A stretch of 64,000 nt of DNA from Octopus sinensis (Eukaryota), in NCBI RefSeq assembly GCF_006345805.1, contig NC_043003.1:83576001-83640000 (forward strand), read 5' to 3'. A program made the position numbers and the translations under genes. Numbering within the stretch: position 1 is the first letter of the stretch; every line of letters starts with the position of its first letter. Of this stretch, positions 1 to 64,000 are shown one piece after another. The notes under the pieces are model-generated. The model searched no databases, was not told where the DNA came from, and worked only from the letters and a program-made list of their open reading frames with translations.

Positions 1-673
1 ACCTGAAATACAGCATCACAAAAATTCTGCCTACGATTCTATTCAAGTATTGTTAAGATGGGAAGCATAACGTCAAAGATTGTGATTCGAATTTTGTTGA
101 AGCTGAAAACTGCAAAGTGTAATCAAACTGATCTCACATGAAGGTGTCAGATCGCTCGTAGCAAAACTCTCCTCTCTCTGGTGACATAGAGGGAACCAGT
201 GGGACAAAACTTCCCATATAGCAGATGAACAGATGCTAGGCTAGTCTATCACATTAAAGGGGTCGACGGTTCAAGCAAAACTAATTGGATCCGACCATCA
301 CGTGGTGAGTCAAAATGAGCAGTTAAAAGTTTTTTAAAAATCACAAAGCGGGCAGCTAAAGTTCAAGAGCAATTATTCTTCAGCTACAAAACAAAGGGAA
401 TACTGAAAAACAACCGCTTCACTGCAAAACGGGACATCTTTATTTCCTAGTTTCTAGATTACTTAGCTTTGTAGGTGAGAGATTTAGCAGTGTTATGCAA
501 GTTGTTATTCACTTCAAATTTCATCTCGAGTGTTGATGACAGCCGTCGTCTTTAATATCTAGGATAATTTTTCAGTGATGTTCATAATCGTTTACGAATT
601 GACCGCATACATACATGTATGTATGTATGTATGTATGCATGCATGCACGCACGCATGCAGGTAGGTATGTATG

Positions 674-1610
674 TGTAACGGATTTATTTGATTAGTTACT
701 CAATATTATGATATGTTGTGGTCAGCAGATACAACGATAAAAAGTTGTTGTAATTGCATGTTGTAAGGTGTGAATGATGAACAATGCATGAAGTTTTAGG
801 GAAATATTTATTTACCGTTACGTTACAATACCTATTTCTTTATTACCCACAAGGGGCTAAACATAGAGGGGACAAACAAGGACAGACATAGGTATTAAGT
901 CGATTACATCGACCCCAGTGCGTAACTGGTACTTAATTTATCGACCCCGAAAGGATGAAAGGCAAAGTCGACCTCGGCGGAATTTGAACTCAGAACGTTA
1001 CGCAGACGAAATACCACTAAGCATTTCGCCGGGCGGGCTAACGTTTCTGCCAGCTCGCCGCCTTACTTTACAATACCTTGCCTCGACGAGGAGGTTATGA
1101 TAAATCCAAAAGCATGCGAAGTAAAGTTTGGTGCGGTAGAATGTTTCATTACATAGTTTGGCGTATACGAATAGTTAGTAGTAATCCACAGATAGCGATA
1201 GAATGATGTTGTAAGAGAACAGAATTAGAGCTAGAGAGAATTGTAGGGTGTTGTCTCACAGTTGCTTTCTCCCTCTGACCAAGGTTGGTCAGCCAGACCT
1301 TGTTGAGTCGTCACCGACTGGTGACTAGCTGATTTTTGTTTGGGGTATTCTTGCTTTTATAACAATCCAGAAGGATAGACATACCATTGAAAACAATAGA
1401 TTTAGTTGGTGGTCTTGTTATCTCTATTCTATCTTTTGGTGAAGTAGAAGAGGTTAGAAAGGGTCAAGTGGTGAAGGCATTATTTCGGCCTAGCTAAAGG
1501 CATCTGGAAGATGTAAAACTGCTGTCAGAGAAAAACCATTGTTCCATCGTGGGAAAAGTTCTGTTGCAGTGTTAATTTAAATTTGGGTATGGTGGATCGA
1601 ATCCACTTCA
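674..1610 (-). mobile_element. Possible solo LTR, interrupted by a SINE
   Basis: TG...CA termini with imperfect inverted ends (tgtaacggat / atccacttca). On the minus strand a TATAAAA near 1360 is followed by AATAAA near 810. It sits in a (TATG/TGCA)n tract and no clean TSD is visible. Confidence 0.35.
834..1064 (-). mobile_element. tRNA-derived SINE with Meta-domain-like core (family B)
   Basis: A box TGGCAGAAACG, B box GAGTTCAAATTCC, core GCCTTTCATCCTTTCGGGGTCGATAAA. 11-bp TSD ttacaatacct at 823-833 and 1068-1078. Highly similar copy at 21474-21704. Confidence 0.85.
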
Positions 1611-1944
1611 TGCATGCAAGATTCACTACATACATGTATGTATGTATGTATGTATGTATGCATCCATGCATGCATGTATGTCATTGTTTGGTTTTATTTC
1701 AAGATTTCTTGCCAATAGAAAAGGAGCCGGCAATTTAGCTTGAAAAGGTACATTAATGTGCCAAATTTTAAAATTTTCGATAAACTTCAATTTTTGAAAT
1801 GCTGGCAACCAAACGAACTAGATCCGTATTTGCTCCAGTAAAGATGTGTAATCGGACTCTGCGCTATTGACTTCTCTTTGAAAATACCATGCTGCCTTTC
1901 TGTCGCCGTCTGTAGATATTCGTTTTCACATTTTCACTTTACTG

Positions 1945-2562
1945 ATGCCTCCAGCCAAGAAAATTTGTCGACAGTACAGTAGTGATTATTTATCATTTAG
2001 ATTTATTCCCTCAAAACTGTCAGTTACCAATGTGCCTTCTTTGCCATCAAACATTGACCAATGAAGCAATGAAACCTTCACGCTTGAAGTATCACTTCGA
2101 TGCAAAGCATTCTGACAAGAAGGACAAGCCGTTATCATACTTTTTGCAATTGAACTCCTCTTTCAAAAAGCAAATACAGACATTCAACTTGCTACTCCAG
2201 GAAACTAGTAAACAGGAAAATGATGGCTGATTGCACCGTACAACATTGCATTGCTTGTTGCTAAGTCCGGGAAGTCTCACACAATTGGAGAAACATTACT
2301 TCGCCCATTTATCAAAGAGGTTTTGTCAACCGTATGTACGAAAAACCTGATAACATTATGAAGATCTACTTAGTAACAGTACAATTTCTCGACGCATCAA
2401 TGAAATGGCCAACGATGCTCATTAATATTCTCCAGCGTTCAGAATTTCTATATATAAGTGGATGAGTCAACTGTTTCTATATATAAGTGGATGAGTCAAC
2501 TGTTCTATATATAAGTGGATGAGTCAACTGTTGTAGACAATCAATATTTTATGATGGCGTAG
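1945..2562 (+). pseudogene. Degenerate hAT (Buster/Charlie-like, ZBED5/SCAND3-type) transposase N-terminal fragment
   Basis: Frameshifted translation gives the BED finger PMCLLCHQTLTNEAMKPSRLKYHFDAKH, then IALLVAKSGKSHTIGE, LSNSTISRRINEMAND and VDEST (first catalytic Asp motif). Confidence 0.8.
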
Positions 2563-3041
2563 TGACGCCTGTTTCCAAATGTCATTATGGGATTTTCATC
2601 AACGCATGCGCAAGAATTAGTATTCCGGAAGTCCCTTATGTGCATGCGCAGTCATCAGCAGCAGCTAGGCTTGACCGCTATTCTCTCTCTTTTGCTCCTG
2701 CCGCCAACGGAGCTAGACGCAACCAGAAAGCTCCGTGTGAAGGCGAAAACGACTTAGGCGAATCTGTGAAGAATGCCTTCACAATTGTGATTCAACCGAC
2801 TCTGCTGCTTCCAGCCTCCATCCCCGCCCCCACCCCCCGGACGTCCAGGCTACCGATGTTCAGAGATGAAATGCTTATTTCGGCGAAAATAAATTATTAT
2901 TGTTATTTGTTCGGAGATTCGTGTTCCCGCCATTTTCCTTTCTACAACTATAGTGTGAGTCAAATGATACATGGGGAGGTTTTCCTAGGGGATTTTGTGC
3001 TGGGCGTGGGGGCTATGTCAGAGTTTTTTGGGTTTTTTTAT

Positions 3042-3435
3042 AGGCACAGGAGTGGCTGTGTGGTAAGTAGCTTGCTAACCAACCACATGGTTCCGGGTTC
3101 AGTTCCACTGCGTGGCATCTTCTGCTATAGCCCCGGGCCGACCAATACCTTGTGAGTGGATTTGGTAGACAGAAACTGAAAGAAGCCTGTCGTATATATG
3201 TATATATATATATATGTATGTATGTGTGTGTTTGTGTGTCTGTGTTTGTTCCCCTATCATTGCTTGACAGCCGATGCTGGTGTGTTTACGTCCCCGTCAC
3301 TTAGCGGTTCAGCAAAAGGGACCGATAGAATAAGTACTAGGCTTACAAAGAATAAGTCCCGGGATCGATTTGCTCGACTAAAGGCGGTGCTCCAGCATGG
3401 CCGCAGTCAAACGACTGAAACAAGTAAAAAAAGAG
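3042..3435 (+). mobile_element. tRNA-derived CORE-type SINE with internal (TA)n(TG)n (family A)
   Basis: Head GGAGTGGCTGTGTGGTAAG, B box GGTTCAGTTCC, 3' end TGACTGAAACAAGTAAAA. Near-identical to copies at 18835, 34245, 36884 and 55577. Confidence 0.85.
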
Positions 3436-3649
3436 AAAAAAAAAAGTTGTGCAATGGAGCATTTTTTTGGCCAATAGGTGGATATTACAATTTGGCATGA
3501 AAAGTTCAGGAAACACTGCTCTAGAGTCTCTTTGGAACACCCTCTGTTTCTGTCGCTTGTATACGCAGTCGTACCCTTTTGATCATTTCCCAACATTTAT
3601 GATCGTGGGGATAGGCATGAAATCCAAACCGAAGACAGTAGTTTTTTTG

Positions 3650-3960
3650 GGGTTTTTTAGCCAACCTATCTTCTTCCAAGGATTAAAAGCTGGATCTGGT
3701 GCGTTACTGTTCCAGCATCTGTAATTCTAGCATCCAAACCAGCCTCCTGCTTTCCATCACAAGAAAATAAAGCCTTGAGATACTTAAACTTCTCCACTTA
3801 TTTCAGTGATGCTCAACACGCAGAGTGCACTAAAAGAGACTTTCTTTCTTTGTAACGCTAACTTTCATCCCTTTTTTGCTTTGAACCCATTCACTGCATG
3901 CTGGAGAACACCTTCTAATAAGCCAAATAGTGCCATGTTGTCTGCAAATATCAGCCAACC
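3650..3960 (-). pseudogene. Highly decayed non-LTR RT fragment
   Basis: Minus-strand translation shows LIFADNM (FADD-like) and VEKFKYL (motif 7-like) with frameshifts. Confidence 0.4.
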
Positions 3961-4349
3961 GACCCTAGACCCAATATCGTTTTTGTATTTAGCTTAACGC
4001 ACCACCACCCACCCACCCTTATGTACGTACGTATCATTATCATCACCACTTAGCACCCCCTATTCCTTCCTGGCATGGGTTGGGCAGATCAACAGACCAG
4101 TCGAGCCAAAGGGTTACACCAGATTCTATGTCTACTTTGGCATAGTTTCTGCATGTGGATTTCCTTCTTAACACCATTCAATCAACAGAGAATAGTGAAT
4201 GTTTTTCATGTGGCACCAGTACCAATGAGTTTGCCAAGTACCTCTCAAGACCCCTCAACTAAATGTGCATATGTGTGCATATGCAAACCTAGTATAAATA
4301 GCTTTCATGCCATTGCAAAGTCCTGGTTTGAATCAATGATAATGCTTAA

Positions 4350-4570
4350 CCCTTTCGTTACTGTATTTATTTTGAGATGCTCTGTGTTTCTTTCAATTAC
4401 TTTAGATATAACAAAGAATTTAGTAAAATAACTTAGTTATTATTAAGCTAGTGTTAGGAACATTAATTGTGACTAAAGTTTGGTGGGAGATTTTAATTCA
4501 AAACTTATGAAAACAAGATATTTGTACTACAGAGCCAGAGCCGGTTTCAGCCAGGTTGGTAACAAAAGGA
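4350..4570 (+). mobile_element. piggyBac-like MITE, family 2
   Basis: TTAA on both sides and TIR ccctttcgttac / gtaacaaaagga. Reverse-oriented copy at 33539-33758. Confidence 0.75.
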
Positions 4571-4847
4571 TTAAGGGACATTTTATGTTCTTTTCTTTAT
4601 CGTTAGAAACCAGAGGTCACCATTTTCAGGTGCATGAAACATATTGTCCTAAACAGAGTATTTAGGATTCTTAATATACATAAAGCAATTCAAAAGGTTT
4701 CCTCCCCGCCCACACTTTTTTTTTTTTGTCTTGAGTGAATGAAAGATAATGGTGTGATCAGTGAATATTATGTAAAAACTGTTAGCTCTGGCGATGATGC
4801 TTCACTTGCAAATACCATATCATCATCATAAAACATTTAACATCCAG

Positions 4848-5228
4848 ACACAGGAGTAGCTGTGTGGTAAGTAGCTTGCTTACCAACCACATGGTTCCGG
4901 GTTCAGTCCCACTGCATGGCACCTTGCGCAAGTGTCTTCAACTATAGCCTCGGGCTGACCAAAGCCTTGTGAGTGGATTTGGTAAACGGAAACTGAAAGA
5001 AGCCCATCGTATATATGTATATATATATATGTGTGTGTGTGTGTGTATATGTTTGTCCCCCCAACATCGCTTCACAACCGATGCTGGTGAGTTTAAGTTA
5101 GCTGTTCGGCAAAAGAGACTGATAGATAAGTACCAGGCTTACAAAGAATAAGTCCTGGGTCGATTTGTTTGACTAAAGGCGGTGCTTCAGCATGGCCACA
5201 GTCAAATGACTGAAACAAGTAAAAGAGT
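4848..5228 (+). mobile_element. SINE family A copy
   Basis: Same head, CORE-like ccttgcgcaagtgtctt and 3' end as the 18835 copy. Confidence 0.85.
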
Positions 5229-5896
5229 ATCCATTCTCCATGTTTGCATGGGTTGGACAGCTTGACAAGAACTGGCAAGGGCAGGGGTTGCATCAGTCTG
5301 TTTTGGTTTGCTTTCCACAGCTGGATGCCTTTCTGAATGTCAGCCACCTTACAGACTAAACTGAGAGTTTTTTGGGGTTTTTTAAGTGGCACCATCACTA
5401 GTGCCTTTTGCATGGCCCCAGCACCCACACCAATGCTTTTTACCAGCCACCGTGGTTTTAAGACCTCAATTTAGTTGTGATGAGCAGGTCTTAGTGGAAA
5501 TAAATCTATTCTGCCTCATGGAAGAGACATAAACACATACATACACATAAGAATGATACTATTTCAATAATGAAAATATCATATAGATTTTATTTATTAA
5601 CAGATATCAAATAACTTGTATATCCACCCACCCCAAAGAAAAGGTAAAAAAGACTATTCAAATTTGATAATTAAAAGATGTTATTATAACCTCAAATATG
5701 GAAATCGTCAGCATAACATTTTTAGTGAGAATCCTATTTTAACCTTGCTTGTTTTTTGTAGCATATTTTGTACATTTATTCCACTGTCTTTTGGAAACAT
5801 TTTTCTTGGATTGTGATGAAGATAAACACAAATATGCAGAGCATTTGTTCACACTTTGCTGTGACAATGCTAAAATTACCTCAAATATGTGTGTGT

Positions 5897-5941
<45 letters not shown>

Positions 5942-6164
5942 CTGCACATTCATGTATATGAGTATCTATGTATACGTATCAACATATACATATGTGCAGA
6001 CATCTACATGCAAGTGTATGCATGAATTAATAAGCACACATGTATAGGTATGCATACACACACACATTCATGTGTGTATATATCTATCAATATACATATA
6101 TATATATATGCATATGTTTGGGTGTGTGTATAAATATTCACAGATTTATGTGAGTAAATATAAA

Positions 6165-6316
6165 TCATCATCATCATCGTTTAACGTCCGTTCTCCATGC
6201 TAGCATGGGTTGGACGGTTCGACCGGGGATCTGGGAACCCAGAAGGCTGCACCAGGCTCCGGTTTTACCTGGCAATGTTTCTACAGCTGGATGACCTTCC
6301 TAACGCCAACCACTCC
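6165..6316 (-). mobile_element. 5'-truncated RTE LINE 3' end with (GAT)n tail
   Basis: (CAT)n followed by ttaacgtccg...ccatgctagcatgggttggacgg, matching 39766-39930. Confidence 0.8.
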
Positions 6317-6639
6317 ATATATATATATATACACATTTGTGTGTGAGTATACTTATATATATATATATATATATACTCACACACACATATATACATGTAT
6401 ATATATATGGAAGTATATTTGCTTTTTCATTTAAATGGCCCTTTTTTTCTATGCAAGCAAGACTTACACGGGGAAATATATTGAAGTAGGATTTTTACAC
6501 CCAGACACTCTTTGTGATGCCAATTTTTATCTGTTTTTACAAATAACGGAATATATTTCTGTATGTCTATTTGTATGTATGCATACACTACCACACATAT
6601 ATGAGTATGTCTTAGTGTGTATGTGTGCATACACATATG

Positions 6640-6816
6640 CATACTTCTATACTATACATACTTCTATATTATCTATATATATATATAATACAAATAAGAA
6701 AATGGACACATACATATATATTATTCTGTAATATATATATATATACATACATGCATACTTCTATAATATATACATAGATACACACACACATATACATACA
6801 TACTTCTATAATATCC

Positions 6817-6849
<33 letters not shown>

Positions 6850-7654
6850 TACATGTCTATAATATATATATACACATACATATATATACATACTTCTATC
6901 TATCTATATATATATATATATACACATACACATATACATACATACATACTTCTATAATATATATATATATATACATATAGAGAGAGGGAAAACAATAAGA
7001 AAACGGAGGGGATCAATAGGCAGTTCATCAACTTCTAGACATTATGTCAACTTATTTATTTATTTACTAAAATGACAATTACAAGAATATATATATATAT
7101 ATATAAACACTAAAGTCAGTCAATACATCAAAGTGGCTGTTGAATGTTACTATTAGTTTAACCCCAGGCAGACCCTCTGCACGCTTTATAAACAGTATAT
7201 TGTCAACAGGGGGAGCTGGCAATATATTGTATTAAAGGGTTCAGAGTGGCATACTGATAACCAGGTGGAGGAGAATCTGCCTGGGGTTAAACTAATAGTA
7301 ACATTCAACAGCCACTTTGAGGTGGCGACTGACTTTACTGTTTAGTACAGTTATTCCTTTATCTCTTCTTGAGATTTTACAACTAGCTATTTTGCTTATA
7401 TACATACTTCTATAATATATATATGTAAAGAAGAACTTAAAATGTCAATAGAAAAAAAATATATACATACAAAGACACACACACATATATATACATATGT
7501 ATATATATATGTATATATATATATATATGTATATATATATACTTCTATAATATATACATGCATATATATATACTTCTATAATATATATATGCATATATAT
7601 ATATGTATATACATACTTCTATAATATATATATATGTATATACATACTTATATA

Positions 7655-7686
<32 letters not shown>

Positions 7687-7880
7687 CACATGTCTATAAT
7701 ATATAGACAAATATAAATATATATATAATATATACATCTACACACACACACACTAATATATATATATATATGGGCATATACAGACATATAAAAAATATAA
7801 TAAATATATGTGTATGTAAGCATACATATATATATATATATATATATAATGTATGGGTATGCATACATGCATACATACAT
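6640..7880. repeat. Compound (TA/CA/TACA)n microsatellite field with recurring tacttctataat motif
   Basis: Seen directly. It is interrupted by unique sequence and by the 7104-7344 inverted repeat. Confidence 0.85.
7104..7344. repeat. Long inverted repeat / foldback MITE-like element
   Basis: 7128-7172 is the perfect reverse complement of 7276-7320 (45 bp). Outer arms 7104-7121 and 7327-7344 pair with one mismatch. Confidence 0.9.
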
Positions 7881-10226
7881 AATCTAGGAAGAGAGAGAAC
7901 GAAAGAACATTAGTCAGAGAAAGAGAAAGTGGGATGATTGAGCAAGTGCCATAAAACAACAGAGGGAGCACTCAACATTTAAAAATCAATTCAAATATTT
8001 TAATAATTACAGCATGAATTCAGTGGGAACATTACTCTATGCTTCAGAAAAACTCCAGTAAAAATTCAAACTGAATTGGATCAAATCTATACTACTGCTG
8101 GCTCTAAAATCATCAGGCTTATCTCAAGTGCATCAGAACAACTCCATTTATGAAAGGAGTTTAAATAGATTCACACCAGTTGTAAACTGGAGGAAAGAAA
8201 TGGGGTTTTTTTCTCCACTATGCAAATGGTGTCAATTGAAACTAAAGCCATTTCCTTTATATGTGTGAAGTTGTTGCAATTGGCCAGGATATATCTGAAT
8301 ATCATGTAGATTTGATCCTGTTTAATATAGATTTTTGTTGAAGTTTATCTGGAATACAGAACAATGTATTTTGAGTGATTCTATACTGTAATTATAAAAA
8401 TAAAATAACATATATACATACACCATAACAGTTTGACTCAGGTCCACATGTCTTGAAAGTTTCATAGATGCATAGGATATAGCCATGTCATCAATTGCTA
8501 GGATCAGTGTGGGGTTTGGAGAGTAACTCAAGTTGTCTTCTGGGTGTTTAGGCCTCTGTTGGTCAGCATAGGTCATGTAGTATTAATGTTGCTGGAGCTA
8601 CACCAGCTATTTTCTCAATTTTTAGACCTGCATGATCAGACAAGATGTTGGCAGGATGCTGGCACCACATTAGCGTCAGGCCATGACAGAATATTCAGCA
8701 ACACCAGTTATTTATGCAGCAAGTATCTCACAGATTAGGTTGGATTTGGCATGAGCAAGTAATTCAGTTTTCATTCAGTAGAGTATGAACACAGTGACAA
8801 CACTCTTTACATGAAGTGACCTAATCTGATGGTTTGGGATTAAAATTGAGGTTGCATGGCCACTATTTAACCTGTGCTCCATGTTGGCATGAGTTGGGCG
8901 GTTTCATCCAATGAGCTACAGTGTCTGCTTTTTACAGCTAGATGCCCTTCATGAGACCAAACACTTTGAAGCTGTCTAGCAAAGTGCCATCCAACTGAAA
9001 TAGAGTGCTGGGATTTGTGGAATATTCACTCTGCTAAGCTCAGACAGGATTTAGAGTTACTGGTGCGGCAATTCCATCATTGAAGCTACAGAGAAAGTTA
9101 TGAGGTGGTTTGGGATAAAAAGAGCAGACCAGTGGTAGTTTGTTGCTAATGGAATGCAGACTAGGACTTGATCCGCCCCAGCAGAGTCAACTGAGCAAGA
9201 AAAGGGTTCTAATTTTCGAGGGTTTGTTGGTCGGTGGGCGCCAACATCCCTCTCATCCACATCATTTTGTTTCATTTCATCTCATCTTGTCCATGTCCAG
9301 CCCACAAGCTTCTCTTTGTAAGGCCTATATGGCCAAGTTAATGAAATAAAGAAAAGGGTTCTGATTTGAAAACTTCCAGAAACATCATTGATGATGCATT
9401 TCAGAGCATCTGTGAGATAAGTCAAAACCAAAACATAAAAGTTTCTCACACACACACACACACACACACGCATGTATACACATAGACAGACATGTAGGCA
9501 TGGTGATACATACAGGAAAAATAGGACTCAAAATATGAGAATATTTTTATTAATATTTATCAGAATGAAAAAAGTGACACAAGAGCCGAGCATTTTGAGC
9601 ATTGGAACTTATCAAAAAATTGATAAGTGCCAATGAATGAAACTCTTGGTCCTTGAGCCACTCTGTTGCTCCCTCAAAATATTAAAAAGAATACACACAC
9701 ATGTATTGAAGGCATCCATGAGGCCATAAATCTGCACTTGGAAGGTCTTGATTTGGTCTTGTCGGCAGAGCAGTGTCAGTTGTGACTACAGAGATCCACA
9801 CATGAATAAGAGTCTCAGATGATGCAGTGACTGCATCTGAACGCAGTGTACCGGTGCTGTTTTTCAGTCAATTCTGATTTCTCTTCATCAACATGTTTCA
9901 GTCTCTCGTCTCATCTTTTTAAAAGCCTCTGTCTAGTTCCAGTTTCCACTGAGAGCAAAACATCAGCCATGTCTTCCCATCTTTCAACATTCATCTAAAG
10001 AGACTTCATATAAAGTTTACAACAGACCACCAGTAACGTTAACTTTGCATCATTTTCTTCTGTATTAATTACCTTTACATATATCAATATATATAATTTA
10101 TATCAACCTACCTCTTTCTCTGTATGTGTACATATGTACATACATACATACATACATGTTTGGTGATGCAAACAAGAAAATAACTTCTACCAATTATTAA
10201 TAAAAACAATGTGTGTATGTATGTAT

Positions 10227-10275
<49 letters not shown>

Positions 10276-10316
10276 ATGTATGTATATAAAATTTAAGTCT
10301 AAATAAAATCTATATC

Positions 10317-10371
<55 letters not shown>

Positions 10372-10679
10372 TGAAATGAGAAACAAACTATACACTGCAA
10401 ACACAACTTCAAATTAGACAACAAAAAAAGGAAAAAATGATAGTAAACAAAAAAATAGTTCATTTGAGGTCAAATTAAAAAAATGAATAATAATTTAAAG
10501 AATAAGATTACAAGATGTAATGGGTGGGGGGAAATGTCAATTTTTGTTTGCTTTGTTTTTTTGTGAGATTTTTTTTTTGTTTTGTTTGTTTTTTTAGTTT
10601 AGAATAAGTTATTATGAACTAGAGAACCAAAATAAAATGACTATAATAACACCATCTGGGAACATCTGATGGTACAAAG

Positions 10680-10880
10680 TCTGGTTTCACTGCAGTATGA
10701 CTACAGCAAAATATCTGATGCCATATGGATGATGGTATTGTAAAATGTCTGATGAAGTACTGCTGTCATACAGACATGTAATGTCTGATGAAGAACTGCA
10801 GTTACACCAACATTAAATGTCTGATCAGTGATTTCAATGACATCACTGTATAAAGTCTTGTCAGTGACTGCACTCAGTTC
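10680..10880. repeat. Degenerate 34-36-nt tandem repeat at the start of the UXS1 3' UTR
   Basis: The tctgatg-type motif recurs at 10680, 10714, 10748, 10784, 10820 and 10856. Confidence 0.7.
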
Positions 10881-10886
10881 AAATTA

Positions 10887-10991
10887 TCACACCAGATCTG
10901 GTGGGTGAAAATTACGTTGACTATGCTGAGAGCGACTGAGTTCATTACGAAAGTATTCAATAGTACGGTTAATTCCAGCAATCATTGCAAT
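10887..10991 (-). CDS. UXS1: UXS1 last coding exon (IAMIAGINRTIEYFRNELSRSQHSQRNFHPPDLV*)
   Basis: Acceptor tttcag at 10992-10997, phase 0. Matches the UXS1 C-terminal GxxxTIxYFRxEL pattern. Stop TGA at 10887-10889 is followed by TAA. Confidence 0.9.
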   Translation of the reverse strand: MAMIAGINRTIEYFRNELSRSQHSQRNFHPPDLV

Positions 10992-11086
10992 CTGAAATGA
11001 GAAAATTAAAATAACTTTTATTATCTAGAAAAAAGAAAAAAAATTTTAATAAATTATTATTTCACTCATAAAGCAACTTATTGTAT

Positions 11087-11490
11087 CTTTTGTCTTTTAC
11101 TTGTTCCAATCATTAGACTACGGCCATGCTGGAGCACTGCCTTGAAGAATTTTAGTTAAACTAATCAACCCCAGGACTTATTTTCTTTTCAAAGCATGGC
11201 ACCTATTCAATCCATCTATTTTGCTAAACCACTAAGTTAGGGGGATGTAAACACACCAACAGCAGTTGTCAAGCAATGGTGGGGGACAAACACAGACACA
11301 AAGACAAACACACAGATTATATATATGTACAACAGGTTTCTTTTAGTTTCCATCTACCAAATCCACTCACAAGGCTTTGGTCGGCCTGACCCATAGTAGA
11401 AGACACTTGTCCAAGGTGCCACGCAGTGGGACTGAACATGGAATCATGTGGTTAGAAAGCAAACTTCTAACCACACAGCCATGCCTGCAT
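11087..11490 (-). mobile_element. SINE family A copy (diverged)
   Basis: Reverse complement of the family A head, core and tail. Confidence 0.8.
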
Positions 11491-11581
11491 CTATATTTAC
11501 TAATTCAAATTAGAAACTATAAAACTATATTCTTGGGTTTATTGCAGTGCCCACCTTCAAGAGTTTAGTTGATTATATTAA

Positions 11582-11792
11582 CCCTTTAGCATTCAGATAA
11601 GTCTGCTAAATGTAACGGTTATTCATTCACATTGTTTTGAATTAATCCAGCATTATCCTGTAGCTTACGGAGTTTGTTGATGCAACTGTTCAGTTTTAGA
11701 ATGACATTGTAGTGTAAGTGTAAAAAGCTGGATCTGGGCAGTTTGAACATAAACTAGGTTAACTAGTTATGACTGGTTTAAATGTTAAAGGG
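11582..11792 (+). mobile_element. piggyBac-like MITE, family 1
   Basis: TTAA at 11578-11581 and 11793-11796, TIR ccctttagcatt / aatgttaaaggg. At least six related copies in the window. Confidence 0.8.
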
Positions 11793-12332
11793 TTAACCCT
11801 CAGTAGTTGCTCTACAATCTTCAGGAGAATGAAAAGCATAGTCAGCTTAAAAGGGATTGGAAATCAGGACATTAAAGAGCAATTAGAAGATACCACAAAA
11901 TATTTTGTCCAATGCTCTTTCAATTCTTCCAACTACTGCCTCGTTAGAAGAAAAAGCAGACAACCTTATTATCATACGGTACATAAAGTATATATGATAA
12001 ATATCCATTTATACCCTGTGCTATTACAATTTATGGAATCAACTGCTTTCATTCTCAACCCCTTTTCTATCAGAAGTATCCATCAATGAGTGACTAGTTA
12101 TTGTAACCTCATGCAGTAAAAGCAAATGGAAATTGTGATATCTATGCCTTTTCAAAGAGCATTAACTAAAGTAATAGATACAGACACACATGCAGGAGGA
12201 AATGTGCCAGAGGTGGATACAAACTCAGTATTCTAAAATAGGTTATATGACATTTTTGAATTATTGTTGGAATCCTTTGGACAAATTAATCCAATAACTG
12301 TGAAATTAAATTTCGTGATTATTCTTGTAATC

Positions 12333-12490
12333 ACTCACGGAGAGGTTGGCGTTAGGAAGGGCATCCAGCCGTAGAAACACTGCCAGATCAGACTGGGCCT
12401 GATGCAGCCTTCTGGCTTCACAGACCCCAGTTGAACCGTCCAACCCATGCTAGCATGGAAAGCGGACGCTAAATGATGATGATGATGATG
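12333..12490 (+). mobile_element. RTE 3' end with (GAT)n tail
   Basis: ggttggcgttaggaagggcatccag...ggaaagcggacgctaaatgatgatgat. Confidence 0.8.
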
Positions 12491-12563
12491 GTGTTAATTA
12501 TCCACTGAAACATAAAATTGGTATTTTCTGCAAGTCATGTTACCTCATAACAAATTTGATATA

Positions 12564-12985
12564 CATCATCATCATCATTTAACATCTGTTATCCATGGGT
12601 TGGACGGTTTGACTGGGCTGGCACGCTGGAAGGCTGTGCCAGGATCCAGTCTGGTTTGGCATAGTTTTCTACGGCTGGATGCCCTTCCTAATGCCAACCA
12701 CTCTGAGAGTGTAGTGGGTGCTTTTACATAATACCAGTATCCGCCACGACTGTGATTTTGCTGGATTTGATGGATCTTCTTCTCAAGCATGACATAATGC
12801 CAAAGATCTTGGACATTGCCTCTGTGAAGCCCAACATTCAAATGGAGCATGGCCACATTGCTTCCATTAGGCCCAATGCTCAAAAGGAACTCAGCCACCT
12901 TGCCTTCATGAGGCCCATTCGAAATGAACTCAGCTACCTCACCTCCATGAGGCCCAACACTCGCAAGGAACTCAGCCACCTCAAT
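12564..12985 (-). mobile_element. RTE 3' fragment with an internal ~42-bp minisatellite
   Basis: (CAT)n tail and RTE UTR, then four copies of a tgaggcccaa...aaggaactcagccacct unit related to the RTE ORF end. Confidence 0.7.
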
Positions 12986-13198
12986 AAAATATAGTTTCAA
13001 ACATGACATTCCACAAAACATAGATTACTTTATAAAGCAGGTTTTCATAGTTAAGGGCAATAAAATTTTGAGTGGATATATCAAATTTGCACGACAACAG
13101 GATTAAAATGTGTCTCCATCCCTTGAAATTTCAAACTTCGTGCCTATAATAGAAAGGGTTATTATTACTATTGGGAGAGTAAATATAAGAGTTCTTAC

Positions 13199-13302
13199 CC
13201 TAGGTTTCCAGTTCAGATATTTTAAAGCTTTTGAAATATTTGGTCGCCGCCTCTGTGGATCATCCTGCATGGCCGGTCTATTGACTATCTTGCTGTCACC
13301 AC
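13199..13302 (-). CDS. UXS1: UXS1 exon (GGDSKIVNRPAMQDDPQRRRPNISKALKYLNWKPR)
   Basis: 104 nt, cag acceptor and gtaag donor, phase 1 to 0. Contains the DDPxxRxP motif. Confidence 0.95.
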
Positions 13303-14458
13303 CTGAGAAACAGATAAGATAAAAATTAAGATTTCTATCACGTAGGTTGTACACTAGTTTTCTCTTTTCTCTCATTGTCAACATTGTGAATAGATATCTG
13401 CATATATACATGACCAAAACAAACGAAACACCCTATTGCACAGACATGTAGAAGACATTGAACATGTTTAAAGTAGAATCTAATATAAAATGATTATGCT
13501 TTTTGATATCAATGCCCCTAATCCAATGACAGAAACCACTTGTTTACAGTGATCTAAATGAAAAGCTGTCAAAATTTCGAGTTAATCTATGTTTCAAACA
13601 CCACTTCTAGATCAAGGGTGACTTGCGGGTTAAAGTGGTGAGATAACTAACAATAACAAGAAATCAATCAACTACAGATCCTTGATGTAATCATTCAAGC
13701 TGCTAGAAATATCAGCCAAATACGTCTCAAATGACATACTATTGTCTTGAAAACAGAGGGCTGCAATGGATAATATAGCCCTAGATACACAATGGTCAGA
13801 AGGATGCTGTAGTCATGGATGAAAAGCTTTGAATCATTTGTTTGCTCTTCTATTTTTCTTGTATTTTTTTTTAATCTTTTGTTACGTAGGGAGCGTAGAA
13901 GCTGTATTGTATCTGCCAGGAAAATCAAACAAAGTAGAGCTTTTATGTACACTACCCAGTGGTTAAGAAGTCATCCAGGGAACCTCTACATGGTGACTCA
14001 ACCTGTAGGAAATAATAGTCAAATGTCCCTCAAATCACATGACCATCAATAAAAAGTAAAACAAAAAGGAAGGAGACATTGGATTATGTAATCTTAGAAA
14101 CATCATCATCATCATTTAATGTTCACTTTTCGTTGTCATCGTCACCACCACTGCCACCATCATCATTTTTATGTCCACTTTTCCATGCTTGATTGGGTTG
14201 GACAGGATTTATTCAAGTGGATTTTCTACAGTCAGATGTCCTTCCTGTTGCCAACCCTTGCCTGTTTCCAAGCAAGTTAATATTGCTCCCACATGGCCAG
14301 AATATTGGAAAGCGGACGTTAAACGATGATGATGATGATGATGATGATGATAATGATATCCAAAATGATCTAATTTTCACCATGACAGCTGTACTGGTTG
14401 GTTAAAAAAAAAACAATGAAAACAAAATAAAATAGAAAAAACATCAAAGTCAACATAC

Positions 14459-14621
14459 CAACAAGGCTCTTAATAATTTTGGCAAATTCCATAACAGAAT
14501 GTTCTTCAGGGTTGCCAAGGTTGACTGGCTGAGAGTAATTGCTGTTCATTAAAGCAATAAGCCCATCTACCAAATCACTAACATACTGGAACGATCTAGT
14601 CTGTGTACCATCACCGTATAC
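14459..14621 (-). CDS. UXS1: UXS1 exon (VYGDGTQTRSFQYVSDLVDGLIALMNSNYSQPVNLGNPEEHSVMEFAKIIKSLV)
   Basis: 163 nt, aag acceptor and gtatg donor, phase 0 to 1. Confidence 0.95.
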
Positions 14622-14969
14622 CTTATAATATAAAAACAGGAAAGGAGGAGAATAAAACACCTGAGCCAAAATGAACACAGGAAAACTTGTACAATTACTC
14701 CAAAGTTGTAATATAATTTGGAGAAGAAATGTAATCTGCTAAAGGAATAGTGTGTATGTGAGAGAGAGAGAGAGAGGGAGGGAGGGAAGGAGAGAGAGAG
14801 AGAGAGTGAGTGTATAGGAAAAACACAACAGGTCTACTATCATATATAATAACAGGAGAACCAAAGTCAGCTGGGGGAAAATATGCATGCATGTCTATCA
14901 TCATCATCACCAAAAACAGTGGTCATGATGTTGATGACTGACTGACATGCATGGATACATACACACATA

Positions 14970-15002
<33 letters not shown>

Positions 15003-15131
15003 TGAGTCTCATATACATTAGCATTTGTCTGCTTGTGTGTACACGTGTGCCTCTGTGTGTATATGCATGCTGCATGTATATGTATGCATGTATGTGTGTA
15101 TTATTTTGTGCATTATGTTTTGTCCAAACAT

Positions 15132-15467
15132 GTGAAGACGTGCGGCTTAGTGGTTAGAGCATTCGGCTCACGATCGTAAGGTCGTGAGTTCGATTCCTGG
15201 CGACGCATTGTGTCCTTGAGCAAGACACTTTATTTCACATTGCTCCAGTCCACTCAGCTAGCAAAAATGAGTTGTACCTGTATTTCAAAGGGCCGGCCTT
15301 GTCACGCTCTGTGTCACACTGAGTCTCCCTGAGAACTACGTTAGGGGTACGCGTGTCTGTTGATTGCTCAGCCACTTGCACGTTCATTTCACGAGCAGGC
15401 TGTTCCGTTGATCGTATCAGCTGGGACCCTCGTCGTCGTAACCAACAGAGTGCTCCTTTTTTTCATA
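15132..15467 (+). mobile_element. tRNA-derived SINE, family C (CORE/V-like body)
   Basis: A box GGCTTAGTGG, B box GAGTTCGATTCC, body gtgtccttgagcaagacact. 14-bp TSD ttttgtccaaacat at 15118-15131 and 15468-15481. Confidence 0.85.
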
Positions 15468-15559
15468 TTTTGTCCAAACATATAACAACCAAATAAGCAA
15501 ATACATATTCACACACACAGACAGGAACATGTTAAAACATATTATGTTATAAGACATAC

Positions 15560-15679
15560 CGTAATAGGTTCGTTCTGGAGAGCTTGCAAAATAAAGTTGC
15601 TCACAACACGGCCATCGTTCATGTGCATCCGGGGACCAAAAGTATTGAAAATTCTCGAAACACGCACTTCAAGGTTTTC
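15560..15679 (-). CDS. UXS1: UXS1 exon ([40 protein letters not shown])
   Basis: 120 nt, cag acceptor and gtatg donor, phase 0 to 0. Contains [10 protein letters not shown]. Confidence 0.96.
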
Positions 15680-16157
15680 CTGAAAATGTAAGAAGCTCCA
15701 GTTATTAATATTTTCCATAGAATAACCAACAGTGTGGAGAAGCAAAGATGGCAGGGTTCTAGTAGAGGGATGCTTTACAATATATACATTTGTGTTGTGT
15801 TTTGTCACAGAAGCTAAATCACTGACAGCCACAGTTGTGGTGGAAGCAGTGTGGAAGCTAGGTTTGGAATCAAAAGGCCTTAGAGTCAATGGTCATCTTT
15901 TCCATGTTCGCATGCACTGTTGCTGACCCTCATTTGCTTCCAAGCAAGACAATGTTTTCCCCTCTTTCACAGAACAAAAGGCAGCACTATGGCCTGGAAT
16001 ATTTTTGCAGCAGATTGCAATTGTATGATTGTAAATAAATGACAAATGACTCAGTTTATATGAACAATGACTTTGTTCTGAACCAGTGCACAAATGCCAA
16101 GACAAAGGCACCACTGAAACAGACACGTCCAGTCAGGGACACACACACACACATGTA

Positions 16158-16211
<54 letters not shown>

Positions 16212-17899
16212 TGTATGATGGACTTTTGAAATGTTTCGTCTAACAATTTCACTCAAAAGGCCTGGAAAGCTTGCGGCTTTCATAGAGGACACCAGTCAAA
16301 TGTTCCTAAATAGTGTATCACTCCTTCGGGGTGGAACTTTGGCAAGTGTCTTCTAATGCCCTGAGCTGACCAAAGCTTTATGAGTGGCTTTGATAGACAG
16401 AAACTAAAAGAAGTCAGTTGTTGTTTTATCACCATCATTATCATCATTATCATCATCATCCTCTAACATCCATTTTCTATGCTGGCATGGGTTGGACGGT
16501 TTGACCAGAGCTGGTAAGCCAGAGCGCTGCACCAGGTTCCAGTCTGATTTGGCTTTACTTCTACGGCTGAATGCCCTTCCTAGTGCCAACCACCTTACAG
16601 TGTGTACTGAGTGATTTTAACATTCCACTGGCACAAGAGCCTTTATGTGACACTGGTACAAGTGCTTTACACATGAGCAGCACCAGCAAAACACTCTTGC
16701 AGGCCAATCCACTTCACCAGGGAAGTGGCTTAACATGTCTGCTGTGGAGGAGATATATATATTGCGTTACCTGACGATTATGAAGTTTGCAAAAATCCCT
16801 GCCCTCTTCAGTGAAACTGAATTCTTGAAGCACTATGCATATTGTATATTGTGTTCTTCACCCATGTTACAGTGACTCACCCCTACACCTGAACCAAATT
16901 TCCTCCCATCATGCTCTATACTTACCTTCTCATCCACTGGTTCTTACAGACAACCCAATTGTAAAATGTGTTGGCATTGGAGACGGCACCCAGCATTAGA
17001 AACCATGTCACAACAGACACTGCAGCATGATGCAGCCCTTGGACTCATCAGATACTTTCAAACTATCCAACCCATACCAACATAGACCATGGATGTTAAA
17101 TGTTGCTGATGTATATATATATTGTTATTCTACCAATTATGTACGTTTTTATTTATTTTTTTTTTTTTGCAATTCACTTAATCACTTAATATTTTATTGT
17201 TATTCTAATTTTAATATTTCTATTGCATGTAATTTTCTGGATGGTCTAATTTTATTGTTCATTTTGAATTGATAAAAGGTGGGTTTTTTCTAATTTTATA
17301 TATATTTTATATATATATATAGACACATGAGGAGCAAAATCAGGTTAGGTGTGATAGTGTGTGACAGAGGAGGGGAGAAATATAATACTAGTTGGAACAA
17401 TGCAAGCTGTGGGCTATGAATATCCTCAATGCTTTTTTTGCATGTTGCTCACCATTACATTTTTCAATGCCGATGAGGTGACACACTATTTCACTGACAT
17501 AGAACAGACATGCTTGATGAACAGGAAAATCAATGCTATCTGAATTTTACCGACAATAAACCATAAACAAGGAACTTAACTCTGTGCAGGGGTGCAAGGA
17601 AAGAAGTATCTGTTTTACTTTTTCGCTTTTGTGCAAATTTATCCATCCAGAGAATGACATAGACAGATAGAAAGGAGAGTAAGTCGGATGTACCTGTATA
17701 ACAACCAGTATAGAATATAATACACAAGACATCCTATTACATATGTACACAATATTTAATTAACCAAATTTGCTGACATTGTGAATGAAAACTTTAGTAG
17801 ATGAAGCATAGACAAGAAGTTAAATTCAATTACTTATACCTACACACTTTTACAAATATATAGCTTGTGCCAATTTAGATAAATTTGATATTACTATAC

Positions 17900-18021
17900 C
17901 TGCTTGGCATATGCATAGCACATGGTTTCAGCAACTCTCTTGCCTTCATCATAACAGGCCCTTGGACCAATGGGGTTCACATGACCCCAATATTCTTCAA
18001 CTTGAGGATGAACTTCAGGAT
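17900..18021 (-). CDS. UXS1: UXS1 exon ([41 protein letters not shown])
   Basis: 122 nt, cag acceptor and gtata donor, phase 1 to 0. Contains the catalytic YxxxK (YDEGK). Not in the ORF track. Confidence 0.96.
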
Positions 18022-18834
18022 CTGTAACATAAATTAATACCATTAGACCAATCCAGTGAGCACAAGGATCCAGTTTTGACCATTTACCTCAAGTAGAAGA
18101 ACTAATTTTATCAGTTGTTATACTCAGAAAATTTAGCTACCAGCCTACTTCAGTGGTCAACTTGGAACAGCCCATTTCTCACTTGAGGGTGTCTGCCTCA
18201 ACACATATAAAGCACCCAGTACACTTTGTAATGTGGTTTATGTTAGGAAGGACAACCAGCCATAGAAACCATTCCAAAGTAGACAATGGAACCCAGCATA
18301 GTCCTCTGGTTAACTCGTTCCTGCTAAACCATCCAACCCATGCCAGCATGGAAAAGGGACATTAAATGAGGATGATGATGATTTCCTTCAGTTTCGTAGA
18401 ATTTGTGTGAAAATATATGGCTTAATCGTTAGAGTATAGGTCTCACAGTTATTAGGTCATAGGTTTGATTTTCTTTTTGACCAGACATGCACTGTGTTCT
18501 TGAGCAATTTAACATTGCTCCAGTCTATGCAGCTGAAAATGAACCAGTGATATTTAGAAGTTAACTCTGCAATGGATTCGCATCTTATTCAAAGGAGAAG
18601 TCTTATACTCTCAGTAACATAATATTCCCAGACACTTGGATGTCCTCCAGCCTCTTAAGACTGTAGAGTAGAATTGAATTGAATTGAATAGAACTGGTTT
18701 AGGCTCATGAGTTGTGGCCATGCTGGGACACTGCCATTTAGAGTCAGACTTATTAAACAGCATTGAAAACCTCCTGTTGTCACTCTTTAACCAAGACAAC
18801 TCAGTTAAGAATATTTCTGAAGGAAAAGACATCA

Positions 18835-19250
18835 GGCGCAGGAGTGGCTGTGTGGTAAGTAGCTTGCTAACCAACCACATGGTTCCGGGTTCAGTCCCAC
18901 TGCGTGGCATCTTGGGCAAGTGTCTTCTGCTATAGCCCCGGGCCGACCAATGCCTTGTGAGTGGATTTGGTAGACGGAAACTGAAAGAAGCCTGTCGTAT
19001 ATATATATATATGTATGTGTGTGTATGTGTTTGTGTGTCTGTGTTTGTCCCCCTAACATTGCTTGACAACCGATGCTGGCTGGTATATTTACGTCCCCGT
19101 CACTTAGCGGTTCGGCAAAAGAGACCGATAGAATAAGTACTGGGCTTACAAAGAATAAGTCCCGGGGTCGATTTGCTCGACTAAAGGCGGTGCTCCAGCA
19201 TGGCTGCAGTCAAATGACTGAAACAAGTAAAAGAGAGTAAAAGAGAGAGA
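18835..19250 (+). mobile_element. SINE family A, full-length copy
   Basis: GGCGCAGGAGTGGCTGTGTGGTAAG head, B box GGTTCAGTCCC, CORE-like cttgggcaagtgtctt, tail gtaaaagag repeats. Confidence 0.9.
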
Positions 19251-19447
19251 GAATCACTTTAGTGTCGTTTCAATGTATAATGTTATAGGATGACAAAAGG
19301 TTAGACAAGTCTTTAAGACTGCCCCATATTCATTAGTCTTTATCCAGAATCTTCAAATCTCTCGAGCAACATCAGCCCTGATCTATAAAAAAAACAACCC
19401 AATAATATAATTTTAATGAATCAAGGTATTTAAAACTCTGCACATAC

Positions 19448-19507
19448 CTCCATAGACCTCAGAAGTGGATGCCAATAAAATCCTAGCTCGCACACGTTTG
19501 GCCAAAC
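19448..19507 (-). CDS. UXS1: UXS1 exon (GLAKRVRARILLASTSEVYG)
   Basis: 60 nt, ttttcaaag acceptor and gtatg donor, phase 1 to 1. Contains the STSEVYG motif. Confidence 0.95.
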
Positions 19508-19909
19508 CTTTGAAAATATAAAAAAAATATTCATGAGAAATACTTGTAAAATTTTATGATACTGAAGTGGAATAAAATACATTTTGAAAGCTTCTGGAAA
19601 TAAAAAATAGCAATTTGCTTTATATTCCATTTTTAAGCAAATTAGCAAGGATTACATTTCAGTGAGACACAAAGTTACATAGCAGTTCTGGGGAAAGCTA
19701 TCTTCTTTCCAGCACATTGACAAAAGTTGGCTAGCTACAAACGGAATTTGAAGACCAGCTCCATAATGCATACAATTAAGTGGAGAATTGTGGAGAAATC
19801 CAAGCCATATGTGAATGGATCTAAGAGATGCAACTTATGATGATGATGATGATGAACCAAAATGTTTAATGGAAAATAAACAACAAAAATTTAAAGAAAA
19901 CTAACATAC

Positions 19910-20014
19910 CAAGAACATTGATGGTGCCAATTGTGTTGGTCTTTATAGTTTTAATAGGATTGTACATGTAATTTGGAGGTGACGCTGGAGATGCCAAATG
20001 GTATATTTGGTCAA
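19910..20014 (-). CDS. UXS1: UXS1 exon ([35 protein letters not shown])
   Basis: 105 nt, cag acceptor and gtatg donor, phase 1 to 1. Confidence 0.96.
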
Positions 20015-20110
20015 CTGTATGAAAGAAAAAAATATTTTAACAGTCCTTCGAACAACAACGATACAAATATTATAGATTTATATTATATTCTTTGGGTGTA
20101 TATCTTTTAA

Positions 20111-20323
20111 CCCTTTAACATTCAGATTACTGTCAAATATAATGCTTGTTTATCCACATTGTTTTGAATTAACCATGCATTATCTTATAGCTTCGAGATT
20201 TCAATGATGTCATCATATATTTTTAGAACGACATTGTAGGGTAGGTTGTGAGGCCAAATCTGGCTGGTTTGAACATAAAGCAGGTACAATATTTGAGCTG
20301 GACATGGTCGGTTTACAAAAGGA
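20111..20323 (+). mobile_element. piggyBac-like MITE family 1 copy
   Basis: TTAA-ccctttaacattcaga...aaaggaTTAA. Confidence 0.7.
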
Positions 20324-21473
20324 TTAAACTCTCAATAATTTAGACTGATTTTGCTATAATCTGCATCAAAGGCAACTCATAAGGAAGAGCAATAACTTGA
20401 AATTCTTTACTGTAACAGCAGACACCCTCTCTGATACCATTGATAAAATACACAGTCCATGCTGTTAATTGGTTAATGATAGAAAGAGCATTCAGCCCTA
20501 AAAGACATGTCATACATAACAAAGATTGACTGTATTGTTTTCTTTTTTTTCTCTTTTTGTACCTTATCAGCATAGGAAAACAATGATGATGATGTTATGG
20601 AAAAATAGACAACTAAATGGTCAGTAATTCATATTCTGTAGTAGGTATCACATCATATGTGTGACCAAGACATTTAGTTGTCACCGGGTAAGCTCACTTT
20701 GCTGTATGTTGATTCTACAGTGAGGATAATTCAGTTAAAACCAGAGACAGCACTGAGAAATTAATAACCTTCTTTAACTTGTAATGCTAGATTTAATTTC
20801 TCCAGAGGGAATTGAAAAACAAACATTATCTATGATAGAGCTACAACGAATCCAAGAGATATACCATTCATCTGCTCAACAGCTGCAGAAACCAGAGATA
20901 AACACAATCATTGTAGCCTTTGGGTGCTTCAGTGGAATCTACTCTGTTATCAGTATTCAGGCCAAGTCTCCCATCTGAGTATAACTTCTTCCCACTAGTC
21001 TTGGAGGTGCTAAATAAAGTCATGAATGTTGCCTGTTATACAAACACGGTTTCACAAAATCAAGCCATTTCAAAAATAATCAAACTCAGCTTGTGCCTTG
21101 TGAAGCCACATGAATACCTTAGCACCATTATCAATGTTTTGCAGCTCCTACTCATCATTTTCTCTTTCTCTCATCACTTTTTCTACTATTAGTTGAGAGT
21201 AGTCATGCAGATCCCTGTGCAGAAATATGCTCTTCCTCTACCTCCCTCATAGTAATTTCCTCATTCCTTAGCAACAAGCTGACCCCACTACTGCATTCAT
21301 GGTTCATACCTCTGTGAACAGCATGGTGACCTCCATAGTATAGGTGGCATGAAAAAAGCAACCAACTCAGTCCACACTGTAAAGTGGTTGACATTAGGAA
21401 AGGCATCCAGTCGTAAAAACCACGCCAAAGCAGACACTGGAGCTTGATGTAGTTCTTGGACACATTAGATCCT

Positions 21474-21704
21474 ATTTCTTTACTACCCACAAGGGGCTAA
21501 ACACAGAGGGGACAAACAAGGATAGACAAACGGATTAAGTCAATTACATCGACCTCAGTGCGTAACTGGTACTTATTTAATCGACCTCAAAAGGATGAAA
21601 GGCAAAGTCGACCTCGGCAGAATTTGAACTCGCAACGTAACAGCAGACGAAATACCGCTAGGCATTTCACCCGGCGTGCTAACATTTCTGCCAGCTCACC
21701 GCCT
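21474..21704 (-). mobile_element. SINE family B nested in an RTE 3' tail (~21340-21787)
   Basis: 18-bp TSD ttggacacattagatcct at 21456-21473 and 21705-21722. Confidence 0.9.
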
Positions 21705-21807
21705 TTGGACACATTAGATCCTGTCAAACCATTCAATTTATGTCAGCATGGAACATGAACATTAAATGATGATGATGATGATGATAATGGGACGGGCAAA
21801 TCCTTAC

Positions 21808-21988
21808 CTTCAATATATAATGGGTTGACAATATCATGGTGTAGCAATTCGAAGTTTTCATGCCCTATCCAGTGTTCAATATTTCGTTTGCGGCCAGTGA
21901 AAAAATTGTCAATGACAGTAACCTCATGTCCCTGGATCATTAAACGATCTACCAAATGGGAACCAACAAAACCTGCACCACCAGTTAT
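21808..21988 (-). CDS. UXS1: UXS1 exon (ITGGAGFVGSHLVDRLMIQGHEVTVIDNFFTGRKRNIEHWIGHENFELLHHDIVNPLYIE)
   Basis: 181 nt, ttttcag acceptor and gtaag donor, phase 0 to 1. Contains the NAD-binding GxxGxxG. Confidence 0.97.
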
Positions 21989-22934
21989 CTGAAAAAAGGC
22001 AATGAAAGGACAATTAAAATCCAAGATAAAACATCCAAGATAAAATATGGCAAGATAACACATGTACATATATACATAAATCTGATGTACATATATACAT
22101 TGCAAAATTTTTTCATTCTAGAAATTAACTAGTAACTAATGAGTAAATCAAATAACAAATTTATTTTAACTAATCATTTGATCAGCTTTATATAGGAAAG
22201 TATATGGCTGATTAAGTTGACACCCTGCCCACCTGTGTATAACTGGTACTTACTATATTAATTCCTAGAGCAGAACACAAAAGTCAATTCCCACAGGAAT
22301 TGAGCTTGAAGCTAAGTGTAAAACACGGGCCACTGTGAGTAAACTAAATTATATGTACCAATCAAATCTTGGAGTCTATACACCAGGAACTGCAGATGTG
22401 TCAGTTTCAGACCAAGCAGCTCTATTTTCTAATTATACCCTCTCTCTCTCACTCCCTCCCTCTCCCTCTCTCTTACACACACACATGCATGCAAGAGAGA
22501 AGAATAATAATGTATGAACCTGAACCTGAAAAGCTGACTTTAGTTTAGTCAGAGGACAATGGGATGTGGCCATGACCTCTTTGTGAATCCACCGTAACCG
22601 GTGGGAGAAAAGGAGGGATTTATTTACAAGCCAGACACTTGACTCAAATGCTTGCAACAGAGTAAATTCCATTAAAACCAAGTGACAGACTAAGTTTGCC
22701 ACTATTTGGATGACCTAAAGCTCAAAACAGCTGGACACTTATTTATGCAAACCTCAGATGGTGGGGAAACAATTAACAAACTTGATTATCCAACAAGTGA
22801 GGAGTGAGAGGAAGCGATACCAGAAACTAATTTGATGACCCAAGAAAGAACTACAGGTGCTATTACAGTTAATATGAAAGAATTATGCAACAAACTGCTA
22901 AACCACATGATTAAGAATTAAAAAAAACTCTTAC

Positions 22935-22992
22935 TAAAATGCGTTTCCGGTCTTTATATGTTAAAAATGTAACATCTGGATACTTCTTCTTT
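22935..22992 (-). CDS. UXS1: UXS1 exon (KKKYPDVTFLTYKDRKRIL)
   Basis: 58 nt, tttcag acceptor and gtaag donor, phase 2 to 0. Matches the KYPxVxFLxxKDRKRIL segment of UXS1. Confidence 0.93.
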
Positions 22993-23599
22993 CTGAAATA
23001 GACATTATATATAAAACAAAGATGTGCATAATATCAAATAAATACTGTGTGTGCATATTCTTTAATTAATTTTTTACATCAAAGTTAAGGTCAACATCTG
23101 TGTATATTTCAGATACAGTCATTTACATATGTACAGAGATATATTTATAAGCAGCTTGAAGCCTTTAAGCTAATTATATATCAACTGTTGTATATCTTCT
23201 TATGATTTAATCAAATCATTAGAAAGTTCAAGCATCGGGTGTGAAGTTTATTTCAGGACAAGACTTGTAAAGGACATAAGTTATTTATTACATAGCCCTA
23301 ATTCAATTCTGATAGAGCAAACCCGTACTCAAGTGTGCTCCAAATATCACCATCCCATCATTTTGTAGGTGAAGGAGGACTTCATTACCCAATGCATCAT
23401 CCCATTTTTAAGACAGTAAGGTATTATCTTAGCGACAACAGAATGCACTTTCTGGCAAATCAAAGGTCAGCATAGAGGTTACATTCATCAAGAAATATTT
23501 TATCAAGAAAACTAGAGCAGACATGAGGCAACACAGCTTAAAGGTCACCTGGAGTGGTGAGAGGATGGCAACACCATATCAGTGGATAAGTGACTAGCA

Positions 23600-24230
23600 G
23601 CTGACAAGATTACAATTGCAAACAAAAGAAAGTGCATATTTGATTGTGTTGCTAATGACTTCATCAAAGAAGGCACACAGCATCCACGACCCTTTTCCAA
23701 AGCCTCCAAAACTGGTGGGAGGAAGGGTGGAAGTTGGACGCAAAGCAATTAGTGCAAGGCCTGGGGGTTTAAGACGCAACAAGGTTAGTGAAAAGAGGAG
23801 TAACAAGTGGGTTGAGAATGTCTGAGTGGAAGTGGTATGAGCCCAGCCAGATCTGAGGACCAGATGTCATTTTAGTAGCAGAAATAAACAGAGAACAAGG
23901 AAACAACACACCATTGGCATGGGCAACCTTTTACAAAAAGCAGGTCATGGGCCATACTCAAAAAAATTTGAAGTAATTTTTTGTTAGGCAAACCATTCAC
24001 AAAGTCCCATGGCTAATAGTTTGCCCATAGCTGGGCTGGAGAGTAGCTGTGAGTGACTTTCTAGACTATATCCATTTCTGGGAGTCTGTATGTGCAGCAG
24101 CAGTGCCATCTCAGATATAGAAATGACAGTCCATTGTGGGCCTTGCCGGAGCTTTGTTAAGAGTGTCTACAGCTGTCAGGGACTGAAATTTCACAATGAG
24201 ATGTTTGGTGAACTGAGATTATGAGCATAA
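23600..24230 (-). pseudogene. Ancient LINE 3' fragment (CR1/Jockey-group-like), with a related copy at ~51200-51780
   Basis: Shares motifs such as agtgcaaggc, atgagcccagccag and ccattgtgggcc with 51360-51680. No open frame. Confidence 0.45.
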
Positions 24231-24293
24231 AGGAATCTATGAATTCAGTTTTAACACCATCTAAAACAATATGAGTAGAGTGAAGACCCTTAG

Positions 24294-24496
24294 CCCTTTC
24301 ACATTCAGATCACTCAGTCAAATGTAATACTTATTTATTCACATTGTTTTGAATTAATCTCACATTTTCCGATAGCTGTGATATTTCAATGATGCAACTG
24401 TTTATTTTAAAAATGACAATGTAGAGTTGGTGTGAGAGGCCAGTTTGAACATAAAACAGGCAGAATATTTGGGCCAGATATGGCCAGTTTAAATGC
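24294..24496 (+). mobile_element. piggyBac-like MITE family 1, right TIR replaced by the RTE junction
   Basis: Matches 11582-11785 and ends at aaatgctg where RTE coding sequence begins. Confidence 0.65.
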
Positions 24497-26080
24497 TGAA
24501 GAACTAGAGACGAAGTTTAGGGTGTGGAAGCAAGGTCTAGAATTGAAGGGCCTTAAGGTTAACCTAGCAAAAACCAAAGTCTTAGTAAGTAGGGAGTCAA
24601 ACAAATCACAAACCCATTCAAGTAGATGGCCTTGCTCGATCTGTAAAAAAGGCAAGGGTAGAAACTCCATACGATGTATCCGGTGGAAGCTATGGATACA
24701 TAAAAGGTGCAGTAGTATCAAAGGAAGGTTAACCAGGAAAATAGCTTTTGTGTGTGGCAGATATAGAGGGGCAATAAACACTGAAGATGTACAGAAAACA
24801 GATTCCATCACATGTCAGGGGAAGAAACTAGAAGTAGTTGAATGCTTCCGCTACTTAGGTGACCAAGTCTGTTGTGGAAGTGATTGCTCTGAGAGTGTAG
24901 CAGCTAGAATAAGAATACCCTGAGCAAAGTTCAGGGAGTTCCTACCTTTACTGGCAACTAAGAGCCTCTCACTCAGGATGAAAGGTAGACTGTATGATGC
25001 ATATGTGCAAACTGCCATGCTACCCAGCAGTGGAACATGGGCCATGACTGCTGGGGATATGCATAGGCTTGAAAGAAATGAAGCTAGTATGATCCACTGG
25101 ATGTGTAATATCTGTGTGCATACACAACAGAGTGTAAGCACCCTGAGAGAAAAGTTGGGTATAAGAAACATCAAATGTGGTGTGCAAGAGTGACGACTGT
25201 GCTGGTATGGTCATGTGTTATATATATGGATGAGGACAGCTGTGTGAGGAAGTGCCACTCCCTAACTGTGGAAGGAACCTGTGGAATAGGTAGACCTGGG
25301 AAGACATAGGACAGGGTGGTGAAGCATGACCTTCTAACGAACACTGGGCCTCACAGAGGCAAGGACAGGAGACCAAGACCTTTGGAGATATGCTGTGATT
25401 GAGAAGTAGGATCACAGTTATGCATGTCCGACCCAGTTAAGAGTTCCTCTGATGTGTTGGGTGATATGATATAGTTGAGAAGACCTGTTGAGTCAAGTAA
25501 ACCAATATCGTAGCTGTGGCCAGCACCCCCGACTAGCTCCCATGCCTGTGGCACATAAAATGCACTATCCGAGCATGGTCGATGCCAGGTCCACCTCACT
25601 GGCACCCATGCTGGTGGCACATAAAAAGCACTATCCAAATATGATCAATGCCAGGACTGCCTGACTGACTCCCATGCCGGTGGCATGTAAAAAGCACCAT
25701 CTGAATGTGGCTGATGCCGGTACCCACTGACTGGCTCCCATACCAGTGGCACGTGAAAAGCACCATCCAAATGTGGCCGATGCCTATACCCCCTGACTGG
25801 CCTCCATGCTGGTGGCACATAAAAAGCACTATCCAAACATGATCAATGCCAGGCCTGCCTGACTGGCTGGCTCCTGTGCTGGTGACATGTAAAAAGCATC
25901 CACTATTCTCAGAGTGGTTGGCGTTAGGAAGGGCATCCAGCTGTAGAAGCAGCCAGATCAGACTGGAGCCTGGTGCAGCTGCTGGATCTCCAGACCACAG
26001 TCAAACTGTCCAACCCATGCCAGTATGGAAAACAGATGTTAAACAATCTTGATGATGATGATGATGGTGATGATAATGAT
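24497..26080 (+). mobile_element. 5'-truncated, degenerate RTE LINE (RT C-terminal part, PHD-like insert, VNTR-containing 3' UTR, GAT tail)
   Basis: Translation parallels the 42144-44117 ORF (WKQGLELKGLKVNLAKTK, WPCSIC, FRYLGD) with stops. About five ~65-bp gtggcac.taaaaagcac units at 25540-25900. Confidence 0.9.
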
Positions 26081-27109
26081 TCTATCAAAAAGGTAATTGG
26101 TTTGACAAGTCTTTCATTATGCAATAAAACTGTTGGTAACATTGTCAATACTCACCTTGCATAAATTCATAACTTAAAACGTTATTTCACAACAGGACTA
26201 AAAAAAAATACGAAATCAATATCTTTTTCCAACAATGCAAATTTGCACCCAGTTTGTTAGTGAGGCTGAATTTCTCCCACAAAAGCATTTCAGCTTTGGT
26301 TTACATTTTATTTCCTGGTTTTATTATTTTGCGGGATTATTTTGCAATGTTTTGTTTCCATTTTGACTGATTCCTTTCTTCTTTTCAATTCTCTACATGG
26401 CAATGCAAGCTCCTACTCCATGTGCTATCCTTAACCAATTTTTCTAGGAGTAAGTGAACAAGTATTCTGTCCATCTTAACTTTGCTGTCAATTAATAGTT
26501 ATGGAGTAGAGGAGTCAGTCTAACTCATTTGATGACAGATACCAGACAAAGACAGATTTATAAATTGATTCAAGCATGTATAGGTGTGCACATGCACACA
26601 TCTGTGCTTTTTGTTCCAAATGGATTGTTCCAATATTGATAAAACAAAGTAGTGTCCAGAAAGCCAAGTTTAAATTTTTTTTTTAAACTTGGAAACAAAG
26701 TCACAATTTCCAGGATTCCTTTCCTCCAGACAAACTTCAGAGGGGCAAGATGGCAGAATAAGGTAAGACACTGGACTAGCAGCTTCTCAGGAGATCATGA
26801 TCTCAAATACACTACTAGTAGCTGATGGAATTTAGAGGTAGAACGCTGTATCTTCTAGATTAACATCTATGAGCAATGTGCAATTGTTCAATCTCATACC
26901 AGAGCCCACTTTTTAATAAATTCACTCTACAATGCTAAACTCTGTTCCTAGTTATGGCTGTATATAATGACTGGCTGTGCAACAGTCCTATATATTAATC
27001 CATTTTTGATCATATCTCTAAAAAAATACACAGATCTAAGTCTGAAAATAATTAAGAATTTTAAGAGAGTCAGTAAAATATCTAACCTTTCTATTAATCA
27101 GTACATTAA

Positions 27110-27339
27110 CCCTTTAGTGTTCAGATTATTCTGTCAAATGTAATGCTTATTTATTGACATTGTTTTGAATTCATCATGCATTACCTTGTAGCTTTGAGAT
27201 TTTAATGGTGTGTTTGTATATTTTTAGAACAACATTGTATGATAGGTGTGAGAGGCTAGATCTGGTCAGTACTAACATAAAACTGGTAGAATATTTGAGC
27301 CAGATAGGGCTGGATACAGCCAGTTTAAATGCTAAAGCG
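27110..27339 (+). mobile_element. piggyBac-like MITE family 1 copy
   Basis: TTAA-ccctttagtg...gctaaagcgTTAA. Confidence 0.75.
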
Positions 27340-28195
27340 TTAAGCCTATATTTGGAATGTAACTCGACAAAAGTTTCTTGCATAAAAGTATTGAGTGTTT
27401 TTAATTTAAACATTTGAAAATATGTTTTGAATCAAGTAGACTGGTGTCAAAAGTGTTAAACTGATAAAATACAAGAACCTCTACCATCAAGTGGATATGT
27501 TGGCTATGATACCAGATGTTAGTGGTTTATTAAAATCACTTCTCAATTGAAATACTGAAGATAACAGCTGATAGTTGTTCATTTACTTTCATTTTAGATA
27601 TAATTCATAAAAATATAATTAGCTACAATTAGTAAAAAAGAACAGTGATAGTTTATGTATTTAAGCATTACTTTTTGATTAAGAAATCTGCTTTGCAACT
27701 ACAGTGTAATCTTAATGTACTATTCTGCACCTTCACCAAGAGTGTTCTATCAAAGCCTTAGCTTAACCAAAACCTTGCAAGCAAAATTTAAGACAGAAAC
27801 TGGGTGGAAGCCTGTGAAGGGACTTTTCTTGTTTTGGTATGGAAGACTTAGTCCATAGCCACCTTGGGTGCCTTTAGTGGAGTTAACTCTATTATAAGAA
27901 TTCAGGCTAAATCACCCTTTCTATTACCAACCACTCTTAGAGGAAATGAAACAGGTTATTGAAACTGGCCTTCTTTCTAACCTAAACCATAAAAATTTTT
28001 TCATCTTAAATTATTTGATTTTATTACAAGGCCAAACAAATAGAAAAGGAATGGTTTAAATGAGACAATATAATATGCCTTACAGTATTAAAATTTCACT
28101 ATATATATATATATATTTTTTTTTTAACAGAGTTCATGTCAATTATATGTAACTAAAAAATATATAATATATTAGATATAAAAACAATGTGTGAC

Positions 28196-28292
28196 GCTTA
28201 TTGCACCTAGGTTTCCCAAGCGGTCACCCATCTAAGTACTAAACTAGGCTCGACGTTGCTTAACTTCGGTGATCGGACGAGAATCGGTGCTT
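28196..28292 (-). pseudogene. 5'-truncated 5S rRNA retrocopy (approx. nt 23-119)
   Basis: Minus strand reads AAGCACCGATTCTCGTCCGATCACCGAAGTTAAGCAACGTCGAGCCTAGTTTAGTACTTAGATGGGTGACCGCTTGGGAAACCTAGGTGCAATAAGC. It has the 5S box A/C signatures and helix GCCUAG/CUAGGU. Confidence 0.92.
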
Positions 28293-28293
28293 A

Positions 28294-28475
28294 GGCACGT
28301 AAAAAGCACCCACTACACTCACGGAGTGGTTGGCGTTAGGAAGGGCATCCAGCTGTAGAAACACAGCCAGATCAGACTGGAGCCTGGTGCAGCCTCCTGG
28401 CTTCCCAGACCCCAGTCGAACCGCCCAACCTGTGCTAGCACGGAAAACGGACGTTAAATGATGATGATGATGATG
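28294..28475 (+). mobile_element. RTE 3' end fused to the 5S retrocopy
   Basis: ggcacgtaaaaagcacccac...gttaaatgatgatgatg. TSD ttagatataaaa at 28172-28183 and 28476-28487 encloses both parts. Confidence 0.9.
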
Positions 28476-29389
28476 TTAGATATAAAAGTTTATCAATGAT
28501 TACCAGCAAGATTTTAGAATTTTAAAAAATGTGATTTAAAAAATATTTTACAATAATCTGTATGTCATTCTGTAAAATTTGAATTATGTCTAATTAATAA
28601 ATATTAGATTGAAAGACATAACACTGCAGCTTGAAAATGCGGTAATGATCAGTATAGCTAAAAAAATTATAATAAATTCATTTGAACACTAAGACTTTAA
28701 AGTTTAGATTTAATACACAGCAAATTCAAAACAATGTTTATTTCTATTGTATTTCAAGAGTAACATATTCTTAAGAACATTTCGATGAAATAGGAACCAG
28801 GACTAGTAGATCAATCAGAAAACAGGAATTCTTGTCTGGCCCTTTTCAATGAAGATGATACTGGAGGAGGTTCTAGTTTATATCAACTCAGATAATAGTT
28901 TATTTAATAACTGCCATATTTTCAATAGATTTGATAGCTAATTAGGATTTTCCAAACTAGTAATGTTAGCAAAATAAATTCCAAAACATTGCAAAAGCAT
29001 TATTAGTGTTAAAATCACAAAAGTATGTTAGTATTACCAAAACATTAACCCACATGGAACAAATTCTGACTGCTATCATAAATTCTGATAACACAGGATT
29101 GCTATATGAAACTAAACATGAACACCATATATTGAAGTACAGTTTTAGAATGATAACTACTGACCATTAATGAAGAATAAGGCAACACTATCAACTTGAA
29201 CATTGGGAAATTCTCTCAACTTAGGGGTCACTTAAATCAGATAAGGTAGCAGCTTCTTAAAATGAACCAATTTTTTTTTTAGAATTTGTCTCAACTAATT
29301 AAATTTCAGTTTTTGCTAAAGAAATGGCATTAATCCATTCTCATCTTCACTTTGAAAGAATGTTGAAAATAACCAATTATTACTTCGTT

Positions 29390-32300
29390 ATATGTTGGCC
29401 AACAGTCAGGCGACACTGACGATTGCTTAAAACCACAACAAATTTGTTAGACTTAGTTTTTACAGAGAAGACTAATTTCAGCGATGAAACTACAGCAACT
29501 CAGGGAAACTAAGCCAGAACAACCTGCCATCCTCTACACACCATCATAAACTGCGAGCAGGGTACAAATTGTTGTCCTTAAATGCTCGCAGTTTATGCAA
29601 CAAAATACATTTGTTCAACGCCTACGTCAGAAGTGTTGACCCTGACTTCATCACTGTCACGGAAACATGGGTGCATTCCTTACTCTGTGATGGGGTTTTC
29701 AACATTACGGGGTACAACCTCTTCCGTAAGGACTGCACTAACCGCCATGGTGGTGGTGATGGTCTACGTTCGTTCAAATTTTTTGGTAATTCCTTGTGCC
29801 GATTTGAACGAATCACAAGAAGAAGTTTTTTTCTGTGACGTGCGTATGACCATGTCAACACTCCTGCTTGGCGTTGTTTATCGTCCCCCAAGTTACCATC
29901 GGGACACACAGCTTTGCAATGTCCTCCGAGCTGCTGCCAGGAAAACAGCCACTTTGTGTTTATTGCAGGCGATTTCAATCATCCTGAGATCGATTGGGAG
30001 ACCTTCCATTGGCCACAGAGTGCAAACGATTTTGTTGAGCTTGTGCTGGACTCAAACTGGTCACAAGTAGTCACCTCTCCAACAAGAGGCGACAACACCT
30101 TGGACCTGCTCTTCACCACAACTCCTGAAGCGGTTATCAATTGCACTACGGAGGAACCTCTAGGTGACTCTGATCATGCTATGATCATCGCCAATCTGGC
30201 TCTTGCGGGCAACAAAAACCTGAACCATCTCCAATCTGCTTCCTTCGATTGGAAGAGAGCAGATTGGAACCTGTACCACACTGAACTACAGCACCCAAAC
30301 TGGCGTGAATTCTACAACTCTGGAGATGTGAATACTATACTCCAGAGTATCCTGGACTCAATATGGGCAGCATGTGCAGCATCAGTGCCACGTAAACAAA
30401 AAAAAAGAACCGCCCCAAAAGGGCAATTTGGGAAACTTCAGCGGTCCGACTTGCCAGGAGGGAACGTCGGACTGCTGAACGGGAATACAGGTTGCATAAA
30501 TCAGACACCAACAGGAAGAAGCGGAATAAATCCTCCAACCATCTCAAGCAAGTGACAAAAAAAGCAGTGCTTGAATTTGAACAGTGCATAGCAGCCAATC
30601 CTGACAGCAAGGTTTTCTGGAAATATGTGCACTCAAAGCAGAGACCTCACTCTCCAGTGGGCCCTCTTCGCAACCCTCACACAAACCAGATCACTGACGA
30701 CCCCAAGGAATGCGCAGAACTCATTGCCGAGTGCTATGCAAACATATTCACTGTTGAAAGTCAAAATGTACCATCTTCACCAGCACTAACAGCAAACTCC
30801 ATAACAACTATGGAATTTACACCTGCAATGCTGCGACGTCACCTTCAAAATAAGCGCAACTATGCCTCCCCTGGTCTCGATGGAGTTACATACCTGCTTC
30901 TCAAACGTGGCAGGCACTTCCTTTTACACCAGCTTTCTATTTTCTTCCAGTACTGTCTCAACAATGGTGCTACTCCGGAGCAGTGGAAAACTGCCAGTGT
31001 CATTCCTCTGTTCAAAAAGGGCGACCGCACATCACCTGTCAACTATCGCCCAGTCAGTCTCACTAGCTGTATTGCAAAACTGATGGAATCGTGTGTCAGA
31101 GAAACACTCTGGAACTTCTGGAGCTCTCACAGTCTCATCCGACCCTCACAATATGGATTCGTCCCTAACTCCAGCTGCAGTGACCAGCTTGTCGAGTTCC
31201 TTGAGGACATTACTCAGATTACTGACAGTGGCTCATGGGTGGATGTTGTCTACCTTGACTTTGCTAAGGCTTTCAACTCTGTGCCACACAAAAGGCTTAT
31301 GGTGAAACTCTCTGCAATGGGTGTGGGGGATGACCTTTTTAACTGGTTGAAATCCTTCATCCTCAGCCGAAAGGAGGTAGTCACAGTTCTAGGACAGCAC
31401 TCTACACCATATGAGATGTCATCGGGTGTACCACAGGGATCTGTCCTTGGCCCCCTCTTGTTTGTGGCATACATTAACGACATAGATGCCAATTTAAAGA
31501 ATGCCACAGTATTGAAATATGCAGACAACATCAAGCTGTACCTTGAAATCAAGAGGACAGATCCTGATGTCTACAACTCTTTCCTGCAATCAGACCTAGA
31601 CACAATGCAGCAATGGATCACAGACTGGCAACTGAAACTGGCTGTGGACAAGTGTACCACCATGCATTTTGGGAGAAAAAACCCTGCGTTCACATACTCC
31701 CTCCACAACACTGATATCAAGAAATCCTCTTGCGAGCGTGACCTAGGCATCACTGTCAGCAGTGATTTGCGTTGGTCAAAGCATATCTCTAAGATTGTCA
31801 GGAAGGCTGAGGGTGTCTTGGCATCACTCAGCAGGTCTTTTGTTAGCCGCTCTCCAGCCATCTATTTAAAACTGTATACAGCTATGGTACGACCACACTT
31901 GGAATTCGCATCATCAGTTTGGAACCCCTATCTTGCACAGAACATTGACCTCCTGGAATCTGTCCAGAGACGTGCAACCAAACGCATACCCTCCATCAGA
32001 CACCTACCATATTCTGAGCGCCTTGTTTCCCTGGGCATGGATTCACTGAAGCTCCGGCGTTTGGCGACGGACTTGGTAAACACCCCAAGTTATCAACCAC
32101 CTCACCAACAACAACACTGAACACCTTTTTGATCTCCATGTGTCTAACACACGTGGACATGCCTACAAAGTCAGAAAACAATACAGCTCCCATGACTTTC
32201 GGAAACATTTTTTCACGCTCAGAGTTGCTGAAGCATGGAATAAACTGCCTGCGTCAGTTGTTGACTGCCATGACACTGCATCTTTTAAGGCCCTCATGCT

Positions 32301-32402
32301 TTCCGAAATCCGCCGAAACTTCACCTGATTATATATACACTTTAGATGAGTTGTAGTGCACCTGAGCACTGTACACAATTATTATTATTATTATTATTAT
32401 TA
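29390..32402 (+). mobile_element. CR1-group LINE, near-complete ORF2 (APE endonuclease + RT), inactivated
   Basis: EN motifs LNARSL, VTETW, VYRPP, AGDFN, TLDL, SDH. RT motifs PGLDG, NYRPVSL, QYGF, LDFAKAF, GVPQGSVLGP, YADN. About four frameshifts, stop at 32326-32328, short UTR and (TTA)n tail. The 5' boundary is approximate. Confidence 0.92.
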
Positions 32403-33150
32403 AACCTGTCCTGTGTAAACCTTTATTACAAAATTATAAAAATATCTATTTACAATTAATTAATACACTTTATGTGTATGGACTTATATATTGTATGACA
32501 TCATTACATATGCATTATGTAGTATGGATTAAGAGATAAGTTGCTACAGAATACAGTCAGAATGTTCCTCATTAATATTTCACTCGTAAATATATCAATA
32601 AAATATGTTATTTGCAATTGCTAAATTTACATTGGGAAATTTTAACAGATTTAAAACTCTATACTATAAGAAAAAACATTTGAGATGCAACATTATATTT
32701 CTAGTTACTAGTCAACATTTACATCACAAAGTCTTTGATTTCAATAGTTTAGTCACAGTTTTAGGACATTTGAGCTGCTTATTTAGTTTCACAAATCATC
32801 TACAAAAACAGCCAAATGGGATAAAACAAAAAACACAGTAAAGGATTAAAAGCTTTTAATGATTAGTTGCATAAGTTAATTTATAACAAGATTAGATAGT
32901 TGATATAGTTATATCAACATCACCCAGTAATTTTTTTTTTTTTTTCTTCTTTAGTGATACACTAAAGTCACTGCAGTAAAACAGCTAAACACAAATACAC
33001 GCTATGTTTTTAAAAAGTATCAGAAACTTAAAAAAAAAAAAAAACACCAACTGTTACAGACAGGAAAAATAACCAGAGTAAAAGTATGCAGAAGAAACTA
33101 TCTATAAAATAAAAACAAAAAAACAGATTCTAAGGAAGAGAAAATATTAC

Positions 33151-33162
33151 CTAAGACAGGTT
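33151..33162 (-). CDS. UXS1: Candidate 12-nt in-frame UXS1 microexon (adds TCLR)
   Basis: tttttatttcttttccag|AACCTGTCTTAG|gtaata. Phase 2 to 2, compatible with both flanking exons and introduces no stop. Confidence 0.5.
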   Translation of the reverse strand, partial: NLS

Positions 33163-33538
33163 CTGGAAAAGAAATAAAAATGTATATTTTTGGCAATAGT
33201 TTTCACTTGAAATTACATGTGGTGACATAATATTGTTGTATTTTGAAAGAGTCAAGAAAGATTTTTTTTATTGAACACATATTCTGTGGTTTGTAATTGT
33301 TACTTATTTCTTTCAATAAGCGATGGAAGATTTTAATGCTATTCACAATACGAGAACAGAAATGAAGGTTATACTAAGCAGGTAGGTAGTGTGTGCATAT
33401 GTATGTGTTTGTGCAAGTGAGAAAGCACATGATTAATAGCAATAGCCATTTTTCATCGTGTGCTCTTTCACTCACAATTCTTGTTATTTATCACCAGAAA
33501 AAAAGATGAACTCAGGTGAATCAATGGAATCCCATTAA

Positions 33539-33758
33539 CCCTTTCATTACCAACCCGGCTGAAACCGGCTCTGGTTCTGAGTACAAATGTCTTGTTTTCA
33601 TAAGTTTTAAATTAAAATCTTCCACCAAACCTTAGTCACAATTTATGTTCCTAACACTAGCTTAATGATAACCAAGTAATTTTACTAAATTCTTTGTTAT
33701 ATTTAAAGTAATTGAAAGAAACACAGAGCATCCCAAAATAAATACAGTAACGAAAGGG
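33539..33758 (-). mobile_element. piggyBac-like MITE family 2 copy
   Basis: TTAA-ccctttcattac...gtaacgaaaggg-TTAA; reverse complement of 4350-4570. Confidence 0.8.
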
Positions 33759-34244
33759 TTAAAGACTTGTGTAAGACTAAATAAAATACACTTTCCTTTT
33801 CTTTTGAACTGAACTATTTTCTTTTCATAAAGAACAATAAATAACAGATGACCGACACACTGCTAACTATTTTTCATTCCACATAGAAGTTGACAAGCTT
33901 GTAACAACCTTGAGTTTAATACTTTCCCACCGTACGCTATTCAAACAGCATACTGTGGGAAAGTACTGCATATATGTATGCAGAATTCATGCACCGGTGT
34001 TCAATAGCTTTTATGTCTACTTTCCAAGGTTAGGAGAATGTATATTGTTGTAGTATTGTCATACACCCAGGTACTTCCTGCTACTTATCCATACCTTATC
34101 TTTCACATGCTTTCAAAAGTAGAGAATCAACAGAGTCACATACACATACTAACAAAACAGAACTCATGTGGCATTGATCTACCAAGGGCAGCAGATGACA
34201 CTTAACAAATGTACTGGGTAATACATCTGAACCTGTAACCATAC

Positions 34245-34641
34245 TGGCACAGGAGTGGTTGTGTGGTAAATAGCTTGCTTACCAACCACATGGTTGCGGG
34301 TTCATTCCCACTGCGTGGGACCTTGGGCAAGTGTCTTCTACTATAGCCTCGGGCCAACCAAAGCCTTGTGAGTGGATTTGGTAGACGGAAACTGAAAGAA
34401 GCCCGTCGTATATATGTATGTATATATATATGTATGCGTGTATATATTTGTGTGTCGGTGTTTGTCCCCCCAACATCGCTTGACAACCGATGCTGGTGTG
34501 TTTACATCCCTGTAACTAAGCAGTTCAGCAAAAGAGACTGATAGAAAGAATAAGTCCTGGGGTCGATTTGCTCGACTAAAGGCGGTGCTCCAGCTTGGCC
34601 ACAGTCAAATGACTGAAACAATTAAAAGAGTAAAAGAGTAA
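34245..34641 (+). mobile_element. SINE family A copy
   Basis: Matches the 18835 copy along its length. Confidence 0.85.
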
Positions 34642-35149
34642 GATGTACAGATACAGAGTTCCACTTTCTTACCATGTGATCTTGAGTTGGCACCTTGAGC
34701 AAATAATTTTTTTAAAGTAGCCCCATATTAACCAATGCTTTGAGGGTGAAATTATAAGATAGAAACTGTATAGATGCCTAATGCATATATATTCATTTCA
34801 TGCCCATATTCCCAAGCTAGTATGGGTTGGATGGGGACATATTTGCAGCAGGATTTTGTGATTAGGTCCTCTTCCTGTCACCAACTGGTACATGTTTTTC
34901 AAGTAAGGGATGTTTTATTCTGCAGGTCTACAAAAGTACAGCAAGAAAGTACTGCTGTAAACAATTTGTTACAGCAAAAAAAAAAACAATAAAAGAAGTA
35001 CAAGACTTTAAAAGGAAAATTAGTACTGGGGTCAATTATTTTGACTAAAATTCCTCAAGCAGTGCTCCAGCATGGCTACAATCTAATGGCTGAGATAAGT
35101 AGAAGGATGCACACTGAAGTACTAAAGACTGGTTGTATAGCATACAATT

Positions 35150-35509
35150 TTAAAAAAGCACCATCCAATCATAGCTGTTGCCAGCCTCGCCTGGCCCCCG
35201 TGCCGGTGGCACGTAAAAAGCACCATCCGATCATGGCCGTTGCCAGCCGCGCCTGGCCCCCGTGCCGGTGGCACATAAAAAGCACCATCCGACCGTGTCT
35301 GTTTGCCAGCCCAGTCTGGCACCTGTGCCGGTGGCATGTAAAAAGCACCCACTACACTCACGGGGTGGTTGGCGTTAGGAAGGGCATCCAGCTGTAGAAG
35401 CATTGCCAGATCAGACTGGAGTCTGGTGCAGCCTTCTGGCTTCCAAGACCCCAGTTGAACCGTCCAACCCATGCTAGCATGGAAAGCGGACGCTAAATGA
35501 AAATGATGA

Positions 35510-35512
<3 letters not shown>
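35150..35512 (+). mobile_element. RTE 3' UTR fragment with ~62-bp tandem units and GAT tail, abutting (TA)n
   Basis: Three gtgccggtggca..taaaaagcacc units followed by the standard RTE end. Confidence 0.85.
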
Positions 35513-35546
<34 letters not shown>

Positions 35547-35889
35547 TAGATAGATAGATATGCATACATAGTCCAATCACTAAGTATCCAGACTGTTACC
35601 ATAGTAACAAAGCTAAAGCACACATAATGAAGCCACTTGGCACAGGTTCATGTTGAACTTTGCTGTGCATGCACACTAAATTTTCTTTTTAAAGCTTGGT
35701 ACTTCTTTTATTGTTTTGTTTTTTTTTGCTGTTGAACCACTAAATTAGAGGCACAAAAACACGATCACTGGTAGTCAAGTGGTGGTGGGGCACAAACAAA
35801 GACACACTCATAGATATATATGTAACCATGTACCCCCTCTATAACAAGACACCCATTTCTCTGTCACACTCTAACCTTTTATCATATGA

Positions 35890-36212
35890 CTAGCACTATG
35901 ACCCAACAACGCCAGGTCATAGTGCTAGTGCATGCATATACAGCTGCGTACGTGCGCACATACATGCGAGTACTGTCCAAATCTCCGACCAATCACATAC
36001 AGCAAGCTGGCATTCAATTGGCATATCAAGTTTCGGGCATTTTGATTGGGTTTTGGATAGAAAATTCACAAAAAAGTCACTTCTATTGATTTTTTAATGG
36101 CTTTGCAGGGTGACTGGGGAAATATAAAGATGCGCACGGCCACCCTTGGACGGTTTTGAATGACCACAGAAAGTGCAAGCCCTCTATCTGAAAAATTGTG
36201 GATTTGTATAAA

Positions 36213-36247
<35 letters not shown>

Positions 36248-36275
36248 GACATTTTGCCATTTACATATATAGAGA
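35890..36275 (-). mobile_element. Non-autonomous Helitron
   Basis: Minus strand starts A|TCTCTATATATG with (CTGT)/(GT)n and ends CTAG|T. Terminal hairpin actagcactatgacc / ggtcatagtgctagt (15-bp perfect stem). Confidence 0.7.
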
Positions 36276-36790
36276 TGTTGGATCACCTCCTCCAGTGCAA
36301 CCCCACTTTATAGCAAGACACCTATTTCTGCCTCTGTGTTTCCTTGTCACTCTCTAACCGTTCATCCTCTTACACGAGTTCCCCTCCTCAAATGCCTCTG
36401 CCCCTCTCATAATTCCTTCTCTTGCAAGTTATTTGGTAACCCTGCCAGTGTTGGTGCCACATGAAAATCATCCAGTCCACACTGTAAAGTGGCTGACATT
36501 CTTTATGTATATATTATATTAACTGCCTAATCAAAAAATACAGAAACTATTTCTTTCCTCCGAAACAATTTAAGTCACGTAGTTACTTAAAAATATACAC
36601 TCACAATGTATGTGTATAATACACTTCATGAAATTTCAATGCCAACATGAAATGTTACATGTGTACATATGAGTCACAAGATTATTTGTATTGAGGTTAT
36701 TGAAGTCAACAGGTTCAACACTAGTAAATGACAAAACTTTTCTTGTGCAGATCTATTTATCAAATAGACATATGTTTTATTGCTAAAGGC

Positions 36791-37290
36791 CAGTGGTCCC
36801 CAACATTTTCACTACCAAGGACCCCTTTTTTTCAAATGAGTTTTCCCATGGACCCCCTTTTAATATGCTTATCCATATATATATGGAGTGGCTGTGTGGT
36901 AAGTAGCTTGCTAACCAACCACATGGTTCCGGGTTCAATCCCACTGCATGGCATCTTGGGCAAGTGTCTTCTACTATAGCCCTGGGCCGACCAATGCCTT
37001 GTGAGTGGGTTTGGTAGACAGAAACTGAAAGAAGCCTGTCGTATATATGTATATATATATATATGTGTGTGTGTGTGTTTGTGTGTCTGTGTTTGTTCCC
37101 CTAGCATTGCTTGACAACCGATGCTGGTGTGTTTACGTCCCCGTCACTTAGCGGTTCGGCAAAAAGAGACCGATAGAATAAGTACTGGGCTTACAAAATG
37201 AATAAGTCCCGAGGTCGAGTTGCTCGACTAAAGGCGGTGCTCCAGCATGGCCGCAGTCAAATGACTGAAACAAGTAAAAGAGTAAAAGAG

Positions 37291-37322
<32 letters not shown>

Positions 37323-37399
37323 AAATTTTGAATTTAGTTCAAGGACACAGCAGTACTACATTTGCATAGCACGGACCACAAGTTGTCTGTCAACCACTG
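36791..37399. mobile_element. hAT-type MITE split by a SINE family A copy (36884-37291)
   Basis: Ends cagtggtccccaac / gtcaaccactg, with imperfect 8-bp TSD ctaaaggc / atacaggc. Confidence 0.55.
36884..37291 (+). mobile_element. SINE family A copy
   Basis: Matches the 18835 copy and is flanked by (TA)n. Confidence 0.88.
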
Positions 37400-37621
37400 A
37401 TACAGGCAATTAAATTTCAAAGAATCTATTATACGTGATAGATTGTTAATGTGTATTTTTTCAACCGACACATGTTTACGCTTTTCTTTTCTTTTGAAAA
37501 AGTTATAACATAAAACACATTTTTGATCAGATTTACAAATGTATGTGTGTGCACAAACGTTTTTACTTTCCCCTTACATTTCCACAGGTAGTTTCTATTT
37601 TCTTTTTGTAACATATTTCTA

Positions 37622-37623
37622 TC

Positions 37624-37662
<39 letters not shown>

Positions 37663-38067
37663 TATATATACACACACACACATATATATATATATACATA
37701 CATATATACACATATATATACATACACACACACACATATATATACATATATACATACACACACACATATATATATATACATACATATATATACACACACA
37801 CATACATATGCATACATATATATACATATATATACACACACACATACATATACATACATATACATACATATACATACATATATATACATATATATACACA
37901 CACACATACATATACATACATATATATACATATATATACACACACACATACATATACATACATATATATACACACACACATACATATACATACATATATA
38001 TACATATATATACACACACACATACATATACATACATATATATACATATATATATACACACACATAC

Positions 38068-38098
<31 letters not shown>

Positions 38099-38347
38099 CA
38101 CACACATACATATATATACATATATACACACACATACATATACATACATATATATACATATATATACACACACACATACATATATATACACACACAAATA
38201 CATATACATACATATATATACACACACACATACATATATATACATATATATACACACACACATACATATATATACATATATATACACACACACATACATA
38301 TATATACATATATATACACACACACATACATATATATACATATATAT

Positions 38348-38377
<30 letters not shown>
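37622..38377. repeat. Compound (TA)n/(CA)n/(CATA)n microsatellite with ~28-34-bp higher-order periodicity
   Basis: Seen directly. It produces the spurious 200-300 aa ORFs in the track. Confidence 0.95.
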
Positions 38378-38378
<1 letters not shown>

Positions 38379-38849
38379 AAATTGTGAAGTATATTTGCCA
38401 CCTAAATGTGGCTAACCCTTAAGGGTTGATGCTAATGTAGCTTGTAGCCTCAGGAAGATATCTCCTCCAGCTGGCTATTGACACACTTTCAGTGCCCTAT
38501 CAGTATTTTCAAAGAGAAGTTCTTTCCCATCTCCAGCTTGACATGATACACATGGACCCGAGTTGCTGGGTATTGACCCGTAATCAGTGTGTGACAACCA
38601 CCGGCTGGTGATGTGAAGTGGTTCCTAACATATACATATATATATATATGTGTGTGTGTGATTATGTAAATATATAGGTGTGGTTAAGAAGACCTAGGCC
38701 AACTAAAACCCTTGCAATGTGTGTGTGTGTTTACCAATGTCCTAACATCATGTGATGATTGCAAACATGCATCACCATCTTCCATAAAATATATGTCTGG
38801 CCATGAGAAAGTATTACCTTTCATTTTCTTATTAATAATTGCATTGTTT

Positions 38850-39716
38850 CTTTCCAGGTAAACTGACTGTTCAAAAAGACTTCAAAAGTAACTAGTAGTA
38901 ACTTCTCTTTAAAATAAACGAAATTTGGCATTATCGTATATTATCAAATATCTGCAGAAAAGGGGTTTAGCCCCCCCCCCCAATGACATGACATACTGAC
39001 ATGGTTGCTAAATTAGGGTATGATGCTCCAGCTTTATCAACAGTGCAAAAGTGGGCAAAAGAATTTAGCAGGCAAAGAGAGAATCTTGAAGATGACCCAA
39101 TGTTTGGACATCCTGCAATACCACCACTAAGGAGAACATTGATTGTGTTCACCACATGGTGATGGATGACATGTGATTGACTATAAATTACATAGCCAAT
39201 GTTACTAGCATATTCCATGAGAGTTGAGAATATTCTGCACAATGAACTTGGCAAGTTGAAGGTTTCTGCTCACTGGGTGTCACATCTTCTGACACCTGAT
39301 CAAAAGTGCACCAGGTTGATAACATCATGGAAAGCTATCAAGACCAAATACCCAGGAAAACTGATAAAATGCCTCTTGTTCCATTAGGGCAATGCTCCAG
39401 CACACAAGTCCTCGGTTTCCATGTGTGACTGTGGCTTTGAACTGGTTGATCACTCCCTATTCTCCTGATCTGAACCCACCCGACTATTAACTGTTCCCTG
39501 ACAAGAAAAACACTTGGCTGGGAACCAGTATCGCAGTGATGATGACATTTTTGACCAACAGGATAAAAGCTTCTTCACCAATGAGGTCCAAGCATTGCAA
39601 CACCAATGGAAGAAGTGTGTGGACCGCAAGGGAGCTATGATGAAAGATAAACCTCATTTGGTCACATTCCAAGAGAGTATGTTCGTTAGCCTATGAACTT
39701 TTCAACCAATCCTCGT
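38850..39716 (+). pseudogene. Internally deleted mariner transposon relic
   Basis: Translates to ALSTVQKWAKEF...LEDDP, VSAHWVSHLL (WVPHEL-like), NAPAH, YSPDL and WKKCV. TIR-like end ...caaccaatcctcgt. Confidence 0.85.
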
Positions 39717-39765
39717 GTGTGTCTGTGTGCATACATACACCCACAAATATACACACACACACATA

Positions 39766-42700
39766 TCATCATCATCCTCATTTAACGTCCGCTTTCCATG
39801 CTAGCATGGGTTGGACGGTTCAACTGGAGTCTGGGGAGCCCGAAGGCTGCGCCAGGCCAGTTAGATCTGGCAGTGTTTCTACAGCTGGATGCCCTTCCTA
39901 ACGCCAACCACTCCGAGAGTGTAGTGGGTGATTTTATGTGCCACCGACACAGGTGCCAGACGAGGCTGGCGAACGGCCACGCTCGGATGGTGTTTTTATG
40001 TGCCACCGACACAAGTGCCAGATGAGGCTGGCGAACGGCCACGATCGGATGGTGTTTGTTACGTGCCCACAGCACGGACGCCAGTCGATGCGGTACTGGC
40101 TACGGCCACGTTCGGATGGTTTTCTTGTGTGCCACCGGCACTGGTACCACAAAGATACAAATTCCATTGATGTTCATCTATTTTGATTTGGTTTGATTTT
40201 CACTTGCCTCAACAGGTCTTCACAAGTGTCACATACTTGCCTCAACAGGTCTTCACAAGTGTCATAAGAAGGAAGGTATGCACAGGTAGACTGACTACGT
40301 CCCAGGTAGGGGCCACGGGTTATGGCCTGACTAGTCTTGCCGGGTCTTTGGATGGTGTTTTTATGTGCCACCAACACAGGTGCCAGATGAGGCTGGCGAA
40401 CGGCCACGCTCGGATGGTGTTTGTTACGTGCCCACAGCACGATGTGGTACTGGCTACCGCCACGTTCGGATGGTTTTCTTGTGTGCCACCGGCATTGGTA
40501 CCACAAAGATACAAATTCCATTGATGTTCATCTATTTTGATTTGTTTTGATTGGATTTGATTATGATTATGATTATGATTATTATTATTATTATTATTAT
40601 CATTATCACTTGCCTCAACAGGTCTTCACAAGTGTCATTTGATTTGATTAGATTAGCACTTGCCTCAACAGGTCTTCACAAGTGTCATTGATTGATTAGC
40701 ACTTGCCTCAACAGTCTTCACAAGTGTCATAGAAGGAAGGTATGCACAGGTGGACTGACTACGTCCCAGGAAGGGGCCACGGGCTATGGCCTGACTAGTC
40801 TTGCCGGGTCTTCGGACAGGTGCCAGATGAGGCTGGCGAACGGCCACGATCGGATGGCGTTTGTTATGTGCCCACAGCACGGAGGCCAGTCGATGCGGTA
40901 CTGGCTACAGCCACGTTCGAATGGTTTTCTTGTGTGCCACCGGCACTGGTACCACAGAGATACAGGTTCCATTGATGTTCATCCATTTTGATTTGTTTTG
41001 ATTTTTTGACTTGTTGATTTGTTGATTTTCACTTGCCTCAACAGGTCTTCACAAGTGTCACAAGAAGGAAGGTATGCACAGGTGGACTCCCAGGTAGGGG
41101 CCACCACGATCGGATGGTGTTTGTTATGTGCCCACATCACAGAGGCCAGTCGATGCGGTACTGGCTACGGCCACGTTCGGATGGTTTTCTTTTGTGCCAC
41201 CGGTACTGGTACCACAAAGATACAAATTCCATTGATGTTCATCTATTTTGATTTGGTTTGATTTGATTTGATTTTCACTTGCCTCAACAGGTCTACACAA
41301 GTGTCACACACTTGCCTCAACAGGTCTTCACAAGTGTCATAAGAAGGAAGGTATGCACAGGTGGACTGACTACGTCGCCGGGTCTTCGGATGGTGTTTTT
41401 ATGTGCCCGACACAGGTGCCAGATGAGGCTGGCGAACGGCCACGATCAGATGGTGTTTGTTGTGCCCACAGCACGGAGGCCAGTCGATGCGGTACTGGCT
41501 ACGGCCACGTTCGGATGGTTTTCTTGTGTGCCACCGGTACTGGAACCACAAAGATACAAATTCCATTGATGTTCATCTATTTTGATTTGGTTTGATTTGA
41601 TTTTCACTTGCCTCAACAGGTCTTCACAAGTGTCACACACTTGCCTCAACAGGTCTCCACAAGTGTCACACACTTGCCTCTGCCTCAACAGGTCTTCACA
41701 AAGTGTCACACACTTGCCTCTGCCTCAACAGGTCTTCACAAGTGTCACACACTTGCCTCAACAGGTCTTCACAAGTGTCATAAGAGGGAAGGTATGCACA
41801 GGTGGACTGACTACGTCGCCGGGTCTTCGGATGGTGTTTTTATGTGCCACCGACACAGGTGCCAGATGAGGCTGGCGAACGGCCACAATCGGATGGTGTT
41901 TGTTGTGCCCACAGCACGGAGGCCAGTCGATGCGGCACTGGCCACGGCCACGCTCGGGTGGCCCTCCCGCGTGCCACCGGCACCGGTACCACAAAGATAC
42001 AATTCCATTGATGTTCATCTATTTTGATTTGTTTTGATTTGATTTTCACTTGCCTCAACAGGTCTTCATAAGTGTCACAAGAAGGAAGGTATGCACAGGA
42101 GGACTGACTACGTCCCAGGTAGGGGCCACGGGTTATGGCCTGACTAGTCTTGCCGGGTCTTCTCACGCACAGCATACTTCCATAGGTCTCGGTCTCTAGA
42201 CATTTCCTTAGTGAGACCTAAAGTTCGAAGGTCGTGCTTCACCACTTCGTCCCAGGTTTTCCTGGGTCTACCTCTTCCACAGGTTCCCTCAACTGCTAGG
42301 GTGTAGCACTTTTGCACACAACTATCTTCAGCCTTTCTCGTCACATGACCATACCAGCGCAGCCGTCTCTCTTGCACACCACAACTGACGCTTCTTAGGT
42401 TCAACTTTTCTCTCAAGGAACTTACACTCTGACGATTATGAACACTGACATTACACATCCATCGGAGCATACTGGCTTCATTTCTTGCGAGCTTACGCAT
42501 ATCCTCAGCAGTCACGGCCCATGTTTCACTACCATGTAGCATGGCTGTACGTACACATGCATCATACAGTCTGCCTTTCACTCTGAGCGAGAGGCCTTTT
42601 GTCACCAGCAGGGGTAAGAGCTCTCTAAACTTTGCCCAGGCTATTTTTACTCTAGCAGTTACACTTTCAGCACACCCACCCCCGCTACTGACTTGGTCTC

Positions 42701-44156
42701 CTAGGTAGCGGAAGCTATCAACTACTTCTAGTTTGTCTCCCTGGAACGTGGCAGAAGTTGGTCTCTGCACATTTCCAGTGTTTATTGCTCCTGAGCATTT
42801 GCCACAGACAAAAACTATTTTCCTAGTTAGCCTTCCTTTGACATTGCTGCACCTCTTATGTGTCCATAGCTTACACTTGGTGCATCTTATAGAGTTTCTA
42901 CCTACACCTTTTTTACAGATCGAGCAGGGCCATCTACCTGAAGGCGTTTGTGATTGATCTACCTTCCTACTTATTAGGACTTTGGTTTTGGCTAGGTTGA
43001 TTCTAAGGCCCTTCGATTCTAATCCTTGTTTCCACACCTGAAACTTCTCCTCCAGTTCTGATAGTGACTCAGCAATTAGAGCAAGGTCATCAGCATAGAG
43101 GAGCTCCCAGGGGCAACCTGTCTTGAATTCCTCCGTTATTGCCTGGAGGACTATGATAAATAGGAGGGGACTGAGGACTGAACCTTGGTGGACCCCAACC
43201 TCTACCCGGAATTCTTCACTGTACTCGTTGCCAACCCTCACCTTACTAGCAGCGTCTCTGTACATGGCTTGCACAGCTCTCACCAACCATTCATCTATCC
43301 CTAGTTTCCTCATTGACCACCAGATAAGGGATCGGGGGACCCTGTCAAAGGCTTTCTCCAAGTCAACAAAAGCCAGGTACAAGGGCTTATCTTTGGCTAG
43401 GTATTTCTCCTGCAGCTGTCTTACCAGGAATATAGCATCAGTAGTACTTTTCCCTGGCACGAACCCAAACTGCATATCATCTAAGCTAACTCTCTCTCTA
43501 ATTAGTTGGGCTATAACCCTCTCCGTAACCTTCATTACCTGATCCAGCAGCTTGATGCCCCTGTAGTTATTTGTCTCTAGGGCGTCGCCTTTACCTTTGT
43601 AGCAGTTGACTATTATGCTGCTACACCAGTCATTGGGTATGACCCCCTCGTGTATCACCTGGTTAACTATACGGGTGACTAAGCTATAGCCGACACCACC
43701 AGATATTTTGAGCATCTCTGCAGTAATTCCTGATGGGCCTGGGGCTTTCCCTGTTTTCATGCTTCTAATTGCCTTATCTACTAAGGAACTGTTAACTCGG
43801 ATTGCTGGTCCCTCTGTTGGGTCGACATTAGGCAGACTCTCTTCATCCCATTCATTTTCTTCATTCAGCAACCTATCATAGTGGCGTCTCCAAGCCTCTC
43901 TCTTTGCATCCTCATTAAGCGCAAGTGAACCGTCATCCTTGCGAACACATTTCTCTCCTACCACGTCACGATTCTCTCTCACACACTGTCTTGCAACACG
44001 AAATACCTCAAGTCTTTCATCCTCACGACGCAGGACATTGGCAAATTTTTCCTTATCTGCCTCCCCTCTGGCTAGATAGACCTGTCTCCTGGCTTCCCTT
44101 CTGGCAGACTGATACACTTCCCTGCTACCACCGTTCTTCCAGGCCTTCCAAGCCTG
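39766..44156 (-). mobile_element. Young 5'-truncated RTE LINE with greatly expanded 3' UTR
   Basis: Open ORF at 42144-44156, reiterated UTR at 39930-42143, (GAT)n tail at 39766. The 5' end abuts (TA)n. Confidence 0.93.
42144..44156 (-). CDS. RTE reverse transcriptase ORF (5'-truncated, no endonuclease) with PHD-type finger insert
   Basis: 657 aa in the track, and the frame stays open to 44156. Motifs KAPGPSG, NYRGIKLL, QFGF, VDLEKAFD, GVHQGSVLSP, YADD, FRYLG, RLRWYGHV, RGRPRKTW. Confidence 0.92.
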   Translation of the reverse strand, partial: QAWKAWKNGGSREVYQSARREARRQVYLARGEADKEKFANVLRREDERLEVFRVARQCVRENRDVVGEKCVRKDDGSLALNEDAKREAWRRHYDRLLNEENEWDEESLPNVDPTEGPAIRVNSSLVDKAIRSMKTGKAPGPSGITAEMLKISGGVGYSLVTRIVNQVIHEGVIPNDWCSSIIVNCYKGKGDALETNNYRGIKLLDQVMKVTERVIAQLIRERVSLDDMQFGFVPGKSTTDAIFLVRQLQEKYLAKDKPLYLAFVDLEKAFDRVPRSLIWWSMRKLGIDEWLVRAVQAMYRDAASKVRVGNEYSEEFRVEVGVHQGSVLSPLLFIIVLQAITEEFKTGCPWELLYADDLALIAESLSELEEKFQVWKQGLESKGLRINLAKTKVLISRKVDQSQTPSGRWPCSICKKGVGRNSIRCTKCKLWTHKRCSNVKGRLTRKIVFVCGKCSGAINTGNVQRPTSATFQGDKLEVVDSFRYLGDQVSSGGGCAESVTARVKIAWAKFRELLPLLVTKGLSLRVKGRLYDACVRTAMLHGSETWAVTAEDMRKLARNEASMLRWMCNVSVHNRQSVSSLREKLNLRSVSCGVQERRLRWYGHVTRKAEDSCVQKCYTLAVEGTCGRGRPRKTWDEVVKHDLRTLGLTKEMSRDRDLWKYAVREKTRQD

Positions 44157-44172
44157 TTATATATATATATAT

Positions 44173-44228
<56 letters not shown>

Positions 44229-46868
44229 CCACTAGTCATTATCACAACAATCAAAACTAACTTTGTTAACATGTTAGGGATTGTCCAAGTACTCATCCAA
44301 TAATTATTTTATTCATCAAGGATAATTTTGTAACATTTTAGGTTCCCTTCAGTACTCCAGTTTTAGCTACCATATACTCCAGTAAAATGCAATTCTAGTT
44401 ACTATCATATACTACAAATAAACCTTAGTTGTAGTTACCATATACCATAAATACAACACAATGGAATTCTATATTAACGTCAGTTTATTTAAATAGAATA
44501 ACTTAACAGTCATGTTCTTCCCTTTTCATCATCATGCACATCTGCTGGCGTGATGAGGACCATCACAAATAACAAGGATGGCTTATGGCTTGCATGTGAC
44601 TTTGTTTAAAGTGAAGAAGGGATGCATACCGTCAACTTCACTCTCTCATCCATGACCATCTTCTATATAGTGGTAAGACCAAGTTAAGACAATTGAGGAT
44701 GAAGACGGATGCAGTGGATGACAAAGATGTTTCACTTGCTTCATTTTATTCTCTGCACTTCACAATACATTACTGCAGCCACCTTCCTCTCAGTTGAACC
44801 ATGAACGTTTCTTCTGCAGAGTCTATCAAATCCATCTTCACAGCCCTAATATGCAAGTTAATCCATAGCTGGGACCCTAACTGGTACTACTACTCTAGCT
44901 CAGAGCAGACCAGGAGCACTAGTGGTCAAGAGGTGGTTCCTCAAAACCCTTGGAACCCCAAAATACCAGATGCAGTTTCAAGCCAAACCCATGGTTAATA
45001 CTGAATATTAAACTAATGCTGATTAGCTTCTTTCCCTTCACAACGCCACACACAACATAACAGCTGTACATCACACTCTGGACACACAACAACACATTTT
45101 TTTTTTTCAAATGATGAGAGAAATATTCTTTATCAAAGATTCTATTCACATCATATTCATATTGTATGCTGTTAGTGGCTGTATGCATGGCAAGCAGAAA
45201 TCCTCTACTTTAGCATTGCTTCATTACTACAGTCCCATTAACATTTAGTGATAGGATCGGTATAAAAGCAATAGCACTACCAAGATATTTCTACAATGAC
45301 ACTAAGGTCACATTGACCAAAAAATGCTCTCTACATCTTTAACTTTAGCATAAAACCTCTCCCTGGGTGCTTCATTATAAAGTTTTATTAATACATTTAA
45401 GTGTTGACAGTGAAATTGATAAAGTGCAGTCGAGACAGCTAAGATATTTTAGTCACCAAGTCTAAATCGATTGGCTGTAAGTTATAAAACATATATGACA
45501 GTTTAAAACAGCAATAATCTAGATAGGTGGTCAGGCAGCTTCTGACTCAACTAACTAAGGTCTGAGTCATAACACCATGATTGTGTATTAATTTTCTAGA
45601 TGCTAATTTGATTTGTCATGCCATTCTATTCAAACCAATCATTATTTTCTTTGTAATCCTTGGGAAATTGCGTCACTCACTGTGGGGTATTTGGAACACT
45701 TTAGTGTCTCTTGTCAGTTATTATAGCTTATCTACATATTTCTTTCTTCCACACTTTACAGCCCTCAGTTTTGCATTTTGTCTACTCTACTAGTTTGAAG
45801 AGAATGCTGAATCAGTTACAGTCATACTCCTTCTATGTGGTTTCTAACAAACTCGACATTTTAGATACAAAGCATTTCCATAATGCAATGAAAATATTAA
45901 GAGGCTGTTTCAGTAAGGAGCTAAAAGCCTACTGAAAAACCAAGATGCCAGCAAACATACCAGCTTCACTAGCTGGTATTATAATTGCTAAATCAAGAAC
46001 TCAAGAGGAAAATGGCTTGATGGCAGAATTGTTAGCATGCTGGGCCAAAATGCTTAGTGACATTTCATCCATCCTTACATTCTGAGTTCAAATTCTGCCA
46101 AGGCCAACTTTGTCTTTCATCCTTTTGGGGTCAATAAAATAAGTACCAAGTGAGCACTAGGGTCGATATAACTGGCTTACTCCTGGTCAATTTTGGCTAC
46201 CTGAATAAAGTCTAACTGCTACACTTCTCAGTCCAACACCACTGCCTCGAGGTCCTGGATACATTTCAGACTAGTATCTGCAATTGAGTTACTGATGCAA
46301 GTATGACATTTTCCTCTTCTTACATCCCTATGAAGTGGGTTCCACAATACTAATTTGGATGCTTCCAGTTCAGGCTGATGTTGCTGCCATTTCACATTTG
46401 GGGCCATTCGTGGCATCCTTGAGTAGCAGCCAATCTAGCCAAAAAGATAGGATGTTGCTTAACTGGGTGACAGATTAAGTCTACTATCCCTCCAGGTTAT
46501 GGCGGGATTTAAATTCAGAAAGCTATGAACCAGAACAAATACCACAGGGTATCTGGAGCAATGTTCATACACTTCTGCCAATAGAGGATCAAATGCAAAG
46601 TTAACTTTGGTGGGATTTGAACACAGAGTGCAGCAATTTGAAACAAATACCAAAAAGCATTTAAGCCAATGCTGCAGAAACTCTACCAATTTGCTGCCTA
46701 TTTCGTTTTGTATATTTTCAGGTCCATTTAGTTATTTTATGGCCCTTCCACATTATTCCAAGGAAAATGCATTTGTGAACATGATGAGATGCTCTTTTGT
46801 CAGGTTCTATGTTTTTCCCTCGTAAGAAATTGTTGAAATGAAGAATTGATTCTAAGATGGACTTTTAA

Positions 46869-47087
46869 CCCTTTAGCATTCAGATAATTCTGTCAAATGT
46901 ACTGCTTCTTTATTTACATTGTTTTGAATTAAACATGAATTATCTTGTAGCATCAAGATTTAATGATATAACTGTTTAGTTTTAGAATGACATTGTAGGT
47001 TAAATACGAAAGGCCAGATTTGGTCTCTTTGAACATAAAACAGGCAGAATATTTTAGCTGGATAAGGCCAATTTACATGCTAAATAG
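46869..47087 (+). mobile_element. piggyBac-like MITE family 1 copy
   Basis: TTAA-ccctttagcattcaga; right TIR degenerate. Confidence 0.7.
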
Positions 47088-47520
47088 TTATGGCTTAGAG
47101 GTATTTTGCTGTAAAAAAAAATGGAACTTACTCTCCCAAAAGTTTACTGCATGTGGCTCATTAGAAATGCACTAACACAATCTACTTTATATAATAACTG
47201 AGGAGTCCTGTTCATATACTTTCCCAACTAACAGTATCTAATTTCAATATCAATAAATTATTTAACACTATTACCTTCTGCATTGTTTTATCAAGTATAT
47301 ATTATTGTATGATATCAACTGTTTTCTTTTTTTAATTTTTTTTTTTTTATAGCAAGCCTGTCCACCTATTTTAATATTTTTTTGTTTATTTTAGGGGATA
47401 TTTTCCATTCTAGAATGGATTGGCAAGTACAGGAATGTAAGAAGATATATTTTCCTTTCAATCAGTGATACAATATGCTTAGGGTTGACCTAATTATCTC
47501 TTTTTCTCTGTCTCCCTTAA

Positions 47521-47739
47521 CCCTTTAGTATTTAAAGCGGCCATATCCCCCTAAAATAGTTCATCTGCTTTATGTTCAAACTGACCAGATCCAGGCTCTC
47601 ACACCTACCCTACAATGTTATTCTACATTAAGTAATTACACCATCAACATCTTGAAGATATGACACAATGCATGATTAATTCAAATCAATGGGAATCAAT
47701 AGGCATTATGTTTGATTGAATAATCTGAACACTAAAGGG
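47521..47739 (-). mobile_element. piggyBac-like MITE family 1 copy (inverted)
   Basis: TTAA-ccctttagt...actaaaggg-TTAA. Confidence 0.78.
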
Positions 47740-50479
47740 TTAATGTGATTCTTGTTCTGGTATGAAAAGATATCCTTAATCCAAGCTGATGACCTTTATC
47801 AAACAACAATATCTACCAACGAGAGAATAGAAGTTGCGGCAGTATATATATATGTACCCAGAGGATATTACATGAGTAAAAAGTCTACGTGGAAGCAAAT
47901 TTGCATCACAGAAACAATTTTCTGGGAGCTAATTACTAGTGCTAAATACTTGTTGGTTTATATAAGCAAAAACAATAGAGCTGTACTTAACTGGTGTTTT
48001 TATTTTTTTTTTATTGAGCCCAGAAGGATGAAAGGAAAAGTTGACCGTGACAGGATTTGAAACCAGAACATAAAGAGCTGAGACAAATAACACAAGACAT
48101 TTTGTTTGAGGCTCTAATGGTTTTGCCAATCCATCAGCCTCTAATTTATTTGCAATAACAAAAATTGTATCTAAGATTGGCATCACAGGATTGCAGATTT
48201 GTGAAAGAGTACACAACTGCTACGATTGATTCCCTCTCAGAAGAGAGGGATTCAATCTTAACAACAGCTTCAAGAACAACCTACTTTGGAGAGATTTTCT
48301 CTTTGGAAGGGTTCACTTTCCACTGTATGTCACACTGACCCACCTGAGAATTACATTAAGGTTGCACCTATCTGTGGAAAGCTCAGCCACTCACAAACCA
48401 ATTCAATGGCAGATAATTTAATGGATCAAACAATTGAATTCTCAACATCAAATCCAATAGAGTTCTATCCAAATACTATGTAAGACATTAATATGTAACA
48501 TGTATAAAGCTTAAAACCTTTGGAAGTCAGCGAACAGGAGAATCCTGCAAGAAGTTAGAAAATACTACAATCTGAGAAACTAACTTTATTAATACATAGA
48601 ATATTAATAATGAAAGAGTTGCTAGAAGAAGCTCAGGACATCTGTCCTTATCCAAGAATTTCTGCCAATCGACAAAATTTTGGCATCATGGAGTAGATAA
48701 CATTTGATGCTGAGAGGATGCATAATGCATTTTCAAGACATAAGTTTAGTTTGCTAAATAAACAAGGAAATATCAGATGTCTTCAAAAAAAGTTTTCATT
48801 CAAAACGGTTTTGAAAATATTTTTGAAACCAAAAACAAAATAAATAAATATATAAGAGGTGATGCTAAAAAAAAATCTGAATTTTGAGCAATTGTAATAT
48901 TTTATATTTTAGAAAATGAGATAACTATCGAGAAATTTTAAACATTGAAAGCTTAGATGGAAGCTGATGCCTAAACATTAATTACAAAGAAAAAACTAAA
49001 ATCTCAGCTTCCTACAAATCTTTTCCACACTGTATTTATATTTTCACATATTCTTGTAGTTTCATTTTCAAATATATCAGTAGCTTTTACTATGTTATAT
49101 TTTTCTTTATTTTAACAATGATAATTGTTTATGATATGGGCACAAGGCATTGGAGCCAGTACAAAAGTGAGAACATAGAAAAGATAATGAGCAAGAAACC
49201 ACAAGGGATTTACATTGAGAAAAACAGGTGAGATACAACAATAATGGTAAAGATACATTAAACAAATAGAAAATGATAAACAAAACAGCAAAGAATAAAA
49301 TAAGAACAAGAAAAGAGTTCCCAACATGAAGGAGATAACTGCTCAGAGTGATTTGTAATACTCCACACATAATCCAAGATTACCCTGATACACTTAAATC
49401 AAATACCTTCTCCCAGTTCTTGTCACCCATAGTTACAGCAAGATCAATTTCACCAATGTTACCCATCTATCATAATATTTGCTAGAAGCCAGCAGCTTCT
49501 TCTCTACTCTCACCCTTCTACTCAAATTGTACTTAAAGAAGTTGATGAAGACTTGACCTGAGTGGTACAGCTCTGTCCTCAAATCCCTCAACCGCAGCCA
49601 CTACCAGAAGAAGACTACCATTTCTTCCTTGCTAAAGGAAGAGAGTGGTTCAATCTTTCTCATAGACTTGGCTGACAGCCAGACCCATTTCACACATGAT
49701 AACAGTTGTTCGACAAAAACCTAATTACCAGTTATTCACAGACAATAAATGAGCGTATGCTGGATTGTTTTGTCACCCTGCATACACATGAGAGAGGTTT
49801 AGTTGTTAGCAATGCCAACTTGGTCAGGTCTGGAAAGTTTATACCTAGCGAGCAATCAATGCCTTCCATTAGCAACTGTTGGATCAAAGATTTTTAGAAA
49901 CTGTCCCCAATGCCCAACTTGAAAATACAGAGCAGAGAAAAGAGGGTTAACAGGACCCTTTAGTTTGGTTCTGTTGAAAACACACCCATCTCTCTAGTGC
50001 TGGTGCCTCAGTGAAATCCACCCAGTACACTCTGTAAAGTGATTGGCGTTGGGAAGGACATCGAGTCATAGACACCAAGCCCAAAATAAAATGTATGAGT
50101 GAGACATGATCCTCCAACCTATCTGAGAGGACAGTAACTTGAAATAAGAACTGACTCAGAGCATTATGACCTGATCAACCCATACCAATGGAAAATGGAT
50201 AGGAGGAGGAGGAGAAGAAGAACAAGAACAACAAGAACAACAAAAACAACAAATGACAGTGATGATGGTGGTGGTGGTGGTGGTGATGATCTTCCCAGAC
50301 ATAATGAAAATAGCTTAGTATTTAATTCTTCATATAGTTTATTGCTAAATTATTTCAGTAAAATAGACATCAGGTGTGATAAACCCAAGAGATTTTAATT
50401 AATGAATTACACACCTTTAATGATGAAAACAAAAATCGTTATAATGATAACCAGCTTCTGTTTAAAAGAAAGAGGTTAC

Positions 50480-50491
50480 CAGAGAAGACCA
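50480..50491 (-). other. Candidate 12-nt microexon that creates a junction-spanning TGA
   Basis: attcatttttattcattcatattttgtag|TGGTCTTCTCTG|gtaacc. Confidence 0.35.
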
Positions 50492-50855
50492 CTACAAAAT
50501 ATGAATGAATAAAAATGAATTACATGTGGAATTCAAAAGGAATGAATCTAATACTTGGCAGTAGAGTAACATTAACAAACTTGTTCTGTTCTTATAAGAC
50601 CTCATAAGTGAAATCTAATCTAACCATAATCATAAAAACTAGAAAGTTAGTTTTCATAAATAAACATACAGTAGCATAATCTAAAGAAATGAATAAAGGA
50701 AAAAAATATGTAGTAATATTAGCTGCATATCTTAAGTAAAGATTACAGAAAATAAAGCTGTAAATATTGTGAAGATCTTGAATATTGGAAACAAATTTGT
50801 AGACATCCCTACCATTACTCTGAGAAAATGCAGAATAAAAGGCTTTGAAACTTAC

Positions 50856-50930
50856 ACATATTCCAAATGGTTAACTCGGCTTTTTAATTTCCTTATTTCA
50901 GATTGGACCAACAAATTTTCTGAAAGATCC
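50856..50930 (-). CDS. UXS1: UXS1 luminal stem/coiled-coil exon (DLSENLLVQSEIRKLKSRVNHLEYV)
   Basis: 75 nt with a long polypyrimidine tract plus aacag acceptor and a gtaagt donor. Phase 2 to 2, joining 22992 in frame. Heptad pattern resembles the LREKIRDLE stem of vertebrate UXS1. Confidence 0.8.
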
Positions 50931-52668
50931 CTGTTAATAAGAGAAAGAATAATAAATAGAAAGGAATAATTAAATGCCCAATGCTAGAGTAATCTTCTTG
51001 TAATATACTATCTGTGTTTTTCCTTGCATAGTGCCTCTCATTGTTAGAGGATTTCATTCAGGTGGATTTGGCTCTACAATAAATATGTCAAAAGCCAAAA
51101 TACAAGCATAACATCACAAAAAAATAGGTGTATATCTTTTGCTGGCAGAGCAAAATCAAAGTGATGTCCCTTTTTTTTTTTTCTTTTCTCCTTGTTGGGT
51201 TGGGAGGATGGACCAATGCCTATGGCCTTCATAGCCCTCCAAGACAAGCAAAATTGATGCCATTAATGTTTCCCTGAAAACTTCAACAACTTAAAAAAGA
51301 AACAGAACAGAGAAGGAATTCCAGAATCAACATCTTGCAAAGACAGGACAGACTACAGAGAGCAGTGCAAGGCTTGGGGTAGAGAGGGGAGAGGCTGAAC
51401 ACAACAAAAGTGATGGTGGGAGGAGGAGTAGATAAGTACATCAAGAATTCCTGAGTAGAGATGGCATGAGCCCAGCCAGCTCTAAGGAGTAGCGGTCATT
51501 ATAGTAGTTGTAGAAAATCAGAGAAAAAGACTGCACACCATGGATCAGGGGCAGGAGCATGTGTGAATGATTATATACCAATCAGTTGGGTGGCCCTTTT
51601 CTAGACACAGTTTAAAATGTCTTTATGTACAGTACCAGCAATGTCCCTGATGTGTCAGTGATATTCCATTGTGGGCCACACTGAGCTATCAATAATTGTT
51701 GAACAATCTCCTGGTCCTTAAGAGAAAAACCAGTCATTGGGATGCTGTCCTTACTATATTAAGGACATGTTGTGGCCAGGAGAGATTCTCAGTGATACTG
51801 GGATCTCTGACAAAGTGCTGTGTATGACTAAGAAGGGGTGTGGTGTGATGATGTTCTCTTGATATGAGAAGCATTTATGCTTCTTTTTTCCTTTCTTTTT
51901 TTCTATTGAAAGAAACAAAATTGGCATATCTCTTTTCTGATTATGCTTAGAATGTAATACCTTTATTAGATGGCTAACCAACCCACACCATTCTAACTCC
52001 CAACAACCCCACCTGATTAATCCATGAACAAAAGTACAAAAGTGCTTTATGTTGCTTAGGCTATGTGATATACAGAACCTGATTTTAAAATACAGTATAA
52101 TAATACATAATTATATCTGACAACGATTCCTTGTGTTCCACAAATGAGTGTATTGAAAATATGTCAAACAAATCAAAGCATATATTCAGAAAAGTTATGA
52201 AGAGGTAATTATTATAATAATTATAAGAGCTAATCGTATGATTCCTGAAACAGCGACAATGTCATGTGAAACAAATGTCTAAATGGAAAAGGTAAAAAAA
52301 AGGTCTTACAACAACAAGGCTATGGAGGGGCAACAGTTAATTAAACCAACCCAGGCACTTAAATGGTGAATATTATATCGACACTAGAAAGACGAAAGGC
52401 AAAGTTTATCTGAGTAGAATTTGAATGTAAAATATAAAGGGATACAAAGCATAGCATTTTGTCCCTCACTTTATGATTTTCACTACCCATAATAATAATT
52501 TCTTCCCTTCTGACTTTCTTTTTTTTTTCTTCTTTTTTCTTTGTACCCCAGCACACTAGCATAAGTCCACAAATAAGGTGTAGAAAACAATCACTTATGT
52601 CATGTGAACTCCAATACTCTTCATTTTTACATATTTTCTCATACTAACATAGGTTAAATGCATTAGAT

Positions 52669-52911
52669 CAGTGGTTATCAACTAAGATCTATATGGGGTC
52701 CATATAAGAGTTTGCTGCTAAAATTTATGTAAAGTGGTTATACTTCACCAATACACTAAATATTTTAACAATTATTTTTATATAATTCCTAATAATATTT
52801 AATTATAAAAGTATAATAGGATTTTTTAAACATCAACTGGCTATAGGGATCCACTTGAGGAAAATAGGTATCAAAGGGGGTCTATACGGAAAAAATAATT
52901 GAGGATCCTTG
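52669..52911. mobile_element. hAT-type MITE
   Basis: Ends cagtggttatcaac / attgaggatccttg, with TSD-like cattagat / catta(a)gat. Confidence 0.5.
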
Positions 52912-53389
52912 CATTAAGATGAATATACATTAATGAGACATTCGTTTACAGCAGAATGTCTGTTACCAACTCTTATCCATTCTTCTGGTAAGGATCACTT
53001 ATTCCATAAGCCAGCAAATAATTTCTTGACAGAGAAATGAAAATATTAAGATTTGAAGCTCAGTGATTTTTCGAAGATGTGTAAACATAAACATTCACAC
53101 AGACATGCATGTGTACACATACACACACACATGTATACATACGTATATAAAAAGATATGGTGGGCATTGTGCAGTTGCTGTCCACCAAATCCACTTGCAA
53201 GGCACTGGCTTATTTAAATGACATGAAAAAGATAAGTAGAGTTAGCCATGACGGAATTTGAACTCAGAACTTAAAAAAGACTATCAGTAAATTTCACACA
53301 GTATTTTTGTCTATATTGCTATTGATTCTGCCAAGACCTCATCCTTTTGTAATAGCGAAGACCAATTGAGGTAAGTGTAAACAAGTCAA

Positions 53390-53878
53390 AATTGCTGACA
53401 TGGTCGATGACAGTACCGCCTGATTGGCATTCGTGCCAGTGGAACGTTAAAAGCATATCCAAGCACAATCGTTGGCAGGGCCATGGATTGGCTCCCATTC
53501 CAGTGACATGTGGAAAGCACCATTCAAGCGTGGTCATTGCCAGTGTCGCCTTACTGGCACATGCCATTAGCGTGTGAAAAACAACATTCGAGCATGGTTG
53601 TTGCCAGTGCCACCGGATTGGCTCCCATGCAGGTAGCACGTAAAAACACCTTTTGAGCATAGTCATTGACAGAACCACCTGACTGGCCCTCGTGCCAGTG
53701 GTATGTAAAAAGCACCCACTACACTCTTGGAGTGGTTGGCGTTGGGAAGGGCATCCAACTGTAGAAACATTGCCAGATCAGATTGAACCTGGTGCAGCCT
53801 CTGGCTCACCAGTCCTCAGTCAAACCATCCAACCCATGCCAGCATGGAAAGTAGACGTTAAACAATAATGATGATGAT
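53390..53878 (+). mobile_element. Diverged RTE 3' UTR with ~65-bp tandem units and GAT tail
   Basis: About five units followed by ccactacactc...gttaaacaataatgatgatgat. Confidence 0.8.
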
Positions 53879-55576
53879 AACATAAAATTTGTACACAATA
53901 AAATTGGTTTGTATGTTTTACACTTCACATACAAACAAGATGACATAGCATTTTATACCACACTCTATCAACTCAACCCACCAACCTACTCCATAAAAAT
54001 TTTTAAATTAACCCATGAGAGGTGCCTACAGACATACAAGAATTTCGAGGTCATTCTATTCATTGATTAACAATAATTTTACCTAAAGGCTTTTTATGTT
54101 TGAACCACCAGTTTAATAATGAAAGATTATTTTCTTAAAGAGCTATTGCGTGCAGGTGGTGGAGGTGTGTGTGGGTGGTGGGTGTATGGGTGTGGTGTAT
54201 AATGTGTTTTACATGCGCTTCCCAATACATTTCTGGGTTCGGTCCCATTGTGTGGAACCTTGAGTAAACGTCTCCTATTATAGCCTTGGGCTGACAAAAG
54301 CCTTGTAAGTGGATTTGGTAGATGGAAACTGAAAGAATCCCCTTTGTGCATGTATGTATGTATGTTTGGATATGTGTATGTATGTATAAATATATACATA
54401 CATATACATGTCTTTGTGTCTGTGTTTGTTCCCCATCACTGCATGACAACCAGTGTTGGTTTGTTTATGTTGCTATAACTTAGAATAAGTACCAGGCTTT
54501 AAAAAAAAGAAAAAGAAAAGACTATGGTCAATTCATCACCTATTGTTGGTGTCATTGTTTGACTCAATGCAGATCAAGCAATCATATAATCAAAGGCAGT
54601 CCAGAAAGCTTAACTGTGACACCCCTAACTATAGTCTTACCCTTGCTATAAATAACCTCAAGATATCCCACATAAAAAGTTAACCCAGCAATTATCTTGA
54701 GGCATAATTAGAAATGACTTAATATATAATGTCATCAGAGTTATGAGTCATCTATCAATACACCTTATTGTAATTATTTTTGCCCAATTGATAAAACATC
54801 TTGAGTATTATCATATAAGCCACTGTGGTTAACCGCAGGTCAGCTTTGATCAAGATCTTTTATCAAAGACACTGTAGCTATCACTTCACCACCTTTTATT
54901 GGGACATGCATTTGGGATTGCAAGATCTCATTTGATAGTGATTTGGTTACTATTTCCAGTAAATCAAATAACCACACAGTGGTTCTCTCACTTTCATAAG
55001 TGCAGGAATGAAATTTGCTTAGAGGGTGCAAAACTTAAATCTAAATTTATTTTTTTTTTACAAGCAAGGTCAATATTTTTACAATCTCAATATCAAAATA
55101 AACACAAGTATAATAATAGTAATTATTATTATATTTGTACATCAAACAAATCAGATAAACACAATAATAGAAAAGTGATGTTTGAGATCAACGCAAAAAT
55201 GTTTCTATGCTTGTTCATTTTGGCAATGAAGCTTTTCAGGACGCTGTTCAAGGCATTTTCATTGCCTCCACCACAAAAATTTTAGGGGGTGCACTTGCAC
55301 TCCCTGCATCCCCTGTTCCTGATTCTACAATCATTTTAAATACACAGCTGCAATGGATCAATATAGTAGAGATTTATAAGCACTGTATCATTGATCGTTC
55401 TCACTGCAGTTGTTAAAACATTAGCTAATGATACAGGAGTCAGCAGATATCCATATATCATTAGCTTATGATAATGATGACATTTTTTGAGATTTATAAA
55501 ACTAAAAACACAAATTTTGTTGATTATATGTAATTTGATGCAGTGAGTTGATAGATTATATATATATATATGTATA

Positions 55577-55972
55577 GGCGCAGGAGTGGCTGTGTGGTAA
55601 GTAGCTTGCTTACCAACCACATGGTTCCGGGTTCCATCCCACTGTGTGGCATCTTGGGCAAGTGTCTTCTGCTATAGCCTCGGGCCGACCAATGCCTTGT
55701 GAGTGGATTTGGTAGATGGAAACTGAAAGATGCCTATCGTATATATGTATGTGTGTGTGTGTGTGTGTTTGTGTGTCTGTGTTTGTCCCCCTAGCATTGC
55801 TTGACAACCGGTGCCGGTGTGTTTTCGTCCCCGTCACTTAGAGGTTCGGCAAAAGAGACCGATAGAATAAGAAGTACTGGGCTTACAAAGAATAAGTCCC
55901 GGGGTCGATTTGCTCGACTAAAGGCGGTGCTCCAGCATGGCCACTATCAAATGACTGAAACAAGTAAAAGAG

Positions 55973-55975
<3 letters not shown>
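55577..55975 (+). mobile_element. SINE family A copy in (TA)n
   Basis: Matches the 18835 copy. Confidence 0.88.
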
Positions 55976-56011
<36 letters not shown>

Positions 56012-56524
56012 TATATATGTTACTTCTAATTTGTAATGGTTTTACTAAGTCACAAGTATTTAATATACACACAACTTAGTCTTCTGTTCTATTAACATCT
56101 TAGATGTATTTTAGAAATCAGCCTATCTGACCAGTGCTTTATTGTATTAACCATGTAAAGGTAAAAGGCAAGTTGGTTTTAGCAGGGTTTGAGCTCAGGA
56201 CAAACAGTTTCGTTCTGTCTGACACTCAAATGATTCACCCATTTCACCGCATAGCATTTTGAGAAAATGTAAATTCATAAATAATGAAAGAATTTTGGTG
56301 TGCTTTCATGAATTTACATTTCATTTTACATTTTGACAAAGCAGTAATTTAAATAGCAATAAATTTGACCATAAGCCTCCGAGCCATCTGGCTGTTCTGA
56401 ATTTAATTATTTTGTGCAAGAGCACAGCATTATTTTCTGCCTACACAGCTTTCGGAATCAATGTGTATGCATCAGCATAAGCAGCATAGATACTAAAATG
56501 GAAAACCTAAATCTGAGAATAATA

Positions 56525-58215
56525 TCATTATCGTTTAATGTCCGTTTTCCATGCTGGCATTGGTTGGACAGTTTGACTGAGGTCTGGAAAGCCAGCGGCT
56601 GCACCAGGCTCCAATCTGATCTGGCAATGTTTTTACAGCTTGTTGCCCTTCCTAACGCTAACCACTCTAAGAGTGTAGTGGGTGCCTTTTACATGCCACT
56701 TGCACAAGAGCCAGCCTGGCATTGAGCCAGTCAGGTGGGCACGAGCCACAACTACAATTTTGGTTTTACTTGACTCAACAGGTCTTCTCTAGCATATCAT
56801 ATTGCCCAATGCATCAAGGGTACTTTTAAATGGGCCGAACATGGTTGCAATCTCACTTTAGTTGCCAGGTCTTCTCAATCACAGCATATCTTCAAAGGTC
56901 TCAGTCTCCTGTCACTGCCTCTGTGAGGCCCCCAACACTCAAAACATCATCCTTCACCACCTCATCCCAGTGCTTTTTACATGCCACTGGCACAGGAGCC
57001 AGTCAGAGAGGACTGGCATCAGCCACGTTCAGATGGTGCTTTTTATGTGCCACCAGTACAGGAACCAGTCAGGCAGCCCTGGCATCGATCACGTTCATGT
57101 AGTGTTTTTTACGTGCCACCAGAATGGGAGCCAGTCAGGGGGCACTGGCCACAGCTACGATTTTGGTTTTACTTGACTCAACAGGTCTTCTCAAGCATAT
57201 CATATCGCCCGATGTATCAAGGGTAATTTTAAATGGGCCGGATATGCAACACTGGCATCGGCCATGGTTGCGATCTCACTCTAGTTGCCGGGTCTTCTCA
57301 ATCACAGTATATCGCCAAAGGTCTCGGTTTCCTGTCATTGCCTGTGAGGCCCAACATTCGAAGGTCATTCTTCACCACCTCATTCCATGTCTTCCTGGGT
57401 CTACCCCTTCCATTGGTTCCTTCCACAATTAGGGTGTGGCACTTCCTCACACAGCTGTCCTCATCCATACATAACACATAACAATACCAGTAGTCATCTC
57501 TCTTGCACACCACATTTGATGCTTCTTATGTCAGCTTTTCTCTCGGGGTACTCACACTCTGTCATGTATACACACTGACATAACACATCCAGTGGATCAT
57601 ACTAGCTTCGTTTCTTTCAAGCCTATGCATGTCCTCAGCAGTCATGAATCCTGTTTCACTGCTGTGTAGCATGACAGTTCGCACACATGCATCATACAGT
57701 TTACCTTTCATCTTGAGCAAGAGGCCCTTAGTTACCAGCAGAGGTAGGAGCCCCCTGAACTTTGCCTGGGCAATTCTTATTCTAGCCACTACACTCTCAG
57801 AGCAATCACCCCCACTACAGACTCGGTCACCTAGATAGCGGAATCTGTTTTCTGTACATCTTCAGTGTTTATTGCCCCTCTGCATCTGCCACACACAAAA
57901 ACTATCTTCCCAGTTAACCTTCCTTTGATATTGCTGCACCTTTTATCTGCCCATAGCTTACACCAGGTACATCATATGGAGTTTCTGCCCATGTCTTTTC
58001 TACAGATCAAGCAGGGCCATCTACCCTAAGAAGTTTGCGATTTGTCAGCCTTCCTACTTACTAAGACTTTAGTTTTTGCTAGGTTAACCCTAAGGCCCTT
58101 CGATTCTAGACCTTGCTTCCACACCCTAAACTTCGTCTCTAGTTCTGACAGTGACTTAACTATTAGAACAAGGTCATCAGCATAGAGGAGCTCACAGGGG
58201 CAGCCTGTCTTGAAT
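56525..58215 (-). mobile_element. Degenerate 5'-truncated RTE LINE
   Basis: Begins at EFKTGCP.ELLYADDL, includes a decayed PHD insert and the RGRPRKTW end. The ORF-end/UTR segment is duplicated (56740-56970 vs 57150-57390). Confidence 0.88.
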
Positions 58216-58529
58216 TATATACTATAAAAGTGCCCAAAGTTTTCATTGCAGATGTATAACCTGATTACTGACATGATTATTCTGATTGAGTGTGTATATA
58301 ATATTTACAAATATTTATGCTCTAGATTTAAAATGAGATAATTAAACCAGTCTACATATTAAAGTACAAGCCTAGTCTTAACTGTCAATGCGAAAATATC
58401 AGTGTCTGTAACAATAAAATCCTATTATAGCTAGAAATACAGATTTAATACTAATTCAATATTCTAATTTTGCTCAAGGAGAAGCGATTTATACAAAACC
58501 CACATTGTTTTTGTTACTACATAACTCTC

Positions 58530-59095
58530 TCCCTCTCTCTGGCCAGGTAACCATGTATCTCCTCTATAGCAAGACACCCGTTTCTGCCTCTCTGTTTCTG
58601 TCACATTCTAACCTTTCATCACCTGACACAAGATCTCCTCCTCCAATACCCCCTCCTCTATAGAAAGATACCTGTCTCTACCTCTCTGTCACACTCTAAC
58701 CTTTCATTATCTGACACAAGATCTCTTCCAATGTCACCTCTCCTCTCAAAATTCTTTATCTTGTTAATTACTTGGTGACTCTGCTGGTGCTACATGGAAA
58801 GCATCCGGTCCACACTGTAAAGTGGTTGGCATTTGGAAGGGCATCCAGCTGTAAAAACCATGCTAAAACTGACCTTGCTCGTGCTGGTGCCATGTAAAAG
58901 CCACTCAGTCCACTCTGCAGAGTGGTTGGTATTAGGAAGGGCATCCAGTTGTAAAAGCTCTGCCAAAACACACAGTTGCCTGGGGTAGTCTTCTACCTGA
59001 CTGGCCCCTATTAAACAATCCAACCCATGCTTGCATGGCAGGCAGGCGTTAAATGATAGTGATGATGATGATGACAATGACAGTGATAACGATGA
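58530..59095 (+). mobile_element. Non-autonomous element with pyrimidine-rich tandem 5' part and RTE-type 3' tail
   Basis: Repeated ctgtcacactctaacctttcat units, also seen at 35820-35885 and 36290-36500, followed by a duplicated RTE UTR and GAT tail. Confidence 0.6.
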
Positions 59096-62000
59096 CTACA
59101 GTAAAGGTCCAAGGGCCTATTGGTAAGGGTATTGTTCTCACGATCACAAACTAAATCCCTAGATTGAGTAACATATCTCGAATAAAGCACATAATTCTCT
59201 GTTGTTCAAATTCACTCTGCTGAAAATGATTATCAATGCATTCCTCTCCCCTTCTAGCTGTAAATGCTCTATTTAACCAAGGGCAGGACAGCCCATGAAA
59301 GTGTCAAAGAAATCAGTGAAAGCATCGTACAAGCTATTGGCTCATAGTCATCTGTACATGACACCTGAGCTATAAGCTTTTCCACGTCATTACACAATTA
59401 TAAATCCAGAACCACAAAAGTTTTGTTATTTGTTGTCTCTACTAAACAATACCAACAAAAAGTACTTTTATTCTATCTTCCACAATCTTTTCAATTCTTT
59501 CATTGTGTGTGATCTTAATCCCTAAACACTGCAAACTAGCAAGGGATACAATAAAACTAGATTTCTAAATGTAGATCAAATATTTGAGAAGCATTTACCT
59601 ATTTGGAATTTTGCTTACCTAACTTTGAAAAGCAAAATTTCAGTGTAACAAAGCAACATTCAACTGACAAATTCAGGCAATTTTTACAGTATTCAAATAG
59701 ACATCATAAAAATGTGAGCATAATGGTTTCGGTTTCATTTCAGTTATGATCAGATGGCAAGGAGGAGGTTTTGGTGGTGGTGGTGGTGGAGGAGGAGGAG
59801 GAGGCCATTTAGTCCTGCATCAGTCCCAGTCAAGCGACATGATTCTGAATATAACAAACTGAGGCAGGAAGAACAGAGCTATTAAAGCATGAAATGAAAT
59901 GAAATGCATCACAGCATTTATTCTGGCATCTTTTGCTCTGAATTCTAATCCCAACAAGGTCAACTTTGCTTCCTGCAATTTGTTTCACCTTTTTACAATC
60001 TGAGCTCAAATCCCACTATGGCCTCCTCAAGTGGTAGTCTTAATCCATTACCCAATTTAACGCAACCACCTAGCACCTCGGGCACCCTTTAGCAGAGTCC
60101 ACTCTGTTGCAAGCATTCAGGCCAGCTCTCTCTCTTTTTTATCCTTTCTCCTGCCAGTCTTGGAGGCCATGTAAAGGATCACAGGTACTGGTCTTCCTTC
60201 CTAACTAAAAGATGAATAGAAAAAGAAACTGACTACATGCAGCTACCACAAACATCCAATACAGAGATTCTAAATCGCAATTTCAACAAGGACGTATATA
60301 TATGAGAAGCAGAAAACTGATCCGAAATCTGTCCACCTCGATGTTTATGTCATCTGGGGAAGGGCTCTGGTATGACTGCATTGTGAATAAGTTTTCCCTG
60401 TGGTTCAATAATGTGCATGACCAAACTAACAAAGATACCTTTTTGAGCAAAAAGCTGTCGAAAGGAATTAATTTTTATTTTACCAACTGATCAAAACAAT
60501 TAAAACTCCACTATGACTGATTGTGTGATGACATTAGTTGGTCAACTAAGGTTTCGTTTTGATCTGTTTTTTTTTTCTCAGTTGAATATTTGTAAAAGAA
60601 GTAATACTTACAAAGAATTGGAAGCTTTTGAGAGAGTTCCATAAGAAACTGCAATATTAAAAAGAAACATAGATGAATTTATTAAATTACTACATGGGAA
60701 CATAAATACAATTTTATACATGTTAGAATTCTGATTTAAAAATGAACTTGTATATGTCGGACCAAATAGAATATTTTTCCAGGTGACTGAATATCACTTT
60801 CAAATACACTGTGTGATAGGAATTTTGTCCTTGGGTAGCAACTGTTATTTCTTATTTGCTTACCCCTAGAAAATATGAAAAATGGGTAATATTTCCTTTA
60901 AACATTGCTTTTGTTACATTTATTCAAACCCCAAAAATCCCTCTCAACTCATGACTGATGCTCCCCCACTATTCCTGCTCACCATCAGAGATGCACATAT
61001 TGTTAGTCACTAAGGGACATGCTCAAGTGGTTAAAGTCAAGCAACTTACAAGCAAATTTGTGGTACTTTGTGGTCTTTTATTTGTTTCAATTATTTGACT
61101 GCGGCCATGCTGGAGCAGAATAAACAGTATATAAACTGGCAAGAGGCAACAGGAAACCACCATTCTATCTTACCCAAGAAATATTTGCTATTAGCAACTC
61201 AGCCTTGAATCTGACTTAAATGTAATGGAAAATAGGTCAGTTTCAAAGTATTGATATCCAGGTCACAAAAGCAATATTTCCTTTGCCTTCTAGAGAGATG
61301 CAATGAGAAAATAGCACTTACTGACCAAAGACAAGAAAAAGTAAAAAATTTTTTACAGTATTATAGAAAGATTTGCTACATCATTGAATGAAACAGCACC
61401 ATTTCAATTGATTCAATGACCCTACATGAGATCTCATTCCTCATTTGCTACCCACAACTCTATAACACTGTCACTATCACCACTCAGTCAAATGACAATG
61501 AAAGAAATTAAATTACCCACACATGACATAGCCAAACCTTTCAGACATAGGTTTATATGTCATTCAAGCAAAGATATTTTACTATTCATAACCAATTTCA
61601 TGGTTCAAGTAGGATTTTTTTTTACCAGTACAAGCTTAACCTGGAAAATATATACATTTCTAGCAAGTAACACAAACTGCAAGAAATAGCAGCCAAATTT
61701 CTGCCAAATCACACTTTATCATCTAGAAAAAGGAAGGATGGAAAATGTTGGATAAAATGTTAGATAGGATATATCAAAAAAGAAATAAAAAAAGAAAAGA
61801 CAAGATATTCATGTCTAGAAAATTTGATCTTAGACTAGCTCTATCAGGGTTGACCTGGGGCTGAATAACAACAACATCTCTTCAGAAGAAGTTGACCAAA
61901 ATATGGTCAGGTTTACAGTACAAAAACTAAATAAGGTAGCATTAGAGCAGATATTTACTACTAAACTGCTTCCCCTTTTCAAAACATTTAAACTACATTG

Positions 62001-64000
62001 AATTGTGAAACTCCAGTTCAAAAGTTCAGGAATTTAGGGGAATATGAAGTTACCCCTTGGTCACAACTACTCCTAAGATCTGCTATAGTCTGGAGTGGTA
62101 GTAGCTGTCAGGGGCTCAGTTATGGGTCACATAGCAGAAGATGGTCCTGTGGCTAAGGCATACAAGATTCAGAGGGATGGCCCCTAACTAAGTGTCACAT
62201 GGGCTCACCAGTGTGTGGACATATCCTAATGTCACATGAACTAGTCCCTCCATAAAAGGGCTAAATAGGCCTGGTACTTCAAGAGTAAGCTCAGGTAAAT
62301 TGAAGATTAGCAGAATAAACAGTATATAAACTGGCAGAAGGCAACAGAAAACCACTGCTCTATTTTACCCAAGAAAATTAACAAATCTCCAGGTTTGACA
62401 TCAAGGTCCAGGACTGTTGACACCTGTGGGCATGGCTCATAAACAGAGAAGAATGAACTAAACTGCTCATTTCACAGGTAAATATATTAACCATAGACAC
62501 CAAACAATGTTACAGAGAGCTAATCATATTTCTATATTGCAGTCATCTAAATTATAGGATTTCTAATGACACACACACACACCACACACACAAATACTTA
62601 TTTTCTTTTTAAGCCTTATACATATTCTAACACTCTTTTTGGCAAACCGCTAAGGTACTGGGACATAAACACACCAACACCAGTTGTCAAGCAGTAGTGG
62701 GTGACAAACAGACACAAAGACACACACACACACACACACAAACTAATACTAATATAAAGAATATTTTCAAGATAAAAAGACTTCAGCTGGATTTGAACTC
62801 CTAAATTAAAGAGGTTCTTCTAATCAAGAGATCTAGCTCCTGCTTGTCCAGTTTATGGATGTCTCACAAAGCTGCAGCTGACGATGCTTGTGTATTATCT
62901 TAAAGCCACAATCTATACAAACCAAATTAGAATATATATTAGCTGGTCTGTAGTGAAACCCCTGTGACCACATCTCAGTCAGTTCAAACTGGACTTAGTG
63001 TTCAGCTGTTTCTCGGTAAAGTGCAAGCTCTTTTGACCTTAATTTAGTCAACACTAAATCAGGTTTCATCAATCTTCTGCTCTAGTTTCTGAATTTTAAG
63101 TCACTGAAAGGCCATTTATTTATACACAAAACCTTATGCTTTGGTTTAATTTCTCAAAATGATTTTCCTTGCTGTTACTGAAGGTAGTTTTATATTGTTT
63201 GTGACATATTCCTCGCATTAATTTTCTGTTAATATCCTTTAGGCATTCATTTACGTGTAGTTATGTCTCACTCATAGTAAAATCATGAATATAAAAACTC
63301 TGAGGAAGAAGAGTTAACAGTCTTAATCAACTGAATGCCTTAGTAAAAATTACAAAAAGTTAACTATCTTTTACTAGTTTTAGTCAATGGACTGAGGCCA
63401 TGCTGGGGCACTGTCATGAAGTGGTTAATCAAACAAAGTGGCCCCACTACACATGTTTTTTTTTCCCCAAAGTTTGTCACCTGTTCTACTGATCTCAAAA
63501 TTACTGACCATAAACTTAAATCTCGGTTAAAAGGACAGTATGTGAAAAACATTTTATCACAATGATAGTTATTATTTTGATATCTATTTTCCCAACTTCA
63601 AAAATGTATGAACAAATCATTCATTGTCTGCTTACAGAATATTATGGCAGTTGTTAGACTGGTTTGTAATCACAATCAAAAGAAATTTTGAAAAAAGAAA
63701 GTTCTAAAATTACTTTTAAAAGCAATGAAAGTGAAATACAACCATCAATAAAGAGAAGTTATTATGCATCGGCAGAGATAAAAATCGGCAAAAATGAAAT
63801 GAAATGAAATAATAATCTTTTCTACCGTGGGCACAAAGCTTGAAATTTTGGAGAAATAGGCTAATTGATAACACTGATCCCAATACTCAACAGGTAAATC
63901 GGCCTAGAAAAGTTGAAAGTCAAAGTTGACTTCATTGGAAATTGAACTCAGAATGTAAAGACAGATGAAAGGCTGCTAAGCATTTTGTCCAGCCTGTTAA

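What the first reader, a model, noticed from the sequence alone, without database searches (positions are those of the whole stretch)
28172..28487. Antisense 5S rRNA-RTE chimera inside one TSD: possible twin priming on two different RNAs
Seen: a 12-bp direct repeat (ttagatataaaa, 28172-28183 and 28476-28487) encloses a minus-strand 5'-truncated 5S copy joined 5'-to-5' with a plus-strand RTE 3' end. The 5S has a 3' trailer GTCACACATTG followed by T5, and those Ts overlap the A-run at the end of the left TSD. Established: typical template-switch chimeras such as U6-L1 are co-oriented, and twin priming normally inverts part of the same RNA. Inference: the bottom-strand nick primed on RTE RNA while the top-strand ...AAAA end primed on the oligo(U) end of an untrimmed or read-through Pol III 5S transcript, and the two cDNAs were then joined. 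This would be an unusual trans twin-priming product for an RTE-clade enzyme.
Basis: partly seen in the sequence, partly recalled or inferred. Interest (0 to 1): 0.75.

Follow-up and report, generated by a model that had tools for sequence, protein, structure and literature searches.

The report
Backward 5S RNA captured by retrotransposon
A backward copy of an unprocessed 5S ribosomal RNA and the tail end of a jumping gene sit head to head inside one 12-base duplicated site, likely because both ends of one DNA cut primed reverse copying of two different RNAs, an accident already described for mammalian L1 and seen here with a likely RTE-type element.

Summary
An exact 12-bp repeat encloses antisense 5S (nt 23-118, trailer, T5 overlapping the repeat's A4), joined 5'-to-5' with 182 bp of a (GAT)n-tailed LINE 3' end. 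The junction pattern hits once in the genome. The trailer is likely a real pre-5S end: 27 exact pattern hits, none gene-like; no assembled gene was found with it. Of 252 dispersed 5S rows examined, 231 are co-oriented fusions to SINE or LINE tails; only this one has the inverted, repeat-flanked form. Best reading (0.72): one insertion by twin priming in trans. Cautions: this LINE rarely leaves long duplications here (0 of 25 reach 8 bp), the junction repeats the first four target bases (TTAG), and no empty allele was read. The mechanism is published for L1 with U5, 5S and tRNA. New are the non-L1 partner and priming at the intact oligo-U end. The scan noted similar inverted captures before on other DNA (18S, 28S, tRNA; unreviewed). 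A clean variant of a known accident, likely a dead one-off.

The parts
28172..28183 (+). Left copy of the 12-bp target-site duplication; its last four A are also the last four T of the 5S U-run on the minus strand
28180..28195 (-). 3' trailer of a pre-5S transcript (GTCACACATTG) plus T5; likely priming site for the top-strand A-run
   Evidence: sequence; trailer family has 27 exact pattern hits; T-run after this trailer varies from 0 to 6 in 47 copies
28196..28292 (-). 5'-truncated 5S rRNA retrocopy, nt 23-118 of the genome's 5S; 3 of 111 positions differ from the majority of 20 same-trailer copies
28291..28294 (+). 5'-to-5' junction: TT (5S), one extra A, G (LINE); together TTAG, equal to the first four bases of the duplication
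   Evidence: chance of such a match 6 of 342 mismatched pairs
28294..28475 (+). 3' end of a (GAT)n-tailed LINE (RT plus PHD finger ORF upstream in longer copies; likely RTE clade), ending in (GAT)5G; 4 of 173 positions differ from the majority of 29 close copies
28476..28487 (+). Right copy of the 12-bp target-site duplication, flush with the LINE tail

Best explanation
An antisense, trailer-bearing 5S copy and a LINE 3' end lie head to head inside one 12-bp duplication, likely written in one event by twin priming on two different RNAs. Shown: the geometry, the single copy, similar divergence of both halves, and that 5S RNA with trailer is a frequent co-oriented partner of this LINE and of SINEs in this genome. 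Inferred: a 12-nt staggered break was made; the bottom-strand 3' end primed reverse transcription at the LINE's (GAU)n tail; the top-strand end (AAAA-3') paired with the oligo-U end of an untrimmed Pol III 5S transcript and primed a second reaction; both cDNAs stopped early (182 nt and about 110 nt) and were joined through 0-1 nt of homology with one extra base. Not resolved: which endonuclease cut, this LINE's or that of the LINE that moves the SINE family with 12-15 bp duplications. The product lacks 5S nt 1-22 and any ORF and is likely inert.
For: Both outer ends are flush with an exact 12-bp repeat. The U-run overlaps the target A-run, as a primed 3' end would. The halves are equally diverged, 2.7% and 2.3%. 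The junction is single-copy. 5S RNA with trailer is a common substrate at insertion sites: 213 of 252 dispersed rows are fused to SINE heads or short tails and 18 of 252 to this LINE, co-oriented, with varied trailers. Stand-alone 5S copies, needed for a two-step history, are rare: no other row of the 252 has a U-run flush with a repeat that also bounds the copy. L1 inversions carry long duplications of 10-20 bp, argued to be needed for the second priming (PMC4245944; PMC2912911), and RTE duplications peak at 10-12 bp in vertebrates (as cited in PMC4245944 and PMC6007223). Two other loci show un-nested head-to-head 5S junctions with 4 and 2 nt of microhomology (L276, L287), though without a readable duplication.
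Against: This LINE rarely leaves long duplications here: 0 of 25 non-microsatellite copies reach 8 bp, and the spread is close to the mismatched-pair null (0 of 18 other copies); among 17 co-oriented 5S-LINE chimeras one has an exact 8-bp duplication and one a 14-nt match inside an (AT)n run. The junction TTAG equals the start of the duplication; such a match arises in 6 of 342 random pairings and is what a later LINE insertion with a 4-bp duplication would leave. A single RNA already joining 5S and LINE would give the same product. The excess of flush head-to-head junctions is weak (5 of 231 in the first 20-nt bin against about 2 per bin, three flush cases nested). No empty allele was read, and no listed contig bridges the 5S-LINE junction. 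No assembled gene carries this exact trailer.
Confidence: 0.72

Rival explanations
1. Ordinary cis twin priming on one chimeric RNA: a co-oriented 5S-U-run-LINE RNA (a ligation product, or Pol III read-through of a genomic co-oriented chimera) was primed at its tail by the bottom strand and at its internal U-run by the top-strand A-run.
For: It predicts the same DNA. Co-oriented 5S-LINE chimeras exist (18 of 252), many with a full internal promoter and short T-runs. Three share nearly the same trailer and junction (L094, L104, L156), which could mean such RNAs are made and copied.
Against: No source locus found: among the 18, those with this trailer carry only about 50-60 nt of LINE, and those with 180 nt or more have other trailers. 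At least four U are needed in the RNA, which normally ends Pol III transcription (recalled). Ligation to full-length SINE heads is unlikely for triphosphate 5' ends (recalled), so template jumping explains the co-oriented class better. Mutated or unassembled sources would be missed.
Confidence: 0.12
2. Two insertions in sequence: a stand-alone 5S retrocopy with a 12-bp duplication and 2-nt (TT) microhomology at its 5' end came first; the LINE later inserted exactly at that 5' junction with a 3-4 bp duplication (TTA or TTAG).
For: Explains TTAG without coincidence. Fits the short duplications of this LINE and the long ones of the SINE-B-type machinery (4 of 21 at 12 bp or more; L035 15 bp). Nested insertion is common here (L225, L300, L309).
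Against: Needs a rare stand-alone 5S copy (none with a bounding duplication among the other 251 rows) and a second hit on the same few bases and strand at a similar time. With 6 LINE tails in this 64-kb window and at most about ten stand-alone copies, I estimate well under 0.01 such loci per genome (inference). Both halves are equally diverged.
Confidence: 0.1
3. Later inversion of the 5S half of a co-oriented chimera, repair capture of cDNA fragments at a break, or an assembly error.
For: No listed contig bridges the inner junction.
Against: An inversion would need base-exact breaks and a chance A4 match to the right repeat. Contigs of run X18 cover left flank into 5S (27700-28212) and LINE tail into right flank (28449-28900); X19 and X3 (another study, 2 differences and a 9-nt gap) carry the LINE tail-right flank join. 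X18 shows no differences and may not be independent.
Confidence: 0.06

Closest known systems
Inverted snRNA/L1 chimeras by twin priming (U5, U1, U2, U6; Doucet et al. 2015, PMC4476161; passages seen)
   Same: Small RNA in opposite orientation to a 5'-truncated LINE inside one duplication; complementarity between the top-strand end and the small RNA; same model.
   Different: There the small RNAs are 3'-truncated and primed internally, and the LINE is L1. The paper states that L2 and RTE LINEs form only template-switch chimeras with U6. Here the 3' end is intact with trailer and U-run, the 5' end is cut, and the LINE is likely RTE.
Antisense 5S/LINE-1 and tRNA/LINE-1 chimeras (Law and Burns 2026, PMC13174262; passages seen; one supplement passage; Table S2 rows not seen)
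   Same: 5S antisense to the LINE, 5'-to-5' junction, 7-17 bp duplications in 20 of 27, twin priming proposed.
   Different: Human 5S parts commonly start at nt 1 at the junction and stop at nt 46 or 90; antisense is the rule. Here the piece runs from nt 23 to the precursor end, and antisense is the rare exception against 231 co-oriented rows.
Cis twin priming of L1 (Ostertag and Kazazian 2001, seen only as cited; described in PMC2912911 and PMC4245944, passages)
   Same: Two primed ends, inverted 5' segment, long duplication, short homology at the top-strand junction.
   Different: One RNA; reported nearly only for L1 in human cells, with one Nimb-2 case in PMC4245944.
Co-oriented U6/LINE and U6/SINE template-switch chimeras, including U6/RTEX in anole (PMC4476161)
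   Same: Matches the large co-oriented 5S class in this genome, which supplies the context.
   Different: The window copy is not co-oriented and its U-run joins target DNA, not the retroposon.

Membership tests
Trans twin-priming chimera (small RNA/LINE) | Two RNA-derived parts in opposite orientation, joined 5'-to-5' | tested here: met
Trans twin-priming chimera (small RNA/LINE) | One target-site duplication around both parts | tested here: met
   exact 12-mer flush at both ends; 0 of 2,000,000 random pairs
Trans twin-priming chimera (small RNA/LINE) | Complementarity between the top-strand 3' end and the captured RNA | tested here: met
   A4 of the repeat is T4 of the U-run
Trans twin-priming chimera (small RNA/LINE) | Both parts inserted at once (only empty or complete alleles) | tested here: inconclusive
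   equal divergence; runs X3, X18, X19 carry the LINE-flank join; organism C contig not readable at the site
Trans twin-priming chimera (small RNA/LINE) | Two separate RNA templates rather than one fused RNA | tested here: inconclusive
   no source locus among 18 co-oriented 5S-LINE chimeras; RNA ligation cannot be seen in DNA
RTE-clade LINE | 3' end belongs to an autonomous non-LTR element with reverse transcriptase | tested here: met
   L027 joins this 3' end to an ORF with RVT_1 and PHD; window ORF 42144-44156 RVT_1 E 1.6e-32, best solved relatives L1 ORF2p and R2
RTE-clade LINE | Short tandem-repeat 3' tail instead of poly(A) | tested here: met
   (GAT)n in 78 tails
RTE-clade LINE | RT phylogeny groups with named RTE elements | not testable with these tools
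   no named reference set; the four supplement files searched for PMC9115989 gave no sequence match; Atlas names are automatic. The C-terminal motifs look RTE-like from recall only
RTE-clade LINE | Single ORF with AP endonuclease before the RT | not tested
   the window copy is cut before the endonuclease region; no full-length copy was fetched
RTE-clade LINE | Duplications of 7-15 bp (typical trait, as cited in PMC6007223) | tested here: not met
   0 of 25 ordinary copies reach 8 bp, one reaches 7; 1 of 17 chimeras has 8 bp
5S-derived SINE (SINE3) or amplified composite family | Many copies with the same junction; 5S head co-oriented with the tail | tested here: not met
   one hit; antisense and 5'-truncated
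Template-switch (co-oriented) chimera | Small RNA in the same orientation, its 3' end joined to the retroposon | tested here: not met
   contrast with 231 of 252 rows

The most novel reading that the evidence does not exclude
A non-L1, RTE-type reverse transcriptase primes directly on the oligo-U end of nascent Pol III transcripts at the second end of a break, possibly a break cut by a different LINE's endonuclease (the one giving 12-15 bp duplications), so that two RNAs and two enzymes share one insertion; L276 and L287 would be further cases, making trans twin priming a recurring, roughly 1% side route of 5S capture outside mammals.
Probability: 0.3. Interest if true: 0.55.

Novelty: new variant of a known kind. 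Interest (0 to 1): 0.33.

Why it matters
If right, it is a counter-example to the published statement that L2 and RTE LINEs capture small RNAs only by template switching (PMC4476161), and it shows second-end priming on the intact oligo-U end of a 5S precursor rather than on an internal loop. It makes a testable prediction: second-end priming needs a long overhang, so inverted chimeras should carry long duplications even in a family whose normal insertions do not. The surrounding class of hundreds of 5S fusions also records 3' trimming intermediates of pre-5S RNA and 5S genes that are gone or unassembled. The locus itself likely has no function.

Tried and rejected
Amplified composite or 5S-derived SINE: rejected. 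Source gene for the trailer: not found. The array units seen at G000:C4:131.78-131.98 Mb and the genes at C4:135.79 Mb and C5:50.22 Mb have other trailers; patterns gave only dispersed copies. Empty allele: one search showed no skip joint among the 15 listed (174 not shown; repeats swamp the table). Runs with shares of 0.11-0.18 were not used as evidence unless laid. A genome-wide count of inverted junctions was not obtained; the census is a sample from short 5S patterns. A first orientation scan with an untrimmed library gave many false antisense calls and was discarded for a trimmed one. L202 (antisense LINE tail 32 nt upstream, no duplication) and L033 (25 nt gap) were not counted as head-to-head. 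Folding the LINE piece gave no significant structure (z -1.71). Clade naming through solved structures, Pfam, the Atlas and a supplement search gave no RTE label.

Full report
Setting. The window is G000:C7:83576001-83640000 of a 2.72-Gb animal assembly. Earlier scan notes call it a likely octopus genome; I did not test this. The site lies in AT-rich DNA with no other library repeat between 27344 and 29845.

Observation. The 12-mer TTAGATATAAAA stands at 28172-28183 and 28476-28487. On the minus strand, 28292-28196 is nt 23-118 of this genome's 5S, followed by the trailer GTCACACATTG and five T, four of which are the A-run of the left repeat. After one extra A (28293) comes the last 182 bp of a LINE ending in (GAT)5G. 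No random pair of local flank positions gave such a repeat in 2,000,000 draws. The junction pattern hits only this locus, and none of the other 39 scored hits extends into the 5S part.

The LINE. Longer copies join this 3' end to an ORF with reverse transcriptase and a PHD finger (L027); a 670-residue stretch of a similar ORF lies in the window at 42144-44156. The tail is (GAT)n in 78 copies. The RTE label rests on recalled motifs and the tail type; no call gave it. RTE families are reported as active in octopus (PMC9115989, passages and section 6; PMC13282606, passages), but I could not compare sequences; four of that first paper's supplement files were not searched.

The trailer. The 5S arrays seen have other trailers and a different base near nt 61. 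The trailer family of the window has 27 exact pattern hits, all dispersed, none in a gene cluster; two further patterns found no gene either. A divergent gene pair at C5:50.22 Mb has a related trailer (L169). The T-run after this trailer varies from 0 to 6 in 47 copies, as expected if RNAs caught during 3' trimming were copied. So the trailer is likely a real precursor end from a gene that is lost, changed or unassembled (inference).

Census of dispersed 5S copies. One 24-mer alone has 263 exact hits. From nine searches I fetched and examined 252 dispersed rows; array and gene rows were dropped first, and the rows include a few duplicated segments and one split copy. 213 are followed, co-oriented, by a SINE head or short tail, 18 by this LINE's 3' end, 4 by coding-looking sequence that matched only library entries cut from those same loci, and 17 were unassigned, most showing a short SINE piece by eye. 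Trailers and partners vary, so these are separate events, as earlier scan notes also concluded. The sample favours copies with an intact 3' part; 11 extra copies picked by a 5' pattern on C1-C4 also reached nt 100 or beyond, so the human-type 3'-truncated form was sampled thinly. Six rows had a direct repeat starting in a T-run; only the window's bounds the copy and an antisense partner, the other five being duplicated segments or neighbouring repeats. Antisense elements ending within the first 20-nt bin upstream numbered 5 of 231 against about 2 per bin. L225, L300 and L309 are nested in older elements. L276 and L287 are un-nested head-to-head junctions with 4 and 2 nt of microhomology but no readable duplication. 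They are suggestive only.

Duplication lengths. Of 78 LINE tails, 29 were dropped (chimeras, 5' end not reached, locus cut) and 24 lie in microsatellites; of the 25 left none reaches 8 bp, and the spread is close to the null (0 of 18 in a second pass). Among 17 co-oriented 5S-LINE chimeras with a tail, one has an exact 8-bp duplication. Partners of another SINE type carry 12-15 bp duplications in 4 of 21 and in L035. The 12-bp repeat is thus atypical for this LINE. Either second-end priming preserves a long overhang that is normally trimmed, as argued for L1 inversions (PMC4245944 and PMC2912911, passages), or another LINE's endonuclease made the break. I cannot choose between these.

The junction echo. 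Bases 28291-28294 read TTAG, the start of the duplication. TT is 5S and G is LINE; the A is extra, where both the 5S gene and most close LINE copies would give T. A 4-nt match so placed occurs in 6 of 342 mismatched pairings. It favours a two-step history by perhaps tenfold, but that history needs a rare stand-alone 5S copy and a second hit on the same bases, which I estimate at well under 0.01 loci per genome (inference). A short templated fill-in during joining would also leave the echo within one event (inference).

Age and alleles. The 5S half differs from its family majority at 3 of 111 positions, the LINE half at 4 of 173. Contigs of X18 cover both outer junctions, X19 and X3 the right one; X18 shows no differences and may not be independent. 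No listed contig bridges the inner junction, and no empty allele could be read.

Mechanism and rivals. Most likely (0.72) one insertion with twin priming on two RNAs. Cis twin priming on a fused 5S-LINE RNA gives the same DNA (0.12); no source locus was found. Two sequential insertions 0.10; inversion, repair capture or error 0.06.

Known art. Twin priming on a second RNA is proposed for snRNA/L1 chimeras, and that paper says L2 and RTE LINEs form only template-switch chimeras (PMC4476161, passages). Human 5S/L1 chimeras are typically antisense and 3'-truncated (PMC13174262, passages; Table S2 rows not seen). Eight searches of the held library (listings, with passages read from seven papers) showed no report of an inverted small-RNA/RTE chimera or of 5S fusions in cephalopods; subscription papers such as Ichiyanagi and Okada 2008 were seen only as cited. 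The scan itself has noted like events on other DNA: antisense 18S with an RTE tail in another genome, antisense tRNA and 28S pieces with SINEs in this one (unreviewed, not tested here).

Verdict. Real, single-copy, likely inert. A new variant of a known kind: non-L1 partner, priming at the precursor's oligo-U end. Interest 0.33.

Noticed in passing
G000 genome-wide, loci L032-L326: 231 of 252 dispersed 5S rows are co-oriented fusions of trailer-bearing 5S to SINE heads, short tails or this LINE; LINE breakpoints cluster (7 of 18 about 50-65 nt from the tail, 3 at about 140 nt).
   Followed up: yes
full-length dispersed 5S copies, e.g. L041, L059, L090, L285: 32 of 77 full-length copies have G directly before nt 1 and 25 of 77 have ATG, whereas array genes have T there; possibly untemplated addition or a jump onto an RNA ending in AUG.
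   Followed up: partly
L094, L104, L156: Three co-oriented chimeras share almost the same trailer and LINE junction; a nascent 5S-headed family or a hot spot. No shared private variants stood out in the alignment.
   Followed up: partly
L276 (about 990-1290) and L287 (893-1300): Un-nested head-to-head junctions between an antisense retroposon and a 5S-plus-tail fusion, with 4 and 2 nt microhomology; candidate three-RNA insertions without a readable duplication.
   Followed up: partly
L045 (about 1250-1850): A 5S copy with trailer and T9 sits alone at the centre of a long inverted repeat of about 200-nt arms, with 7 nt shared between the arm and the 5S 5' end.
   Followed up: no
L169 (G000:C5:50223000-50224100): A divergent pair of 5S genes outside the main array, each with its own trailer resembling dispersed trailer families.
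   Followed up: partly
G000:C4:131.78-131.98 Mb and 135.79 Mb: 5S arrays with mixed orientation, about 500-bp units in part, and many different trailers.
   Followed up: partly
window 42144-44156 (-): 670-residue uninterrupted ORF piece of the (GAT)n LINE type with a PHD finger inserted after the RT core; cut at its 5' side by an (AT)n run.
   Followed up: partly
window 14370-14738, 15542-15892, 21743-22117 (-): Exon-like stretches that resemble UDP-glucuronate decarboxylase (recalled, not searched); the finding lies about 6 kb upstream of the first of them on that strand.
   Followed up: no
window 29488-32356 (+): A broken endonuclease plus RT element of another LINE type (CR1-like by recall), 1 kb right of the finding.
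   Followed up: no
L003 (about 1170-2720): Two copies of the (GAT)n LINE of different age lie head to head; nested or twin origin not examined.
   Followed up: no
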